Source: Bacillota bacterium | GTDB taxonomy: Bacteria > Bacillota > Dehalobacteriia > UBA4068 | Assembly (NCBI GenBank): GCA_050949225.1 | Contig: JBMNFI010000001.1 | Coordinates: 596,378 to 660,377, forward strand | Length of the DNA stretch: 64,000 bases | Reading direction: 5' to 3' | Shown here: piece after piece, positions 1 to 64,000 of the stretch | Position numbering within the stretch: the stretch's first letter is position 1 | How the letters are laid out: every line of letters starts with the position of its first letter | Made by a program: the position numbers and the translations under genes | Notes under the pieces: generated by a model | The model's input: only the letters and a program-made list of their open reading frames with translations | What the model was told of the DNA's origin: nothing | Database searches by the model: none

Positions 1-150
1 CGCAGCCTCTATCTGTCGACTGGTAATCCAACCACACTCAGTCGCTTGCAGTCCATATTCACCATAAGAGACTTTGTTGCCGCGCAGGGCAACACCTTTC
101 ATACGACCGCGGTGTTGACGGCGATATTTCACTCTTTTAGGCATTAACAT
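1..150 (-). CDS. rplP: 50S ribosomal protein L16, N-terminal part (partial, runs off window start)
   Basis: Reverse-complement translation gives [50 protein letters not shown]. The ATG lies 1 nt after the rpsC stop. Order is canonical for the S10 operon. Confidence 0.8.
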
Positions 151-151
151 C

Positions 152-826
152 TTACTCGCCCTCCTCCACAGCTTTAGTAGTTACAACAGACTCTTTCTCC
201 GGCAGCACCTCACCCTTATAAATCCACACTTTAACACCAATTTTGCCATATGCCGTATTAGCTTCGGCAAAAGCATAATCAATGTCAGCGCGCAAAGTAT
301 GAAGAGGCACCTTACCCTCGGCATACCATTCGGAACGGGCAATCTCCGCACCGCCTAAACGACCGGCACACATAATTTTGATGCCACCGGCACCCATTCT
401 CATAGTACGATTAACCGTTTGTTTCATGGCACGACGAAAAGCGATCCGCTTTTCCAAAGATGCCGCAACATTTTCAGCAACCAACTGGGCATCAAGCTCC
501 GGTCTTTTAATCTCAGTTATGTTGAGGTTGATACTTTTGCCGGTCATTTTTTCCAATTGTTTTTTTAATAGTTCCACTTCCTGTCCGCCACGACCGATTA
601 CAATACCGGGTTTGGCAGTAAGAATATTGATTTTAATTCTTTTAGCTGCTCTTTCAATTTCAATTTTTGAAATGCCTGCAGCATATAGTTTTTGTTTGAT
701 AAACTTACGGATTTGATAATCCTCATACAAAAAATCTTTAAAATCCTTTTTATTAGCATACCAACGAGTATCCCAATCCTTGATCACACCAATACGAAGT
801 CCCTTAGGATTAACTTTCTGACCCAC
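152..826 (-). CDS. rpsC: 30S ribosomal protein S3
   Basis: 224-aa ORF starting [24 protein letters not shown], with KH and S3 C-terminal domains. Sits in the S10 operon. Confidence 0.95.
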
Positions 827-828
827 GC

Positions 829-1170
829 TTAAACCTCCTCTCTGTCACCCACAACCACAGTAATGTGGCAAGTGCGGTGCAACATTCTATCTGCACGACC
901 CATAGCACGAGGTTTATAACGTTTCATGCTCGGACCTTGATCAACAAATGCACTGGTAATATATAGGTCTTCCCTATTAAGACTTAAATTGTTTTCAGCA
1001 TTTGCGGTAGCGGAACGTAATACCTTATAAATAGGTTGTGCAGCCCTATTAGGTGTAAATTTTAATATTGCTTCCGCTTCACGTACGCCTTTACCCCTGA
1101 TGAGATTAATCACAAGCTGAGCCTTACTGGGGGAGACGCGGATATGCTTAGCTACTGCTTTAGCTTCCAA
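829..1170 (-). CDS. rplV: 50S ribosomal protein L22
   Basis: The ORF start on the track is a GTG inside the SD. The probable true start is a TTG after AGGAGGAAG, giving [27 protein letters not shown], a typical L22 N-terminus. Confidence 0.88.
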
Positions 1171-1197
1171 AATACTTCCTCCTCTCACTCATTACCG

Positions 1198-1482
1198 CTA
1201 CTTCAAAGCAGTCGATCTCTCGGTATGAGAACCATGACCACGGAAGATACGGGTGGTAGCAAATTCTCCAAATTTATGACCTACCATGTCCTCTGTCACA
1301 TAAACTGGTACATGTCTTCTGCCGTCATGAACGGCAATGGTATGCCCCACCATCTGCGGGAAAATTGTCGAACGACGAGACCATGTTTTAATAACTTTCT
1401 TATCACCAGATTCATTCATTTGTTCAATACGGGACAATAACTTTTCTTCACAATATGGTCCTTTTTTTAATGATCTGCTCAT
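1198..1482 (-). CDS. rpsS: 30S ribosomal protein S19
   Basis: Internal ATG preceded by AGGGAGGA gives the 94-aa [16 protein letters not shown]... with the conserved S19 GHKFGEF motif. Confidence 0.9.
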
Positions 1483-1530
1483 GCAGTAAATTCCTCCCTT
1501 CAACACATTATGGAGTAACAATTCTATTTT

Positions 1531-2355
1531 TTACTTACGTCTTTTGATAATCAAATCACTGGACGCTTTCTTTGACCTTCTGGTTTTGGCGCCAAGTGCC
1601 GGTTTACCCCAAGGTGTAACAGGATGACGTCCTACAGGACTGCGTCCTTCACCACCACCATGTGGGTGATCACAAGGATTCATTACCACACCACGGACAC
1701 TGGGACGAACCCCCAGCCACCGATAACGCCCGGCTTTACCTATTTTAATATTTTCCTGATCAATATTACCGACTTGACCGATAGTGGCACGACAGCGAAC
1801 TAAAACCATTCTCATTTCACCGGATGGCAAACGCAAAGTCGCATATTTGCCTTCTTTAGCCATCAACTGTACAGAAGATCCGGCAGAACGAGCTAACTGC
1901 CCCCCCCTACCGGGAGTCAATTCGACATTATGAATTGTTGAACCCACCGGAATAGAATAAAGCGGCATCGCATTACCAACCTTGATGTCAACTTTCTCGC
2001 CGGAAAGCAGCACATCGCCAACTCTAACACCATAAGGAGCCAAGATATAAGTTTTGACACCATCTGCATAATGCAAAAGAGCAATATTGGCAGTACGATT
2101 AGGATCATATTCAATGCTGGCAATTTTGGCCGGCACATCATCTTTGCTTCTCTTAAAATCAATAATCCGATACATTTGCTTATGGCCGCCGCCTCGATGT
2201 CTAGTGGTAATACGGCCTTGGTTATTACGACCACCACTTTTTTTCAGCGGCGCCAGCAGGGATTTCTCCGGCTTAGAGGTAGTGACCTCCTCAAAAGTAG
2301 AAACGGTCATGCCTCTGCGTCCGGGAGAAATCGGTTTGTATTTTTTAATACCCAT
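1531..2355 (-). CDS. rplB: 50S ribosomal protein L2
   Basis: 274 aa starting [23 protein letters not shown]; the signature [17 protein letters not shown] is present. Confidence 0.95.
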
Positions 2356-2381
2356 TTTAGGTTTCCTCCTTCATCACGCTT

Positions 2382-2669
2382 TTACATGCCCTCAAAAATC
2401 TGGATCGAGTCGCCCTCTTTAAGAGTAACAATAGCCCTTTTAGTATCCGGACAATAGCCTTGATAACGACCCATTCTTTTGAGCTTGCCTCTCTGATTTC
2501 TGGTTGTCACATTAATGACACTTACATCAAAAATTTTTTCAATAGCCCGTTTGATTTCGATCTTATTGGCATCTTTGGCCACAATAAAAGCATATTTGTT
2601 TTCTTCCATCAAAATCATGGACTTTTCCGAAACCATCGGTTTCACTAAAATATCATGAACATCACGCAT
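2382..2669 (-). CDS. rplW: 50S ribosomal protein L23
   Basis: 95 aa in the canonical position between rplD and rplB. Confidence 0.88.
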   Translation of the reverse strand: MRDVHDILVKPMVSEKSMILMEENKYAFIVAKDANKIEIKRAIEKIFDVSVINVTTRNQRGKLKRMGRYQGYCPDTKRAIVTLKEGDSIQIFEGM

Positions 2670-3289
2670 TAGCTAAGCACCTCCTCGAGAGTTGCCAAAG
2701 CACTTTTAGTCACCACAAACTTATCACGCAAAAGCACCAGATAAGTATTCAATGCATCAGGTGCCGCCGTAGAAACAGTAGGTAAGTTTCTAGCCGACAA
2801 AATTGCATTGAGGTTATCGGCTTCCAAAACCACTAAAGAGTTGCCAGCGGAAAATTTATTTAAGATTCCCGCCAATTCCCCGGTTTTAGGAGCCTCAAAG
2901 TTAAGATCGTCCAAAACAATTAAATCACCATTTTGCGCCTTAACTGACAAAGCGGATAAAAGAGCCGCCCTGCGCATTTTCTTAGGCATATCTATTTTGT
3001 GAGAACGTGGGGTAGGCCCAAAGGTCACACCGCCGCCACGCCAAATGGGATTTCTGCTGGAACCAACGCGTGCTCTGCCGGTTCCCTTCTGACGCCAAGG
3101 TTTTCTCCCACCCCCGGAAACCATGCCTCTGGTTTTGGTAGAGTGAGTGCCACGGCGCTGAGCTGCTAAATAAACAAGTACAGCTTGATGCATAATCGAT
3201 TTATTAATTTTAGCATTAAAAATTGCGTCTTTAAGTTCAATTTCACCAACAGAAGAACCATCTCTGTCGTATACAGCTACTTTAGTCAT
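2669..3289 (-). CDS. rplD: 50S ribosomal protein L4
   Basis: Internal start MTKVAVYDRDGSSVGEIEL preceded by AAAGGAGGG. 207 aa. Confidence 0.9.
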   Translation of the reverse strand: MTKVAVYDRDGSSVGEIELKDAIFNAKINKSIMHQAVLVYLAAQRRGTHSTKTRGMVSGGGRKPWRQKGTGRARVGSSRNPIWRGGGVTFGPTPRSHKIDMPKKMRRAALLSALSVKAQNGDLIVLDDLNFEAPKTGELAGILNKFSAGNSLVVLEADNLNAILSARNLPTVSTAAPDALNTYLVLLRDKFVVTKSALATLEEVLS

Positions 3290-3309
3290 ATTAGCCCTCC
3301 TTTCCCAAA

Positions 3310-3939
3310 TCATACAGACTTAACGGCACTGCGGATTAAGAGCATTCCCTTATTAGGTCCGGGAACAGCCCCTTTAATTAGCAATAAACCACGATCGACA
3401 TCCACTTTAACAACTTGCAGGTTTTGAATAGCTACCCTGTCACCACCCATGCGTCCGGGTGATTTTTTCCCTTTAAACACACGAGCGACTCCCTTTGCAG
3501 CGGTTGAACCGGGACGACGATGGTTTTTAGAACCGTGACTCATAGGACCGCGTCGATGACCCCATCTTTTGATAGTACCAGCAAATCCTTTACCTTTAGA
3601 TATCCCAACAACATCAACCTTTTCGCCCTCTGCAAAAATATCAACCTTCATTTCCTGTCCCAGCTCATAATCAGCAAGATTATCAACCTTAACTTCTCTG
3701 AGATAACGACAAGGATCAACGCCGGCTTTTTTAGCGTGACCGGCTTCCGGTTTATTAACGTTAACAGGTTTTTTAACATCAAAACCTATTTGTACGGCTT
3801 CATAACCTTCATTTTCAGTGGTTTTAATTTGAGTTACCACACAAGGTCCGGCAGCAATGACTGTAACAGGAATTATCTTACCTTCAGGATTAAAGACCTG
3901 TGTCATGCCAACCTTTTTGCCGAGCAATGCTTTCGGCAT
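3310..3939 (-). CDS. rplC: 50S ribosomal protein L3
   Basis: Internal start [16 protein letters not shown] preceded by GGAGGTG and a 7-nt spacer. 210 aa. The long N-terminal extension on the ORF track is rejected. Confidence 0.9.
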
Positions 3940-4090
3940 ATTTGTGCACCTCCATTTCATTTTCGCTCCCCTAAAAAACCTATTTACTAGCTTATGGGAG
4001 CTTAGGGGACAAAGCACACGTTTCCGGGTGTGCCTTACTTTAAAAAAATCCAAACTGTAACTTTTTTTTAAAAATATGAAAAACAAACAT

Positions 4091-4399
4091 CTATAATTTT
4101 ATCTCAATATCCACTCCGGCCGGTAAATCCATGCGGATCAGGGAATCCATCGTTTTAGGGGTGGGATCGATGATATCAATAAGGCGTTTGTGAGTTCTCA
4201 TCTCAAATTGTTCCCTGGAATCTTTGTTCACATGCGGTGAACGTAAAATTGTGTAAATATTCTTTTCGGTAGGTAGCGGGATCGGTCCCGAAACAGCCGC
4301 TCCGGATCTGGTAGCTGTCTCCACTATTTTAGCGGCTGATTGATCTAACAGCTTATGATCATATGCTTTAAGTCTGATACGAATTTTTTGTTTACCCAT
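4091..4399 (-). CDS. rpsJ: 30S ribosomal protein S10
   Basis: 102 aa starting [29 protein letters not shown]. First gene of the S10 operon. Confidence 0.95.
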
Positions 4400-4518
4400 C
4401 TTTTATTAACCTCCTTTTCGTCCGTAATTGTTTACGAACATTCTCCATGGAAAAACCTGCCTCTCTGCCAAAGATCAGCAGCAACCTCCCACTTCATCGC
4501 AGTCCATTTTTATAACTT

Positions 4519-4554
4519 CAGTATGTATGGGCAATTCTTTGCCCATACATACTG
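4519..4554 (-). terminator. Strong perfect 16-bp hairpin between tuf and rpsJ (cagtatgtatgggcaa / ttgcccatacatactg); no U-tract, so a processing/attenuation element or a weak terminator
   Basis: Inverted repeat seen directly in the sequence. The flanks are not U-rich. Confidence 0.4.
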
Positions 4555-4571
4555 ATAAAACCCTCTTTTAA

Positions 4572-5774
4572 CTACTCACTCACAGAAGAAACAACCCCGG
4601 CTCCCACTGTTCTGCCACCCTCACGAATAGCAAAATGCAAACCAGCTTCAATAGCAATCGGGATAATCAATTCTATTGTCATCTTAATGTTATCACCGGG
4701 CATTACCATCTCTACTCCCTCAGGAAGATGTGCTACGCCTGTTACATCTGTAGTTCTAAAGTAAAACTGTGGCCTGTAACCATTGAAAAACGGCGTATGA
4801 CGACCGCCCTCTTCCTTGGTCAAAATGTATACTTCCCCTTCAAATTTCGTGTGTGGCTTGATGCTGCCGGGTTTAGCTAAAACCTGACCTCTTTCCACAT
4901 CCTTACGCTCAACACCGCGCAATAAACAACCTACATTGTCGCCGGCTTCTGCAAAATCTAACAGCTTGCGGAACATTTCCACCCCGGTTACAACCGTAGA
5001 ACTCGTCTCTTCCTGTAAACCAACAATATCTACTGTATCTCCAACGCTGATAGTTCCTCTTTCCACACGACCGGTAACAACTGTACCACGACCCGTAATG
5101 GTAAAAACGTCTTCTATCGGCATCAAGAAAGGTTTATCCTTATCTCTTTCAGGTGAAGGAATGTATTCATCAACTTTATCCATCAGCTGCCATATCGGAC
5201 TGCAATCCTCACAATCACGAGACCCGCAACCGCATTGCAAAGCTTTTAAAGCTGAGCCGGCAATAATTGGGGTGTCATCTCCGGGAAATTCATACTCGGA
5301 AAGCAGCTCTCTGATTTCCATCTCTACCAATTCCAGTAATTCTTCATCATCTACCTGGTCTGCTTTATTCATGAATACCACAATATAAGGTACTCCTACT
5401 TGACGTGCTAAAAGGATATGCTCTCTGGTTTGAGGCATTGGACCGTCGGCTGCACTAACAACCAAGATAGCTCCATCCATCTGAGCTGCACCGGTAATCA
5501 TGTTTTTTACATAGTCGGCGTGACCGGGACAGTCTACATGGGCATAATGCCTTTTTTCTGTCTCATATTCCACGTGTGATGTATTAATCGTAATACCACG
5601 TTCTCTTTCTTCCGGAGCTGCGTCAATCTGATCATAGGCCTTAACCTCTGCTCCTCCTGCTTTTGACAAGCACAAAGTAATTGCTGCCGTCAAGGTTGTC
5701 TTACCGTGATCCACGTGACCAATTGTACCAATGTTTACGTGCGGCTTTGTTCTCTCAAATTTCTGTTTTGCCAT
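4572..5774 (-). CDS. tuf: Elongation factor Tu (copy 1, str-operon copy)
   Basis: 400 aa starting [28 protein letters not shown], with the GHVDHGKT and DCPGH GTPase motifs. Follows fusA. Confidence 0.97.
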
Positions 5775-5842
5775 TAGATTCTACCTCCCATTATTTCTCG
5801 CTTAAAATTAATTTTTATAATTAATATTGCAATATTTTTGCT

Positions 5843-7912
5843 TTAATTTTTTTTGCTTGCAATATCCTCCGCAATGCTTTTTGGCACCTCTGCATAATGA
5901 TCAAACTGCATGACATAAGTGCCGCGTCCCTGAGTTCGGGAACGCAAATCGGTCGCATAACCGAACATTTCCAAAAGGGGCACGTAACCTCTGATGATTT
6001 GTAAATTATTCCTCGGCTCCATACCCTCTATTTTACCGCGGCGGGAATTCAAATCGCCAATCACATCACCCATATAATCGTCCGGCACCGAAACCTCTAA
6101 TTTAAATATCGGCTCTAAAATAACCGGACTGGCCTTACTCATTCCTTCTTTAAAAGCTAAAGATCCGGCCACCTTAAAGGCAATTTCCGAAGAGTCTACC
6201 TCATGAAAAGAACCATCAACTAAAGTGGCCTTGATGTCAACCACCGGATAACCGGCCATTACACCATTTTCCATAGCCTCCTTGATGCCATTTTCCACAG
6301 GAGTAATAAATTCTTTCGGAATGACACCACCTACAATTTTGTTTTCAAAAATAAAGCCTGTACCCGGCTCAGCCGGCTCAAATTCAACCACGCAGTGAGC
6401 ATATTGACCATGCCCACCGGATTGACGAACGAATTTCCCCACACCCTTACTGGGCTTACGAATAGTTTCTTTATAAGCTACCTGGGGCTTACCTACATTA
6501 GCATCAACCCTGAATTCACGCAATAAACGATCAACAATAATGTCTAAATGTAATTCACCCATACCGGCGATCAATACCTGCCCGGTTTCTGCATTAGTCC
6601 TAACCTTAAAGGTGGGATCCTCTTCAGCCAGTTTTTGCAAGGCTACACCCATTTTTTCCTGATCAGCAGTGGTCTTGGGCTCAATAGCCACGTCAATCAC
6701 AGGGTCCGGAAAATTCATTGATTCTAAAATAACCGGTTTATTTTCGTCGCATAAAGTATCACCAGTAGTAGTGTCTTTAAGTCCCACCGCAGCTAAGATA
6801 TCCCCGGCGTAAGCCTCCTGGATTTCCTCACGATGGTTAGCATGCATTTGCAAAATCCTACCGATTCTTTCCCTCTTACCTTTAGTGCTGTTGTAAACAT
6901 AAGAACCGCTTTTCAAAACACCGGAATAAACTCTAAAAAAGGTCAGTTTACCAACGTACGGATCAGTCACAACCTTAAAAGATAAAGCAGAAAAAGGTTC
7001 ATCATCAGAAGATTCCCTGGTGACAGCCCCCCCATCCCCATCAGTACCTTCAATAGCTGGCACATCAATGGGTGAAGGTAAATAATCAATAATAGCGTCC
7101 ATCAACTGCTGTACACCTTTGTTTTTAAATGAAGAACCACATAAAACGGGAGTAATCTTATTGGCCAAAGTAGCCGTTCTCACTCCATTAATAATTTCAT
7201 CAATAGTAAATTCTTCGCCCTCTAAATACTTCATTTCCAAATCTTCATCACTTTCGGCAATAGCTTCAATCAGCTTTTCCCTATATAACTTAACGTCCTC
7301 CAGCAAGTCAGCAGGGATCTCTCTGGTTTCAATTTCCTTGCCTTCATTATCCAGATAAACTTGGGCCTCTTGTCTAATAACATCAACAATACCCACAAAA
7401 TTTTCTTCGCTGCCGATAGGTATTTGCAAAGGCACCGGATTAGCACCCAAGCGTTCTTTAATCATGTCAACCCCACGGAAAAAATCAGCACCCGTTCTAT
7501 CCATCTTATTAATATAGGCAATTCTCGGCACACCATAACAATCCGCCTGCCGCCAAACAGTTTCCGATTGCGGTTCAACACCACCTACAGAACAAAAAAC
7601 AGCTACCGCACCATCCAGGACACGCAAAGAACGCTCAACTTCTACAGTGAAGTCAACGTGGCCGGGTGTATCAATGATGTTGATTCGATGGTCATGCCAA
7701 AAACAAGTAGTAGCAGCCGAAGCAATAGTAATCCCCCGCTCCTGCTCTTGCACCATAAAATCCATGGTGGCAGCACCATCATGAGTCTCACCTAAACGAT
7801 GAACACGACCTGTATAGAAAAGGATTCTCTCAGTCGTGGTTGTTTTTCCGGCATCAATATGAGCCATGATGCCGATATTTCTAATCTTTTCCAAGGGTAA
7901 TTGCCTGGGCAT
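5843..7912 (-). CDS. fusA: Elongation factor G
   Basis: 689 aa starting [35 protein letters not shown]. Confidence 0.97.
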
Positions 7913-7947
7913 AAAAAACCTCCGCTTATTTTACTTTTTTATAGATT

Positions 7948-8418
<471 letters not shown>

Positions 8419-8465
8419 TTATTTCCCCCCTTTTCAGGAATTATATACATATTCTTCAAAATTAA

Positions 8466-8858
8466 TTAACTTTTAGCCTTAGCTTTTGGTCTTTTTGCGC
8501 CATATTTACTTCTGGCTTGACCTCTTTCATCCACACCGGCAGTATCTAAGGCACCACGAACTATATGATAACGAACCCCCGGCAAATCCTTAACCCTTCC
8601 TCCGCGAACCAAAGTCACAGAGTGCTCTTGCAGGTTATGTCCAATACCGGGTATATATGCAGAAACCTCAACACCATGGGTTAAACGAACACGAGCTACC
8701 TTACGTAAGGCCGAGTTAGGTTTTTTAGGAGTTGTGGTATAAACCCTGGTACAAACTCCTCTTTTTTGTGGACATTCTTTCAAGGCCGGAGCATCAGATT
8801 TTTTCAAGGAAACATCTCTGCCCTTTCTGACTAATTGATTAATTGTAGGCAAAACCAT
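8466..8858 (-). CDS. rpsL: 30S ribosomal protein S12
   Basis: Internal start after GGAGGTG giving (M)[13 protein letters not shown]...; the conserved [10 protein letters not shown] motif is present. The exact start codon (ATG or TTG) is uncertain by 2 codons. Confidence 0.9.
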
Positions 8859-8893
8859 CCACCTCCTTTTCACAAAGTATCATAAAATAAAAT

Positions 8894-9142
8894 TTATTCT
8901 TTCAGGCAAGCTGCTGTGGCAGTCATTACCTCAACACCGCACATCTTGCCAAGTTCAGCCATCGAGTCAATCTCTTCTATAGGAATGTTTTTTTCCATGC
9001 AGGAATTAATCACCGGCATGATCACATGTTTTTCGGCATCTAAAGCCACAAAAACCTTGTCTACTTCGCCTTTTTCAAGGGCCTTCAAGGTTTCTCTGGT
9101 GCCGACCCTTTTGTTTTTATCAGTTAAATCCGGGGCAGACAA
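8894..9142 (-). CDS. Ribosome-associated L7Ae-like protein (YbxF-type)
   Basis: Sits between rpoC and rpsL as ybxF does in Bacillus. The ~83-aa product starting from TTG/GTG after AGGAGGG aligns with the L7Ae fold (GT.ETLKALEKGEV...VALDAE). The longer N-terminus on the ORF track was rejected. Confidence 0.7.
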   Translation of the reverse strand: MSAPDLTDKNKRVGTRETLKALEKGEVDKVFVALDAEKHVIMPVINSCMEKNIPIEEIDSMAELGKMCGVEVMTATAACLKE

Positions 9143-9199
9143 CACAAACCCTCCTAAAATAGCAGTCCAGAATATTTTACCACTATTCAAAACTCATGT

Positions 9200-9243
9200 C
9201 AAGCATGCACCTCTTTTTTTATAAAAAAAGAGGTGCATGCCAA
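9200..9243 (-). terminator. Perfect 18-bp-arm palindrome (gcatgcacctcttttttt / aaaaaaagaggtgcatgc) between rpoC and the L7Ae-rpsL-rpsG unit; candidate attenuator or processing hairpin
   Basis: Inverted repeat seen directly. The U/A tracts lie inside the stem, so it is symmetric and would form on either strand. Confidence 0.45.
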
Positions 9244-9263
9244 CAAATCCGTACCTAACGCCG

Positions 9264-12200
9264 CTAATCGTCCAAATCTATTAAATCGGCCAAAACTTCT
9301 TGACGAGCCATGACCACACTATCATCATCAAAATCATGCAAATTTTCATGATCAAAAAAATCTAAATTATTCTCTGCTTGATCATCTTTATCCTTGTTGA
9401 TCAGCTCAATATTATTATAACAAGAAAGCCCCGTCCCAGCAGGGATCAGCTTACCAATAATAACATTTTCCTTAAGCCCCAGCAAAGGATCGACTTTCCC
9501 TTTGATTGCAGCATCCGTTAAAACACGGGTAGTTTCCTGGAAGGAAGCTGCCGACAGGAAAGAATTTGTGGCCAAAGAAGCCTTGGTGATTCCCAAAAGC
9601 ACCGGTTTACCGGTAGCCGGTTCTCCCCCGGCGGTAATAATCTCTTCGTTGACCTGCTCATATTCAAAAATATCTACCAATGATCCCGGCAATAGTTTAG
9701 TATCTCCGGAAGCAGCTATTTTCACCTTTTTCAGCATCTGTCGAACCATAACTTCAATATGCTTATCATTAATATCCACACCCTGCAGGCGGTAAACTCT
9801 CTGCACCTCACGCAAGAGGTACATCTGCACGCCCCGCGAACCTTTAACATTCAAAAGATCATGCGGATTAATCGAGCCTTCAGTCAGCTCATCTCCGGCC
9901 TCCACATACTGACCCTCTCGCACCTTCAAGGTAGAACCATAAGGAACATGATATTCGCCGAGGATTTGCGCCTCGTCTTCACCCTCACCTTTAATGAGGA
10001 TTTCCCGACGCCCCTTGCTTTCACCAATAACAATAATGCCACCGGCTTCAGCAATCAATCCCAAACCCTTGGGCTTACGTGCCTCAAATAATTCCTCAAC
10101 ACGCGGTAACCCTTGGGTGATATCGTCACCTGCCACACCACCAGTATGGAAAGTACGCATGGTTAACTGTGTTCCCGGCTCACCAATTGACTGAGCCGCC
10201 ATAATACCCACAGATTCACCAATATCAACCATGTCGCCGGTAGCCAGGTTACGGCCGTAACATTTGCGGCAAACACCATGTAAAGTACGACAGGTTAAGA
10301 CGGAACGAATATTAACCCGGCGTTCAGCCTCCGGCCTGGTAGCTAAATAGTTCTCAATTTCTGTCGCTCTATCCACATCCAAAAAATCCCCTGCTGCGGC
10401 AATCATTGTGCCTGTTTCGGCATTAACAACTTCGACATTCAAAATGCGCCCCTCAATGCGTTCAGCCAAACTCTCTACATCCTTAATGGCCTCCACCCAG
10501 ACACCTTGGGTATCACCACAATCATCTTGTCTGACAATCACATCTTGTGCCACATCAACCAGACGCCGCGTCAAATAACCGGAGTCGGCCGTCCTTAAAG
10601 CAGTATCAGCCAGTCCTTTACGCGCACCATGCGTAGAAATAAAGAACTCCAAAACTGTCAATCCTTCACGGAAATTGGCCTTAATAGGCAAGTCGATAAT
10701 ACGTCCGGAAGGATCAGCCATCAAGCCCCTGGTGCCGGCTAATTGACGAATTTGTTGCACGTTACCACGCGCCCCTGAATTTGCCATCATGAAAATTGGA
10801 TTAAATTTATCCAAGTGATCCATCAAAGCTTGGGTAACCTTTTCGGTAGCTTTGCTCCAGACTTCGATAGTGCTTTGATAACGGTCATTTTCACTAATTA
10901 AACCATTTTGGAACTGATCCTCAATCAAAAGAATCTCTTGTTCTGCATTGTCCATAATAGTTTTTTTGCTTTCAGGCACCTGAATATCCTCGACACCAAT
11001 AGTAATGCCCGCTTGCGTAGAATACTTAAAGCCCAGTGTCTTTATGCCATCCAATAAAGAAGCTGTGTCGGAAACCCCTTGCCGACGAAAACAACGATCA
11101 ACAATCTGTCCCAAAACATTCTTAGTCACACAATCATTAAAATAACCCATTTCACGAGACATGGGACTTTCATAGTTAAAGATCAAACGCCCCACCGTAG
11201 TGGCAAATCTCTTAAATCGATCGGTCTCATGCTTCTCAAAAGGAAGCTCTTCTGTGGGACTTTGCCAATAGGTGTCCCATTCCGGGGGCTTAGGAATATA
11301 AATCTGAGCGTGCAGGGAAATGTCCCCATTGACATAGGCACGATACGCCTCATCATAGGAGGAGAAAATCTTACCCTCACCGAGATCTTTCTCGCGATCA
11401 ATGGTCAAATAATAAGCACCTAAAACCATGTCTTGTGTCGGCGTAGAAACCGGACGACCATCTTTCGGATTTAAAATATTGTGCGAAGAAAGCATCAAAA
11501 GCCTAGCCTCAGCCTGCGCTTCAGCGGAAAGGGGCACGTGAACGGCCATTTGGTCACCATCAAAGTCAGCATTGTACGCCGTACAAACTAAAGGGTGAAT
11601 CTGTAAAGCACGCCCCTCCACCAAAATTGGCTCAAAAGCCTGAATCCCTAAACGGTGTAAAGTAGGGGCACGGTTTAACAGCACCGGATGATCACGAATT
11701 ACATCCTCCAAAACATCCCAAACCTCCGGACGTACCCGTTCAACCATTCTTTTGGCATTTTTAATGTTATGAGCATGCCCATCATTAACTAGTTTTTTCA
11801 TCACAAAGGGCTTAAACAATTCCAAGGCCATCTCTTTTGGCAAACCACACTGGTGAAGCTTAAGCTCTGGACCTACCACAATTACAGAACGACCGGAATA
11901 ATCCACCCTTTTACCCAAAAGATTTTGCCGGAAACGCCCCTGTTTACCTTTAAGCATATCAGAAAGTGATTTTAAGGGACGATTACCGGGCCCTGTAACA
12001 GGACGTCCACGGCGGCCATTATCGATTAAAGCATCTACCGCCTCTTGCAGCATTCTTTTTTCATTTCTTACAATAATATCCGGCGCCCCTAAATCCAAAA
12101 GTCGTTTCAATCGATTATTACGATTAATGACACGGCGATATAAATCGTTCAAGTCGGAAGTAGCAAAACGACCGCCATCTAACTGCACCATCGGACGCAA

Positions 12201-12911
12201 CTCCGGCGGAATTACCGGCAACACAGTCAAAATCATCCATTCCGGTTGGTTACCGGAAGACAAAAAGGCTTCCACAACTTCTAAACGCCGAATTGCCCGA
12301 ATCTTTCTCTGCCCACTTACTTCCTGAAGCTCTTGGCGCAATTCAGAGGCCAATTCATCCAAGTCAATTTTAGCCAGCATGGCTTTAATCGCCTCAGCTC
12401 CCATGCCGGCAACAAACCCCTGTCTATATTTTTCTCTGGCCTCACGATATTCCGTTTCCGTCAAAATTTGCATCGCGGATAAGTCGGTCTCGCCGGGATC
12501 AATGACAATATAAGAAACAAAATACAACACTTTCTCTAAGTTGCGCGGAGAAAGATCCAATAATAAACCGATCCGGCTGGGAATCCCTTTAAAATACCAT
12601 ATATGTGAAACCGGCGTGGCCAGCTGGATATGACCTAAACGTTCACGCCGCACCTTGGCTCTAGTGACCTCAACCCCGCAACGATCACAGATAATACCTT
12701 TATAACGAACACGCTTATATTTACCGCAATGGCATTCCCAGTCTTTTGTGGGTCCAAAAATCTTCTCGCAAAACAGCCCGTCACGCTCCGGCTTTAAGGT
12801 GCGATAGTTAATGGTTTCCGGTTTTTTTACTTCACCATGTGACCATTCTAAAATCTGATCCGGTGATGCAAGCGCTATTCTCATTCTATCAAAATTACTG
12901 ACATCCAACAA
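9264..12911 (-). CDS. rpoC: DNA-directed RNA polymerase subunit beta'
   Basis: 1215 aa, containing the NADFDGD catalytic motif ([13 protein letters not shown]) and a Zn-finger [23 protein letters not shown]. Confidence 0.97.
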
Positions 12912-12965
12912 AGAGCCTCTCTCCCTTCCTTTAGCAAAAACTCAACTACGGGTGCTCATCTACTT

Positions 12966-15900
12966 TCAGGAAAAATCGTCATCCTCATCGATACCGGATC
13001 CGGTTATTCTCAGAGGATTAAGTCCAACCGTCACATTGTCATCATCTAAATCTTCTTCATATTGATTGACAGTCTTTTTTCGATCTTTGTCTTCCTCACT
13101 AACCACATCTAAGCCTAACTCTTTGGCGGTTTCAACCACATCATCTTCATCCTCTAAAATTTCAACAACCTCATTGTTTTCAGTCATCACATTAACATCC
13201 AAACATAAGCTTTGCAGCTCTTTGATCAAAACCTTAAAGGACTCCGGCACTCCCGGTTCAGGGATGTTTTCACCCTTAACAATGGATTCATAGGTTTTAA
13301 CGCGCCCCACAATATCATCAGACTTAACTGTTAAAATTTCCTGCAAAGTATAAGCGGCTCCATAAGCCTCCAAAGCCCAAACCTCCATCTCACCAAAACG
13401 CTGTCCGCCAAATTGAGCTTTACCACCCAAAGGCTGCTGAGTGACCAGCGAATAAGGACCGGTGGAACGGGCATGAATTTTATCATCAACCAAGTGCGCT
13501 AATTTAAGCATATAGGTATAACCGGCAGTAATTTTATTATCAAAGGGTACTCCTGAACGACCATCATAAAGAGTCATTTTACCATCAAGAGATGCCCCGG
13601 CCTCCTCTAAAACAGCGGCAATATCTTCTTCTTCAGCGCCATCAAAAACAGGTGTTGCAATATGAATACCAAGATTTTTAGCTGCCCAACCAAGATGGCA
13701 TTCCAAAACCTGCCCAATATTCATCCTTGAAGGAACTCCTAGGGGGTTTAAAATGATTTCTACCGGCGTACCATCCGGCAAAAAGGGCATATCTTCTTCC
13801 GGTAAAATACGGGAAACAACCCCTTTGTTACCGTGCCGTCCGGCCATCTTGTCACCAACAGAGATCTTACGCTTTTGTGCAATATAAATACGCACCAATT
13901 TATTGACTCCGGGAGCCAGCTCATCACCATTTTCCCGGCAAAATATCTTAACATCAACGATTTTACCATTTTCACCATGAGGCACCCGCAAAGAGGTATC
14001 GCGAACCTCACGAGCCTTTTCACCAAAAATCGCTCGCAAAAGACGCTCTTCCGCTGTCAGCTCGGTCTCACCCTTAGGGGTAATTTTACCCACTAAAATA
14101 TCCCCGGGAACAACCTCAGCTCCAATACGGATAATGCCATCTTCGTCTAAATCTTTCAGCACATCTTCACCAACATTAGGAATGTCCCGAGTAATTTCCT
14201 CGGGCCCCAACTTGGTGTCACGTGCATCACATTCGTATTCCTCAATATGAATAGAAGTAAAAAAGTCCTGCTTAACCAACCTCTCACTTATAAGAATAGC
14301 ATCCTCATAATTGTAACCTTCCCAAGTCATAAAAGCGATCAAAACGTTACGGCCTAAAGCCAACTCACCTAAATCCGTAGAGGGACCATCAGCAATCGGC
14401 TCACCTTTTTTAACAAGATCACCTTTTTTGATGATGGGCTTTTGATTACAACAAGTACCTTGGTTAGAGCGCTGAAATTTCAATAACTTATGCCGCTCCA
14501 ACTCATTGTCTTCTGTTTTAATAATGATTTCATCGGCACAAACACGCTCTACCACCCCATCATGCAAAGCTATCTCGCCGACACCAGAATCCATGGCAGC
14601 CTTATATTCCATACCTGTACCAACTAAGGGCGCCTCTGTACATAAAAGAGGCACAGCCTGCCTTTGCATATTGGCCCCCATCAAAGCACGATTGGCATCA
14701 TCATGCTCTAAAAAGGGAATCAAAGCTGTAGCCACAGATACCAGCTGTTTAGGACTAACATCAATATATTCTACCTCGTGACTGTAAACCACCGCAATGT
14801 CGCGGCCGGCACGTGCATTCAGCCGTTGATTGATCAGCTTGCCATTTTCGTCAATAGGCTCACTGGCTTGCGCTACTACGTACTTGTCCTCCTCGTCAGC
14901 AGAAAGATAATGAATTTCATCGGTAACGACTTCATCTTTTACCAATCGATAAGGTGTCTCTATAAAACCAAACTCATTGATTTGTGCATAGGTTGCTAAA
15001 GACCCGATCAGGCCAATGTTCGGACCCTCAGGAGTCTCAATCGGACACATTCTGCCATAGTGACTATGGTGAACGTCACGCACCTCAAAACCGGCCCTCT
15101 CTCGAGAGAGACCGCCGGGGCCTAAGGCAGATAAACGCCGCTTATGCGTCAGTTCAGCCAAAGGATTCGTCTGATCCATAAATTGCGAAAGCTGACTGGA
15201 GCCAAAAAACTCTTTAATAGCAGCTACTACCGGACGAATATTAATTAATACCTGCGGAGTAATAGCTTCTACATCCTGAATGGTCATTCTTTCACGCACC
15301 ACTCTTTCCATACGTGAAAGCCCAATACGAAACTGGTTTTGTAACAACTCACCCACCGAACGCAAACGTCGATTTCCCAAATGATCAATATCGTCTGCTT
15401 CATGATCACCATCAAGCAGCCCCAAAAAATATCGTACCGTTTCAATAATATCGGCTGTGCAAAGATGACGAACATAGTCATTGCGAGCAGGCATTACATC
15501 CGTTTCCAGATAAGCCTGCTTTTCATCATCCCATACCTTGCCCTCATCATTAATACGCTTTAAAACCCCATGCTGTAACTTTTTGTTCAGCTTATACCGC
15601 CCTACATTACCTAAATCATATCGCTTGCCATCAAAGAAAAAGCCATGCAGAAGCAGGCGAGCCGAATCAACCGTAGGGGGCTCACCGGGGTGCAATCTTT
15701 TATAAATCTCTACCAGCGCCTCCTCTACATTTTCAGTAGTATCTTTTTCTAAAGTCATTTTAATGGACGGATGGTCATCAAAAAGCTGGAGTATTTCCTC
15801 ATTGGAACTATACCCCAAAGCCCTCACTAAAACCGTCGCAGGAATTTTCCGCATTCTGTCAACACGCGTATAAATATTGCCTGCCGCATCAGTCTCCAAC

Positions 15901-16406
15901 TCCAGCCACGCTCCACGATTAGGAATTATAGTAGAACCATAAACCCTCTCACCATTAGTATCAAATTTAGCATGATAATAAACACCGGGCGAGCGTACCA
16001 GCTGACTGACAATCACCCTTTTTGCACCATTGATAATAAAAGTACCCTTGCCCGTCATCAAGGGGAAGTCACCCATAAAAACTTCCTGCTCCTTGACTTC
16101 ACCGGATTCCTTATTGATTAAACGAACCTTAACCCTTAAAGGAGCTGCAAAAGTGGCATCCCTTTCTTGACATTCATCAACATCATACTTGGGTTCACCC
16201 AAAGAATATTCGGCAAATTCTAAAATCAAATTGCCTGTAAAATCCTGTATGGGAGAAATATCTTGAAAAAGTTCCTTCAATCCTTGATCCAAAAACCATT
16301 GATAAGATTTCTTTTGCACCTCAATCAAATTAGGTACGGACAATACTTCAGGGATTCGTGCATAACTTCTGCGCTTAATTCTCTCACCTGCAACAGGATA
16401 CTTCAT
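12966..16406 (-). CDS. rpoB: DNA-directed RNA polymerase subunit beta
   Basis: The ATG after AAGGGGTGA gives [22 protein letters not shown]. The rifampicin-cluster region is present ([15 protein letters not shown]). Confidence 0.97.
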
Positions 16407-16569
16407 TAAAACAATCACCCCTTATAAAAATGAACACTAAAAATCTTTTCATGCTTAATAAAAACATGAAAATTTAACTAAACAGGTCGAAAAAAGGCTA
16501 TTTTGCAACTTAAACTGTGCCTTAAACAGGTAAAAAACTGACAAACACCCACACTAGTGTCATTTTAAC

Positions 16570-16598
16570 ATAATACCATAATAACAGGCGTACGTCAA
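16570..16598 (-). promoter_or_regulatory. Candidate sigma-A promoter for rpoBC (-35 TTGACG, 17-nt spacer, -10 TATTAT)
   Basis: Read on the reverse complement: TTGACGtacgcctgttattatggTATTAT. It lies ~150 nt upstream of rpoB. Confidence 0.4.
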
Positions 16599-16621
16599 TC
16601 TTTTTTGCAATATTATTCTCC

Positions 16622-16667
16622 ATAAAAAATAGAGGAGTAAAAAATACTGTATTTTTCATCCTCTATT
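16622..16667 (-). terminator. Stem-loop plus U-tract downstream of rplL (partial terminator/attenuator before rpoB)
   Basis: Stem aatagagga / tcctctatt followed by UUUUUU on the minus strand. Confidence 0.45.
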
Positions 16668-16708
16668 TTATATCTGTTTAAGAAAATCTTTTGCTGATTT
16701 TTAAATTA

Positions 16709-17086
16709 CTATTGAAGCTCAACAGTAGCCCCGGCTTCTTCCAATTGGGCTTTTATTTCATTAGCTTCTTCAGCAGCCACACCTTCTTTGATGGCTTTAG
16801 GAGCAGCTTCTACCAATTCTTTGGCTTCTTTTAATCCCAAGCTAGTAATTCCTCTAACTGCCTTAATAACATTTACTTTCTTTTCACCAAAAGAGGTCAA
16901 AACTACGTTAAATTCGGTTTTTTCCTCAGCAGCACCCGCATCAGCACCGGCTGCAGGAGCAGCAGCAACAGCCACAGGGGCAGCAGCAGAAACACCAAAC
17001 TCTTCTTCAAAAGCTTTTACCAATTCAGCCAACTCCAAAACAGTCAGCCCTTTAACTAATTCTAATACTTCATTTACTTTAGACAT
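16709..17086 (-). CDS. rplL: 50S ribosomal protein L7/L12
   Basis: 125 aa starting [32 protein letters not shown], with an Ala-rich hinge. Confidence 0.95.
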
Positions 17087-17131
17087 GAAATTTCCTCCTA
17101 AAATATTATTAAATTTAAATTATCATTACAA

Positions 17132-17671
17132 TTAAACAGCTTCCTGTTCTTTTTTCTCACGAACTGCATCAACCACGTTAACCAATTGAGTTAACATTCC
17201 TGTAGTAACCCCGGCAAAGCCATAAAGCGGTGCCTGCATAGATCCTAAAATTTTGGCGAGCATTTCTTCTCTGGATGGCAGCTTGGCTAAAACATCAATG
17301 TCGTCAACACTTAAAATATTACCATCTAACAACCCTACCTTAATCTGGGTTTTTTTAGCTTTTTTAATGAAATTGCTTAAGATTTTTGCCATCTCCACCG
17401 GATTATCACCAAAAGCAATAGCCGTAGGATCCGCAAAATAATCGTCCAAGGCAGTATGCCCGGCATTATTACAGGCGATTTTTAACAAGGTGTTCTTAGC
17501 CACCAGATAATTAATACCGGCCTCACGGAGCTCTTTTCTCAGCTCGGAATCCTCAGACACGGAAATACCACGATAATCAGTCATCATAATAGTATTGTTG
17601 TTTACAAAAAAATCCTGCAGCTTAGCAACTTCCTGTTCCTTTTTTATTCGTTGAGGTTTTTTATCAACCAT
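17132..17671 (-). CDS. rplJ: 50S ribosomal protein L10
   Basis: Internal ATG after GAGGGGG gives MVDKKPQRIKKEQEVAKLQDFF..., 179 aa. The 38-codon extension on the ORF track is rejected. Confidence 0.88.
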   Translation of the reverse strand: MVDKKPQRIKKEQEVAKLQDFFVNNNTIMMTDYRGISVSEDSELRKELREAGINYLVAKNTLLKIACNNAGHTALDDYFADPTAIAFGDNPVEMAKILSNFIKKAKKTQIKVGLLDGNILSVDDIDVLAKLPSREEMLAKILGSMQAPLYGFAGVTTGMLTQLVNVVDAVREKKEQEAV

Positions 17672-17880
17672 TCCCAGCACCCCCTCTCTAAAATTATTTA
17701 ATTTTTGCAAAAATAATAGCCCTCGCTCCCGGGCAAGGGCTGACAATACCTCTTTGATCACAACAGATTGATCACAATAGGGCATTAAAAGCTCCGGCCT
17801 CGGTTGGCGTAAACAACTTACCCTTTAAAAGGACCAACTGTCTTGGGCACTGCTATTAAATTAATCAAGAATACGATATG
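17672..17880 (-). promoter_or_regulatory. rplJ leader region (expected L10(L12)4 autoregulatory leader)
   Basis: A ~200-nt untranslated gap between rplA and rplJ, where Firmicutes carry the L10 leader. The fold was not verified. Confidence 0.35.
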
Positions 17881-18579
17881 CTACTCACCCAAAGGTTTTG
17901 AAAGGTCAACTTTAACACCGGGTCCCATAGTAGACGACAAGGTGATACTTTTAATATATTGACCCTTTGCCGCTGCGGGCTTAACTTTAATTAAGGTATC
18001 AACTAAAGTCAAATAGTTTTCCAGTAATTGCTTTTGCTCAAAAGAAGCTTTACCAATGCGACAATGCACATTAGCCGCCTTATCCAAACGATACTCCACT
18101 TTACCGGCCTTGATCTCACCCAATGCTTTAGCCAGATCATTGGTTACCGTACCGGTTTTAGGGTTAGGCATCAGACCCTTAGGGCCTAATAATCTACCCA
18201 ATTTACCAACGACCCCCATCATATCAGGTGTCGCCACGATAACATCAAAATCGAACCAGCCGCCCTGGATTTTTTCCGCCAATTCTTCCGCTCCTACAAT
18301 ATCGGCACCGGCAGCTTCTGCCTCCTTGGCTTTTTCACCCTTAGCAAAAACTAAAACCTTAAGCTCAACACCCGTGCCATGGGGTAAAACTACTGCCCCT
18401 CTGATTTGTTGATCTGATTGACGCGGATCAAGGCTCAATCTTACGGAAAGCTCTATAGTTTCATCAAATTTAGCCTTACTGTTTTCCTTAACCCTTGCAA
18501 TAGCCTCAGCAGGGGCAAAAACAGCCATCTGGTCATAACTTTTGACTAATTCCTTATATCTTTTACCATGTTTAGCCAT
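17881..18579 (-). CDS. rplA: 50S ribosomal protein L1
   Basis: ATG after AAGGAGG gives [17 protein letters not shown]..., 232 aa. Confidence 0.95.
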
Positions 18580-18643
18580 ATAATAAATAAACCTCCTTGT
18601 GGTCATGCGGGGCAAGCCCCTGCCACTCTATTTACAAATAAGC

Positions 18644-19069
18644 TTATCCCTCCACAGTAATCCCCATACTTCTGGCAGTACCTTCCACCATGCGCATGGC
18701 AGCTTCAATATCAGCTGCATTGAGATCAACCATCTTAAGTTCAGCAATTTCTTTGACTTTATCCCTGGGAACAGTCGCCACTTTTTCTTTGTTCGGCTCA
18801 CCAGACCCCTTTTCAATGCCGGCAGCCTTTAAAAGTAAAACTGAAGCGGGCGGAGTTTTAAGAATAAAAGAAAACGATCTATCTTCATAAATAGTAATCT
18901 CCGCAGGAATAATCATGCCCGGTTGTTTTGCGGTCTGTTCATTAAATTCTTTACAAAAACCCATGATATTAATACCATGAGGCCCTAAAGCAGAACCTAC
19001 AGGTGGCGCAGGATTAGCTTTCCCTGCCGGGATTTGTAACTTAACAACCGCCATTACTTTCTTAGCCAT
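18644..19069 (-). CDS. rplK: 50S ribosomal protein L11
   Basis: 141 aa starting [43 protein letters not shown]. Confidence 0.95.
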
Positions 19070-19155
19070 TTGGACACCTCCTTAGTTAAAATGTGGTATA
19101 GCGAGGATAAATCCCCTCCCACTAGCAAAACAAGCAAAGCTTGTAAAAAGGTTTT

Positions 19156-19689
19156 TTATAACTTCTCGGCTTGAGAAAAATCAACTTCTAAAGGCGTCTC
19201 ACGACCAAAAATAGATACAGTAACAAGCATTTTACCTTTATCGGCAAAAATTTCTTCTACCACACCCACAAAATCCTCAAACGGACCATCGTTTAAACGC
19301 ACACTCTCTCCCACCGCAAAATTCACTTTAATACGATTTTCCATCTGACCCATTTGTTCCAAAATGCGATCAGCCTCTTCATCTAATAGTGGCACAGGCT
19401 TAGCACCTGTACCCACAAAACCGGTCACCCCCGGTGTATTTCGTACAACATACCAGGAAGAATCGGTCAAGTACATTTCAACAAGCACATACCCCGGAAA
19501 AACCTTCTTGGGGACGATTTTCTTCTTACCGCCTTTCATTTGCACCTCATTTTCCATAGGTACAATTACCCGAAAAATATTTTCTTCCATATTCATGGAT
19601 TCAACACGTTTTTCCAGGTTGGCTTTAACTTTGTTTTCATATCCTGCATAAGTATGAATAACATACCATTCTTTTTTCATATCCAACAT
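19156..19689 (-). CDS. nusG: Transcription termination/antitermination factor NusG
   Basis: 177 aa containing WYVIHTYAGYENKVKANLE (NGN domain) and a KOW C-terminus. Confidence 0.95.
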   Translation of the reverse strand: MLDMKKEWYVIHTYAGYENKVKANLEKRVESMNMEENIFRVIVPMENEVQMKGGKKKIVPKKVFPGYVLVEMYLTDSSWYVVRNTPGVTGFVGTGAKPVPLLDEEADRILEQMGQMENRIKVNFAVGESVRLNDGPFEDFVGVVEEIFADKGKMLVTVSIFGRETPLEVDFSQAEKL

Positions 19690-19733
19690 AAAGCCTTTCT
19701 AGCAGCATTTAGCAGTTCACTCAATATATAATC

Positions 19734-19973
19734 CTAAAATCCCATCAATTTGGTAAAGATCGCGGAAAATCCCAAATCCATCAAAGCCAGCACTATCGCA
19801 GCAATCGCCACAGCGATAATAACTACAACTGTATAAATAGCAATTTCTTTGGGAGTAGGCCAGTGAACCTTTTTAAGCTCAGCGAGTACTCCTTTAAAAA
19901 AGGAGCTAATCTTGCCGCCGGTTTTTTTGGGTTGCTTACCTGTTGCAGTTTTTGATACAGCCATGCTTTTCAC
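19734..19973 (-). CDS. secE: Preprotein translocase subunit SecE
   Basis: 79 aa with a single C-terminal TM helix and the KVHWPTPKE motif. Sits in the rpmG-secE-nusG arrangement. Confidence 0.9.
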   Translation of the reverse strand: MKSMAVSKTATGKQPKKTGGKISSFFKGVLAELKKVHWPTPKEIAIYTVVVIIAVAIAAIVLALMDLGFSAIFTKLMGF

Positions 19974-20009
19974 ATCCTTAATTTACGCTTAAATTATGGT
20001 AATCACAAC

Positions 20010-20160
20010 CTACTTCGTTTCTTTATGAAGAGTATGAGTTTTGCAGAAGCTGCAATATTTCTTTAATTCGATTCGATCAGACGTTGTTTTTTTGTTCTTA
20101 CTAGTCATATAATTACGTCTTTTACATTCTGTACAAGCCATTGTAACGGCTACTCTCATG
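20010..20160 (-). CDS. rpmG: 50S ribosomal protein L33
   Basis: Not in the ORF track because it is under 60 aa. The reverse complement translates to [49 protein letters not shown], which carries a 4-Cys zinc ribbon. Confidence 0.9.
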
Positions 20161-20274
20161 CTTGCCATCTCCTTATAGACATATTACCTCACTATCTAAG
20201 GAGGCACTTAATAAATTTATCATATTCAACCATACCTGTCAAGGAAAGATTTATAAAAAGTTTTATAAATATCC

Positions 20275-20308
20275 ACAAAAATCCCCTTGTCCGAAAATAA
20301 CAAGGGGA
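20275..20308 (-). terminator. Rho-independent terminator downstream of tuf copy 2 (stem tccccttgt / acaagggga plus UUUUU)
   Basis: Hairpin and U-run read on the minus strand immediately 3' of the tuf stop. Confidence 0.6.
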
Positions 20309-20323
20309 TTTTAAGATGCTAAA

Positions 20324-21526
20324 CTACTCACTCACAGAAGAAACAACCCCGGCTCCCACTGTTCTGCCACCCTCACGAATAGCAAAATGCAAACCAGCTT
20401 CAATAGCAATCGGGATAATCAATTCTATTGTCATCTTAATGTTATCACCGGGCATTACCATCTCTACTCCCTCAGGAAGATGTGCTACGCCTGTTACATC
20501 TGTAGTTCTAAAGTAAAACTGTGGCCTGTAACCATTGAAAAACGGCGTATGACGACCGCCCTCTTCCTTGGTCAAAATGTATACTTCCCCTTCAAATTTC
20601 GTGTGTGGCTTGATGCTGCCGGGTTTAGCTAAAACCTGACCTCTTTCCACATCCTTACGCTCAACACCGCGCAATAAACAACCTACATTGTCGCCGGCTT
20701 CTGCAAAATCTAACAGCTTGCGGAACATTTCCACCCCGGTTACAACCGTAGAACTCGTCTCTTCCTGTAAACCAACAATATCTACTGTATCTCCAACGCT
20801 GATAGTTCCTCTTTCCACACGACCGGTAACAACTGTACCACGACCCGTAATGGTAAAAACGTCTTCTATCGGCATCAAGAAAGGTTTATCCTTATCTCTT
20901 TCAGGTGAAGGAATGTATTCATCAACTTTATCCATCAGCTGCCATATCGGACTGCAATCCTCACAATCACGAGACCCGCAACCGCATTGCAAAGCTTTTA
21001 AAGCTGAGCCGGCAATAATTGGGGTGTCATCTCCGGGAAATTCATACTCGGAAAGCAGCTCTCTGATTTCCATCTCTACCAATTCCAGTAATTCTTCATC
21101 ATCTACCTGGTCTGCTTTATTCATGAATACCACAATATAAGGTACTCCTACTTGACGTGCTAAAAGGATATGCTCTCTGGTTTGAGGCATTGGACCGTCG
21201 GCTGCACTAACAACCAAGATAGCTCCATCCATCTGAGCTGCACCGGTAATCATGTTTTTTACATAGTCGGCGTGACCGGGACAGTCTACATGGGCATAAT
21301 GCCTTTTTTCTGTCTCATATTCCACGTGTGATGTATTAATCGTAATACCACGTTCTCTTTCTTCCGGAGCTGCGTCAATCTGATCATAGGCCTTAACCTC
21401 TGCTCCTCCTGCTTTTGACAAGCACAAAGTAATTGCTGCCGTCAAGGTTGTCTTACCGTGATCCACGTGACCAATTGTACCAATGTTTACGTGCGGCTTT
21501 GTTCTCTCAAATTTCTGTTTTGCCAT
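20324..21526 (-). CDS. tuf: Elongation factor Tu (copy 2, upstream of rpmG-secE-nusG)
   Basis: 400-aa protein, 100% identical to copy 1. The nucleotide identity coincides with the CDS. Confidence 0.97.
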
Positions 21527-21686
21527 GGGTCTAAGTAACCTCCTTTAAATTACATTGCTTTATTCTTGCCAAGACTATTGTTCAGCAATCAAAATAGCAT
21601 ATCAATTCTTATTCTATAATAGATCTTTTTTTCTGTCAATCCGCTTTTTATCATTATTCTAAATGTCATACGAATCTATTTTATAA

Positions 21687-22577
21687 TCACTTTTTAAGTA
21701 GTTTTTGCACATAATTAGGTAAAGCAAAACAACCCTTATGCACTTGACTATTGTAATAGTTAGTCTCAATATGTAAATTCTGCCAAAGCTCTTGCTGTTG
21801 GTCAAGCAGGGGGTCAAAACATTTAGAAGCAAAACCAAAATACCAATAACCTGAAGCATAAGAAGGTATGTTAAACCCATAAATCCGAGAGATAGGAAAC
21901 ACTTCATCAATTTTACGATGAGCCCTTTTCATTTCTCTGATATCCCCTTCATAAAAAGCTCCCTCATGCTGGTTAATCAAAATACCTTTAGGTGATAAAA
22001 TCCGATAGCAATTTTGATAAAAATCAATAGAAAACAGACCTTCTCCATAACCAATAGGATCAGTAGAATCAACCAAAATCACATCATAGCTATCTGTCTC
22101 ACTTTGCTTGACAAATTGCAAACCATCACAAAAATGCAAATTGATCCGCGGTTCAAGCTCAAAAACACCCGCCGTCTGTGGTAAATATTTTTGACATAAG
22201 CGCACCACTCTTTCGTCAAGCTCCACCAGATCAATTTTTTCTATCATGCGGTATTTGACCATCTCTCTGGCCGCACCGCCGTCACCACCGCCTACAATCA
22301 ACACTCTTTGCGCTGCCGGATTCACCGCCATAGCGGGATGACAAATCATTTCATGGTAAATAAATTCATCTTTTTCCGTCACCATCACATAGCCGTCCAA
22401 AGTGAAAAAAGTACCAAAGGTACGATTTTTCATAAAAGCTATTTTTTGATAACCGGTCTCTTCCTGATATAAATACTCCTCGATTTCTAAAGCAAGTTTC
22501 ACGTCATCAGCATGGTATTCAGCATACCATGTTTCATGGTTTTTACTCATTAATTTCTCCTGGTTTTTTCTCAGCAA
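21687..22577 (-). CDS. speE: Spermidine synthase (polyamine aminopropyltransferase)
   Basis: 296 aa containing VLIVGGGDGGAAREMVKY and DLVELDERVV (SAM/dcSAM-binding fold). Confidence 0.9.
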   Translation of the reverse strand: MLRKNQEKLMSKNHETWYAEYHADDVKLALEIEEYLYQEETGYQKIAFMKNRTFGTFFTLDGYVMVTEKDEFIYHEMICHPAMAVNPAAQRVLIVGGGDGGAAREMVKYRMIEKIDLVELDERVVRLCQKYLPQTAGVFELEPRINLHFCDGLQFVKQSETDSYDVILVDSTDPIGYGEGLFSIDFYQNCYRILSPKGILINQHEGAFYEGDIREMKRAHRKIDEVFPISRIYGFNIPSYASGYWYFGFASKCFDPLLDQQQELWQNLHIETNYYNSQVHKGCFALPNYVQKLLKK

Positions 22578-22582
22578 GCTTC

Positions 22583-23386
22583 CTAATAAAGATTGCGCCC
22601 ATAGAAAATTTCGTCCATCTCTTTTCTCAGCTTATTGGTAATTTCCTGCACCTCTGCGGCCGGAATATCCGCCTCATTAAAATGAAAAAGATAATCATCT
22701 AAAGCAAATTCCTTAAGCTTGCATTTTGTATGAAAAATATTCTCTTGATAAACATTAACATCAATCATTTGATACTGCTTTTGAATCTCCGGCGGTATAT
22801 AATCCTGAATAGATGTTAAAGCATGATCCATAAACAGCTTTTGTCCGGTAATATCCCTGGCAAACCCCCGTACTCGATAATCCAGAGTCATAATATCCGC
22901 TTCCACATTGTTGATTAAAAAGGGCAGCGTCGTTAATGGGGAAATCTCTCCGCAGGTAGAAACATCAATGTCTGCCCGGAAAGTACAAACCCCACCATCA
23001 GGATGGTATTCGGGATAGGTATGCACAGTAATATGGCTTTTATCCAAATGCGCCGCTACCGAATCCTTGGCGGGCAACCTGGAAAAATAAGTACCGTCAG
23101 CCGGTTGACCTTCATCACAAATAAGAATGGTCACACTGGCTCCCTGTGGTTCATAATCCTGCACCGCAATATTTAAAATTTTGGCACCGATAATTCTTAC
23201 TACTTCTGTTAAAATAGCTGTCAGCTTTTCTGCATTATACTGTTCATCGATATATTCAATGTAGGCAATGCGATCCTTGACGGATTTAGTATAACAAATA
23301 TCATACATGTTAAAACTTAAAGTTTTAGTCAAATTATTAAATCCATGCAAAGTAATCTTTTCTGTAAGCGAATTTCCCAATCCCAT
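22583..23386 (-). CDS. speD: S-adenosylmethionine decarboxylase proenzyme (SpeD type)
   Basis: 267 aa. [19 protein letters not shown] and HITVHTYPE closely resemble E. coli SpeD. Confidence 0.9.
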
Positions 23387-23400
23387 TTTTCCCTCCTCAT

Positions 23401-23754
23401 TTAATTTTTTTGTTCAGCTTGTTTTAAGTTTTTTTCTTTCAGCCAGTAATCCTTGTCGTATTGCTTTTCTAACCGACGATTGCGAAAATAAAGCAGTGTG
23501 TCTATCGCAACCATCACTAAATTTACAACGTAAAAAATCACCACCGGATCAGCAGGAAAGAAAATCCTTTTATTCAAAATCCCCGCCGTATAACCTGCAA
23601 GTAAAATAAATAAAAACACCACGCTCTTACCTTGGGTAGAAGCGGATTTGTAAGAACGATAAATAGAGGCCGGCCAAGCCGCACCAAAACACAACAACAT
23701 CGTTAATTCTAATGGACTCATGGACAATCCCTTCTTTGAAATATGTATAACCAT
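23401..23754 (-). CDS. Small 3-TM membrane protein, possibly lipid-A-disaccharide-synthase N-terminal (LAB_N)-like domain
   Basis: 117 aa, hydrophobic. The motif pattern [13 protein letters not shown]...GKSVV...DPVVI resembles LAB_N family small proteins. The start may be the internal MSPLEL. Confidence 0.4.
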
Positions 23755-23781
23755 TATATTATAACAAATCGATATCTAAAG

Positions 23782-24447
23782 TCAATCTGTCAACAGCTCA
23801 AAAACCTCATGAGGTATTGTCAGTTGACGCCGGTGAGCTAAATCGCCCAAAGCCCTTTGATAAGCCCTGCAAAGCTGCTGAGAATTTATTTCCTTATGCT
23901 CTAATAAAAAAGCCGCCGCCGCTTTAACCCAGGAAAATTTCCAAGTGGTAAAAACCGGATCATAGCTAAGGGCATAGGCTAAAATATTGCCCCAGTCCGT
24001 AATCCGATCAGTGTTTTTTGCATCGGTAAAATCCACCCCATAAAGCAGCTTTTTTTGCCGATCCCAAATAAAATTACGTAAATTGACATCACCACGCCCC
24101 TGCTGCAAACAGGCATAAAACTGCTCCAACCAGCTCCATAAGGGCTCAATAACCTCCCGTCCCTCTCTATTTTGCGCCTCCTCCTGCCGCAAAAAATCAC
24201 ATAAATTTATCCCCTCAAGATAGGAAAGCAACAGGTAGTCCTCCCCCACTTCTAAAACTTGCGGAACCGCCAGACCCGCTGCTCTCAATTTGCTTAGGAT
24301 TTGCTGCTCTCGTAACAAACCATCATTTAAATATTTTTTACAAACCAGCAAGGATCCTGCCCTTTCCAATAAAAATACTTTATTCTGCTTTGAAACAAAG
24401 GTCTCTTTAAGGGTGTAATCGGCTTGCCCCAGAAACGTTAAATCCAT
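23782..24447 (-). CDS. Small atypical protein-kinase-fold protein (Kdo/LPS-kinase, RIO/Bud32 or APH-like)
   Basis: 221 aa. A beta3-Lys-like LVCKKY, a catalytic-loop-like GDVNLRNFIWD and a DFG-like YGVDFTDA are present. No glycine-rich loop. Confidence 0.45.
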   Translation of the reverse strand: MDLTFLGQADYTLKETFVSKQNKVFLLERAGSLLVCKKYLNDGLLREQQILSKLRAAGLAVPQVLEVGEDYLLLSYLEGINLCDFLRQEEAQNREGREVIEPLWSWLEQFYACLQQGRGDVNLRNFIWDRQKKLLYGVDFTDAKNTDRITDWGNILAYALSYDPVFTTWKFSWVKAAAAFLLEHKEINSQQLCRAYQRALGDLAHRRQLTIPHEVFELLTD

Positions 24448-24448
24448 T

Positions 24449-25072
24449 TTAATCCCTCTTTATTTGATAAGTCAATTGCCCTTTTTGCCCCGCCAAAAGC
24501 TTTCCTAACTCCCGGCTGGCCGCAAAAGACAGCGGCATTTTTTCATCGTTCAGATACAACTCACCCCAAGGCACAGGCTGCCAATCATAAGCCACTTGCT
24601 CCACCAAATCTACCAACGCGCTTACATCGGTCAGGGCAGAATAAAGAGGTATGTCCCTATATTTACCGCTTAGCTGGTTGACTATTTGCCCAGCAATCGC
24701 AAACACTGTATCATTAAGCCTTTCATCAATTTCGGCCGTATTGTGTGCTGTAATAATTTTAGGTAAGGGACAGTCAAAAACCCCCTCTAAAATCACATAA
24801 TCGTGATGATAATGATCAAGAATTTCCTCTAAAGGAATCATCCTTTGGTATAAAATATCCGTCTCATACATCCCACGAGCGGTAACCAGTTGCGAGCCGG
24901 CCATTTTATGCCGATACGTGTTAGAGCCTTCCGTATCAATAGCAAACTTTTCAAAGTGAATCTCCTTGACGCTGCCCACAGAATAACCCCTGTTGCGTAA
25001 TTCACCGACAATCTTTTCCACCGTCGTCGTCTTTCCGGATTTTGTGATACCACATACAGCAATCACTTTCAT
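24449..25072 (-). CDS. MobB-like P-loop NTPase
   Basis: 207 aa. Walker A CGITKSGKTT followed by the MobB-like VKEIH...GSNTYRHKMAGSQLV. Only 1 nt separates it from the downstream kinase-like gene, so they are probably cotranscribed. Confidence 0.5.
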   Translation of the reverse strand: MKVIAVCGITKSGKTTTVEKIVGELRNRGYSVGSVKEIHFEKFAIDTEGSNTYRHKMAGSQLVTARGMYETDILYQRMIPLEEILDHYHHDYVILEGVFDCPLPKIITAHNTAEIDERLNDTVFAIAGQIVNQLSGKYRDIPLYSALTDVSALVDLVEQVAYDWQPVPWGELYLNDEKMPLSFAASRELGKLLAGQKGQLTYQIKRD

Positions 25073-25166
25073 GACAAAGCTCCCTTTTCATTTTATTTTG
25101 TCTTGCATTTATCATCATTTATAGATAAAATTATATCATATATGCATTATAAAGGAGGCCGCCCCC

Positions 25167-25553
25167 TTGAAACGCTGGGACATTCTCTTGATTATCGTTC
25201 TAATAGCTGCCGCCGCCCTCATTTGGCTGTCTTTTTCCACGCAAAAAAACATCGAAAAAGGTGTGGCCGTAATCCGCATAAATGGAGAGGAAACGCAAAC
25301 CCTTGATCTTTCTTTTGATGATACCTATACAATCAAAGGTCAAAACTTTTCCTGCGAAGTTACAGTGAAAAACGGCAGCGTAGGCATCACAAAATCACCC
25401 TGTCCCGATCAAACCTGCATCCATATGGGCTTTATCAATCAGCCTAATCGCACCATTGTTTGCCTGCCTAATCTTTTGAGCATCTCAATAAGAGAAACAT
25501 CCGCAAAAGATCAGCATAAAGATCAGCATGATGTAGATACTATTACTTTCTAG
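25167..25553 (+). CDS. NusG domain II (DUF1312)-containing membrane-anchored protein
   Basis: TTG start after AAAGGAGG. An N-terminal TM helix and a PCPDQTCIHMGFI motif typical of NusG_II proteins. Confidence 0.6.
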   Translation: MKRWDILLIIVLIAAAALIWLSFSTQKNIEKGVAVIRINGEETQTLDLSFDDTYTIKGQNFSCEVTVKNGSVGITKSPCPDQTCIHMGFINQPNRTIVCLPNLLSISIRETSAKDQHKDQHDVDTITF

Positions 25554-25568
25554 AAAAGAGGTTTTAGC

Positions 25569-26066
25569 TTGACTACCCGTCGCCTGACCACCATCGCCAT
25601 CCTGACAGCTATGGCAATTGTTTTACACCTTGTGGAAAGTCTGTTTCCTGCCCCTTTGCCGATCCCCGGGGTTAAGCTGGGACTGGCTAATATCATTACG
25701 ATTATCGCCTTAGTCTTGGTGGACTGGAAGGCTGCCCTTTCCGTGGCGGTTTTGCGCACCGTAATCGGTTCACTGTTGTCAGGAACCTTTTTCTCCGTAA
25801 CCTTTATTCTCAGCTTTAGCGGAGCCATCTTGGCAGCTTTAATTATGGTGCTGATCTATCTTAAATTTCCCAAATTCAGCATTATCGGTATCAGCATCGC
25901 TGGAGCCGTCATGCATAATATTGCCCAACTGGGAGCGGCCGCCCTGATTATCGATCAACCCGGCATTTACTACTACCTGCCTGTCCTTTTAATCGCCGCT
26001 ATCCCAACCGGCATCATTACCGGTCTCCTGGCCTCTCTTTTATGTAAACGTTTAAAAAAAAGCTAG
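25569..26066 (+). CDS. Gx transporter family protein (heptaprenyl diphosphate synthase component I-like, PF07456)
   Basis: 165 aa with 5 TM helices. Starts (TTG) TTRRLTTIAILTAMAIVLHLVESLFPAPLPIPGVKLGLANIITIIAL. Confidence 0.65.
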   Translation: MTTRRLTTIAILTAMAIVLHLVESLFPAPLPIPGVKLGLANIITIIALVLVDWKAALSVAVLRTVIGSLLSGTFFSVTFILSFSGAILAALIMVLIYLKFPKFSIIGISIAGAVMHNIAQLGAAALIIDQPGIYYYLPVLLIAAIPTGIITGLLASLLCKRLKKS

Positions 26067-26121
26067 CTTGCCACTGCTCTTATCTCCCTGCAATCGGTCG
26101 GGAGATTTTTTTTAATCGGTT

Positions 26122-27132
26122 TTAGTCAACAATAATCAAATACTCGTTCATCCCCGGTGAAGCGGTCATCTTTCCATCCTCATCCATAATAACAGTCCAA
26201 GCTTCTTCTCCTTGCGTAAGGATCTTTTTATAATCATTAGGCCCTAAAACGAAAACAGCCGTTGAAAGCATATCCGCCATCGCAGAATTTTCACAAATCA
26301 CGGTTGCAAAAACACTTTCATCAGCCGGCATCCCGGTTTGCGGATTCAAAATATGGTGATAACGCTTCCCGTCCACCTCAAAAAAACGCTGGTCATCCCC
26401 AGAGGTCACTACCGACTTGTTGATCACTTCAATAATACCAACCAGCTCTCGTCCATCTTCAGGACGCGGGTTTCTAATCCCAATTCGCCAAGGTTTACCA
26501 TCCGGCATACTCCCTAAAGCATAAACATTACCGCCGGCATTAATCACAGCATGCTTAATTCCGGCCTCTTTTAGGGCCGCTACCGCACAATCAGTCGCAT
26601 ACCCCTTAGCCACAGCACCTAAATCAATGACTGTATCATTTTTAACCGTAATTGTACGATTGTTTTCATCAATAATAATATTTTTATCATTAATCGAAGG
26701 TAAGATTTTTTGCAGTTCAGCCTCGCTGGGAAGATGCTTTTTTCCGTTAAAATCCCACAAATCCATCACAGCGCCAATTGCTATGCTGAAAGACCCCCCG
26801 CTTTTTTTTCCCATTTCTAAAGCTTGTGTCACCATCTGCCAAAGGTCATCACTAACCTGAACAGCCTCCCCTTGCGCCTGATTAACTTGATAAAGCTCGC
26901 TTTTTTTATCAAAACGATCACTAATTTGTTCAATCCGTGCATATTCTTGTTCGGCCGCCTTACAAGCTGCCTTCGCCTCACTTTCATTAGCGGCATAAAC
27001 CTGCATGTCAATAACTGTATCCATGTAATATGTTTCAGAGGTATAAACAGTTAAGTCAAGATCGTTATCGTGCGCACAAGCACTTAAAAATGTGCTGAAC
27101 AAAACCACTAAAATCACCATCAGTTTTTTCAT
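26122..27132 (-). CDS. apbE: FAD:protein FMN transferase ApbE, lipoprotein
   Basis: 336 aa. Lipoprotein signal MKKLMVILVVLFSTFLSAC. An ApbE family fold (AVAKGYATD..., GDDQRFFEVDGKRYHHILNPQTGMP). Confidence 0.8.
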   Translation of the reverse strand: MKKLMVILVVLFSTFLSACAHDNDLDLTVYTSETYYMDTVIDMQVYAANESEAKAACKAAEQEYARIEQISDRFDKKSELYQVNQAQGEAVQVSDDLWQMVTQALEMGKKSGGSFSIAIGAVMDLWDFNGKKHLPSEAELQKILPSINDKNIIIDENNRTITVKNDTVIDLGAVAKGYATDCAVAALKEAGIKHAVINAGGNVYALGSMPDGKPWRIGIRNPRPEDGRELVGIIEVINKSVVTSGDDQRFFEVDGKRYHHILNPQTGMPADESVFATVICENSAMADMLSTAVFVLGPNDYKKILTQGEEAWTVIMDEDGKMTASPGMNEYLIIVD

Positions 27133-27268
27133 AAACTTTTCATCCCCTCTTATTTCAAAAGGCTCATAATTTTCCCCTTATTGTCCCAATTGTATTAATT
27201 GTTGCATCAATTATTATATTAATTATTGTATTAATTGTAATGAAAAAATCACCACTTTGTCAAGCATG

Positions 27269-27298
27269 ACAGCCTAACCGCTTAAGCGGTTAGGCTGT
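27269..27298 (-). terminator. Perfect 13-bp hairpin (acagcctaaccgc ttaa gcggttaggctgt) downstream of gyrA; U-run is distal, so a weak terminator or processing site
   Basis: Inverted repeat seen directly. Confidence 0.4.
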
Positions 27299-27316
27299 AG
27301 CAAAATACTCTTTATA

Positions 27317-29815
27317 TTATTCTTCCGCCAACTCATCTTCTACCGCCACAGTTTCTTCATCAGAGGTCGGTTCAAAATACTCCTCGTCCTCTTCTCTGGC
27401 GATCACCTTAGCCATATCGACGACAACATCGCCCTCATCAAGCTTAATTACACGCACTCCCTGAGCATATCTGCCCTGTTCAGAGATATCAGAAACCTGC
27501 ATCCTGATAATGATCCCCTCACGAGAAATAATCATCACTTCATCCCCATCACGCACCACCTCAATCACTGCTAAGTGACCGGTCTTTTCGTTGCAACGCA
27601 TGGCATAAATACCTTTGCCGCCACGCTTGGTTTTGCGGAAATCATCGAGAGGAGTTCGTTTACCATAACCTTTTTCCGACACCACCAACAATTCATCAAG
27701 CTCCTGCATAGAATCCATGCTAACCACATAATCAGCCAAGCCAAGCCTAATGCCACGGACCCCGCGTGCGGATCTGCCCATAGGCCGGACATCGTTTTCA
27801 TCAAAACGAATTGCTGATCCCATGGCAGTAGAAAGCACTATATCGTCCTGCCCCCCGGTCAGCTTAACGTTGAGCAGCTCATCCCCCTCATCAAGCGTAA
27901 TAGCAACAATGCCCTTAACCCTGCTGGAGAAATAATTACTCAAAACACCACGCTTGACTATCCCTCTTGCTGTACACATGAAAAGGTATTGATCATCAGT
28001 AAACTCTCTGATCGGGATAATCGCCGTAACAGTGTCACCGCCCTCTAAAGCCAGCAAATTAACAATGGCAGTCCCTTTGGCCTGCCTGCCGGCTTCTGGA
28101 ATCTCGTAAACCTTCAAGCGGTAAGCCCGACCTTTGTTAGTGAAAATTAACAGGTAATGATGCGTGGTCGTGATAAACATCTGTTCCACAAAATCTTCCT
28201 GCTTAATTCCCATGCCGGTGACACCGCGTCCGCCTCTTCTTTGTTGACGATAGGTGCTGGTATTAAGTCGCTTAATATAACCATTTTTGGTGATGGTTAT
28301 TACCATATCTTCTTCAGCAATCAAATCCTCATCCGACATTTCCTCATGGGATCTGGTTATCACCGTACGCCTCTCATCAGTGTATTTTTCGGCCATTGTT
28401 TGCAGCTCTTCTTTTATAGTAAATAATAACAATCTTTCATTGCTTAAAATCTCCGTCAGGTAAGAGATCGTTTTAATTAATTCTTTGTATTCTTCATCTA
28501 ATTTTTCCCTCTCCAAACCGGTCAGGGCTCGCAAACGCATCTCCAAAATCGCCTGTGCTTGAATTTGCGAGAGACTAAAACGCTCCATCAGCTTACCCCT
28601 GGCATCCTCAGTGCTGGAGGCGGAACGAATAATCCCCACAATTTCATCAATATAATCAAGAGCAATTTTCAAACCTTCTACAATATGTGCCCTATCCTGG
28701 GCTTTTTTAAGCTCAAAACGACTGCGGCGAATAATAATATCCTTTTGATGTTCTATATAATGCTCTAAAACCTCTTTAAGATTTAAGACTTGCGGAACTC
28801 CATCCACCAAAGCCAAAGTAATCACACCAAAAGAAACCTGCATTTGTGTCTGTTTATATAATTGATTGAGCAATACATGAGCATTAACATCCTTTTTAAG
28901 CTCAACCACTACCCGCATGCCATCCTTATCACTCTCATCACGCAAGTCGGAAATACCTTCGACTTTTTTATCACGTGCCAAACCGGCAATCTTTTCAACC
29001 AAAGTAGCCTTATTGACCTGATATGGTAATTCAGTAATCAAAATACGCTGTCTGCCGTTATTAAGACTCTCGATTGTCGCCTTGGCCCTGATTTGAATAG
29101 ATCCACGCCCTGTTTCATAAGCCGAGCGAATACCCTCTGTACCTAAAATAATGCCCGCTGTGGGAAAATCTGGTCCGGGAATTTTTTGCATCAATTCAGC
29201 AATTGAAATGTCCGGATTGTCAATTAAAGCAACTATTCCATCACAAACTTCTTTTAAATTGTGCGGAGGAATATTAGTAGCCATGCCCACGGCAATCCCT
29301 GAAGAACCGTTAACCAAAAGATTGGGTAAGCGTGCCGGAAGTACTGCCGGCTCCTTCTCGCTGCCGTCATAGTTATCAACAAAATCTACAGTATCTTTAT
29401 TAATATCGGCCATTAATTCCATAGAAAAACGCTTGAGCTTGACCTCTGTATAACGCATGGCCGCTGCCCCGTCTCCATCTACAGAACCAAAGTTACCTTG
29501 CCCATCCACCAATAAATAACGAATAGAAAAATCCTGCGCCATACGCACCAAAGCGTCATAAACAGCGGTATCACCATGAGGATGATATTTACCCAAAACG
29601 TCACCCACAATACGAGCAGACTTTTTATGCGGCTTATCAGGCGAAATACCTTGTTCATACATCGAATAAAGAATACGCCTGTGTACAGGTTTGAAGCCAT
29701 CCCTCACATCCGGCAGGGCTCGTCCTACGATTACGCTCATTGCATAGTCAATGTAGGATTTTTTCATTTCTGTTTCAATATTTCTTTTAAGAATCTTACC
29801 GTTGGTATAATCCAT
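27317..29815 (-). CDS. gyrA: DNA gyrase subunit A
   Basis: 832 aa containing [31 protein letters not shown] and the active-site region AAMRYTE. Confidence 0.97.
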
Positions 29816-29834
29816 CGTTTATTTTTCGCCCTCC

Positions 29835-31832
<1,998 letters not shown>

Positions 31833-32072
31833 TTACATAGTTATTTATATTACTAAATAATTATACCATAAAATGCCCTGCATGACAATGTTTTCTTCAT
31901 ATAAATATACTAAAAATGTTTTTTCACAAAATTACCTGCAAAAGTCAAAAATAATCCCCTAAAAAGCTTTTTTAAAGAAAGGAAAATTATACAAATAGAG
32001 AGAAGATAGTTTATATTAAGATAGTAGAATATAGCAGAAAAAAGCTAAAGAATTTCTCAAAGGAGAGTTGTG

Positions 32073-32948
32073 ATGACACGGATACTATATGGTAAAGAAG
32101 TTGCCGAATTGGTCAAGGAAAACAATCTGCAAAAAGCCAACCAATTAAGAGCACAAAATATTATCCCCCGCTTAGGCATTATTCGCGTGGGAGAAAGACC
32201 GGATGATCTTTATTATCAAAAAAGTCTGGAAAAAGTTTGTGCTGCTGCTAATGTGGACTGTCGGCTTACCCCCCTTGCAGAAAAGGTAGAGCAAACGGCT
32301 TTAGAAAAAGCCATTTCCACCCTTAGCGCCGATAGCGATGTTCATGGGATCTTGCTTTTTAACCCCCTGCCCCGACATTTGGACAGTAAAAAAGCCAAAG
32401 AACTCATCTCACCCCTCAAAGATGTTGACTGCTTGACCAAAGCCTCTGCGGCTAATGTTTTCACCGACGAGCCGGAAAGCTTTGCCCCCTGCACGGCCGC
32501 TGCCGTCATGGAGCTATTGCAGCATTATCAACTTCCTCTGGCAGGAAAAAGGGTAACCATCGTCGGTCGCTCTTTGGTGGTTGGTAAACCACTGGCCATG
32601 CTGATGATGAAAGAAAACGCTACGGTAACAATCTGTCATTCACGCACCAAAGACCTCCCCGGAGTTTGCAGGGAAGCAGATATTTTAGTAGCCGCCATCG
32701 GCAAAGCACAATTAATCGACCATAATTATGTTAAAAAAGGACAAATTGTCATCGATGTCGGCATCAATCCCCATCCGCACAAAACGGGGCATATTTGCGG
32801 TGACCTTGATTATGATAACATCTTACCTATAGTAGAGGCAATTACGCCCGTACCGGGTGGCGTAGGTAGCGTTACAAGCAGCATTCTCCTGCGGCAGACT
32901 ATCCAAGCTTGCCAAAAAATACAACAGCTGGTTAAAAAACAATGCTAA
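32073..32948 (+). CDS. folD: Bifunctional methylenetetrahydrofolate dehydrogenase/cyclohydrolase
   Basis: The ATG 5 nt after AGGAGAG gives MTRILYGKEVAELVKENNLQKANQL.... The motif IVGRSLVVGKPLAMLMM is present. Confidence 0.93.
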   Translation: MTRILYGKEVAELVKENNLQKANQLRAQNIIPRLGIIRVGERPDDLYYQKSLEKVCAAANVDCRLTPLAEKVEQTALEKAISTLSADSDVHGILLFNPLPRHLDSKKAKELISPLKDVDCLTKASAANVFTDEPESFAPCTAAAVMELLQHYQLPLAGKRVTIVGRSLVVGKPLAMLMMKENATVTICHSRTKDLPGVCREADILVAAIGKAQLIDHNYVKKGQIVIDVGINPHPHKTGHICGDLDYDNILPIVEAITPVPGGVGSVTSSILLRQTIQACQKIQQLVKKQC

Positions 32949-33598
32949 ATACATCTCCTTCACATCAGCCGGTGCAAATCACACTTAAAGATCTTGCTCC
33001 CTGCCAACTGGGCTATCAGATCAAGATTCTTGATGAAGCGGCTACCATCTCTGATTATCTGGAGGCTCTCCGGTTATTCGCCGAGCAAACACTGGCCGAT
33101 TGTAAAGGCTGTGATGGTTGCTGCTTTGAAAGAGCACCCCTAACTATTCTTGATGTGGATAGACTGGCTAAACTTTGCCCCGACTCAAATTATCCGGCTC
33201 ATCAAGTAGTTAAATATTTTGGCGAGCTGCACACTTTTTCCGACGGCGCCCTGGATATCACGCTTAGACGACCTCATGGTCAGGCTTGCTTGCTTTTGGA
33301 TCAAAAAAACAAGTGCTGCTCACAGCATCAAGCGCGGCCTTTTGTCTGCCGCAGCCACTTTTGCCTGCCGCCGGATGCGACCGTGCATGAGCTGCGCAGC
33401 TTAATTACTAACTTTGGCCTGGATGCACTAATTGTACAGCTTTATGAAGAGGAAAAAGCCGGTGCAGCAAAAATCTTACCTGATTTACAAATAGAGGATT
33501 ATCAAAATTCACCTTTGATCGGAAAAACCCAAGCTGAACAAGTGTTAATCAAAGCCATCAGCCCCGCTAGTTTTTGGGAGACTGTTTTTGATAAATAA
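32942..33598 (+). CDS. YkgJ/UPF0153-family putative Zn/Fe-S cluster protein (CxxCxGCC...)
   Basis: 218 aa. Cys clusters CKGCDGCCFE and CCSQHQARPFVCRSHFC. The start overlaps the folD stop (ATGCTAA). Confidence 0.55.
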   Translation: MLNTSPSHQPVQITLKDLAPCQLGYQIKILDEAATISDYLEALRLFAEQTLADCKGCDGCCFERAPLTILDVDRLAKLCPDSNYPAHQVVKYFGELHTFSDGALDITLRRPHGQACLLLDQKNKCCSQHQARPFVCRSHFCLPPDATVHELRSLITNFGLDALIVQLYEEEKAGAAKILPDLQIEDYQNSPLIGKTQAEQVLIKAISPASFWETVFDK

Positions 33599-33660
33599 CA
33601 TAGCTTTAACTGATCATCTAACTATTTTTAGCCGACAGAAATATTAAAGGAGGAAAAATT

Positions 33661-34842
33661 ATGCAAAGCTTCGAATTTTACAGCCCGACTAAAGTTGTCT
33701 TCGGCAAGAACTCCGAACAAAAAGCAGCTGAACTTGTTCAAGAGTTTGCAGGTCGCAAGGTTTTATTGCATTATGGCTCTCAAAGTGCAAAAAAAAGCGG
33801 CCTGGTAGATAAGGTTACCGATATCCTGCAACAGGCAGGTCTTGCTGTGGTTGAACTGGGAGGTGTTGTTCCCAACCCTCGCCTCAGCATGGTCAGAAAA
33901 GGTATTGAGCTGGGGAAAAAAGCAGGTGTTGACTTCGTCTTAGCTCTCGGCGGCGGCAGCGTAATCGACTCCTCCAAGGCTATTGCCATCGGTCTTTATC
34001 ACCAAAAAATCGATATCTGGGATTATTTTTTACGTAAAGTTAAAATCAGCGGCACCCTACCCGTAGGTGTGATCTTAACTATCGCTGCCGCCGGCAGTGA
34101 AACCAGTAATTCCAGCGTTATTACAAATGAAGACGGCTGGATTAAAAGAGGGATGGCCAATGATTTAACGCGGCCCAAATTTGCCATTATGAATCCTGAA
34201 TTTACTTATAGCCTGCCACAATACCAAACTGTTTGCGGCGTTACCGATATCATTATGCACACTTTGGATCGTTATTTTGCTCCTCCGGCCGAAAATGAAA
34301 TGACTGATGCCATTGCCGAAGGATTGCTGCGCACAGTCATTAGAAATGGTCGTCTGGTTCTGGATTCTCCGCAGGACTATCAGATTCGTTCTGAAATCAT
34401 GTGGGCTGGCAGCCTTTCACACAACACCCTAACCGGTCTGGGGCGGCAGCATGATTTTGCCGTACACCAGCTAGGTCATGAATTGTCCGGAAAGTTTGAC
34501 GTTGCACACGGTGCCTCTTTATCGACTATGTGGGCGACCTGGGCACGCTATGTCTATCAAAAGGACATCCCCCGCTTTGCCCGCTTTGCGGCCAAAATCT
34601 GGGATATTCAAGATGAAGACCACAAAAAAGCCGCTCTGGCCGGCATCAAAAAAACTGAAGGTTATTTCACCGAGCTGGGTATGCCCACAACCATCAGTCA
34701 ATTAGTGGGACGAACCTTAACAGAAACAGAACTAACTGATCTGGCCGAAAAATGCAGCTTCTTTAAAACACGCAAAATTGGCTCCTTCTACCCCGCCGAT
34801 TTTGAAATGATCCATGAACTTTATACGCTTAATAATAAATAA
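33661..34842 (+). CDS. Iron-containing alcohol dehydrogenase (butanol/1,3-propanediol DH family)
   Basis: 393 aa. Contains GGGSVIDSSKAIA (GGGS NAD motif) and the metal-binding His in HGASLSTMW. Confidence 0.88.
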   Translation: MQSFEFYSPTKVVFGKNSEQKAAELVQEFAGRKVLLHYGSQSAKKSGLVDKVTDILQQAGLAVVELGGVVPNPRLSMVRKGIELGKKAGVDFVLALGGGSVIDSSKAIAIGLYHQKIDIWDYFLRKVKISGTLPVGVILTIAAAGSETSNSSVITNEDGWIKRGMANDLTRPKFAIMNPEFTYSLPQYQTVCGVTDIIMHTLDRYFAPPAENEMTDAIAEGLLRTVIRNGRLVLDSPQDYQIRSEIMWAGSLSHNTLTGLGRQHDFAVHQLGHELSGKFDVAHGASLSTMWATWARYVYQKDIPRFARFAAKIWDIQDEDHKKAALAGIKKTEGYFTELGMPTTISQLVGRTLTETELTDLAEKCSFFKTRKIGSFYPADFEMIHELYTLNNK

Positions 34843-34905
34843 AACTTGCAGTAATTCTACTCAGGTTTAATAAGGCCTAATAAGGATTAATAAGGAGGTG
34901 AAAAC

Positions 34906-35109
34906 ATGCCTGTTATAACAATAGAAATGATGCCTCAGGACTACGAAAAAAAAGCCGAAATCTCTAAAGTGTTTACCGATGAGCTAAGCAGAATCACAAA
35001 TGTCCCTAAAGAACCAATTGTGGTCTTATTCCATGACTTATCCCCGGAACATGTCGCAGCCGGTGGCGAAATGCTGAAAGAAAAGTTTAAAAAAGAACCA
35101 CCGAAATAA
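34906..35109 (+). CDS. Tautomerase (4-oxalocrotonate tautomerase family)
   Basis: 67 aa. N-terminal MPVITIEM (catalytic Pro1). Typical length and the ...HVAAGGEML pattern. Confidence 0.7.
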   Translation: MPVITIEMMPQDYEKKAEISKVFTDELSRITNVPKEPIVVLFHDLSPEHVAAGGEMLKEKFKKEPPK

Positions 35110-35128
35110 CATTGATCATGCTCTCTCA

Positions 35129-35158
35129 AAAAGAGGTGCTTTAAAGCACCTCTTTTTT
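35129..35158 (+). terminator. Rho-independent terminator (aaagaggtgctt ta aagcacctcttt + TTTT)
   Basis: Hairpin plus T-run 20 nt after the tautomerase stop. Confidence 0.7.
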
Positions 35159-35291
35159 AATTCCCTGTAACACTTTTATTTTCTTTACACCTTATCTTTC
35201 TTCATTAATTAAAATTCTTTACTAAAATTGACCGACTGATTAAACTACATCACAACTGATTTTGGCATCTTCCGACAGCTTCTTTTTATCT

Positions 35292-35321
35292 TTGACAGGA
35301 TTAAATTATTTTGAGTAGAAT
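35292..35321 (+). promoter_or_regulatory. Candidate sigma-A promoter for ridA (-35 TTGACA, 18-nt spacer, -10 TAGAAT)
   Basis: Consensus hexamers ~70 nt upstream of the ridA ATG. Confidence 0.45.
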
Positions 35322-35389
35322 ATTGTTATTGAGAAGAATCCCATACCAATAGATCTCTCATACATAATAAACGAAAGGGTGTAATACAT

Positions 35390-35770
35390 ATGATAAAGAA
35401 AATCGCCGTCACAACTAATAAAGCTCCCGCCGCCCTCGGTCCCTACTCCCTGGCCATCCAAAGTGATGAGCTGGTTTTTACCAGCGGGCAGCTGGGGATC
35501 AATGCCGCTGATAAAAAACTGCCGGCGGATATCGCCGCACAAACCAGACAAGCTTTAGAAAATATCAGCCACCTTCTGGAAGAAAGCGGCTGCAGCATTA
35601 ATCATGTTTTAAAAACAACCATTTTTTTAACTGATCTGAACGATTTTGATCAAGTAAATGAAGTTTATGGCACCTTTTTTCAAGAACCTTATCCGGCCCG
35701 CTCTACTTTTCAGGTGGCGGCCTTACCTGCCGGAGCCAAAGTAGAAATTGAGGCTATTGCCAGAAAATAA
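35390..35770 (+). CDS. ridA: RidA/YjgF family reactive-intermediate (enamine/imine) deaminase
   Basis: 126 aa starting MIKKIAVTTNKAPAALGPYSLAIQSDELVFTSGQLGI and containing PARSTFQVAALPAGAKVEIEAIA. Confidence 0.9.
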   Translation: MIKKIAVTTNKAPAALGPYSLAIQSDELVFTSGQLGINAADKKLPADIAAQTRQALENISHLLEESGCSINHVLKTTIFLTDLNDFDQVNEVYGTFFQEPYPARSTFQVAALPAGAKVEIEAIARK

Positions 35771-36643
35771 TCAGTTGCCATCGACTCTTTTTTGCCCGCG
35801 TCGGGGAAAATCACCCATCACATCATAAGTTTCATTAATCATCACGAAAGCCGCCGGATCGACTGCCTTAACAATGTCTTTTAAGTGTACCAGCTCCATT
35901 CGGCTAACCACGCAAATCAAAACATCCTTTTGTTCATGGCTAAATCCACCCGTGCCATCTACAATTGTTACACCGCGATTAAGCTCAAAAATGAGCCTTT
36001 GGGCAATCTCTTGCCCCTTGGTGCTGATGATCATCACATTACGCTTTGACTTAAATCCCTTTAAAACAGCATCAAAGGCATAAGCTGTAGCATATAAACT
36101 TACCATGGTATACATCGCTTTTTCAAAACCAAAAACAAAAGCCGCCAAACCCACAATGATCACATTACCGATTAAGGTTAATGTTCCCAGGCTAACATCC
36201 ATTCGTTTTTGCATTACCAAGGATACTATTTCGATGCCACCTGTTGAACCATAATAACGAATGATCAACCCGTCACCAATACCGACCACTACACCACCAA
36301 AAATACAGGCCAACAGTGGATTTGCGGTATAAGTAGGCAAATGCGGTTGTAAGAAAAAGAGTAAAATCCCCTGTAATGCAATCACCAGAACTGTATAAAT
36401 GGTAAAACGCCGGCTCAGCTTTTTCCAAGCCAGAATTAACAAAGGAATGTTAAAACCAACTACTAAAGCAGCCAGAGAAACCTGTGGTGCAAAATGATTT
36501 AAAACAGCCGCAATCCCAAAAACACCCCCGGCCAATAAATCATTGGGATATAAAAAGATACAAAAAGGAACCACAAAAATAAATGTACCGACAAACATAA
36601 AAAAGACATTTCTTGCTTCTTTACGCAGTGAAATCTTTTTCAT
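35771..36643 (-). CDS. YitT-family membrane protein (DUF161 + C-terminal DUF2179)
   Basis: 290 aa, multi-TM, with a C-terminal soluble domain. Typical YitT layout. Confidence 0.75.
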   Translation of the reverse strand: MKKISLRKEARNVFFMFVGTFIFVVPFCIFLYPNDLLAGGVFGIAAVLNHFAPQVSLAALVVGFNIPLLILAWKKLSRRFTIYTVLVIALQGILLFFLQPHLPTYTANPLLACIFGGVVVGIGDGLIIRYYGSTGGIEIVSLVMQKRMDVSLGTLTLIGNVIIVGLAAFVFGFEKAMYTMVSLYATAYAFDAVLKGFKSKRNVMIISTKGQEIAQRLIFELNRGVTIVDGTGGFSHEQKDVLICVVSRMELVHLKDIVKAVDPAAFVMINETYDVMGDFPRRGQKRVDGN

Positions 36644-36756
36644 GGCAATCTCCTTTCAACCAAGAGTTCACCTCAAATTTAATGTTATGAACTCACTTTA
36701 TTATAGCACTATTTATTATATCATTAAAGAGAATTAAATAAACGCAGGAGGCATAA

Positions 36757-37521
36757 ATGTTCCCTTTAGTCCACCATTATAGCAATAAACAAGTTTTTGG
36801 TCATGCCAATGTAGACAACAGCCTGATTTTGGGCGGATTATTCCCCGATCTAGCTATCAATACGGGTCTTTCCCGAAATACCGCTCACACTTGCGGCCCG
36901 GCCTTTTATGAGTGGCATCAACTACATCAGTGCAAACATCTTAATTTTATTAAAGGCATCCTTACCCATAACACCTTACCTGAAGGCCTTGATTACTACT
37001 CCGATGAATTTTGGCCCGGCGGCGAAAAAGGTTATTGCTTTCAACAGGGCCGCTCCTGGATGAAAGAAGTGGAAAAAGCCACCGGTCTACCCCAAAAGTT
37101 GATCTGGTGGAAATCACATAACTTCGTCGAAATGGCCTTTGAACTGATAGCTTATCAAAGAGACCCGTTTCTGGGTCTACAGATATTAGAGGCTATTGGT
37201 GATCACCAGACCATTGAAGAAGTCTCCACAATGGTCAGCGATTTTTTCCGGATTGATAAAAAGAAAATGATTGAAGCCTATGAAATGGTTCCCAAAATCT
37301 TTGCTCTTTCTGAAGTCACACCGCAAACTTTGGCGGAAAAACAATGCCGTTCTTTCCAAACACGCCATAATTGTCATAACGGTAATATCGAGGAAATGAG
37401 CCACCTTCTGGAAGAAATGACTTGCTATTTCGACGATAAATTTGACCCCTTTATGCAAACAACAACTCACCTGATAAAAAACATGTTAAGCTCCCTTTGC
37501 GAAAAGCATCAAGAAAGTTAA
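36757..37521 (+). CDS. Hypothetical protein (254 aa, His/Cys-containing, no recognisable family)
   Basis: The ORF has an upstream GGAGG and a downstream terminator. The N-terminus is HHYSNKQVFGHANVDN.... Confidence 0.55.
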   Translation: MFPLVHHYSNKQVFGHANVDNSLILGGLFPDLAINTGLSRNTAHTCGPAFYEWHQLHQCKHLNFIKGILTHNTLPEGLDYYSDEFWPGGEKGYCFQQGRSWMKEVEKATGLPQKLIWWKSHNFVEMAFELIAYQRDPFLGLQILEAIGDHQTIEEVSTMVSDFFRIDKKKMIEAYEMVPKIFALSEVTPQTLAEKQCRSFQTRHNCHNGNIEEMSHLLEEMTCYFDDKFDPFMQTTTHLIKNMLSSLCEKHQES

Positions 37522-37558
37522 TCTCTCTCATTTTACAAACCTCTTTTTGAAATAGTCA

Positions 37559-37597
37559 GAGCCCGATGACCTGATCAAGTCGTCGGGCTCTCTTTAT
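37559..37597 (+). terminator. Stem-loop terminator after the 254-aa ORF (gagcccgatgac / gtcgtcgggctc)
   Basis: 12-bp stem with one G·U pair, followed by a weak T-tract. Confidence 0.45.
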
Positions 37598-37746
37598 AGA
37601 ATAAAGCATCTGTCTTTTTCTTTATTCGTAAAAGGCCTATAGCCTACTATATTCTATGTGAACATTATCATAAAAGTGATATTAACATATTGCTTTTCCT
37701 AAGCATAAACTATAAACAAATAATTCTTTTAGGAGAGGTGTTTTTT

Positions 37747-38343
37747 ATGAAAGGTTTTTGTAATACCGGTAGTAAATGTAGAAAACCATCAAGTCCCCCC
37801 AAAGGCGTAAAATGTCTAACACAATGTGTCCTGGATAGCTGCAAACAGTGTATCGAGGTAAGTACGGAAATCAAATTACCCATCCAACAACCAAGCGTCA
37901 GAAGCAGCAGTCTGCCTCCGGTCGGCACCTGCATTCCTATCAATCCCGCCGGCCAGATAAATTGTCAGGAAATCAGCCGTGAATGCACTTGTGAAGGTAT
38001 GTGTTTATCAACCGTGTTGTTTAATTATCCTATGCAATTGCATAATCCTTGTAATCCCTGTGATGCCATGTTCTATAATATTACCTCCATGGAAAATGTT
38101 GCCCTGTGCTGTACCGCAGATTCGCAGCTCGATTGCGTAAACACACGCATCATTTCAGCAAAAGCCGTGGTAACAAATGTGGATTGTGAAAATATCACAA
38201 TCACTATTAAATTATGGGTTGATACCGAATACCATCAAACCGCCTATCAAGAAATTTGCATGCCTCAAGCTTATGTAACCGAAAAACGTATTTGTGATGA
38301 AGGTATGTCCCCCTGTGAATTCAACCAAAGAAGAACCAGATAA
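37747..38343 (+). CDS. Cysteine-rich protein of unknown function (~198 aa, ~24 Cys), candidate spore-coat/structural protein
   Basis: The ATG after GGAGAGG gives MKGFCNTGSKCRKPSSPPKGVKCLTQCVLDSCKQCIE.... There is no signal peptide. It is flanked by terminators on both sides. Confidence 0.55.
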   Translation: MKGFCNTGSKCRKPSSPPKGVKCLTQCVLDSCKQCIEVSTEIKLPIQQPSVRSSSLPPVGTCIPINPAGQINCQEISRECTCEGMCLSTVLFNYPMQLHNPCNPCDAMFYNITSMENVALCCTADSQLDCVNTRIISAKAVVTNVDCENITITIKLWVDTEYHQTAYQEICMPQAYVTEKRICDEGMSPCEFNQRRTR

Positions 38344-38368
38344 AATATTTTTTGTTTAACAACTACCT

Positions 38369-38408
38369 AAAAACCCGCCGAGATGCTTTGCATCTTGGCG
38401 GGTTTTTT
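38369..38408. terminator. Bidirectional Rho-independent terminator (AAAAA cccgccgagatgc ttt gcatcttggcggg TTTTTT)
   Basis: Serves the Cys-rich gene on the plus strand and ilvN on the minus strand. Confidence 0.75.
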
Positions 38409-38413
38409 AACCT

Positions 38414-38917
38414 TTAAATATCATGTGCCGCACTTTCCGGCGAACGTGAGAGAAAAATCTCACCGGTACGGATAATTTCAACGATCCCATGCCTTTCCAT
38501 CAGTTGACAAAAAGCATCGATTTTATTAGCCTCCCCCGTAACCTCAATAACCATGGTTTCAGGGTGCACATCAATGATTTTTGCACGAAAAATAGCCACA
38601 ACATTGGTGATGTCGGCACGTTCTTTTTCCGAGGCCTTAACCTTTAAAAGTGCCATCTCACGCGCAATATGATCAATCTCTGTCATATCAACAACTTTGA
38701 TGACTTCAATTAATTTACCAAATTGATCATTAATCTGATCAATTTCCGCCTGATCAACTACATTAAGCACTACGGAAATACGCGTTACATCAGGTAACTC
38801 CGTTGAAGAGGCAGCAATACTTTCTATATTGAAGCCTCGCCTCGAAATTAATCCCGAAACATGTGTCAAAACCCCGGGTCTATTTTCTACTAAAACAGTA
38901 ACTGTATGTTTCATCAC
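38414..38917 (-). CDS. ilvN: Acetolactate synthase small (regulatory) subunit
   Basis: 167 aa. The ACT domain begins HTVTVLVENRPGVLTHVSGLISRRGFNIESI. Confidence 0.9.
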   Translation of the reverse strand: MMKHTVTVLVENRPGVLTHVSGLISRRGFNIESIAASSTELPDVTRISVVLNVVDQAEIDQINDQFGKLIEVIKVVDMTEIDHIAREMALLKVKASEKERADITNVVAIFRAKIIDVHPETMVIEVTGEANKIDAFCQLMERHGIVEIIRTGEIFLSRSPESAAHDI

Positions 38918-38926
38918 AAAAACCCC

Positions 38927-40618
38927 TTAATCATCATAATACATCTGATAAAGCGCCGAATTAGGTGCTACCATCGGCAAAACGTTAGCCTCTTCATCCA
39001 CTCGCACGTTAATAAAAATAGGCCCTTTGGCTTTTTCGGCCCGTTTTAAAGCAGACGGTAAATCCTCACGAGTATCAACATTGATCCCTTGTGCACCCAT
39101 TGCCTGAGCCAATAAAGAAAAATCTGTTGGTTTTTGATGCTGTGAGCCGCAATAACGTCTTTCATAAAAAAGTCTCTGCCATTGACGCACCATGCCTAAA
39201 CCGTCATTATTGAGGATTATCACCTTAATACGACAATTTTCTTCCACAGCAGTAGCAATCTCCTGACAGTTCATCATCATACAACCATCACCGGTTACCA
39301 GCCAAACATCCTGATCTGGGCAAGCCACCGCCGCCCCAATCGCCGCCGGCAAACCATAACCCATGGTGCCCAAGCCGCCGGAGGACAAAAAGCGCCGCGG
39401 CCCTGTAATATTAAGATATTGAGCCGCCCACATCTGATGTTGTCCCACATCAGTGACGATAATTGCATCCCCATGTAAATAACCGTTCAAAGCCTCCAGT
39501 ACCGCCTGCGGTTTAATATATTTGGCAGTATCCTGATACTTCAAGGGATAGGTCTTGGCAACCTGATCTAATTCATTTTGCCACTCCTGCCAATCAGCAG
39601 TTCTCTGCTCCACCTGCTCCAGTTGCGCAGCCAATTGTGGAACCGACCAGCGCAAATCACCTAAAACTCGATAATCCGCCTTCACTATCTTACCAATTTC
39701 CGCAGGATCAATATCAAAATGAGCAATCTTAGCCTGAGTGGCAAAATGATTAACCGCGCCTGTCACCCGATCATCAAAACGAACTCCCAGCCCAATCAAC
39801 AAATCACACTTAGAAATGGCCATATTGGCTACATAAGTTCCGTGCATACCAAGCATGCCTAAATTTTGCGGATGATTCCTGGCAGTAGCAGACAGCCCTA
39901 AAAGACTTGAAACAAAAGGGATGCCGGTTCGGTCAATCAGCTGCCGTACTTTACAGCTGACATCTGCTGCAACCACTCCGCCGCCAATAAAAAACAAAGG
40001 CTTTTTAGCTTGAGATAAAGCCTTAATAACTTGTGCTACTTCCTGCTCATCACCATAAATTACAGGCTTATAACCACGCATTTTTATCTGAGAAATATCA
40101 GGATAAGTAAATTCCATCTGTTGCGTCAAAACGTCCTTGGGAACATCAATTAAAACAGGTCCCGGTCTGCCGGTTCTGGCAATATAAAAAGCTTTTGCCA
40201 AAGCCTCCGGCAACATTTTATAATCCCTCACCATAAAGTTGTGTTTCGTTATCGGCGTGCTGATACCTGTAATATCGGCCTCTTGAAATGAATCCTTACC
40301 CAAAGCGGGTAAAGCCACCTGGCAAGTAATACACACAATCGGCACAGAATCCATATAAGCAGTAGCAATCCCTGTGACCAGATTAGTAGCTCCGGGACCA
40401 GAGGTAGCAAAGCAAACCCCTACCTTGCCGCTGGCCCGAGCATAACCGTCTGCGGCATGCACTGCACCTTGCTCATGCCTGGGTAGAATATGCCTGATCT
40501 CAGAATCATATAAACAGTCATATAAAGGTAAGGCCACACCGCCCGGATAACCAAAAACGACGTCAACACCTTCCTTTTTTAAAGCCTCCATAATAATTTG
40601 TCCACCAGATAAAAGCAC
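38927..40618 (-). CDS. ilvB: Acetolactate synthase large subunit (biosynthetic, ThDP-dependent)
   Basis: A GTG after AGGTGA gives (M)LLSGGQIIMEALKKEGVDVVFGYPGG.... The ThDP motif GDGCMMMNCQEIATA is present. Confidence 0.9.
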   Translation of the reverse strand: MLLSGGQIIMEALKKEGVDVVFGYPGGVALPLYDCLYDSEIRHILPRHEQGAVHAADGYARASGKVGVCFATSGPGATNLVTGIATAYMDSVPIVCITCQVALPALGKDSFQEADITGISTPITKHNFMVRDYKMLPEALAKAFYIARTGRPGPVLIDVPKDVLTQQMEFTYPDISQIKMRGYKPVIYGDEQEVAQVIKALSQAKKPLFFIGGGVVAADVSCKVRQLIDRTGIPFVSSLLGLSATARNHPQNLGMLGMHGTYVANMAISKCDLLIGLGVRFDDRVTGAVNHFATQAKIAHFDIDPAEIGKIVKADYRVLGDLRWSVPQLAAQLEQVEQRTADWQEWQNELDQVAKTYPLKYQDTAKYIKPQAVLEALNGYLHGDAIIVTDVGQHQMWAAQYLNITGPRRFLSSGGLGTMGYGLPAAIGAAVACPDQDVWLVTGDGCMMMNCQEIATAVEENCRIKVIILNNDGLGMVRQWQRLFYERRYCGSQHQKPTDFSLLAQAMGAQGINVDTREDLPSALKRAEKAKGPIFINVRVDEEANVLPMVAPNSALYQMYYDD

Positions 40619-40701
40619 TAATTTCACCTCTAATAATTTAAGTATTTTATCCCATATACCATATATGATATACAAGTGTCCATTTTATAGCTATAAAAAT
40701 T

Positions 40702-40730
40702 ATTATACCACCTAAATTTATTTTTGTCTA
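40702..40730 (-). promoter_or_regulatory. Candidate ilvBN promoter with extended -10 (TAGACA, 17-nt spacer, TGgTATAAT)
   Basis: Read on the minus strand ~75 nt upstream of the ilvB start. No T-box-sized leader is present. Confidence 0.45.
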
Positions 40731-40775
40731 TTAATTAAATCACACATCATTTTTCCTACTATTCCCATTATCAAA

Positions 40776-40803
40776 CCCCCTCAAGCCTGAAGGCTTGAGG
40801 GGG
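40776..40803 (-). terminator. GC-rich hairpin (ccccctcaagcc tgaa ggcttgaggggg) 3' of the lipoprotein gene
   Basis: 12-bp perfect stem with a short U-tract. Confidence 0.4.
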
Positions 40804-40826
40804 TATTTAATATTCTATTTAGTATT

Positions 40827-41357
40827 CTACTTGACATTATAATTGGTATATTTTTTATCCAACTTCTTTACCACTGTCAATAATTCTTGCGGCATTTCAT
40901 AATAGCCCTCTCTGCCACCGGGCGTATTCCCGGTCCCCGCCTCGGGTTTGCCACTGCCAATACTACCATAAGCAACCTCATCATACATAGCAATCGTCGT
41001 ATTATCATTAAACTTAATGTAATATGATTCCATACCCGTCAGTTGTCTTGCCGCTGTAGCTACCTGCCATTGTTCAAATTGCACAGCATCAATCAATTCC
41101 TGAATCTCCTCTGGATTTGTCACTTCAAATGAACAAACTTCCCTTTCTCTATGAAATCCCGCCCAAATCGTTACAGCGTCCGACTCCAGACTATATTTTT
41201 CAGCCAACATCGCTCCCTCCAACACCTCTGCCTGCTCTGTCTGATCATGATTTCTGACATCCTTCAGGTCATCAGCCTTGTTGCAACCACCTACAAGCAA
41301 ACCCAAGCACAGTAAACTGATCACCATCAACATAAACCTTCTTTTTATTAACATCAT
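40827..41357 (-). CDS. Putative lipoprotein (176 aa)
   Basis: Signal peptide with a lipobox-like LLVGGC. Only 25 nt downstream of the 505-aa secreted protein gene. Confidence 0.55.
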   Translation of the reverse strand: MMLIKRRFMLMVISLLCLGLLVGGCNKADDLKDVRNHDQTEQAEVLEGAMLAEKYSLESDAVTIWAGFHREREVCSFEVTNPEEIQELIDAVQFEQWQVATAARQLTGMESYYIKFNDNTTIAMYDEVAYGSIGSGKPEAGTGNTPGGREGYYEMPQELLTVVKKLDKKYTNYNVK

Positions 41358-41382
41358 ATCACTCCTTTATAAATAAAAACTC

Positions 41383-42900
41383 TTAAACCCATCCCCAGTA
41401 ATTCTGATCACCAATAAATTTTAAAGGTAAATCCAGCGTCGGCAATTGATTCTTAGCCCACACAGCACAATTATAAAGTCGGCTACCGTCCACTCCGGCG
41501 AAAAATATTCTGGCAAATTGCGCATTATTACTTGCATAAGTAATACGTGTCCAACCCATAAAAACCCTATTGCTGCTGTTATTAGTTATATTAAAAGCAT
41601 TCGCCCAAGCTGTTGTTCCGGCACTACAACAATTCAAAAACACAAAACGCCACGACCCATTATAACCATCAATAGTAGTTCTTTGTAATGTAAAAACGAA
41701 CTCATTGTTCGAATAATTTTTAATGCCAATATCTCCAGCAGATCCATGTCCATGAAAATAAAAGCCATAGGCATCCGCACGTTTTAAGAAGCTGATTATC
41801 TTTGCTTTCATGCTGTAAGCATCGGAACACTCCTTAAAAACAGGTAGATATCCTAATGTAACAAAGCTGCTCGTCGCCTTACTCAAAATATCATCAACCT
41901 GATACATGCCTTTATTGCCATAAGCACCCGCTACAAGCTGCGCCTCATCCCCACCAATCACTTCTCCAGTCACCGCATCCACATGAAAGAGCAAAGAGCT
42001 ATCATCCGATTCAATCACATAAGCCAAACGCACAAATTGAGCCGGTTCATAAGGGCCACCCTCTGTCCAGTAAAAATTAGGCTGCACATATTTCAGATAT
42101 ACTTTGCCGACTTTAACCTCATTATAACCCTCTAACCCCTCCATCACTGGCTTTGCTTTGGCTACAGCTTCCCTTTCGCTGATTGCAGGGGTTTCCGTGT
42201 TGGCCTCCATTCCAAAAACACTAAGGAAGGCCACACTATTGTCAGCTCTTGCTACCGTCACCGTTACCCCATCATGCTCGTTAATCAAACCATTATCCAA
42301 CTTAGCCCGATAATAAAGCATCCAATAGTCCACCGTCTCCTCTGCTGACTTTACTAACTCATATTTATCACTAACTCCCAGCATCTCCAAAGCTTTTCCG
42401 CCTGTAGCCAGATATTGCTCTTCTGTAGTATCCCATGTTTCACCATCAGCAGCAATCACTTCATCACCGGAATTAAAAATGCTAATCAGCTGACCTTCTG
42501 CATTTAGGCAGAAAAACTGTTCTTTATCAATCGTATATTTCGTATAAGTCTCACCTGTATAATTCAAGATATCTTTCTTAACCTCGGCCTGCTTTACCTT
42601 ATCCACTCTAACACCCAAATCCTGCAAACTCGCTTGTTCTTTGGCAGATAAAATAGCTGTATCCACTTTTTTCACAGCATAACTCTTCTTGACAATATCA
42701 TGAATCCCTTCCTCAGTATCCGCCAACGCCAGCTCCTTTTGAGAAACCTCTTGCTTCAGAGCCAAGACACTTGAAGCTTCCTTACCCACGCTCTCCTCAT
42801 CAACAGCACCGGCATTCAGGACAGGCATCATCACCAAAACTGCCAATAAAGCCAGTACAACAATACCTAACATCTTTTTCTTCATAATCAAATCCTCCAT
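41383..42900 (-). CDS. Secreted protein with PepSY-like repeats and a C-terminal putative clan-CD-like cysteine-peptidase motif (His-Gly...Cys)
   Basis: Signal peptide MKKKMLGIVVLALLAVLVMMPVLNAGA. PepSY-like repeats such as LAYVIESDDSSLLFHVDAVTGEVIGGD. The C-terminus carries FYFHGHGSAG and FVFLNCCSAG. Confidence 0.5.
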   Translation of the reverse strand: MEDLIMKKKMLGIVVLALLAVLVMMPVLNAGAVDEESVGKEASSVLALKQEVSQKELALADTEEGIHDIVKKSYAVKKVDTAILSAKEQASLQDLGVRVDKVKQAEVKKDILNYTGETYTKYTIDKEQFFCLNAEGQLISIFNSGDEVIAADGETWDTTEEQYLATGGKALEMLGVSDKYELVKSAEETVDYWMLYYRAKLDNGLINEHDGVTVTVARADNSVAFLSVFGMEANTETPAISEREAVAKAKPVMEGLEGYNEVKVGKVYLKYVQPNFYWTEGGPYEPAQFVRLAYVIESDDSSLLFHVDAVTGEVIGGDEAQLVAGAYGNKGMYQVDDILSKATSSFVTLGYLPVFKECSDAYSMKAKIISFLKRADAYGFYFHGHGSAGDIGIKNYSNNEFVFTLQRTTIDGYNGSWRFVFLNCCSAGTTAWANAFNITNNSSNRVFMGWTRITYASNNAQFARIFFAGVDGSRLYNCAVWAKNQLPTLDLPLKFIGDQNYWGWV

Positions 42901-43133
42901 TTTACTTGTTGAGTGTTTTTACTATCTCATGATGTTAGGCAAACTATCTGTTAAGAACAATTGCCCCCCCCACAGAATAATTTATTCACCTCTTCGTATA
43001 TTAACATACTCCTCCTCCCTAGTCTGTCGAATAAAGTCGAACCGCACCAAAGTTAATCAACATTGACCTTGCAGCCAGACAAAAGACCGCTACAGATAAC
43101 CATCTATAGCGGCCGTTTACTCTCATTATTCGC

Positions 43134-43928
43134 TTATTTATTTCTCTGTACTCCATTATAATCAACATACCAATTATCCTTCAACAATAACTCGCTAATA
43201 GGAACAATCTCCAAATTATGCTCTTCAGTCAACTGTTTAAGTATTGGATCTAAGGCCTCAGCAGTGTGTTTGCCATTGTTATGAAAAAGGACAATATCAC
43301 CTTGACCAATATCTTTCATCACCCGTTCTTCGATTTCGGTGGCACTCAAATCTTTCCAATCCAAGCTATCAATAGACCACTGAATAGGCATAAACCCCAA
43401 ATTCTGGCACTTTTCAATCACGTTATTATTATAATCACCAAAAGGTGGTCTAAAGAGAACAGCCTCCTGTCCCGTGACTTCTTTAATCAGTTGATAATTA
43501 TCATTTAATTCCTGCGTGATTTGTTCATCAGTTAAAGAGGTAAAGTTCGGATGCGTCACCGAATGCAAACCTATTTCATGACCGCGGGAAGCAATTTCCC
43601 GAGCCATTTCAGGATAATCATTAATCCAAATATTAACCAAAAAGAAAGTCGTTTTTATCTCATATTTGTCCAAAATGTCCAAAATTTTCTCCGTTTTTTC
43701 CGCACCCCAACTGGCATCAAAACTAATAGAAAGTTGCTTCTTAGGGGTATCAACTTCATAAACAGGCAAAAGACGTACCGTCTGCGAAACAGCACTGATA
43801 AAATAATTGCCCTGTATATACGGTCCGGCAAATAAAAGTATCAATAAGACAACCAGCGCAAAAATAAAGCCTATTCTTTGTCGCACAAATTTAAGTAGCT
43901 TATCTTTTCTTTTTTGCAAAAGTTTCAC
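43134..43928 (-). CDS. Polysaccharide deacetylase (NodB-homology, CE4) family, membrane-anchored
   Basis: 264 aa. Motif 2 is HSVTH and motif 3 is RPPFG. Motif 1 is SFDAS (second Asp replaced). N-terminal TM anchor. Confidence 0.8.
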   Translation of the reverse strand: MKLLQKRKDKLLKFVRQRIGFIFALVVLLILLFAGPYIQGNYFISAVSQTVRLLPVYEVDTPKKQLSISFDASWGAEKTEKILDILDKYEIKTTFFLVNIWINDYPEMAREIASRGHEIGLHSVTHPNFTSLTDEQITQELNDNYQLIKEVTGQEAVLFRPPFGDYNNNVIEKCQNLGFMPIQWSIDSLDWKDLSATEIEERVMKDIGQGDIVLFHNNGKHTAEALDPILKQLTEEHNLEIVPISELLLKDNWYVDYNGVQRNK

Positions 43929-44120
43929 TCCCCTTCACTTTTAAAACATATTCAAATCAAGCGTTAATATACCTTAAACAACTTACCATAAAAAGATAAT
44001 TTGCTATTGCAAATTCACTTATGCAAGCTCCTTGAAAGATAAAATGTTCTCATATTACATAAAAATTAATTATCGTTAGCAATTTTTTTACCATCTTAAA
44101 GATTTATATTATTAAATGAA

Positions 44121-44167
44121 ACAAAAAAACAGACGTTTCAATATTGATTAAATATTGAAACGTCTGT
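44121..44167 (-). terminator. rRNA operon terminator (17-bp perfect stem acagacgtttcaatatt / aatattgaaacgtctgt plus UUUUUUU)
   Basis: Immediately 3' of the 5S rRNA on the minus strand. Confidence 0.8.
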
Positions 44168-44176
44168 AAACTTACT

Positions 44177-44292
44177 CCTGGCAATGACCTACTCTCCCAA
44201 GGGCTCGCGCCCCCAGTACCCTTGGCGCAGAAGAGCTTAACTACTGTGTTCGGTATGGGAACAGGTGTGACCTCTTCGCCGTAATCACCAGG
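44177..44292 (-). rRNA. rrf: 5S ribosomal RNA
   Basis: The reverse complement, cctggtgattacggcgaagaggtcacacctgttcccataccgaacac...gagagtaggtcattgccagg, matches the 5S consensus. Confidence 0.9.
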
Positions 44293-44435
44293 AAACTTTT
44301 TTACTTATCTTAATCTTTCTGTCTTAACTATTTTCAGTTAAAGTATTTTGGCAATCCCTGCCTCAATTAGTATAACCCATATCACTATTTTTAGCAATAT
44401 GATCAAATCTTTAAAAACTACATAGTGAATTTTTT

Positions 44436-47520
<3,085 letters not shown>

Positions 47521-47943
47521 AATCTTGATAAATTTCTATTCCGTTTATCTTTTCTATCTCTTGCTCGCTTACTTAGTAATTTCTGTAATACCTGATTCCT
47601 ATACTCTTCTTCTCAAAAAATATAGTAACCAGCTACCTCATCACTTTCGCTTGCGCTTCACTATGCAGTTTTCAAAGATCTAAACTCCAGAGAAGTCTCT
47701 GGGAACTAAACAGTAAACTGAGCCATTAATCGACCTAGGAAATATCCATATTCCTTACCACCAACTTAGTATAACTATGTCATCACCTTCTGCATAATCC
47801 CTAACATACCTGAGTATGCCTACGGTTTACGCCTCGGCTCTTACTTGTTTTACTTGTCGCCAGTAGGAATATCTGAGCGATTATACAGACTATGTCAACA
47901 ATCTGTCAATACACTCAACAGCTCTTAAACGCCGGGATGTGCT

Positions 47944-49533
<1,590 letters not shown>

Positions 49534-49718
49534 TCTATCATATCCTCTACTAAAAGAGGCTATCTTACAAAATCAGAGTCCTGTTTGGCTCTTTACTTTT
49601 GTTTCTCAAAAATTATTCTCAGTTAAATAAAGAAATTTAACCAAGGGACATATTGCTTTTTTGGCTTGTTACTGTTCAGTTCTCAAAGACCTCCGCCCCT
49701 TCTGCGGGACGCTAAATT

Positions 49719-49747
49719 ATAATATCACTTTTGTTATCCTTTGTCAA
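49719..49747 (-). promoter_or_regulatory. rrn promoter P2 (TTGACA, 17-nt spacer, TATTAT)
   Basis: Read on the minus strand ~190 nt upstream of the 16S 5' end. Confidence 0.5.
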
Positions 49748-49813
49748 GTGCTTTTTCTCTTAAGCATTTTATCTCTTTAAGAAATTCATTCTTCTCTTAG
49801 GACAACGAAGTAT

Positions 49814-49842
49814 ATAATAGCATATACATTTTACCATGTCAA
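49814..49842 (-). promoter_or_regulatory. rrn promoter P1 (TTGACA, 17-nt spacer, TATTAT), in tandem with P2
   Basis: A second identical -35/-10 pair 95 nt upstream of P2, in an AT-rich context. Confidence 0.5.
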
Positions 49843-49920
49843 CACTTTTTTTGCTTCTTTTTAAGAAAAATAAAATAATCCTAGAAATGTTTTTTTGGAT
49901 CAATCACTATACCAGCCGAA

Positions 49921-51399
<1,479 letters not shown>

Positions 51400-51453
51400 C
51401 TAAAAATAGCTCCCTTATGAACATCAATTACATATAAGCATCAATCACAGCAG

Positions 51454-51930
51454 TTATTTCGTAATATTTAAAATCTTAAACCTAATCATACCTGAAGGAA
51501 CGCTTACATCCACAATATCTCCTACAGCATGCCCAATCAAAGATTGCCCCACCGGACTCTCATAGGAAATCTTGTTGTGTTTGGGATCGGATTCCACAGA
51601 TCCGACAATACTGTATTCTACCTCAGTTTTTTTAGTGATATTTTCCATTTTAACAGTAGATCCCACTGAAACGACATTCACATTCACGTCTTTAGAATCA
51701 ATAATTCTCGCATTACGTAACTTTTTTTCTAAATCCAAAATGCTGCCTTCGATAAAAGCTTGTTCATTCTTAGCATCCTCGTACTCAGAATTTTCGCTGA
51801 TATCGCCAAATTCAATAGCCTGCTTAATTCTTGAGGCAACCTCTTTACGGCGCACAGTCTTTAGCTGCTCCAATTCTTCCTCCATTTTTTTCAAACCGGA
51901 CAGCGTCATCAAAACTTCATTATTGCCCAT
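51454..51930 (-). CDS. greA: Transcription elongation factor GreA
   Basis: The ATG after GGAGGAG gives [24 protein letters not shown].... Acidic coiled-coil fingertip [14 protein letters not shown]. Confidence 0.9.
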
Positions 51931-52155
51931 TTGTGCTCCTCCATAAATCATTTCTTAAAATTCTTGCTTGTTTAGCATAAATTATCAACAAGCACCCCTA
52001 CAAGAAGTGCTTGTTTCTCTTCAGAACATTTCCATCCTATTCAATGGGAATTATATTCCCTGAAGCTCTTTTTGTCAAGTATTATTTGATATCATACATA
52101 TCTCCAAACTGCCGGCATAAACTTCTGTTAAATCCCTTGCGAAAGGAGAAGCTTC

Positions 52156-52944
52156 ATGAAATTTGCCTTCATCTGTGAAAACAGGAAAATTCCAGACTTC
52201 TTTAATCGTCTTAAAACAAAACCGTTTACTAGTTATCAATTAGCCGATACTGTCAAAATACAGGCCCTGCCTATAAGTATACCCCGGTGCAAAAACACCC
52301 GTAAAAAACGGCGACTTTATCAACAAGCCCTTATAATGGCACAAAAAAACCATTGCCAGGTGTTAGCTGTAAAAGCAATTGATAAAAAACATTTACCACG
52401 GCAGTTTTTACCTTTGGCAGACGGCACTTATTGGCAGATTAGTCTTTTTAAACAGCTGCTTAACCATCAAGAACCACGCTGGCAGCAAAAAAAACTGGCC
52501 ATTAAAGTCAACAATTTTAAAGAATCTGCCCTAGCCCGTTATCTGGCACAAGAGACCTATTACCTGCAACTGTTTGGAGAGCAACAGGAGCTACTTGAGC
52601 AAACAGCCACCGCCATCTATCGAGAATCCGGCCTGTTTTGTTACAAAAAACTCTCAGAGTCTGCCATTGATTTAGCTGTTGATCTAATCATCGACCTTAC
52701 GGACTGGCAGAAAAAGCTGCCACAAGCGGCTCAAGTTTTCCAAAATGACACTTTACCTGCTCATCTTGTAGAAGCCTTGCTTTTTTGTTCCTGGACAGAA
52801 AAACAATTTAAACATTGGTACAACTATCGCATCCTGGAAAAACTCTATTTTTTAGCCAAAAGAAGTAGCCATTATAAATTAACACCTATCTGGCACAGCC
52901 AAACAGCAAACAATTCCTTGATCTGTTCTACTGATGTCAATTGA
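52156..52944 (+). CDS. Hypothetical protein (262 aa), antisense insertion between greA and dusB
   Basis: ATG 7 nt after AAGGAG. No recognisable domain. Its 3' end overlaps the dusB 3' end by 73 nt on the opposite strand. Confidence 0.45.
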   Translation: MKFAFICENRKIPDFFNRLKTKPFTSYQLADTVKIQALPISIPRCKNTRKKRRLYQQALIMAQKNHCQVLAVKAIDKKHLPRQFLPLADGTYWQISLFKQLLNHQEPRWQQKKLAIKVNNFKESALARYLAQETYYLQLFGEQQELLEQTATAIYRESGLFCYKKLSESAIDLAVDLIIDLTDWQKKLPQAAQVFQNDTLPAHLVEALLFCSWTEKQFKHWYNYRILEKLYFLAKRSSHYKLTPIWHSQTANNSLICSTDVN

Positions 52945-53900
52945 TTAAGGCGAGAACGCACAGCCGCAGCTTGCGGCAACCCCTTAAGATACCATCCCAA
53001 ATGGCCGCGCATAGAGCGCACAGCAGCCGCCTCCCCCTCCTGTTGAGCTTGTGAGGGTGACTCTGTTTTTTGCTGCCACAGTTTGATGTCATGTGCCACC
53101 TGCAGCTGTAAATGCTGCAAAGCCTGATTGATTTTCTCCGCATAGCCAGGCTCCGGCGGCGGACAACCGCCCTCTAAAACCGCCACACAGTCCCTGATCA
53201 GCCAAGGATTACCCACCATACCACGCCCCACCATAATTGCGGCACAACCGGTTTGTTTTAACATCTCTTGCGCAGCTTGAGCCGTAAAAACATCCCCATT
53301 GCCAATCACAGGGATTTTAACTGTCCCGCTGAGCCTACTGAGACAATTCCAATCGGCTTGACCGCTGTAGAATTGCTCGCGTGTGCGGGCATGCAATGTT
53401 ATAGCATCTGCACCATGAGCCTCCAAAATGCGTGCTACTTCTAGAAAATTAATCTGTCCATCCATCCATCCCAAGCGCATTTTAGCTGTCACTGGCACCG
53501 TGACAGCCTCCCTTACAGCACTTATCAGGCGACCTATCAAAACAGGATCCTTCATCAACTTACAACCCTCACCATTGCGCACTATCTTAGGTGCCGGACA
53601 ACCCAAGTTAAGATCGATGATTTGTGCGCCGCGCTCAACAACCAATCTCGCCGCCTCTGCCAGCACTTCCGGCCGCGAACCAGACAATTGCACAGCACGT
53701 ATCGCAGCTTCATCATCCAAACCTAATAAATCAAAGGTTTTTTGATTTTGATAAACCAAGGCCTGGGCACTGATCATTTCCCCCCAGGATAAACCTGCCC
53801 CGTAAAAACGCAAAATATCACGAAAAGTTCTTGTGGAAATACCCGCCATTGGGGCAGATATAACTTGATTTTTTATATTTAATGAACCTATTGCAAACAA
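52872..53900 (-). CDS. dusB: tRNA-dihydrouridine synthase
   Basis: 342 aa. TIM-barrel Dus signature NQVISAPMAGISTRTFR and an FMN-binding region. Confidence 0.85.
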   Translation of the reverse strand: MFAIGSLNIKNQVISAPMAGISTRTFRDILRFYGAGLSWGEMISAQALVYQNQKTFDLLGLDDEAAIRAVQLSGSRPEVLAEAARLVVERGAQIIDLNLGCPAPKIVRNGEGCKLMKDPVLIGRLISAVREAVTVPVTAKMRLGWMDGQINFLEVARILEAHGADAITLHARTREQFYSGQADWNCLSRLSGTVKIPVIGNGDVFTAQAAQEMLKQTGCAAIMVGRGMVGNPWLIRDCVAVLEGGCPPPEPGYAEKINQALQHLQLQVAHDIKLWQQKTESPSQAQQEGEAAAVRSMRGHLGWYLKGLPQAAAVRSRLNQLTSVEQIKELFAVWLCQIGVNL

Positions 53901-53906
53901 GTTTTA

Positions 53907-54683
53907 CTACCTCTTTTTAAATTTATCATAAGCCAGCTTTAAACCATCTAGAGCCAACAACACATCATAAGATTCTATGGTCTTACTATATTCAAAAATC
54001 ATTCCTGCCAGACCGCCTGTGGCAATCACCCTGGTGTTTGATCCTAGCTCCTGTTTAAGATGCTCTACTACCCCATCGACTTGACTGGCATAGCCAATAA
54101 AAAAACCTATTTGCAAACATTCTGCTGTATTTTTACCGATAATATTTTGGGGTGGCACAATCGGAACCCTTGACAACAGTGCCGCCCTTTGAAATAAAGC
54201 CTCCTGTGATATTTCAATACCGGGGGTAATAGCTCCCCCCAAATACTCTCCCTTTTGGGAGATGCAGTCAAAAGTAGTGGCCGTACCAAAATCCACCACA
54301 ATTAGAGGACTATCTCCTCCATACTTAGTATAGGCGGCCAAAGCATCAACAATTCGATCAGCACCCATTTCCTGTGGATTATCCATTAAAATAGGCATGC
54401 TTAACTTCAACTCATTATCAATGACTAAAGCCTCTGTTCCCAAGTAAGAGCGCGCCAAAACTTGCCAGCATCTGGTGATTTCCGGCACTACCGAAGCAAT
54501 GGCAATCGCATCAATATCGCTGACCTTCAAGCCCTCAATCTCTAATAAAGTGTTCAAGAGGATGATATATTCATCCTCCGTTTTCTCACCATCACTGGTC
54601 AAGCGCCAATGACGAACAAAACGATCCTCATTATAAATACCCATGGTGATATGGGTATTACCACAATCTATGGCTAACAGCAT
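53907..54683 (-). CDS. coaX: Type III pantothenate kinase
   Basis: 258 aa. N-terminal MLLAIDCGNTHITMGIY (ASKHA fold). Confidence 0.85.
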   Translation of the reverse strand: MLLAIDCGNTHITMGIYNEDRFVRHWRLTSDGEKTEDEYIILLNTLLEIEGLKVSDIDAIAIASVVPEITRCWQVLARSYLGTEALVIDNELKLSMPILMDNPQEMGADRIVDALAAYTKYGGDSPLIVVDFGTATTFDCISQKGEYLGGAITPGIEISQEALFQRAALLSRVPIVPPQNIIGKNTAECLQIGFFIGYASQVDGVVEHLKQELGSNTRVIATGGLAGMIFEYSKTIESYDVLLALDGLKLAYDKFKKR

Positions 54684-54819
54684 TTGTCTATCCTCCTATA
54701 TTACCAGTATATCTCTAACCATTAATTATATATTTTCTCTTTTTTTTTAGCAAACATCAAACACCCGGATTAAGTTCCGGGTGTTTGGTTTTTTTGACTA
54801 TATCACAGTTATTTAACTG

Positions 54820-57800
54820 TTATTGCAGTCTTTTATAACTTTCATAACGTTTTTTGGCCTCTTTTTCTGTCTTTTCAAACAGTTCTTCGGCCGATTCCGG
54901 AAATTGTCTAGCCAAGGAAGAATAACGAACCTCGGAAGATATAAAGTCACGGAAAGATTTACTTGGTTCTTTAGATTCCAAAATAAACGGATTTTTACCC
55001 TGGTCTTCTAAATCAGGATTATAGCGATAAAGATGCCAATAACCCGCATCGACAGCCTCTTTCATTTGTGACATCGCATTGCTCATGCCGCCTTTAATAC
55101 CATGGTTAACACAAGTACAGTAAGCGATAATCAAAGATGGCCCTTCATATGCTTCAGCTTCTTTAATAACCTCAAGAGCTTGCTTCATATCCGCACCCAT
55201 AGCGATTTGTGCCACATAAACATAGCCGTAAGACATAGCCATCAAGCCTAAATCTTTTTTCTTGATTTTCTTACCGCTTGCAGCAAATTTTGCCACAGCA
55301 GCAGTAGGGGTAGCCTTGGAACTTTGCCCACCGGTGTTTGAATAAACCTCGGTATCATATACGAAAAGATTAATATCTTCTCCACTGGCCAAAACATGAT
55401 CCAGTCCGCCAAAACCAATATCATAGGCCCAACCATCACCACCAAAAGCCCAGAAACATTTTTTCACCAGATGGTCTTTTCTTTCATAAATTTCCTGAGC
55501 TATCGGATCAGAGGACTTTTCTAAAAGCGGCAACAGTTCAGCCGTCGCAGCTTTGCTTGGCTCACCAAAACGAAAAACATCCAGCCATTTTTGATAAGGT
55601 TCGGCCAGTTCCCCGGCAGTTCCATCGGCAATAGATTGACGCATTAAGTCAGCAATTCTTTTACGAATGGCATTGGCCCCCAAAAACAAACCATAACCAA
55701 ATTCAGCATTATCCTCAAACAAACTATTGGCCCAGGCAGGACCGTGGCCTTTACTGTTAGCCGTAAACGGAATTGCCGGCACAGCACCGCCCCAAATAGA
55801 AGAGCAGCCGGTCGCATTAGCAATAACCATTCTCTCGCCGAATAACTGAGTAACTAATTTAGCATAAGCTGTTTCAGCACAACCGGCACAAGAACCGGAA
55901 AATTCCAAAAACGGCGTTTTAAATTGACTGTTTTTAACATTGTTAGGAGCAAGCTCATCACCACGATTGGGTAGCGCAACCAAATATTCCCAATTATCAG
56001 CCTGAGCGGCAGTTTGACCTTCAATATGTCTTAAATGTAACGCTTTTTCTTTGGCCGGACAAGTTGTCACACAAACACCGCAGCCCTGACAATCCAAAGG
56101 TGATACTTGAATTTTATATTTATATCCTTTCAGCTCTTTACCGATAGCATCCAAAACCGGTAATTCCTTAGGGGCTGCCGCAGCCTCATCATCAGTCAAA
56201 AGAAAAGGACGAATGCTGGCATGCGGACAAACAAAGGAACATTGATTACATTGAATGCAGTTTTCCGGAATCCATTCCGGAACAAATGCGGCTACACCAC
56301 GTTTTTCATGCTTGCTCCCGGACAATGGGAAGGTGCCGTCCTCGACCCCTTTAAAAGCACTGACCGGCAGTTGATCACCTTTATTAGCATTCATTAAAGT
56401 AAAGGTTTCATCCATGAATTTATCGTCGGTTTTCACACAAACAGCATCGTCTTTAACATCAGCCCATTCGGCAGGAATATCAACCTTAACAAGCTGTGTA
56501 AGACCTGCCTGTACTGCATCTTGGTTCATTTGTACAATTTTAGGACCTTTTCTGCCATAGGTTTTGACGATTGATTCATTTAAAGATTTCTCTGCCATAT
56601 CCATCGGAATGACCTTGGCAAGCTTAAAAAATGCCGCCTGCATAATCATATTAGTACGCTTGCCCAAACCCAAGTTTTTAGCAATATCAACAGCATTAAT
56701 AATATAAAAATTAATATTATTTTTAGCCATATAATAACGCATAGATGTCGGAATTTTATCGGCCAATTGATCCTTATCCCAAACACAGTTCAAAAGGAAG
56801 ATGCCATCCTTTTTGAGTCCTGCCAATAAATCATATTTTTGTAAATAGGACTGATTAGAGCAGGAAATAAAGTTAGCAGAGTTAATTAAATAAGGAGCTT
56901 TAATTTCATGATCACCAAAACGCAGGTGAGAAACAGTTAAGCCACCGGATTTTTTAGAATCGTAAGCAAAATAAGCCTGCGCATACATATCCGTATTTTG
57001 ACCAATAATATCAATAGCCTGCTTGTTTGCACCTACAGTGCCATCGGATCCCAAACCCCAGAATTTACATTGGATCGTACCCGGCTGCAACAAGTCAATC
57101 TCGGATTTCCTCTCTAAAGAAGTATGGCAAACATCATCAATGATACTAATCGTAAAGTTATCTTTAGGAGCATCCTGAGCTAAATTATCAAATACTGCAA
57201 TCAAATCGGCAGGAACGGTATCCTTATTACCCAAACCATAACGCCCACGATAAATTTCCGGTGCATTTTCCTGATCGTAAAAAGCACTGACTACATCTAA
57301 ATAGAGTGGCTCACCGGGAGAACCGGGTGTTTTCACTCTGTCCAAAACAGCTAATTTTTTAATGCTTTTTGGCAAAGCCTTCAAGAAATAATCAATAGCG
57401 AATGGGCGATACAAAATGACCTGTAACAAGCCAACTTTCTCACCTTTATCAGTCAAATAATCAACAGTTTGTTTAGCAGTATCACAAACAGACCCCATAG
57501 CAATAATAACTCTTTCAGCCTCAGGATCACCGTAATAGTTAAATAAATTATATTCTCTACCTGTTAAAGCACTAATTTTAGCTAAATATTTTTCCACCAC
57601 GGCAGGAGTAGCCTCAAAGAATGGGGAACAGGCTTCCCTGGCTTGGAAGAAAATATCCGGGTTTTGGTTAGTGCCACGCAGCACCGGATGTTCAGGATTT
57701 AGCGAATTGTCACGGAAGGCCTTTAGGGCATCTCTGTTTAAAAGCTTTGCAAAATCATCATAGTCAATAACTTCAATTTTTTGCTGCTCATGAGAAGTCC

Positions 57801-58323
57801 GAAAACCATCAAAGAAATGCAAAAAAGGAACTCTTGATTCAATAGCCGCCAAATGTGCCACACCGCCAATATCCATCACTTCTTGGACATTAGATGAAGC
57901 CAACATGGCAAAACCTGTGTGGTTACAGGCCATCACGTCACTGTGATCACCAAAAATACTCAAAGCATGTGTTGCCAAAGATCTGGCGGAAACATGCAGC
58001 ACGCCCGGCAAAAGCTCTCCGGCCATTTTATACATATTGGGAATCATCAGTAACAATCCTTGGGACGCAGTATAAGAAGTTGTCAGAGCACCTGATGCCA
58101 AGGAACCATGCATAGATCCGGATGCACCGGCCTCCGATTGCATTTCTACAACTCTTACGGGTTGTCCAAAAATATTTTTCACACCTTGAGCGGACCATTC
58201 ATCAACATTTTCCGCCATATCAGAAGACGGAGTAATAGGATAGATAGATGCAACTTCTGTAAAAGCATAGGATACATAAGCTGCAGCTTTATTACCATCC
58301 ATAGTTTTCATTTTTTTCACCAA
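54820..58323 (-). CDS. nifJ: Pyruvate:ferredoxin (flavodoxin) oxidoreductase
   Basis: 1167 aa starting (TTG/GTG) VKKMKTMDGNKAAAYVSYAFTEVASIYPITPSS. Two 4Fe-4S Cys motifs (CIQCNQCSFVCPHA and CQGCGVCVTTCP) and a C-terminal ThDP domain. Confidence 0.95.
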   Translation of the reverse strand: MVKKMKTMDGNKAAAYVSYAFTEVASIYPITPSSDMAENVDEWSAQGVKNIFGQPVRVVEMQSEAGASGSMHGSLASGALTTSYTASQGLLLMIPNMYKMAGELLPGVLHVSARSLATHALSIFGDHSDVMACNHTGFAMLASSNVQEVMDIGGVAHLAAIESRVPFLHFFDGFRTSHEQQKIEVIDYDDFAKLLNRDALKAFRDNSLNPEHPVLRGTNQNPDIFFQAREACSPFFEATPAVVEKYLAKISALTGREYNLFNYYGDPEAERVIIAMGSVCDTAKQTVDYLTDKGEKVGLLQVILYRPFAIDYFLKALPKSIKKLAVLDRVKTPGSPGEPLYLDVVSAFYDQENAPEIYRGRYGLGNKDTVPADLIAVFDNLAQDAPKDNFTISIIDDVCHTSLERKSEIDLLQPGTIQCKFWGLGSDGTVGANKQAIDIIGQNTDMYAQAYFAYDSKKSGGLTVSHLRFGDHEIKAPYLINSANFISCSNQSYLQKYDLLAGLKKDGIFLLNCVWDKDQLADKIPTSMRYYMAKNNINFYIINAVDIAKNLGLGKRTNMIMQAAFFKLAKVIPMDMAEKSLNESIVKTYGRKGPKIVQMNQDAVQAGLTQLVKVDIPAEWADVKDDAVCVKTDDKFMDETFTLMNANKGDQLPVSAFKGVEDGTFPLSGSKHEKRGVAAFVPEWIPENCIQCNQCSFVCPHASIRPFLLTDDEAAAAPKELPVLDAIGKELKGYKYKIQVSPLDCQGCGVCVTTCPAKEKALHLRHIEGQTAAQADNWEYLVALPNRGDELAPNNVKNSQFKTPFLEFSGSCAGCAETAYAKLVTQLFGERMVIANATGCSSIWGGAVPAIPFTANSKGHGPAWANSLFEDNAEFGYGLFLGANAIRKRIADLMRQSIADGTAGELAEPYQKWLDVFRFGEPSKAATAELLPLLEKSSDPIAQEIYERKDHLVKKCFWAFGGDGWAYDIGFGGLDHVLASGEDINLFVYDTEVYSNTGGQSSKATPTAAVAKFAASGKKIKKKDLGLMAMSYGYVYVAQIAMGADMKQALEVIKEAEAYEGPSLIIAYCTCVNHGIKGGMSNAMSQMKEAVDAGYWHLYRYNPDLEDQGKNPFILESKEPSKSFRDFISSEVRYSSLARQFPESAEELFEKTEKEAKKRYESYKRLQ

Positions 58324-58396
58324 TGCAATACCCCCTTGAGTTTTCTTAAAAAATTTCTATACTGAGTAACTTCACCTACATTTACCTTATATAAGA

Positions 58397-58429
58397 TCAA
58401 AAATACCATTTGGCTTGTCCAGATGGTAT
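58397..58429 (-). terminator. Terminator downstream of bofA (stem ataccatttgg / ccagatggtat plus UUUUU)
   Basis: Hairpin with one mismatch followed by a U-run on the minus strand. It separates bofA from the PFOR gene. Confidence 0.5.
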
Positions 58430-58565
58430 TTCCCCCATTATAGTTATTTTACACAAATTACACAAAAAAGCAACATTTTTTATTAGTTTTTTACTTATCA
58501 TTTTTACAGCAGCCTCTGTAGGTGGACTTAGTCAAATGTCAGAATTTTCAGATTCATGAATTAAC

Positions 58566-58832
58566 TTATAAACAATAATGCAGCCCCGCTAAAGCTGCTA
58601 CTCCAGGAAAGCCTAATACAGCCGAAACGGCTAGAGTAAAAGCATTAAAAGGTAAAGCGATTAAGCCACCGGCAAAATAATTAACCACAAGTATCGCGGC
58701 AAAACCACAAGCACAGTTCAGAGCCAGCCTGCCTGCCACACGCCAAAATCCTTGTGGCAAAAAGGACAAAGCAAACAAAAAACCCAGTCCCCCGGCGGCC
58801 AATAGGATTGTTTTCCATAAATCAGTCATCAT
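58566..58832 (-). CDS. bofA: BofA-family protein (inhibitor of pro-sigma-K processing), sporulation
   Basis: 88 aa with 2 TM helices. The C-terminus ...VVNYFAGGLIALPFNAFTLAVSAVLGFPGVAALAGL matches the BofA consensus. The position downstream of recR is as in B. subtilis. Confidence 0.65.
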   Translation of the reverse strand: MMTDLWKTILLAAGGLGFLFALSFLPQGFWRVAGRLALNCACGFAAILVVNYFAGGLIALPFNAFTLAVSAVLGFPGVAALAGLHYCL

Positions 58833-58965
58833 TTTCAGCCCCTTTCTGATCTCTTAAAATTATATGTTAAGATCGGGGCAGCATGACTATTCGGCTAAAA
58901 TAAAATTCAGCCCATCTTTTATCTTATCGGCTAAAACTTATTAAACTCGTGCATGAATTAATCTT

Positions 58966-59568
58966 TTATAAAGATTTTCTGCCGGAAAAAGCCTGAGCCA
59001 AGGTAGCCTCATCAGCATACTCCAAATCACCGCCGACAGGTACACCATGAGCTAAACGTGAAACGGGAATCCCCAAGCTCTTTATCAACTTAGCCAAATA
59101 AAGAGCAGTAGCTTCGCCCTCCACATTGGCATTGGTGGCCATCACCACCTCTTTAATCTTGTTATCTTGCAAACGGGTCAATAGCGACTCAATATTCAGC
59201 TGATCCGGGCCCACTCCATCCATAGGGGAAATAGCCCCCTGCAAAACATGATAATAGCCATAAAAACTGTGACTGCGCTCCATGGGCAAGATGTCCTTGG
59301 CTCGTTCTACCACACACAACAATTCCTGGTCACGCGAAGGGTCACGACAAATAGTGCAAAGGTCCTCATCAGATAAGTTTCCACAACGAATGCATTCCCC
59401 TATACGGCGTCTGGCATTTACAATGGATTTAGCTAAATCTATGGCCTTTTCCTCTTCTGCATAAAGAAGATGAAAAGCTAATCTTTGGGCCGATTTGGGG
59501 CCAATTCCGGGCAGCTTAGACAGCTGTTTTATTAAATTATTTAGTGAATCCGGGAAATAATATTGCAT
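58966..59568 (-). CDS. recR: Recombination protein RecR
   Basis: 200 aa. HhH motif LPGIGPKSAQRLAFHLL, Zn-finger CIRCGNLSDEDLCTIC and a Toprim domain. Confidence 0.95.
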   Translation of the reverse strand: MQYYFPDSLNNLIKQLSKLPGIGPKSAQRLAFHLLYAEEEKAIDLAKSIVNARRRIGECIRCGNLSDEDLCTICRDPSRDQELLCVVERAKDILPMERSHSFYGYYHVLQGAISPMDGVGPDQLNIESLLTRLQDNKIKEVVMATNANVEGEATALYLAKLIKSLGIPVSRLAHGVPVGGDLEYADEATLAQAFSGRKSL

Positions 59569-59582
59569 CTTTAATCCTTATC

Positions 59583-59900
59583 TTAAAACATGCCGCCGGG
59601 CAAGCCTAAACCACCCGTAACTTTTTGCATTTCTTCAGCGGCTCTGGATTGCGCATTTTCCAAAGCATCCTTAACAGCAGCCAAAATTAAATCCTCCAAC
59701 ATTTCCGGATCATCAGGATCAATAACTTCCGGATTAATAGTAATGGCTAAAATCTCTTGACCGGCACTGGCCTCTACCAAAACCATTCCCCCACCGGCAG
59801 AACCTTCCACTACAATATCTTTTAATTCTTCCTGCACCTTTGCTACATCTGCTTGCATTTTTTGAGCCTGCTTCATCAATTTTTGCATGTTAAAACCCAT
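59583..59900 (-). CDS. ybaB: Nucleoid-associated protein YbaB/EbfC
   Basis: 105 aa starting MGFNMQKLMKQAQKMQADVAKVQEEL. Confidence 0.9.
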   Translation of the reverse strand: MGFNMQKLMKQAQKMQADVAKVQEELKDIVVEGSAGGGMVLVEASAGQEILAITINPEVIDPDDPEMLEDLILAAVKDALENAQSRAAEEMQKVTGGLGLPGGMF

Positions 59901-59940
59901 ACTTTTTCCTCCCTTTTTTTAAATGATTTATTTAAATAAC

Positions 59941-61506
59941 TTATTGTTTAAACAGTGTGTTTTGAGCATCTTCTGTTGTTAATTCCTGCTTTGACTCGGG
60001 CGGCAAATCTTTTAAACAACCCTTAATTACCAAGGGGTAACCATACACAGCTTTTAGTTGTTTTTCAACCTCTTGACGATGCACGGCTTTTTTACAAATA
60101 GTATCCATATGAATTTTACATAATTCCGGAAAATAAAGCACCAAGGCATGATTTTCGATCTTCCCGGGTCTACCTTTTTCTAAAAAAACATACGTACCTA
60201 TACTGCTTTTCTTGACCGCCGTCAAAAGCTCCGGCCACTTTTCAACAATAGTTGCGATATCTAGTGTATTCTTGGCTGTCGTCTTTTGCTCCTCAAGATT
60301 TACCGACTCCGTATTTACAATCTCAGCAGCCATTGTTTTATCGACAAACTGCTCAGGCGACGGCGACTTTGCCGTAAGAGGCTTGGTTTCGACAGGGGCC
60401 TTTTCTTTCGCGGTTGTTTTCTTCTGAGGAGAAACTGTTGTTGCGGTCAATTCTTGACAATTACAAGCCTTTAACAGACCCAGTTCAAAACTGATACGCG
60501 GCTGCAAAGAATATCTTAAGCGGCCATCAGTCTCACCCAAAGCCTGTATCGCCCGCAATAAAACATTAGCATCAATTTCTGCAGCCCATTCAGGCAGCTG
60601 TTCCTTTTTATCAGATAGCCTGGCAAGAAGAACACTTTGCAGTTGATCCAAAAGATCAAATAAAAATTGTCTTAGATCGCGACCGGAATCGAGCAGCTGA
60701 TCCATAAGGTTAAAAACTGTAACCAAATCACCCACACAAAGACTTTCAGCCATCCGGTCAACAAATTCGCTATCTACCGATCCTAAAACTGTCGCAATCA
60801 CCTGTTCGTCAATACCATCAGGTGCAAAGTTAGCACATTGATCCAGTAAATTAATGGCATCACGCATGCCCCCATCAGATTTTTTAGCTATTAATCTCAA
60901 AGCCTTTTGGTCAATAGTAATCTGTTCTTTTTTTGCAATCAAAGCCAGACGATTCATAATATCATCCACATTAATGCGCCGAAAATCAAAACGTTGGCAA
61001 CGGGATAATACCGTTAAGGGTATTTTATGCGGCTCGGTTGTCGCTAAAATAAACAACACATGACTTGGCGGCTCTTCCAAGGTTTTTAAAAGAGCATTGA
61101 ATGCTTCACTGGTCAACATATGGACTTCATCGATAATATATACTTTATATTTTTCTTGAGCAGGTGCATACATCACGCGTTCGCGCAAATCTCTGATTTC
61201 ATCAATGCCACGGTTAGAAGCAGCATCAATTTCCATAATATCCATTCCTTCAGACGCCAACAAACGCTTACAAGCCGCACAAACACCACAGGGCTCTCCC
61301 TCTTGCGGGTTCAGGCAGTTAACGGCTCTGGCCAAGATTTTAGCGGTAGAAGTCTTACCCGTACCACGTGGTCCACAAAAAAGATAGGCATGTACAAAAC
61401 TGCCCTGACTTATCGCATTTTTTAAAGTACAGCTAATATGATCCTGTCCGGAAAGGTCTGAAAAAAGTTGTGGGCGAAAACGCCGATATAAAGCCGTATA
61501 TACCAT
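59941..61506 (-). CDS. dnaX: DNA polymerase III subunit gamma/tau
   Basis: 521 aa. Walker A GPRGTGKTS and a Zn-binding CGVCAACK. Confidence 0.95.
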   Translation of the reverse strand: MVYTALYRRFRPQLFSDLSGQDHISCTLKNAISQGSFVHAYLFCGPRGTGKTSTAKILARAVNCLNPQEGEPCGVCAACKRLLASEGMDIMEIDAASNRGIDEIRDLRERVMYAPAQEKYKVYIIDEVHMLTSEAFNALLKTLEEPPSHVLFILATTEPHKIPLTVLSRCQRFDFRRINVDDIMNRLALIAKKEQITIDQKALRLIAKKSDGGMRDAINLLDQCANFAPDGIDEQVIATVLGSVDSEFVDRMAESLCVGDLVTVFNLMDQLLDSGRDLRQFLFDLLDQLQSVLLARLSDKKEQLPEWAAEIDANVLLRAIQALGETDGRLRYSLQPRISFELGLLKACNCQELTATTVSPQKKTTAKEKAPVETKPLTAKSPSPEQFVDKTMAAEIVNTESVNLEEQKTTAKNTLDIATIVEKWPELLTAVKKSSIGTYVFLEKGRPGKIENHALVLYFPELCKIHMDTICKKAVHRQEVEKQLKAVYGYPLVIKGCLKDLPPESKQELTTEDAQNTLFKQ

Positions 61507-61633
61507 AATTTCTCCTAAAATTTTTTACAACATATTAAAAATTTTATACTCTAATAAATAGTTTCTCCTTTAAAAAGGTTTTTCCTTCTCCTATTATATG
61601 AAGAAGAAAAAGAGTTGTCTTTTAAAATAACGG

Positions 61634-61662
61634 TTGTAACTTAAAACCTTTTCTGTTAGAAT
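61634..61662 (+). promoter_or_regulatory. Candidate promoter for the SRP RNA (TTGTAA, 17-nt spacer, TAGAAT)
   Basis: Hexamers ~30 nt upstream of the first nucleotide of the SRP RNA homology. Confidence 0.35.
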
Positions 61663-61692
61663 AGTATGGTAGGTAAGCAAGATAACAAGTTT

Positions 61693-61963
61693 GCCGTGCT
61701 AGACGGGGCTTTAGCGGCGCCTTGTAGCCTCCAATCCGCTACAGGAGGGTTGATGCTTTTTTTGAGGGTATGTCTTGTGGGGTCTGCCTTTGGCAAGCAG
61801 TGATGATAATTGGGTCCCGTGCGACGAACTGACGTGAAACCCGTCAGGTCCGGAAGGAAGCAGCGGTAAGCGTATTTTGTTTCGGGTGCCGCGGGAGTGC
61901 CTGGTTGGAGCCGGCTATCAAAGTTACGCCCGGAAGATTTTATTCGAAAAAAAGGTGCACGGC
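61693..61963 (+). ncRNA. ffs: Signal recognition particle RNA, large Bacillus type (scRNA, ~271 nt)
   Basis: The 5' GCCGUGCUAGACGGGG... and 3' ...AAGGUGCACGGC ends pair with each other. The invariant domain-IV motif GUCAGGUCCGGAAGGAAGCAGC is on the plus strand, and the partner strand is GUGCCGCGGGAGUGCCUGG. Confidence 0.85.
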
Positions 61964-62101
61964 GATATTTTTATAAATAACAAATAACAGCTTATAATAT
62001 CCACCTTATCAGCTGTTATTTTATTTTAGGGCTATCATTTTATCCCGCTTATTGTACATAAACTATATATACTATTGTCAAGTTTCTAGGAGGATTTTTA
62101 A

Positions 62102-64000
62102 ATGAAAAACGTAACCCGTAACCAGCTTGGTAAAAAATTTCTTGCCTTGATTGCCGCCATGCTTATAGCAACATGTTTTTATCTATTAGTAACAGCACCG
62201 GCAGAAGCCGCCAAAAAACCTGTAGAAAGTCCGCATGTAAAAATCATCCTCAATGAAATCAGCTTGAACACTGTCGGCAATGTGCCCATCATGTATAATA
62301 GCCGTGTCCTCCTGCCATTGAGATTGACTTTAGAAAACATGGGGCTTAAAGTAGGCTGGAATAGTGCCACTAAAACAGCCTCTGCCACCTCAGCAGATGG
62401 AAAAACTACTCTTAATATTGCTATTAACAGCACAAAGGCCTATGTTAATAATAAGGCAGTTAAGATTGATACTCCTGCCCTGGAAAACAAAGGTCGCATC
62501 TATCTGCCAATACGTTTTGTGGGTGAAACCTTTGGAGCCAAAATCACCTGGAATAATGCCAATAAATCAGTAAACATCATAAAAAGTTTATCCAGCCCCG
62601 CAATCGCATCTGACATTACCATAAACAATCAACAGCTTAAACTTTCTGCAAATATTAGGGGCAGCAGCAGCTGTAGATTTATCTATATAGAAGATTATTT
62701 AGGCCATCTTAATAAATATCTGCCTGCTCATTATTATTTTTCTTGGGAAATTAAAAACAACGGTAATTATACTTTTAAAATTGACGGACATCATGTTGAG
62801 TTAATACCGGATGCAGATTATTTCCTTTTAGATGGAGAAAAGAAAAATCTTACCTCGATACTCACAAAATTTGATGGAAAAACCTATATTCCTTTATCTT
62901 TTTCCCAAACTGTCCTGGGTGGCACTATAATCTATGATAAGACAACAAAAGAGACAGCTATCACGATAAAAAACCCTGATTTTACGAGTGCAATCTTAAG
63001 TAGCGAACCCACTGATAACTTACTCCCAGAAAAAGTGGAGGGCGCGCAACTCACAAATCAGCAGCTTTTAAGTATCAGTGACAATCCAGAATCATTAACT
63101 GCTGACGTAGTTGACCCTAACCGCAGTTCCATTTTGATGCAAACTAATATAGTTGCCGAAATTCCCAGCCAAAGTCATCGCGTCTTCGGCTGGCATGTTA
63201 ACAAACTGCATAAACCAGTCCGGCTGGCGCTGGTAATAAAAAACACCGGCACAGAAATCATTACGATGGACACCATCGGTATAACTACTCGTACAACAAG
63301 CAATACAAATTATATTAATGATGTGGGCCTGCCTATAGCAAAAGCCATGTTAACCGGCAACCTAATAGACATTACGCCGTCAAACAAAAATATTGCCCCC
63401 AATAAATCCAAAGTGATTGAGTCCTTCTCTTTAGAACATAAAAATCTGGTTGGTTTTGTTATAGATTTAATGCTTTCCGGCGCCAATGGCAGCAATCCTA
63501 ATTATCAGCTTAAAGTAGTTTTAGCTACTGATAACAACACAAACCTCTTACAGATAAACGGCGAAGCGGTTGATTTGGACCTGAAAAGAGCACATGCTCG
63601 GGGTACCTGGGAAGGCTCAGAAATCTCTTTAGAGCTCCCGACATATGTGATAAACTCTGAAGAAATTTCTTACAGTATTTCTAACGGTGATACTGATAAT
63701 TTACTTAATAAAGAAGCTTCTCTTGATCCTGAGGATGAATCACTGAGCAATAGAGGACATTATGGAATTCTTTATAAAATACGCATTCCCGTTGATAATA
63801 CCGCAGACAGCGGCAAGACTATAAGATTCCGTTTATGCGGGCGCGGCGGTAGTTATGCCTGCGCTGTCAGAACACCGGAGGGCGTGTTTACTACACCCGT
63901 GATCATGCCCAAAACGGAGGTAGCAAACCTCTATGATTATACTCCCACAGCCGGGATAAGTTATGTTGATTTAGAAATTGTTCATGCCTCGGCCTCGGCT
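62102..64000 (+). CDS. Secreted/cell-surface protein with copper-amine-oxidase N-terminal-like repeats (partial, runs off window end)
   Basis: The ATG 8 nt after AGGAGG gives MKNVTRNQLGKKFLALIAAMLIATCFYLLVTAPAEA (signal peptide). Repeats such as GRIYLPIRFVGETFGAKITWN are present. The frame stays open to position 64000. Confidence 0.65.
   Translation, partial: MKNVTRNQLGKKFLALIAAMLIATCFYLLVTAPAEAAKKPVESPHVKIILNEISLNTVGNVPIMYNSRVLLPLRLTLENMGLKVGWNSATKTASATSADGKTTLNIAINSTKAYVNNKAVKIDTPALENKGRIYLPIRFVGETFGAKITWNNANKSVNIIKSLSSPAIASDITINNQQLKLSANIRGSSSCRFIYIEDYLGHLNKYLPAHYYFSWEIKNNGNYTFKIDGHHVELIPDADYFLLDGEKKNLTSILTKFDGKTYIPLSFSQTVLGGTIIYDKTTKETAITIKNPDFTSAILSSEPTDNLLPEKVEGAQLTNQQLLSISDNPESLTADVVDPNRSSILMQTNIVAEIPSQSHRVFGWHVNKLHKPVRLALVIKNTGTEIITMDTIGITTRTTSNTNYINDVGLPIAKAMLTGNLIDITPSNKNIAPNKSKVIESFSLEHKNLVGFVIDLMLSGANGSNPNYQLKVVLATDNNTNLLQINGEAVDLDLKRAHARGTWEGSEISLELPTYVINSEEISYSISNGDTDNLLNKEASLDPEDESLSNRGHYGILYKIRIPVDNTADSGKTIRFRLCGRGGSYACAVRTPEGVFTTPVIMPKTEVANLYDYTPTAGISYVDLEIVHASASA

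What the first reader, a model, noticed from the sequence alone, without database searches (positions are those of the whole stretch)
5202..5234. EF-Tu carries a CxCx4CxxC four-cysteine insertion in the GTPase domain
Most EF-Tu, such as E. coli (ALKALEGDAEWEAKILEL), have an acidic loop in the GTPase domain (after ALKAL...). Both copies here instead read [30 protein letters not shown]. This adds about 6 residues and four Cys in a zinc-knuckle-like spacing, giving a 400-aa protein against the usual ~394-396. The same 33 nt are present in copy 2 at 20954-20986. A metal-binding knuckle in EF-Tu would be unusual and could confer redox or zinc sensing on translation elongation.
Basis: seen in the sequence. 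Interest (0 to 1): 0.55.

Follow-up and report, generated by a model that had tools for sequence, protein, structure and literature searches.

The report
Four-cysteine metal-clip loop in EF-Tu
Both copies of the translation factor EF-Tu here carry a conserved four-cysteine loop that probably binds a metal; the loop is real and occurs in many mostly anaerobic bacterial phyla, but I found no study or solved structure of it.

Summary
Both tuf genes (4572-5774 and 20324-21526, minus strand) are 100% identical and encode a 400-aa EF-Tu. It reads ALKALQ-C181-G-C183-GSRD-C188-ED-C191-SPIW, five residues after the G5 guanine-binding motif SAL.

The loop is not unusual.
- It is present in 118 of the 120 nearest homologues.
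119 of the 120 hits were EF-Tu, from Bacillota, Dehalococcoidia, Desulfobacterota, Nitrospirota, Thermoleophilia, Omnitrophota, Planctomycetota, Patescibacteria, Aquificota and others.
- With the loop masked, these proteins still group by phylum. That argues for an old, vertically inherited trait with repeated losses.

In a sample of same-length loops chosen without regard to cysteine, the four positions behave as a set: 28 had all four Cys, 61 had none and none had two. The three 3-Cys cases replace the missing Cys with His or Asp.

AlphaFold places the loop confidently (pLDDT about 90) between two helices.

No solved EF-Tu structure has the loop, and ten literature searches found no description of it.

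Best reading: a structural Cys4 metal clip, most likely zinc, that stiffens the segment after G5. It resembles the C+/C- forms of ribosomal proteins and adenylate kinase. Metal binding itself is inferred, and redox or zinc sensing is untested.

The parts
4572..5774 (-). tuf copy 1 (EF-Tu, 400 aa), lying after fusA and before the S10 leader and rpsJ
   Evidence: ORF. PDB EF-Tu hits reach E=8e-217. Pfam PF00009, PF03144 and PF03143 match, and the neighbours are EF-G and S10.
5202..5234 (-). Four-cysteine loop C181-G-C183-G-S-R-D-C188-E-D-C191. Codons: C181 5232-5234, C183 5226-5228, C188 5211-5213, C191 5202-5204.
   Evidence: Translation. All four Cys are present in 118 of 120 nearest homologues. 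All-or-none pattern. pLDDT is about 90, with a coil at 182-191 between helices 175-181 and 192-204.
5247..5255 (-). G5 guanine-binding motif S174-A175-L176, five residues upstream of Cys181
   Evidence: Sequence, invariant in alignment A1. That SAL is the G5 motif is established knowledge of EF-Tu.
5529..5531 (-). Cys82 (in DCPGH), the residue through which the known oxidative inactivation of EF-Tu acts. It is separate from the four-Cys loop.
   Evidence: Position. Its role in Synechocystis and chloroplast EF-Tu is from PMC10212517.
20324..21526 (-). tuf copy 2, identical to copy 1 at all 1203 nt, lying before rpmG-secE-nusG
   Evidence: Neighbours L33, SecE and NusG.
20954..20986 (-). The same four-cysteine loop in copy 2
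   Evidence: The 33 nt are identical to those of copy 1.

Best explanation
The loop is a structural mononuclear metal site, most likely Zn(Cys)4. Cys181 caps the short helix that follows the G5 motif SAL. Cys183 and Cys188 sit in a tight Gly-containing turn. Cys191 caps the N-terminus of the last G-domain helix. A bound metal would tie these four points together and turn a surface loop into a rigid clip next to the guanine-binding element. That would stabilise the G domain and possibly tune nucleotide affinity or exchange. It is the cysteine-containing (C+) version of a loop that other lineages build without metal: the acidic loop of E. coli, the long loop of Thermus, and Cys-free loops of the same length. 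The trait looks old, is inherited vertically within phyla, occurs mainly in anaerobes, and has been lost repeatedly. Shown here: the sequence, its conservation, its distribution, the all-or-none pattern and the predicted secondary-structure setting. Inferred: that metal is bound, which metal, and the stabilising role.
For: (1) The four Cys are present in 118 of 120 nearest homologues (86-100% identity), while the positions between them vary, with 3 to 8 different residues per position. (2) A metagenome sample anchored only on the flanks gave 97 unique loops of the same length: 28 with four Cys, 61 with none, 0 with two, and 5 with a single Cys (four of them a different loop type, ECxSTDP). The three 3-Cys loops replace the missing Cys with His (twice) or Asp (once), which can also bind metal. 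Independence of the four positions would predict about 1.1 four-Cys loops. (3) The position after Cys2 is Gly in all 118 and Gly or Ala in the unbiased set, as expected for a tight turn. (4) AlphaFold gives block-mean pLDDT of 91, 89 and 90 for residues 171-200, with helix 175-181, coil 182-191 and helix 192-204. A CxxC at a helix N-terminus is typical ligand geometry. (5) The same pair of half-sites occurs in this window's RpoC (ECHCGK...CDRCG, CxCx12CxxC). That this RpoC motif is a known zinc site rests on established knowledge, not on a test here. (6) The loop occurs in at least 15 phylum-level groups, and 119 of 120 pattern hits are EF-Tu. With the loop masked the proteins cluster by phylum, and the C+/C- state needs 10 changes on the tree against about 36 when shuffled. 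(7) Cys-free loops of the same length that keep the SRD/SRE core exist (ESADNSRDNADV, EAEDSSRDNEAS, ESSDGSRENKEA), as expected for C- descendants. (8) It is not tied to thermophily: rRNA GC is 53% (16S) and 50% (23S).
Against: No metal was measured. No coordinates were available, so sulfur-sulfur distances could not be checked. The overall AlphaFold model is weak (mean pLDDT 65.7, from a shallow alignment) even though the loop itself scores well. Four ligands within 11 residues is a very compact arrangement for a mononuclear site, and I know of no identical spacing in a solved zinc site. EF-Tu is among the most abundant cell proteins, so one zinc per molecule would be a very large demand, which is odd for sulfidic, zinc-poor habitats (inference). 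The sequences are related to each other, so the all-or-none counts overstate the number of independent events.
Confidence: 0.68

Rival explanations
1. The Cys4 site is a regulatory redox switch. Oxidants would release the metal and form disulfides, unfolding the clip next to G5 and switching EF-Tu off. Translation in strict anaerobes would then stop on oxygen exposure, by the same principle as the CxC...CxxC zinc centre of Hsp33.
For: The taxa carrying the loop are mostly anaerobes, such as Dehalococcoidia, Syntrophomonadaceae, Moorella, Desulforudis, Geobacteraceae, Desulfobacteraceae and Omnitrophota. The loop has been lost in many lineages. The CxC plus CxxC arrangement matches that of Hsp33 (established knowledge). 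EF-Tu is a proven redox target in cyanobacteria and chloroplasts.
Against: The known EF-Tu redox control uses Cys82, which this protein also has, so no extra sensor is needed. Nothing here distinguishes a regulatory site from a purely structural site that happens to be oxygen-sensitive. Some carriers are aerobic or facultative, such as Sulfobacillus harzensis, or come from largely aerobic groups (Thermoleophilia, Gemmatimonadota, Chitinophagales).
Confidence: 0.13
2. The site binds iron rather than zinc, as a rubredoxin-like Fe(Cys)4 centre, in line with iron-rich, zinc-poor anoxic habitats. It could be redox-active.
For: Four thiolates in a compact knuckle can hold Fe(II) or Fe(III). The carriers are predominantly anaerobes. 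The abundance of EF-Tu makes a zinc-only site costly (inference).
Against: The spacing is unlike the two CxxC knuckles of rubredoxin. The closest sequence parallel, the RpoC half-sites ECxCGK and CxxCG, is a zinc site (established knowledge). His and Asp replacements are more typical of zinc sites. Sequence alone cannot identify the metal.
Confidence: 0.1
3. No metal is bound. The cysteines act as free or disulfide-forming thiols, for example a CxxC dithiol with thiol-disulfide exchange (chaperone or PDI-like) activity, or structural disulfides.
For: C188-x-x-C191 lies at a helix N-terminus, the geometry of thioredoxin-type active sites. A disulfide isomerase-like activity has been reported for E. 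coli EF-Tu (recalled from memory, not checked here).
Against: A CxxC dithiol does not explain why all four Cys are kept or lost together, nor the His and Asp substitutions. Stable disulfides are unlikely in the reducing cytoplasm of anaerobes.
Confidence: 0.06
4. The loop is a neutral lineage marker, or a sequencing or assembly artefact, with no function.
For: Many bacteria manage without it.
Against: The identical protein occurs in independent assemblies. The Cys are invariant across hundreds of sequences and many phyla while neighbouring residues vary.
Confidence: 0.03

Closest known systems
C+/C- forms of zinc-ribbon ribosomal proteins (L31, L33, L36, S14)
   Same: A universal translation component exists in a four-Cys form and a Cys-free form, and the Cys are kept or lost as a set. 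The L33 in this window is itself a C+ form (CTEC...CSFC). The concept is summarised in PMC7873864.
   Different: Those sites are zinc ribbons with two distant CxxC knuckles. Many genomes also carry a Zur-regulated C- paralogue as a backup. Here the site is an 11-residue loop inside a GTPase domain, and both gene copies are identical C+ forms, so no paralogue switch exists in this organism.
Structural zinc in the LID domain of adenylate kinase of Gram-positive bacteria (Cys4), absent from the E. coli enzyme (recalled from memory)
   Same: A housekeeping nucleotide-binding enzyme in which some lineages clip a surface element with a Cys4 zinc and others replace it with polar residues without losing function.
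   Different: A different protein, a different fold element and different spacing (CxxCx16CxxC). In adenylate kinase the zinc is shown experimentally, whereas here it is inferred.
N-terminal zinc-binding site of RNA polymerase beta-prime (CxCx12CxxC)
   Same: The same two half-sites, even in local sequence: RpoC in this window reads E-C-H-C-G-K ... C-D-R-C-G, and the EF-Tu consensus reads E-C-G-C-G-K ... C-x-x-C-G.
   Different: The spacer is 12 residues against 4. There is no evidence of common descent, and the host protein and role are different.
Hsp33 redox-switch zinc centre (CxC...CxxC) (recalled from memory)
   Same: A zinc held by one CxC and one CxxC motif, which shows that such a site can act as an oxidation sensor.
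   Different: In Hsp33 the two motifs are about 30 residues apart and zinc release activates a chaperone. No such switching has been shown or tested for EF-Tu.
Thermus EF-Tu extra loop at the same position
   Same: It is an insertion at the same place, between the G5 helix and the last G-domain helix. Thermus chains are 405 aa and align only from the end of the loop onward.
   Different: The Thermus loop is longer, has no Cys and binds no metal.
Redox control of EF-Tu through Cys82 (Synechocystis, chloroplast cpEF-Tu)
   Same: It shows that EF-Tu activity can be governed by cysteine oxidation (PMC10212517). Cys82 is present here too.
   Different: It involves a single conserved Cys near the nucleotide and Mg site and forms sulfenic acid or an intermolecular disulfide. 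It has nothing to do with the loop after G5.
Zinc knuckle in the G domain of archaeal/eukaryotic aIF2-gamma/eIF2-gamma (recalled from memory)
   Same: A relative of EF-Tu among translational GTPases carries a Cys4 zinc knuckle inserted in its G domain.
   Different: The insertion point and spacing are different and the origin is independent. I did not test this comparison here.

Membership tests
Bacterial elongation factor Tu (tuf) | Full-length similarity to EF-Tu and the three-domain architecture (GTP_EFTU, D2, D3) | tested here: met
   PDB EF-Tu hits reach E=8e-217 over residues 1-399. Pfam PF00009, PF03144 and PF03143 match. The Foldseek top hits are all EF-Tu.
Bacterial elongation factor Tu (tuf) | G1-G5 nucleotide-binding motifs: GHVDHGKT, switch I (RGITI), DCPGH, NKxD, SAL | tested here: met
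   All are present in the translation and invariant in alignment A1.
Bacterial elongation factor Tu (tuf) | Canonical gene positions: fusA-tuf-rpsJ, and tuf-rpmG-secE-nusG | tested here: met
   ORF maps, called neighbours and the S10-Clostridia leader at 4418-4505.
Structural Cys4 metal site with C+/C- evolutionary behaviour | Four ligand residues conserved while the intervening residues vary | tested here: met
   118 of 120 nearest homologues have all four Cys, and non-ligand positions show 3-8 residue types.
Structural Cys4 metal site with C+/C- evolutionary behaviour | Ligands kept or lost as a set, with occasional replacement by other ligand residues | tested here: met
   Among 97 unique loops: 28 with four Cys, 61 with none, 0 with two, and three 3-Cys loops with His or Asp at the fourth position.
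Structural Cys4 metal site with C+/C- evolutionary behaviour | Tetrahedral geometry, with sulfur atoms about 3.5-4 A apart | not testable with these tools
   The AlphaFold job returns confidence and secondary structure but no coordinates.
Structural Cys4 metal site with C+/C- evolutionary behaviour | Metal actually bound at about 1:1 | not testable with these tools
   This needs ICP-MS, EXAFS or a structure. No solved EF-Tu has the loop.
Zinc-sparing paralogue system (Zur-regulated C- backup copy) | A second, Cys-free paralogue in the same genome | tested here: not met
   The two tuf copies in the window are identical C+ genes. The two Formimonas copies are also both C+. The rest of the genome was not available.
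Canonical zinc knuckle (CX2CX4HX4C) | CX2CX4HX4C spacing with a His ligand | tested here: not met
   The spacing is CxCx4CxxC and no His is conserved.
RNA polymerase beta-prime-type CxC...CxxC zinc site | A CxC(G/K) half-site plus a CxxC(G) half-site | tested here: met
   The EF-Tu consensus is ECGCGK..CxxCG. RpoC in the window reads ECHCGK..CDRCG.
RNA polymerase beta-prime-type CxC...CxxC zinc site | About 12-residue spacer, and homology to the beta-prime domain | tested here: not met
   The spacer is 4 residues against 12. No homology is claimed.
Redox-switch zinc centre (Hsp33-like) | Oxidant-triggered zinc release that changes activity | not testable with these tools
   Only the motif resemblance can be seen. 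A biochemical assay is needed.

The most novel reading that the evidence does not exclude
The Cys4 clip is the ancestral state of bacterial EF-Tu. It is present on both sides of the bacterial tree and was inherited vertically. In living anaerobes it makes the cell's most abundant protein a stoichiometric metalloprotein (zinc or iron). EF-Tu would then dominate the cellular metal quota and would be an oxygen-labile point of failure, or a control point, for translation. Lineages that adapted to oxygen or to zinc scarcity replaced it repeatedly. The 'resurrected' ancestral EF-Tu proteins used to infer ancient temperatures, which lack the loop, would then be missing a real ancestral feature.
Probability: 0.12. 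Interest if true: 0.8.

Novelty: new member of a known kind. Interest (0 to 1): 0.5.

Why it matters
EF-Tu is one of the most studied and most abundant bacterial proteins. A conserved metal site next to its guanine-binding element, shared by a large part of anaerobic bacterial diversity, would have four consequences.
- It would add EF-Tu to the list of translation components that exist in zinc and zinc-free forms.
- It would imply a very large metal demand per cell (one metal per EF-Tu molecule), changing estimates of zinc or iron quotas in anaerobes.
- It would offer a simple molecular reason why translation in some strict anaerobes could be oxygen-sensitive.
- It would bear on ancestral EF-Tu reconstructions, which omit the loop.

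The idea is directly testable, because cultured species carry the loop: Moorella, Dehalobacterium, Carboxydothermus, Sulfobacillus, Desulforudis, Thermosulfurimonas and Desulfocarbo.

If the site is only a passive structural clip, it is a modest addition to a well-known theme.

Tried and rejected
- **Literature.** None describes this loop. A 2020 review on zinc and translation mentions EF-Tu only for methylation, and a 2021 review of ribosome zinc homeostasis does not list EF-Tu. Subscription journals are not covered, so 'undescribed' is provisional.
- **Makarova 2001.** I tried to fetch the C+/C- paper by DOI and by a remembered PMC id. Neither is held.
- **Solved structures.** Neither the full protein nor the 39-aa loop segment found an EF-Tu chain with the Cys loop.
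- **Short protein query.** The 76-aa query returned only fragments. It was useful for loop variety but not for taxonomy.
- **AlphaFold and Foldseek.** Foldseek only confirmed the EF-Tu fold.
- **Closest Cys-free relatives.** P0006 and P0012 lie on very low-coverage, frameshifted contigs, so no full-length sequence or taxon could be obtained.
- **Readings rejected.** Thermophile adaptation: the rRNA GC is mesophile-like. Zinc-sparing paralogue pair: the two copies are identical. Fe-S cluster site: the spacing is unsuitable, though this rests on inference alone. Assembly artefact: the identical protein occurs in independent assemblies.

Full report
**1. The observation**

Window 5202-5234 on the minus strand translates to [11 protein letters not shown]. 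The same 33 nt recur at 20954-20986. They lie in two 400-aa ORFs, 4572-5774(-) and 20324-21526(-). The two ORFs are identical at all 1203 nt, and the identity stops within 0-2 nt of the ORF ends.

The protein is an ordinary EF-Tu in every other respect:
- PDB EF-Tu chains match at up to E=8e-217 over residues 1-399.
- It has the three Pfam domains.
- All G motifs are present.
- The two genes sit in the canonical places, fusA-tuf-(S10 leader)-rpsJ and speE-like-tuf-rpmG-secE-nusG.

The cysteines are C181, C183, C188 and C191 (CxCx4CxxC). They start five residues after the G5 motif S174-A175-L176. Relative to E. coli-type and reconstructed EF-Tu the loop is 5 residues longer. The sixth extra residue of the 400-aa protein is near position 254.

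The identical protein is found at both genomic places in independent JGI and Logan assemblies, so it is not an assembly artefact.

**2. How widespread it is**

The full-length search was not conditioned on cysteine. It returned 120 nearest clusters (86-100% identity), including Bacillota MAGs, Dehalobacterium formicoaceticum and Candidatus Formimonas warabiya. Of these, 118 carry all four Cys. The two exceptions are over-long (485 and 514 aa). Within these 118, the four Cys and Gly184 never vary, while the other loop positions show 3 to 8 different residues.

A degenerate DNA pattern for A-x-K-A-x-x-C-x-C-G-x3-C-x2-C was run on one genome per GTDB species. Of the 120 hits, 119 lie in EF-Tu.

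The record titles name these groups:

| Group | Named examples |
|---|---|
| Bacillota | Moorella, Pelotomaculum, Desulforudis, Sulfobacillus, Syntrophomonadaceae, a Negativicutes MAG |
| Chloroflexota | Dehalococcoidia and other Chloroflexota |
| 'Deltaproteobacteria' | Geobacteraceae, Pelobacter, Desulfobacteraceae, Desulfocarbo |
| Thermodesulfobacteria | Thermosulfurimonas |
| Other phyla | Nitrospirota, Thermoleophilia, Omnitrophota, Planctomycetota, Patescibacteria, Aquificota, Acidobacteriota, Armatimonadota, WOR-3, Gemmatimonadota, Leptospiraceae, Chitinophagales |

It is a common variant of EF-Tu, mostly in anaerobic lineages.

**3. Do the four cysteines behave as a ligand set?**

I scanned metagenome contigs with a pattern anchored only on the flanks: GSALKA[LMI], then 22 free residues, then DxYIP. 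This samples loops of the same length whatever their content.

Among 97 unique loops, the counts at the four positions were:

| Cys at the four positions | Unique loops | Notes |
|---|---|---|
| 4 | 28 | the full set |
| 3 | 3 | EHGCGSRDCPDC and QHGCGDERCESC have His for Cys1; ECGDGKEDCPHC has Asp for Cys2 |
| 2 | 0 | |
| 1 | 5 | four are an unrelated ECxSTDP loop type |
| 0 | 61 | |

If the four positions were independent, about 1.1 four-Cys loops would be expected. The sequences are related to each other, so this is not a formal probability. Still, the all-or-none pattern plus replacement only by other metal-ligand residues is what metal sites show.

Cys-free loops of the same length that keep the SRD/SRE core also exist: ESADNSRDNADV, EAEDSSRDNEAS and ESSDGSRENKEA. 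They look like C- descendants of C+ ancestors.

**4. Structure**

AlphaFold2 was run on an alignment of 118 close homologues. The overall model is mediocre (mean pLDDT 65.7), but the block-mean pLDDT is 91, 89 and 90 for residues 171-200. DSSP gives helix 175-181, coil 182-191 and helix 192-204.

This places Cys181 at the end of the helix after G5. Cys183 and Cys188 lie in the turn. Cys191 lies at the N-terminus of the last G-domain helix, a typical position for a CxxC ligand pair.

No coordinates are returned, so the sulfur-sulfur distances could not be measured. Foldseek only confirmed the EF-Tu fold.

No solved EF-Tu chain carries the Cys loop:
- E. coli-type and reconstructed 'ancestral' proteins have a 5-residue gap there.
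- Thermus EF-Tu has its own longer, Cys-free loop at the same place.

**5. Evolution**

I extracted 135 near-full-length EF-Tu sequences from the fetched loci and added the window's protein (136 in all). I masked the loop and built a neighbour-joining tree.

The sequences cluster by the taxon named in their records, with Bacillota, Dehalococcoidia, Deltaproteobacteria, Thermoleophilia and Omnitrophota/Planctomycetota each grouping together. The window's protein sits inside the Bacillota group, next to a Clostridiaceae MAG and a Negativicutes MAG.

The C+/C- state needs 10 changes on this tree, against about 36 (minimum 30) after shuffling.

This fits vertical inheritance within phyla, an old origin or old transfers, and several losses. 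The sample was enriched for C+ by design, so the inferred C+ root is not reliable.

The trait is not tied to heat. The window's rRNA has 53% (16S) and 50% (23S) GC, typical of mesophiles.

**6. Mechanism**

The best-supported reading is a structural mononuclear Cys4 metal site, most likely zinc. It would clip together the end of the G5 helix, a Gly-containing turn and the start of the last G-domain helix. That would make the segment next to the guanine-binding motif rigid, stabilising the G domain and perhaps tuning nucleotide affinity or exchange.

- Shown: the sequence, its conservation, the all-or-none pattern, the distribution and the predicted secondary-structure frame.
- Inferred: metal binding, the identity of the metal and the stabilising effect.

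I put this at about 0.68.

The rivals are:
- A regulatory redox switch, about 0.13. Its weakness is that the known redox control of EF-Tu works through Cys82, which is also present here (PMC10212517).
- An iron (rubredoxin-like) site, about 0.10.
- Metal-free thiol or disulfide chemistry, about 0.06. Its weakness is that it does not explain the four-fold all-or-none pattern or the His/Asp replacements.
- No function or an artefact, about 0.03.

**7. Comparison with what is known**

In kind, this resembles the C+/C- forms of zinc-ribbon ribosomal proteins (reviewed in PMC7873864). From memory, it also resembles the Cys4 zinc in the LID of Gram-positive adenylate kinases. L33 in this window is itself a C+ form.

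In local sequence, the nearest parallel is the zinc site of RNA polymerase beta-prime. RpoC in this window reads ECHCGK-x10-CDRCG (CxCx12CxxC), against the EF-Tu consensus ECGCGK-x2-CxxCG.

Four features set it apart from those systems:
- It is not a canonical zinc knuckle, because the spacing is not met.
- It is not part of a zinc-sparing paralogue pair, because both copies are identical C+ genes.
- No homology to the beta-prime domain is claimed.
- Whether it behaves like the Hsp33 CxC...CxxC redox centre cannot be tested here.

**8. Novelty and limits**

Ten full-text searches found no paper describing a Cys4 or zinc site in EF-Tu. Two reviews that link zinc and translation do not mention one. 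No structure exists. Subscription literature is not covered, so an older description may exist.

I rate the finding as a new member of a known kind, namely Cys4 structural clips with C+/C- evolution.

It is more interesting than a routine case for three reasons: EF-Tu is so abundant that one metal per molecule would dominate the cell's metal budget (inference), the trait spans much of anaerobic bacterial diversity, and the published ancestral EF-Tu reconstructions lack it.

Noticed in passing
window 4572-5774 and 20324-21526: The two tuf genes are identical at all 1203 nt, while their flanks differ from the first base outside the ORFs. This is the signature of ongoing gene conversion between tuf copies.
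   Followed up: partly
window 20010-20168 (-): Ribosomal protein L33 (52-aa ORF) is a zinc-ribbon C+ form, with CTEC and CSFC motifs. The organism therefore uses Cys4 forms elsewhere in its translation apparatus.
   Followed up: no
window 12678-12734 (-), RpoC residues 60-78: RpoC carries [19 protein letters not shown] (CxCx12CxxC). Its half-sites ECxCGK and CxxCG resemble the EF-Tu loop consensus ECGCGK...CxxCG.
   Followed up: partly
window 44176-49532 (-), 61694-61962 (+), 17704-17865 (-), 4418-4505 (-): Rfam finds a 16S-23S-5S rRNA operon, a large SRP RNA, an L10 leader, and an S10-Clostridia leader between tuf copy 1 and rpsJ. The rRNA GC (16S 53%, 23S 50%) points to a mesophile.
   Followed up: partly
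proteins P0123-P0240, and loci such as L016, L036, L096: Many relatives carry a fifth cysteine two residues after Cys4 (C-x-x-C-K-C-I-W). It is absent from the window's protein (S-P there), and its meaning is unknown.
   Followed up: no
PDB chains 6i8r, 6htw, 6gfu, 5w76: The best PDB matches are reconstructed 'ancestral' EF-Tu proteins. All lack the Cys loop, although the loop's distribution suggests it may be ancient.
   Followed up: no
loci L166, L218 and one further metagenome locus: These are natural 3-Cys variants with His (QHGCGDERCESC, EHGCGSRDCPDC) or Asp (ECGDGKEDCPHC) at a ligand position. They would be useful for testing metal binding.
   Followed up: partly
window ~4520-4555 and ~20270-20310, downstream of each tuf copy: A GC-containing inverted repeat follows each tuf stop codon (GTATGTATGGGCAAAGAATTGCCCATACATAC and CCCCTTGT...ACAAGGGG followed by a T run). 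Both look like terminators or attenuators ahead of the next operon.
   Followed up: no
window 4936-5388 (+) and 20688-21140 (+): A 150-aa ORF runs antisense inside each tuf copy. It is a mechanical by-product of the coding strand's composition, not a gene.
   Followed up: no
locus L097: This was the only one of 120 genome pattern hits that is not EF-Tu. It is a chance match in a Spartobacteria MAG, which shows how specific the pattern is.
   Followed up: yes
loci L245, L246 (contigs encoding P0012, P0006): The Cys-free loops closest to the window's (ES[AK]D[ND][ST][17 protein letters not shown]) lie on very low-coverage, frameshifted contigs from one ENA sample. Their taxon could not be determined.
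   Followed up: partly

Follow-up and report, generated by a model that had tools for sequence, protein, structure and literature searches.

The window analysed here is a stretch of 64,000 nucleotides (64 kb) from a Bacillota bacterium, in which a plus-strand gene encodes a protein of 198 amino acids with a very high cysteine content. The features of the locus, with their positions in the window, are as follows.

37558..37591, plus strand: upstream hairpin with a 13-bp stem and an 8-nt loop (-25.3 kcal/mol, z -5.55)
37683..37687, plus strand: -35-like element TAACA, which agrees with the B. subtilis sigma-K KCACM at 4 of 5 positions and contains the diagnostic 'AC'
37703..37712, plus strand: -10-like element GCATAAACTA, which agrees with the sigma-K/sigma-E-type consensus GCATANNNTA at 10 of 10 positions
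37732..37738, plus strand: Shine-Dalgarno sequence GGAGAGG, 8 nt before the ATG, read from the sequence
37747..38343, plus strand: coding sequence of the cysteine-rich protein (198 aa plus stop, 20 cysteines), member of an unnamed family
37747..37806, plus strand: N-terminal tail, residues 1-20, predicted disordered (pLDDT 45-62), with C5 and C11
37807..38262, plus strand: predicted all-beta core, residues 21-172, eight strands, pLDDT mostly >90
38263..38340, plus strand: C-terminal tail, residues 173-198, low-confidence prediction, with C183 and C190
38369..38407, both strands: bidirectional intrinsic terminator of the form A5-stem-U6, with an 18-bp stem

The ORF is real, running from the ATG at 37747 to the TAA at 38341-38343, and the ribosome-binding site in front of it bears out the original prediction of a 198-aa frame with a good Shine-Dalgarno sequence. 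Comparison with the two closest homologues gave a pN of 0.20-0.28 against a saturated pS of 0.78-0.87, which indicates that this is a genuine coding gene with purifying selection acting on the protein. A longer form starting from a TTG at 37690 was ruled out because this codon lies upstream of the -10 element and because the homologues align from the ATG. The GC content of the gene (41.9%, against 42.6% for the window) gave no compositional hint of a foreign origin, and no paralogue of the protein was found within the window.

The gene stands alone between two strong hairpins, both of which had been anticipated. The upstream hairpin, part of which was caught by a simple terminator scan, separates the gene from the preceding 254-aa gene; it is terminator-like, but the U tract which follows it is weak (CUCUUUAU). 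The downstream hairpin has a folding energy of -29.9 kcal/mol (z -9.7) on the plus strand and of -26.5 kcal/mol (z -7.0) on the minus strand and, as it folds well on both strands, is able to act as a terminator in both directions. It is common to the cysteine-rich gene and to the convergent ilvN/ilvB (acetolactate synthase) genes. The 254-aa protein encoded directly upstream (36757-37521, plus strand) has no Pfam or NCBIfam match, is syntenic with the cysteine-rich gene in all close relatives and shares 59% identity with its copy in one of them (L001). The window also carries bofA, as stated beforehand, at 58566-58832 of the minus strand (PF07441, E 4e-13); this gene encodes a regulator of pro-sigma-K processing.

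Other genes of the window deserve mention in their own right. Two EF-Tu (tuf) coding sequences, at 4572-5774 and 20324-21526 of the minus strand, are 100% identical over all 1203 nt, and the identity ends within 0-2 nt of the CDS ends, a pattern which looks like a gene-conversion signature. A 176-aa lipoprotein-like protein (40827-41357, minus strand) and a protein of 505 aa (41383-42900, minus strand) whose hydrophobic N-terminus resembles a signal peptide, both without family match, adjoin a polysaccharide deacetylase (43134-43928, minus strand) just before the rRNA operon. The 23S rRNA match at 44435-47518 of the minus strand spans 3084 nt for a Rfam model of 2925 positions and may contain an insertion or intervening sequence.

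Cysteines account for 20 of the 198 residues (10.1%), fewer than the approximately 24 (about 12%) reported at first. This is nevertheless the highest fraction of any ORF of 100 aa or more in the window (63 ORFs, mean 1.6%, next highest 5%) and lies far above chance for the window. The CxxC and CxC clusters that had been described are present, but classical ones are few: two CxxC (C32 and C102), one CxC (C80) and one CC (C121-122). The N-terminus is not hydrophobic and no transmembrane segment was found, the highest Kyte-Doolittle 19-residue average being 0.92, in line with the absence of a signal peptide noted earlier. Twelve residues are aromatic or histidine (four Phe, five Tyr, one Trp and two His). 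For half of the cysteines (10/20), one or both of two alignments (A3 and A5) show conservation in most or all relatives: C5 and C11 in the N-terminal tail, C23, C32, C73, C121, C122 and C130 in the core, and C183 and C190 in the C-terminal tail. C183 is kept in all aligned relatives, C190 in all of them only in the broader alignment, A5. The remaining ten cysteines are specific to the clade of the window protein, as are both CxxC motifs, and no known metal- or cluster-binding motif is formed among the conserved ones.

The gene had been considered an orphan. A word-indexed search recovered only two close relatives, with 60% and 54% identity, from Bacillota metagenome bins, and both (L001 and L003) keep the gene order RidA, YitT, a protein of 246-254 aa without assigned function, then the cysteine-rich gene. 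HMMER and profile searches refuted the orphan status by revealing a family of well over 100 members. An exhaustive HMMER search of 1.84 billion cluster representatives matched 17 of them, a profile built from these 17 matches retrieved 79 proteins at E<=1e-3, and a broader profile retrieved 274 at E<=10, the best 120 of these 274 all having E<=5e-55. The relatives are almost all of 195-230 aa, all annotated as 'hypothetical' and without a precomputed Pfam domain. Genomic loci were fetched for the family (39 loci), and hosts were named from these loci and from the sequence source names. These hosts comprise Moorella/Neomoorella, Thermanaeromonas, Zhaonella, Alkaliphilus, Natronincola and Gracilibacter, and further members come from Peptococcaceae/Peptococcia, Desulfitobacteriia and Thermoanaerobacterales. 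All named hosts belong to the endospore-forming anaerobic Bacillota, to which the family is restricted.

Across the family cysteines make up 8-10% of the residues, that is, 16-20 cysteines in about 200 aa. The main subfamily has a strongly conserved N-terminus (PGxCPPEGCPPPTRIECIVVDKVYDSCFQ) and a Pro/Cys-rich C-terminus. The window protein is part of a small, divergent clade, and the tails of its relatives vary and are rich in Cys and Asn. Paralogues exist in several genomes, in some cases in tandem. Longer members of 318-379 aa (L009, L012, P0016, P0045, P0049, P0061, P0131 and P0135) bear an N- or C-terminal extension, in the form of Thr-rich linkers, a further beta region or, in P0061, a coiled-coil-like N-terminus.

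An AlphaFold2 model of the window protein was built with the A3 alignment of 74 family members (mean pLDDT 84.7, pTM 0.72). It predicts, with confidence, an all-beta core framed by disordered, cysteine-bearing tails. The first (residues 21-45) and last (149-172) strands of the modelled core are about 25 residues long each. The length of the N-terminal tail differs among the relatives, many of which have far more Cys and Asn in it. An independent prediction for a Moorella homologue gave the same strand pattern and disordered tails. A Foldseek search of the AlphaFold2 model against the PDB found no relative (best E 6e-3, TM <0.25), and the same model had no match at E<=1e-3 among the BFVD viral models. 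Compared with PDB sequences, the family profile gave chance matches only (an integrase at E 0.05, HcgC at E 0.64). The window protein and more than 80 relatives were also scanned against Pfam and NCBIfam, with no result other than an H_lectin match at E 0.3, which was treated as noise. When confident enzymatic homology was looked for, no enzyme family was matched in Pfam, NCBIfam or the PDB.

Upstream of the ORF, where a sigma-K promoter was searched for, we found TAACA-N15-GCATAAACTA. The element is located 3' of the upstream hairpin and ends 34 nt before the ATG, and its spacing is equivalent to the canonical AC-N17-CATA. In B. subtilis the consensus sequences are KCACM and GCATANNNTA for sigma-K, and TYATATTT and KCATANANTN for sigma-E (PMC3416734). 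In C. difficile both factors have a common -10, and it is the -35 that tells them apart: AC marks sigma-K and ATA sigma-E (PMC3789822). Judged on its letters, the window element has the -35, the -10, the spacing and the placement of a putative sigma-K regulon promoter. Its -35 region overlaps a sigma-E-like CATATT, but for sigma-E the distance to the -10 falls short by about 2 nt. The pattern AACA-N16-MATANNNTA occurs twice on both strands of the 64-kb window, for 0.42 occurrences expected, and one of the two lies at the cysteine-rich gene. The other (42956-42984, plus strand) is flanked by two minus-strand genes, is not followed by an ORF on the plus strand, and is probably a chance match.

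The element is partly retained in the relatives. The two closest homologues carry GCATAAGATA as far from the ATG as in the window, with a -35 that reads AGCA, not AC. A related element is found in the distant main subfamily, 35-60 nt before the start codon, and a logo of 20 non-redundant sites reads gTAACA-N16-AATAntATA with a spacer of about 0 bits. The motif ACA-N15-17-[AC]ATAnnnTA was present in 23 of 42 non-identical family upstream regions versus 13 of 277 control genes from the same loci, several of the 13 control matches being conserved neighbours of the family gene; the relaxed -10, [AC]ATAnnnTA, was set after seeing the data and the sequences are mutually related, which makes p-values optimistic. 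The strict pattern chosen a priori, AC-N16-17-CATAnnnTA, was not enriched (2/42 family promoters versus 19/277 controls): the family-wide -10 motif begins with AATA, and the enrichment is confined to the relaxed form. Sigma-E-like and sigma-A-like patterns, including TTGACA/TATAAT, were not found upstream of the family genes. As a positive control, yabG of Zhaonella displayed GGCACC...AC-N17-CATATCATA; yabG is a sigma-K target in C. difficile (PMC3789822). The main-subfamily promoters also share a conserved 'A.TAG' 2-6 nt downstream of the -10 (for example L013, L022, L032 and L044). It lies outside the search pattern, is absent from the window gene and may correspond to the start-site region or to a regulator site.

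The surroundings of the window clade, namely RidA, YitT, the 254-aa protein and ilvNB, gave no functional clue. In this clade the gene sits amid housekeeping genes and lacks the neighbours that are conserved around main-subfamily genes, and no member of the main-subfamily gene module was found between 30 and 44 kb of the window. The recurrent neighbours in the main subfamily are listed below.

Protein of about 405-550 aa: 31 of 41 loci
HMA-like protein of about 103 aa with a single cysteine: 30 of 41 loci
CAP-domain protein of about 222 aa: 20 of 41 loci
Protein of about 332 aa: 19 of 41 loci
Protein of about 92 aa: 15 of 41 loci

This module of unnamed proteins is found for example at L004 6856-11103 and L007 8795-11851 and at about 30 further loci (L009-L047). 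Several of its genes carry the same sigma-K-like motif, and we consider it a candidate spore-surface gene cluster. In Zhaonella (single genome) the family gene adjoins yabG, veg, a LysM/SleB-like hydrolase and glycosyltransferases, and in Moorella (single genome) it adjoins a LysM protein and an Amidase_3/SLH protein. A second cysteine-rich family (A4), of about 240-260 aa with 19-26 cysteines, was recognised in five loci (L007, L011, L024, L025 and L031), with two copies in L007 (1832-2566 and 3707-4429, both on the minus strand). Its C-terminus reads CxQCPPPQ, and it has a sub-threshold similarity to CotE through G..V.I.G.YDI.VW.F, which hhalign rendered as a short local match only (E 0.0026). 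The relaxed sigma-K-like motif lies upstream of five of six A4 copies, and hhalign of our family against A4 was insignificant.

Cysteine-rich self-assembling lattices are a recurring design of the spore envelope. In C. sporogenes, CsxA of the exosporium basal layer and CsxC of the parasporal crystal are reported to be Cys-rich proteins with the SPOCS (SpoVID-CotE-SipL)/DUF3794 fold, which form intertwined trimers and, as proposed, lattices locked by cooperative disulfides; C. difficile CdeC has a Cys-rich SPOCS/DUF3794 fold by AlphaFold prediction, and Bacillus reaches the same end via the unrelated CotY/ExsY, which have a different fold (bioRxiv 10.64898/2026.09.03.749163). Like CsxA, CsxC and CdeC, the members of our family are clostridial, rich in cysteine, beta-rich (as predicted) and devoid of a signal peptide. 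They differ by their smaller size and by the lack of a PF12673, PF20918 or PF10628 match. CotY, CotZ and ExsY (PF10612) are Cys-rich late mother-cell proteins of about 150-160 aa which form disulfide-stabilised two-dimensional crystals in the crust or exosporium basal layer. By analogy they may be functionally the same kind of thing as our family, which has no sequence relation to them and no PF10612 match and whose hosts are anaerobic Clostridia-type lineages.

A link to the SPOCS fold is nonetheless hinted at by database labels. In UniRef, A0A1J5JKG6 and A0A1J5P944 (Moorella) and an Alkaliphilus peptidifermentans member are named 'SipL SPOCS domain-containing protein' and an A. pronyensis member 'DUF3794 domain-containing protein'. 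These labels on four members are a lead, not a test, and were not reproduced in current Pfam: hmmscan at E<=10 gave no PF12673, PF20918 or PF10628 match for the window protein, the 74 A3 members and 15 further members including the four labelled ones, while CotE and SpoVID-N sequences, taken as controls, matched their own models (E 9e-80 and 3e-48). Probabilities remained below 1% when A3 or A5 was compared by hhalign with CotE and SpoVID-N, a test that is weak because the templates were single sequences and SPOCS members are mutually dissimilar, the known ones having no mutual sequence similarity (bioRxiv 10.64898/2026.09.03.749163). A regular-expression search for DUF3794-like proteins in the fetched loci found none. 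If the labels are right, the family and CotE, SpoVID and SipL could have an ancient fold in common. The latter are mother-cell spore-envelope proteins too, but Cys-poor organisers with partner-binding regions or LysM domains, whereas the members of our family are rich in cysteine and have one domain with added tails. The homology to CotY/Z or CdeC-like proteins that was looked for was thus not recovered, with neither a PF10612 nor a SPOCS Pfam match nor a solved-structure relative, and Pfam, NCBIfam, PDB, Foldseek and hhalign comparisons gave neither a sequence nor a solved-structure link to characterised coat proteins.

Moorella has an exosporium and no orthologue of ExsY, CotY, CdeC, CdeM or BclA (PMC8745062). 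In the portion of that study's spore-proteome table that the look-up covered, we did not find Moth_1266-1271 (locus tags inferred by ourselves) or the UniProt accessions. Cross-linked proteins extract poorly.

Taken together, these results suggest, with a probability of roughly 0.6, that the gene encodes a disulfide-cross-linked structural protein of the coat or exosporium, of the sigma-K-type, late mother-cell class. The original prediction of a sigma-K- or sigma-E-dependent coat or exosporium component is supported in this respect by indirect tests, namely the promoter, its conservation, the endospore-forming hosts, the missing signal peptide and bofA. The family has the traits of the Cys-rich spore-envelope class, being confined to endospore formers, without signal peptide and rich in cysteine, and such a protein is what a spore biologist would expect from this sequence. 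We liken it to CsxA/CdeC and CotY/ExsY because of its promoter, taxonomic distribution, cysteine pattern and tail-core-tail architecture. That it depends on sigma-K, is located in the spore, assembles with itself and is cross-linked by disulfides is inferred. In the mechanism that we propose, the sigma-K RNA polymerase of the mother cell would transcribe the monocistronic unit from TAACA-N15-GCATAAACTA late in sporulation. As the protein has no signal peptide, it would be made in the mother-cell cytoplasm and then deposited on the forespore surface. The rigid all-beta core would self-associate there, possibly by exchange of the terminal strands of about 25 residues between subunits or by extension of the sheet through them. 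Disulfides may then lock the array, through the conserved core cysteines and the flexible cysteine-bearing N and C tails.

Other readings of the same data were weighed. The protein might be a subunit of a spore surface fibre (endospore appendage) and not of a sheet-like coat or exosporium layer: its beta core would stack into a filament, with the cysteine-bearing N tail as covalent connector, as in Bacillus Ena pili. Ena subunits have a disordered N-terminal connector bearing cysteines followed by a rigid beta domain, and their intermolecular disulfides confer extreme stability (PMC11362473). The predicted architecture of our family resembles that of Ena1A, Ena1B and Ena3A, in particular the disordered N extension with conserved cysteines ahead of the beta domain seen in Ena1A/B, the paralogues of several genomes, some in tandem, speak for a fibre, and the sigma-K-type promoter would fit it equally. 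The family has no DUF3992 match and no likeness to the solved structures, and possesses an additional C tail with conserved cysteines. We regard a fibre subunit as unlikely. Slightly less likely still is a spore-associated, non-structural role, in which the protein would be redox-active or bind metal or Fe-S clusters, as a thiol buffer, metal sink or oxidoreductase. Such a role could draw on the ten conserved cysteines, on the two CxxC of the window clade and on the HMA-like small protein conserved next to the main-subfamily genes. However, this neighbour has one cysteine, the CxxC pair is clade-specific, the conserved cysteines build no known metal- or cluster-binding motif, enzyme families were not matched in Pfam, NCBIfam or the PDB, and the variable number of tail cysteines suits cross-linking better than a defined site.

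The sequence had also been called equally consistent with a metallothionein-like protein, that is, a vegetative, cytoplasmic metal-binding protein. A cysteine content of 10% and the lack of a signal peptide are what such a proposal can rely on. Metallothioneins are proteins of less than about 100 aa with 15-30% cysteine in CxC/CxxC clusters, few aromatic residues and a fold that is unstable without metal. The window protein, in contrast, has 198 aa, 12 aromatic or histidine residues, a beta fold predicted with confidence and only four clusters of the CxC/CxxC type, and about half of its cysteines are not conserved. The family is moreover found in spore formers only and has a promoter of the mother-cell-sigma type, with no sigma-A-like TTGACA/TATAAT upstream. 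The two readings are not on a par, and we consider a metallothionein very improbable. For the window alone, the structural spore-envelope reading amounts to a sound functional annotation of a formerly 'hypothetical' gene.

To our knowledge, the builders of the outermost spore layer are known only for Bacillus and a few Clostridium species, and the spores of Moorella thermoacetica are the most heat-resistant that we know of among food-spoilage organisms. Neither the family nor its conserved promoter and gene module is known to have been described, and all three lend themselves to direct tests. A Cys-rich family restricted to spore formers, with a late mother-cell-type promoter, provides a concrete candidate together with conserved neighbour genes of unknown function, and we consider it a reasonable candidate for the role of exosporium scaffold in Moorella. 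It is a more tentative proposal, which we hold possible though doubtful, that the family is the missing exosporium or outer-coat scaffold of Moorella, Peptococcaceae, Alkaliphilus and related anaerobic spore formers, with a novel strand-exchange beta fold locked by cysteine tails. If true, it would supply a scaffold in hosts without any known exosporium morphogenetic protein, encoded in the main subfamily alongside five conserved genes for unknown proteins that form a sigma-K-type module, and it would represent a new self-assembling, disulfide-cured protein material with a beta fold that has no solved relative. Should the family have the SPOCS fold, it would widen the recent proposal that Cys-rich SPOCS proteins are general builders of clostridial envelope lattices.

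Follow-up and report, generated by a model that had tools for sequence, protein, structure and literature searches.

The locus

Two adjacent genes on the minus strand of the window, the 64,000-nucleotide stretch of DNA that was analyzed, encode a predicted secreted cysteine protease and a lipoprotein. Both NCBI protein records come from a Bacillota MAG and both carry the name 'hypothetical protein'. The protease gene (41383..42900, −; MGI6361338.1) has a maximal open reading frame of 505 amino acids and the lipoprotein gene (40827..41357, −; MGI6361337.1) one of 176 amino acids. The 25-nt gap between the two frames (41358..41382) contains the ribosome-binding site of the lipoprotein gene, AAGGAG (41362..41367, −). 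This site ends 7 nt before the second ATG of the frame, at 41354, and its spacing together with the NCBI call suggests that this ATG is the true start of a 175-residue protein. In the same way, a GGAGG 8 nt upstream of the second ATG of the protease gene, at 42885, and the NCBI call suggest a product of 500 residues. The residue numbers used throughout are those of the 505-residue frame.

A terminator scan found no terminator between the protease and lipoprotein genes. A 13-bp GC-rich hairpin that follows the stop codon of the lipoprotein gene (40775..40804, −) is taken as the terminator of the operon. The scan scored this hairpin on the plus strand; its tail on the minus strand, TTTGA, contains only three T residues and so missed the T-run rule. 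On the other side, the deacetylase gene located upstream is followed by a terminator of its own (43085..43114, −), which insulates the pair from it, and a weak promoter-like site, TCGACA-16-TATGTT, recognized by a consensus match only, is located 5' of the protease gene (43003..43030, −). Because terminators flank the pair and none separates its genes, the two constitute an insulated two-gene operon amid housekeeping genes. The upstream neighbor is a CE4/PdaB-like deacetylase (43134..43928), the 5S, 23S and 16S rRNA genes of an rrn operon span 44176..49532, and ilvB/ilvN-like frames lie downstream. Other genes of the surroundings encode proteins with lysyl-tRNA synthetase, GreA and FolD-type domains. 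The window translation, the terminators and the neighbor annotation thus bear out a preliminary description of this DNA with respect to the sizes of the two frames, their spacing, their co-transcription and their position between ilvB and the rrn operon, beside the deacetylase.

The caspase-fold domain

The structure of the larger protein was predicted by AlphaFold from a 112-sequence alignment. The mean pLDDT of the model is 90.7 and its pTM is 0.72, with pLDDT values of 88-98 in the C-terminal domain. It supersedes an earlier, mediocre AF2 model that was calculated from 8 sequences and had a pLDDT of 64.6. In the new model the C-terminal domain (residues 321-505; 41386..41940, −) has the caspase-hemoglobinase fold that characterizes clan CD peptidases. 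The canonical fold of this clan comprises a central six-stranded sheet with about five flanking helices, and carries the histidine on loop L3 and the cysteine on loop L4 (PMC4357240). The modelled order of elements is β1 (323-329), α1, β2 (352-359), α2, β3 (377-383), His385, a small hairpin (390-406), β4 (419-423), Cys425, β5 (446-450), α4, α5 and β6 (493-497).

Both predicted catalytic residues are thus two positions past the end of a strand, His385 in the loop after β3 and Cys425 in the loop after β4. His385 belongs to the motif FYFHG-H-G (codon 41746..41748, −), and Cys425 is the second cysteine of FVFLN-C-C (codon 41626..41628, −); the two codons were checked directly. The preliminary description had likened the segments FYFHGHGSAG and FVFLNCCSAG to the His/Cys dyad of clan CD and had proposed structure prediction as a check. 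Both segments are present in the window translation, and the confident model places the histidine and the cysteine on the canonical clan CD loops. In 113 full-length copies of the domain, His385 is conserved in 109, Gly386 in 105 and Cys425 in 108. Gly449 and Gly497 are invariant, Gly503 is found in 112 copies and Asp498 in 106. Conservation of the His/Cys pattern in about 96% of these homologous domains means that it is not a chance resemblance, and, taken with the fold and the placement of the loops, it supports a clan-CD-like dyad. The family consensus at the cysteine motif is 'FVFLDAC', from which the window protein departs by having Asn423 in place of Asp.

Neither window protein had a significant match when its sequence alone was compared with Pfam, NCBIfam, PADLOC and PDB. 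The Pfam peptidase families C11, C13, C14, C25, CHAT, C50 and C80 did not match the window protein at E<=1, and none of the 112 family members (0/112) matched a Pfam peptidase family at E<=0.01. The HMM searches that the preliminary description had called for assign the C-terminal domain to no Pfam or NCBIfam family. The best PDB sequence match of the 112-sequence profile is the CHAT protease 8tl0, a marginal hit (E=0.011) in which the His region is misaligned. This alignment pairs the family 'FVFLDAC' with the CHAT 'LVVLNAC', so that the conserved cysteine is aligned with the cysteine of 'LNAC' in 8tl0. The His-to-Cys spacing of 47 in the CHAT chain identifies these residues as H375 and C422, the dyad that was published and validated by mutation. 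The modelled fold and the dyad place the domain in clan CD, and the lack of a Pfam peptidase match places it outside the known families. On this structural ground the domain represents a previously unnamed clan CD family that lies outside every existing sequence family.

Close homologs are very scarce. There are 9 in 5.8 billion clusters, and the full-length ones are 41-47% identical to the window protein. When the C-terminal 184 residues were used for an exhaustive profile search, 209 representative clusters were returned at E<=1e-3, 123 of them at <=1e-10, and the family diverges down to ~20-25% identity. A search of GTDB genomes (query A2) found only a Peptococcaceae MAG. A second secreted family of ~470 residues, present in loci L003 and L004 and having the pattern 'FLNGHxN...GCKTAN', was considered as a distant paralog, but no relationship was detectable, as hhalign aligns the signal peptide only.

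The signal peptide and the PepSY module

The protease begins with a Sec signal peptide (residues 6-32; 42805..42885, −), which had been reported before and is readily seen in the translation as MKKK, a hydrophobic core and the sequence A-G-A followed by V after residue 32. The model shows a helix at residues 2-23 and then a segment of low confidence. Homologs share this N-terminal start.

Between the signal peptide and the catalytic domain the model shows three PepSY-like α+β units (residues ~80-148, 156-234 and 238-320; 41941..42663, −), a putative chaperone/inhibitor prodomain. The preliminary description had also recognized PepSY-like segments, and the sequence it quoted, YVIESDDSSLLFHVDAVTGEVIGGD, is found in the translation, but it counted two units and not three. 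[quoted passage not shown] This domain is also the best structural match of the region, which can thus be described as a YpeB-C-like triplet. The protease model matches, in addition, the propeptides of vibriolysin MCP-02 (3nqy) and fungalysin (4k90_B). At the sequence level, the Pfam PepSY model (PF03413) scores only 13.6 bits on the window protein (E=0.087), short of its cutoff of 24, and the third unit alone nears detection. PF03413 matches 23 of the 112 family members, with E values down to 6e-6, and DUF4901 matches 22 of the 112. The model, which is a confident one, has no flexible linker between the third unit and β1, and cleavage is therefore no obvious route to release of the prodomain.

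The family also includes genuine short forms of ~200-218 amino acids, in which the signal peptide is followed directly by the peptidase domain. The junction at which the domain of the short forms starts, 'A-T-D-Q-A-G-x-F', is the one that comes after '...GEVIGGD' in the long forms. A separate secreted PepSY protein is encoded ahead of the short form in L011-L013, L017 and L032, and in L011-L013 and L032 the two genes overlap by 4 nt. The separate PepSY protein is homologous to residues 159-318 of the window protein (E=6e-12), and the homology of the short form covers residues 339-504 (E=1e-18). The PepSY and peptidase modules are therefore fused in one lineage and encoded by adjacent genes in another, which is good evidence that they work together.

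The partner lipoprotein

The lipobox of the smaller protein is LVGG-C, and the codon of its Cys25 (41283..41285, −) was checked directly. Homologs have the variants LAAC, LTAC, IVGC and TVGC, and the +1 cysteine is invariant across the family. By its signal peptide and lipobox the product is a predicted bacterial lipoprotein, as the preliminary description had proposed for this 176-residue frame 25 nt downstream of the protease. The mature protein consists of an acidic linker of ~25-40 residues, which is probably disordered, and a conserved domain of ~115 residues. It had no match in Pfam or NCBIfam at E<=1, Spore_YhcN_YlaJ included, and a profile search of the PDB with the lipoprotein family matched signal-peptide regions alone.

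The lipoprotein family is very rare, to the same degree as the protease; a profile search found 7 proteins. All members with readable context are encoded directly downstream of a protease homolog. The window has one copy, L001 has three in tandem (29-40% identical to the window lipoprotein, E values 1e-21 to 1e-25), L004 has one with a 4-nt overlap, and L005/L006 have two. In L016, where the protease is 27% identical to that of the window, the downstream lipoprotein still reaches 75.7 bits with the family profile. Different proteins occupy the equivalent position elsewhere. Unrelated lipoproteins are found there in L015 and L019, and a mini-lipoprotein of 42 residues follows both the L003 protease and a second, fragmented copy of the L004 protease. 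L004 thus has two protease paralogs, each with a lipoprotein type of its own, since one is paired with the family lipoprotein and the other with the mini-lipoprotein. A 184-residue protein encoded downstream in L011 was rejected as a family member; it is Pro/Thr-rich and has a C-terminal membrane anchor.

The co-occurrence of the two genes, which the preliminary description had suggested checking, holds in one direction. Every readable lipoprotein member adjoins a protease, but most loci of the protease family have no such neighbor. Only one subclade has the pairing, and most of 17 additional metagenome loci are devoid of a downstream lipoprotein. The lipoprotein is therefore not essential to the enzyme.

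Genomic neighborhood of the homologs

Across the family as a whole, no neighbor is commoner than an ECF-type sigma factor and its single-pass membrane partner, which are found in six independent lineages (L001/L005, L003/L004, L011/L032, L021-L023, L025-L031 and L027). Response-regulator or two-component genes take the place of this pair in L019 and L020. In loci of the L001, L003, L004 and L005 types, a secreted protein of ~131-136 residues is encoded between the anti-sigma and protease genes. The outer domain of the L011/L032 anti-sigma factor is homologous to the PepSY region of the protease. The idea that anti-sigma outer domains are generally PepSY-like was rejected, because other lineages do not share this homology. 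The 64-kb window contains no homolog of the ECF sigma factor, the anti-sigma factor, DUF4367 or the 136-residue protein, and no promoter motif shared between the window and the homolog loci was evident.

The homolog loci lie among genes for integrase, RHS-core-like protein and LRR/SLH proteins. In the compared loci, ilvB, the CE4 deacetylase and rrn never adjoin a homolog. The preliminary description had viewed the pair as part of a cell-envelope remodelling pocket possibly related to germination or sporulation; this reading was abandoned for lack of a conserved neighborhood.

A proposed mechanism and its alternatives

The two genes probably encode a Sec-secreted, zymogen-type clan CD cysteine endopeptidase with a PepSY chaperone-inhibitor, and a cognate lipoprotein that acts as an inhibitor/immunity or retention factor. 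His385 and Cys425 would form the catalytic dyad on the loops that follow β3 and β4 in the model. The N-terminal triple PepSY module would be an intramolecular chaperone-inhibitor, keeping the protease on the outer side of the membrane in a folded yet inactive state. This part of the proposal is modelled on the propeptides of M4/M36 peptidases and on the relationship suggested for YpeB and SleB, in which the PepSY domains of YpeB were proposed to embrace and inhibit SleB 'akin to pro-domains in protease zymogens' (PMC13556211). The lipoprotein, extended on its acidic linker, may bind the protease, either as a specific inhibitor or immunity protein or as a retention factor. A precedent for a lipoprotein at the membrane surface is provided by the clamp model of SleB-YpeB-YlaJ (PMC12331253).

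Several features of the locus recall an antibacterial weapon. The protease could be a Sec-exported toxin directed against surface proteins or cell-wall peptides of competitors, and the lipoprotein could be the immunity protein on the surface of the producer. Sec-exported caspase-like C-terminal toxin domains have been described in polymorphic toxin systems (PMC3482391). The Tox-Caspase type of these systems has variable C-terminal toxin domains on a conserved trafficking N-terminus and an adjacent immunity gene; in the window family a small adjacent gene, sometimes in arrays, is present. The tandem diverged lipoprotein paralogs (three in L001 and two in L005) resemble immunity-gene arrays, and the type of the downstream lipoprotein goes with the peptidase subtype, being either the A3 type or the mini-lipoprotein. 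Furthermore, the family is rare and patchy in distribution, the homolog loci look mobile, and the window pair is an insulated insert. Such a role is nevertheless unlikely. The architecture is not polymorphic, as every member has the same C-terminal domain and no exchange of this domain on a fixed N-terminus is seen; a Pfam search of the family members found no toxin-trafficking or pre-toxin domain; most members have no lipoprotein to confer immunity; and a neighboring pair of ECF sigma and anti-sigma genes is what one would sooner expect of an exoenzyme with a regulated housekeeping or stress function.

The ECF sigma and anti-sigma neighbors might mean that the protease is itself part of an extracytoplasmic signalling pathway, cleaving the outer domain of the anti-sigma factor or the lipoprotein and thereby controlling the ECF regulon, with PepSY mimicking or competing with the substrate. 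This is quite improbable. The neighborhood is explained most simply if the sigma factor does no more than direct transcription of the protease gene. The window has neither an ECF sigma/anti-sigma homolog nor a visible promoter motif in common with the other loci, and outside L011/L032 the anti-sigma outer domains are unrelated to PepSY. It is less probable still, and indeed hardly to be expected, that the caspase fold is non-catalytic or non-proteolytic and serves as a binding scaffold, or as a transpeptidase or ligase in the manner of legumain-type ligases and GPI8. The window protein keeps the His, Gly and Cys residues, and preservation of the dyad in a family that has otherwise diverged so far argues for catalysis.

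The zymogen-type protease that we favor can be combined with the sigma-factor neighborhood into a more specific picture. The system would be a caspase-fold counterpart, on the cell surface, of the SleB-YpeB-YlaJ latch: the PepSY triplet and the lipoprotein would hold the protease until an envelope signal releases it to cleave a surface target, which in many relatives would be the anti-sigma outer domain, and so trigger an ECF response. We regard this picture as a long shot. If true, Bacillota would have a proteolytic signalling switch of the caspase type located at the cell surface.

Comparison with other systems

Clan CD includes caspases, gingipains, legumains and the CHAT proteases of CRISPR and CBASS defence. 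No existing sequence model of its families (MEROPS C25 gingipains, CHAT, C14 caspases, metacaspases and paracaspases, C13 legumain and C11 clostripain) detects the window family, which has a compact domain of ~185 residues. The prodomain is of the PepSY type, unlike that of the gingipains, and the catalytic part is not followed by an Ig-like or C-terminal sorting domain.

The secreted M4/M36 metallopeptidases (thermolysin, vibriolysin, LasB and fungalysin, with FTP and PepSY) likewise carry an N-terminal PepSY prodomain. However, the catalytic domain of the window protein is predicted to be a cysteine peptidase of another clan, and it is preceded by three PepSY-like units with no FTP domain detected.

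A gene arrangement of the same kind is seen in staphostatin-staphopain and Spi-SpeB and in secreted toxins with immunity lipoproteins, where a small gene is located directly downstream of that of the secreted cysteine protease and is inherited with it. In contrast to staphostatin and Spi, the window partner is an extracytoplasmic lipoprotein, the genes of which sometimes form tandem arrays, and it has no sequence similarity to them.

A parallel in logic is the spore cortex-lytic complex SleB-YpeB-YlaJ of Bacillus, which has the same three parts: a hydrolase outside the cytoplasm, a triplet of PepSY domains proposed to be a chaperone-inhibitor, and a co-encoded lipoprotein that has been modelled as part of a clamp (PMC13556211, PMC12331253). 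The parts themselves differ. SleB is a lytic transglycosylase, whereas the window enzyme is a predicted clan CD peptidase. YpeB is anchored by an N-terminal helix, whereas the PepSY units of the window family are fused to the enzyme or secreted separately. The window lipoprotein has no similarity to YlaJ/YhcN (no Pfam match), and nothing ties the system to sporulation. The resemblance, drawn by analogy, is thus one of mechanism and not of homology of the enzyme or the lipoprotein.

The novelty lies in a family of clan CD that carries a prodomain of the PepSY type and that, within a single subclade, is accompanied by a lipoprotein of its own. It does not amount to a new principle, and its importance is moderate. 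New bacterial branches of clan CD help to explain how the fold is regulated, and this one has been invisible to Pfam and NCBIfam and bears no annotation beyond 'hypothetical'. In the literature searched, no paper connects PepSY with clan CD. The PepSY domain, so far known with metallopeptidases and SleB, has here been recruited to a predicted cysteine protease both as a fusion and as a separate gene. The family thereby offers an independent test of PepSY as a general chaperone-inhibitor module for secreted hydrolases, and its repeated association with ECF sigma systems and with a lipoprotein of its own leads to tractable hypotheses about inhibition, immunity and signalling. Some relatives come from human-gut metagenomes, and the family may matter for gut protease biology.

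Regulatory genes around the peptidase homologs

A conserved secreted protein of ~131-136 residues is encoded in several loci that carry homologs of the window's PepSY-peptidase, a secreted protein with a clan CD caspase fold (L001:5360-5770, L003:4440-4835, L004:5613-6011 and L005:1196-1606). The sequences are 59-79% identical among these loci and have no match in Pfam. The gene order is constant in all four, with a DUF4367 anti-sigma-like gene, the gene for the ~131-136-aa protein and the peptidase gene. The conserved element TTGTCA...TATATAGAGGGG, found upstream of the gene for the ~131-136-aa protein, may be an ECF-dependent promoter. The protein is absent from the window, where no shared promoter motif was evident either.

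A putative anti-sigma factor is encoded on the + strand of two other homolog loci (L011:2116-3150 and L032:1469-2503). Its extracytoplasmic domain is homologous to the PepSY region of the peptidase and ends in the same motif, '...TTGEIIGGD'. The shared domain and its ending hint that the sigma-factor switch and the protease module engage in cross-talk. In L020, the region upstream of a peptidase homolog (region 1104-3810) contains a response-regulator-like gene and codes for two membrane proteins, one of 421 aa and a multi-pass one of 206 aa that looks AgrB-like as judged by eye. The arrangement suggests that this lineage uses quorum-sensing-type control in place of an ECF sigma factor.

Other secreted proteins of the homolog loci

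L003 and L004 also encode, on the + strand, a secreted family of ~470-480 residues (L003:4942-6345, L004:9993-11438). Its signal peptide is 78-85% identical to that of the neighboring PepSY-peptidase, and an hhalign comparison of the family with the clan CD profile gave an alignment confined to the signal peptide. The family has no match in Pfam and has His/Cys-type motifs of its own, 'FLNGHxN ... GC(K/L)TAN'. It may be another, so far uncharacterised, thiol enzyme.

Immediately 3' of the P0003-type peptidase genes of these two loci, a 42-aa mini-lipoprotein (L003:8512-8640, L004:9722-9850, both +), consisting of a lipobox followed by ...CGTDYVxYDCG, replaces the 176-aa lipoprotein family. L003 further encodes a 425-aa protein (9843-11120, +) with an RHS-core-like motif (...YDPVDRRFIQEDNAKDGDNWYAYCENNPLTNVDPLG) and a C-terminal region that has no assignment. 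An LRR protein and SLH-domain proteins are encoded nearby. The 425-aa protein looks like a toxin cassette within the same variable region.

Other genes of the window

The CE4 deacetylase gene (43134..43928, −) has its own terminator and is outside the peptidase operon. The nearest family is the sporulation PdaB equivalog TIGR02764, but the score of 207.9 bits is under the trusted cutoff of 237.4, and the PdaB label would be premature. Just past ilvN, a 217-aa ORF (37690..38343, +; likely start MKGFCNTG...) contains 20 cysteines and belongs to no family in Pfam or NCBIfam. Two EF-Tu-like genes, each for a 400-aa protein (4572..5774 and 20324..21526, both −), are 100% identical across 1203 nt, and represent either a tuf duplication held identical through gene conversion or an assembly repeat.
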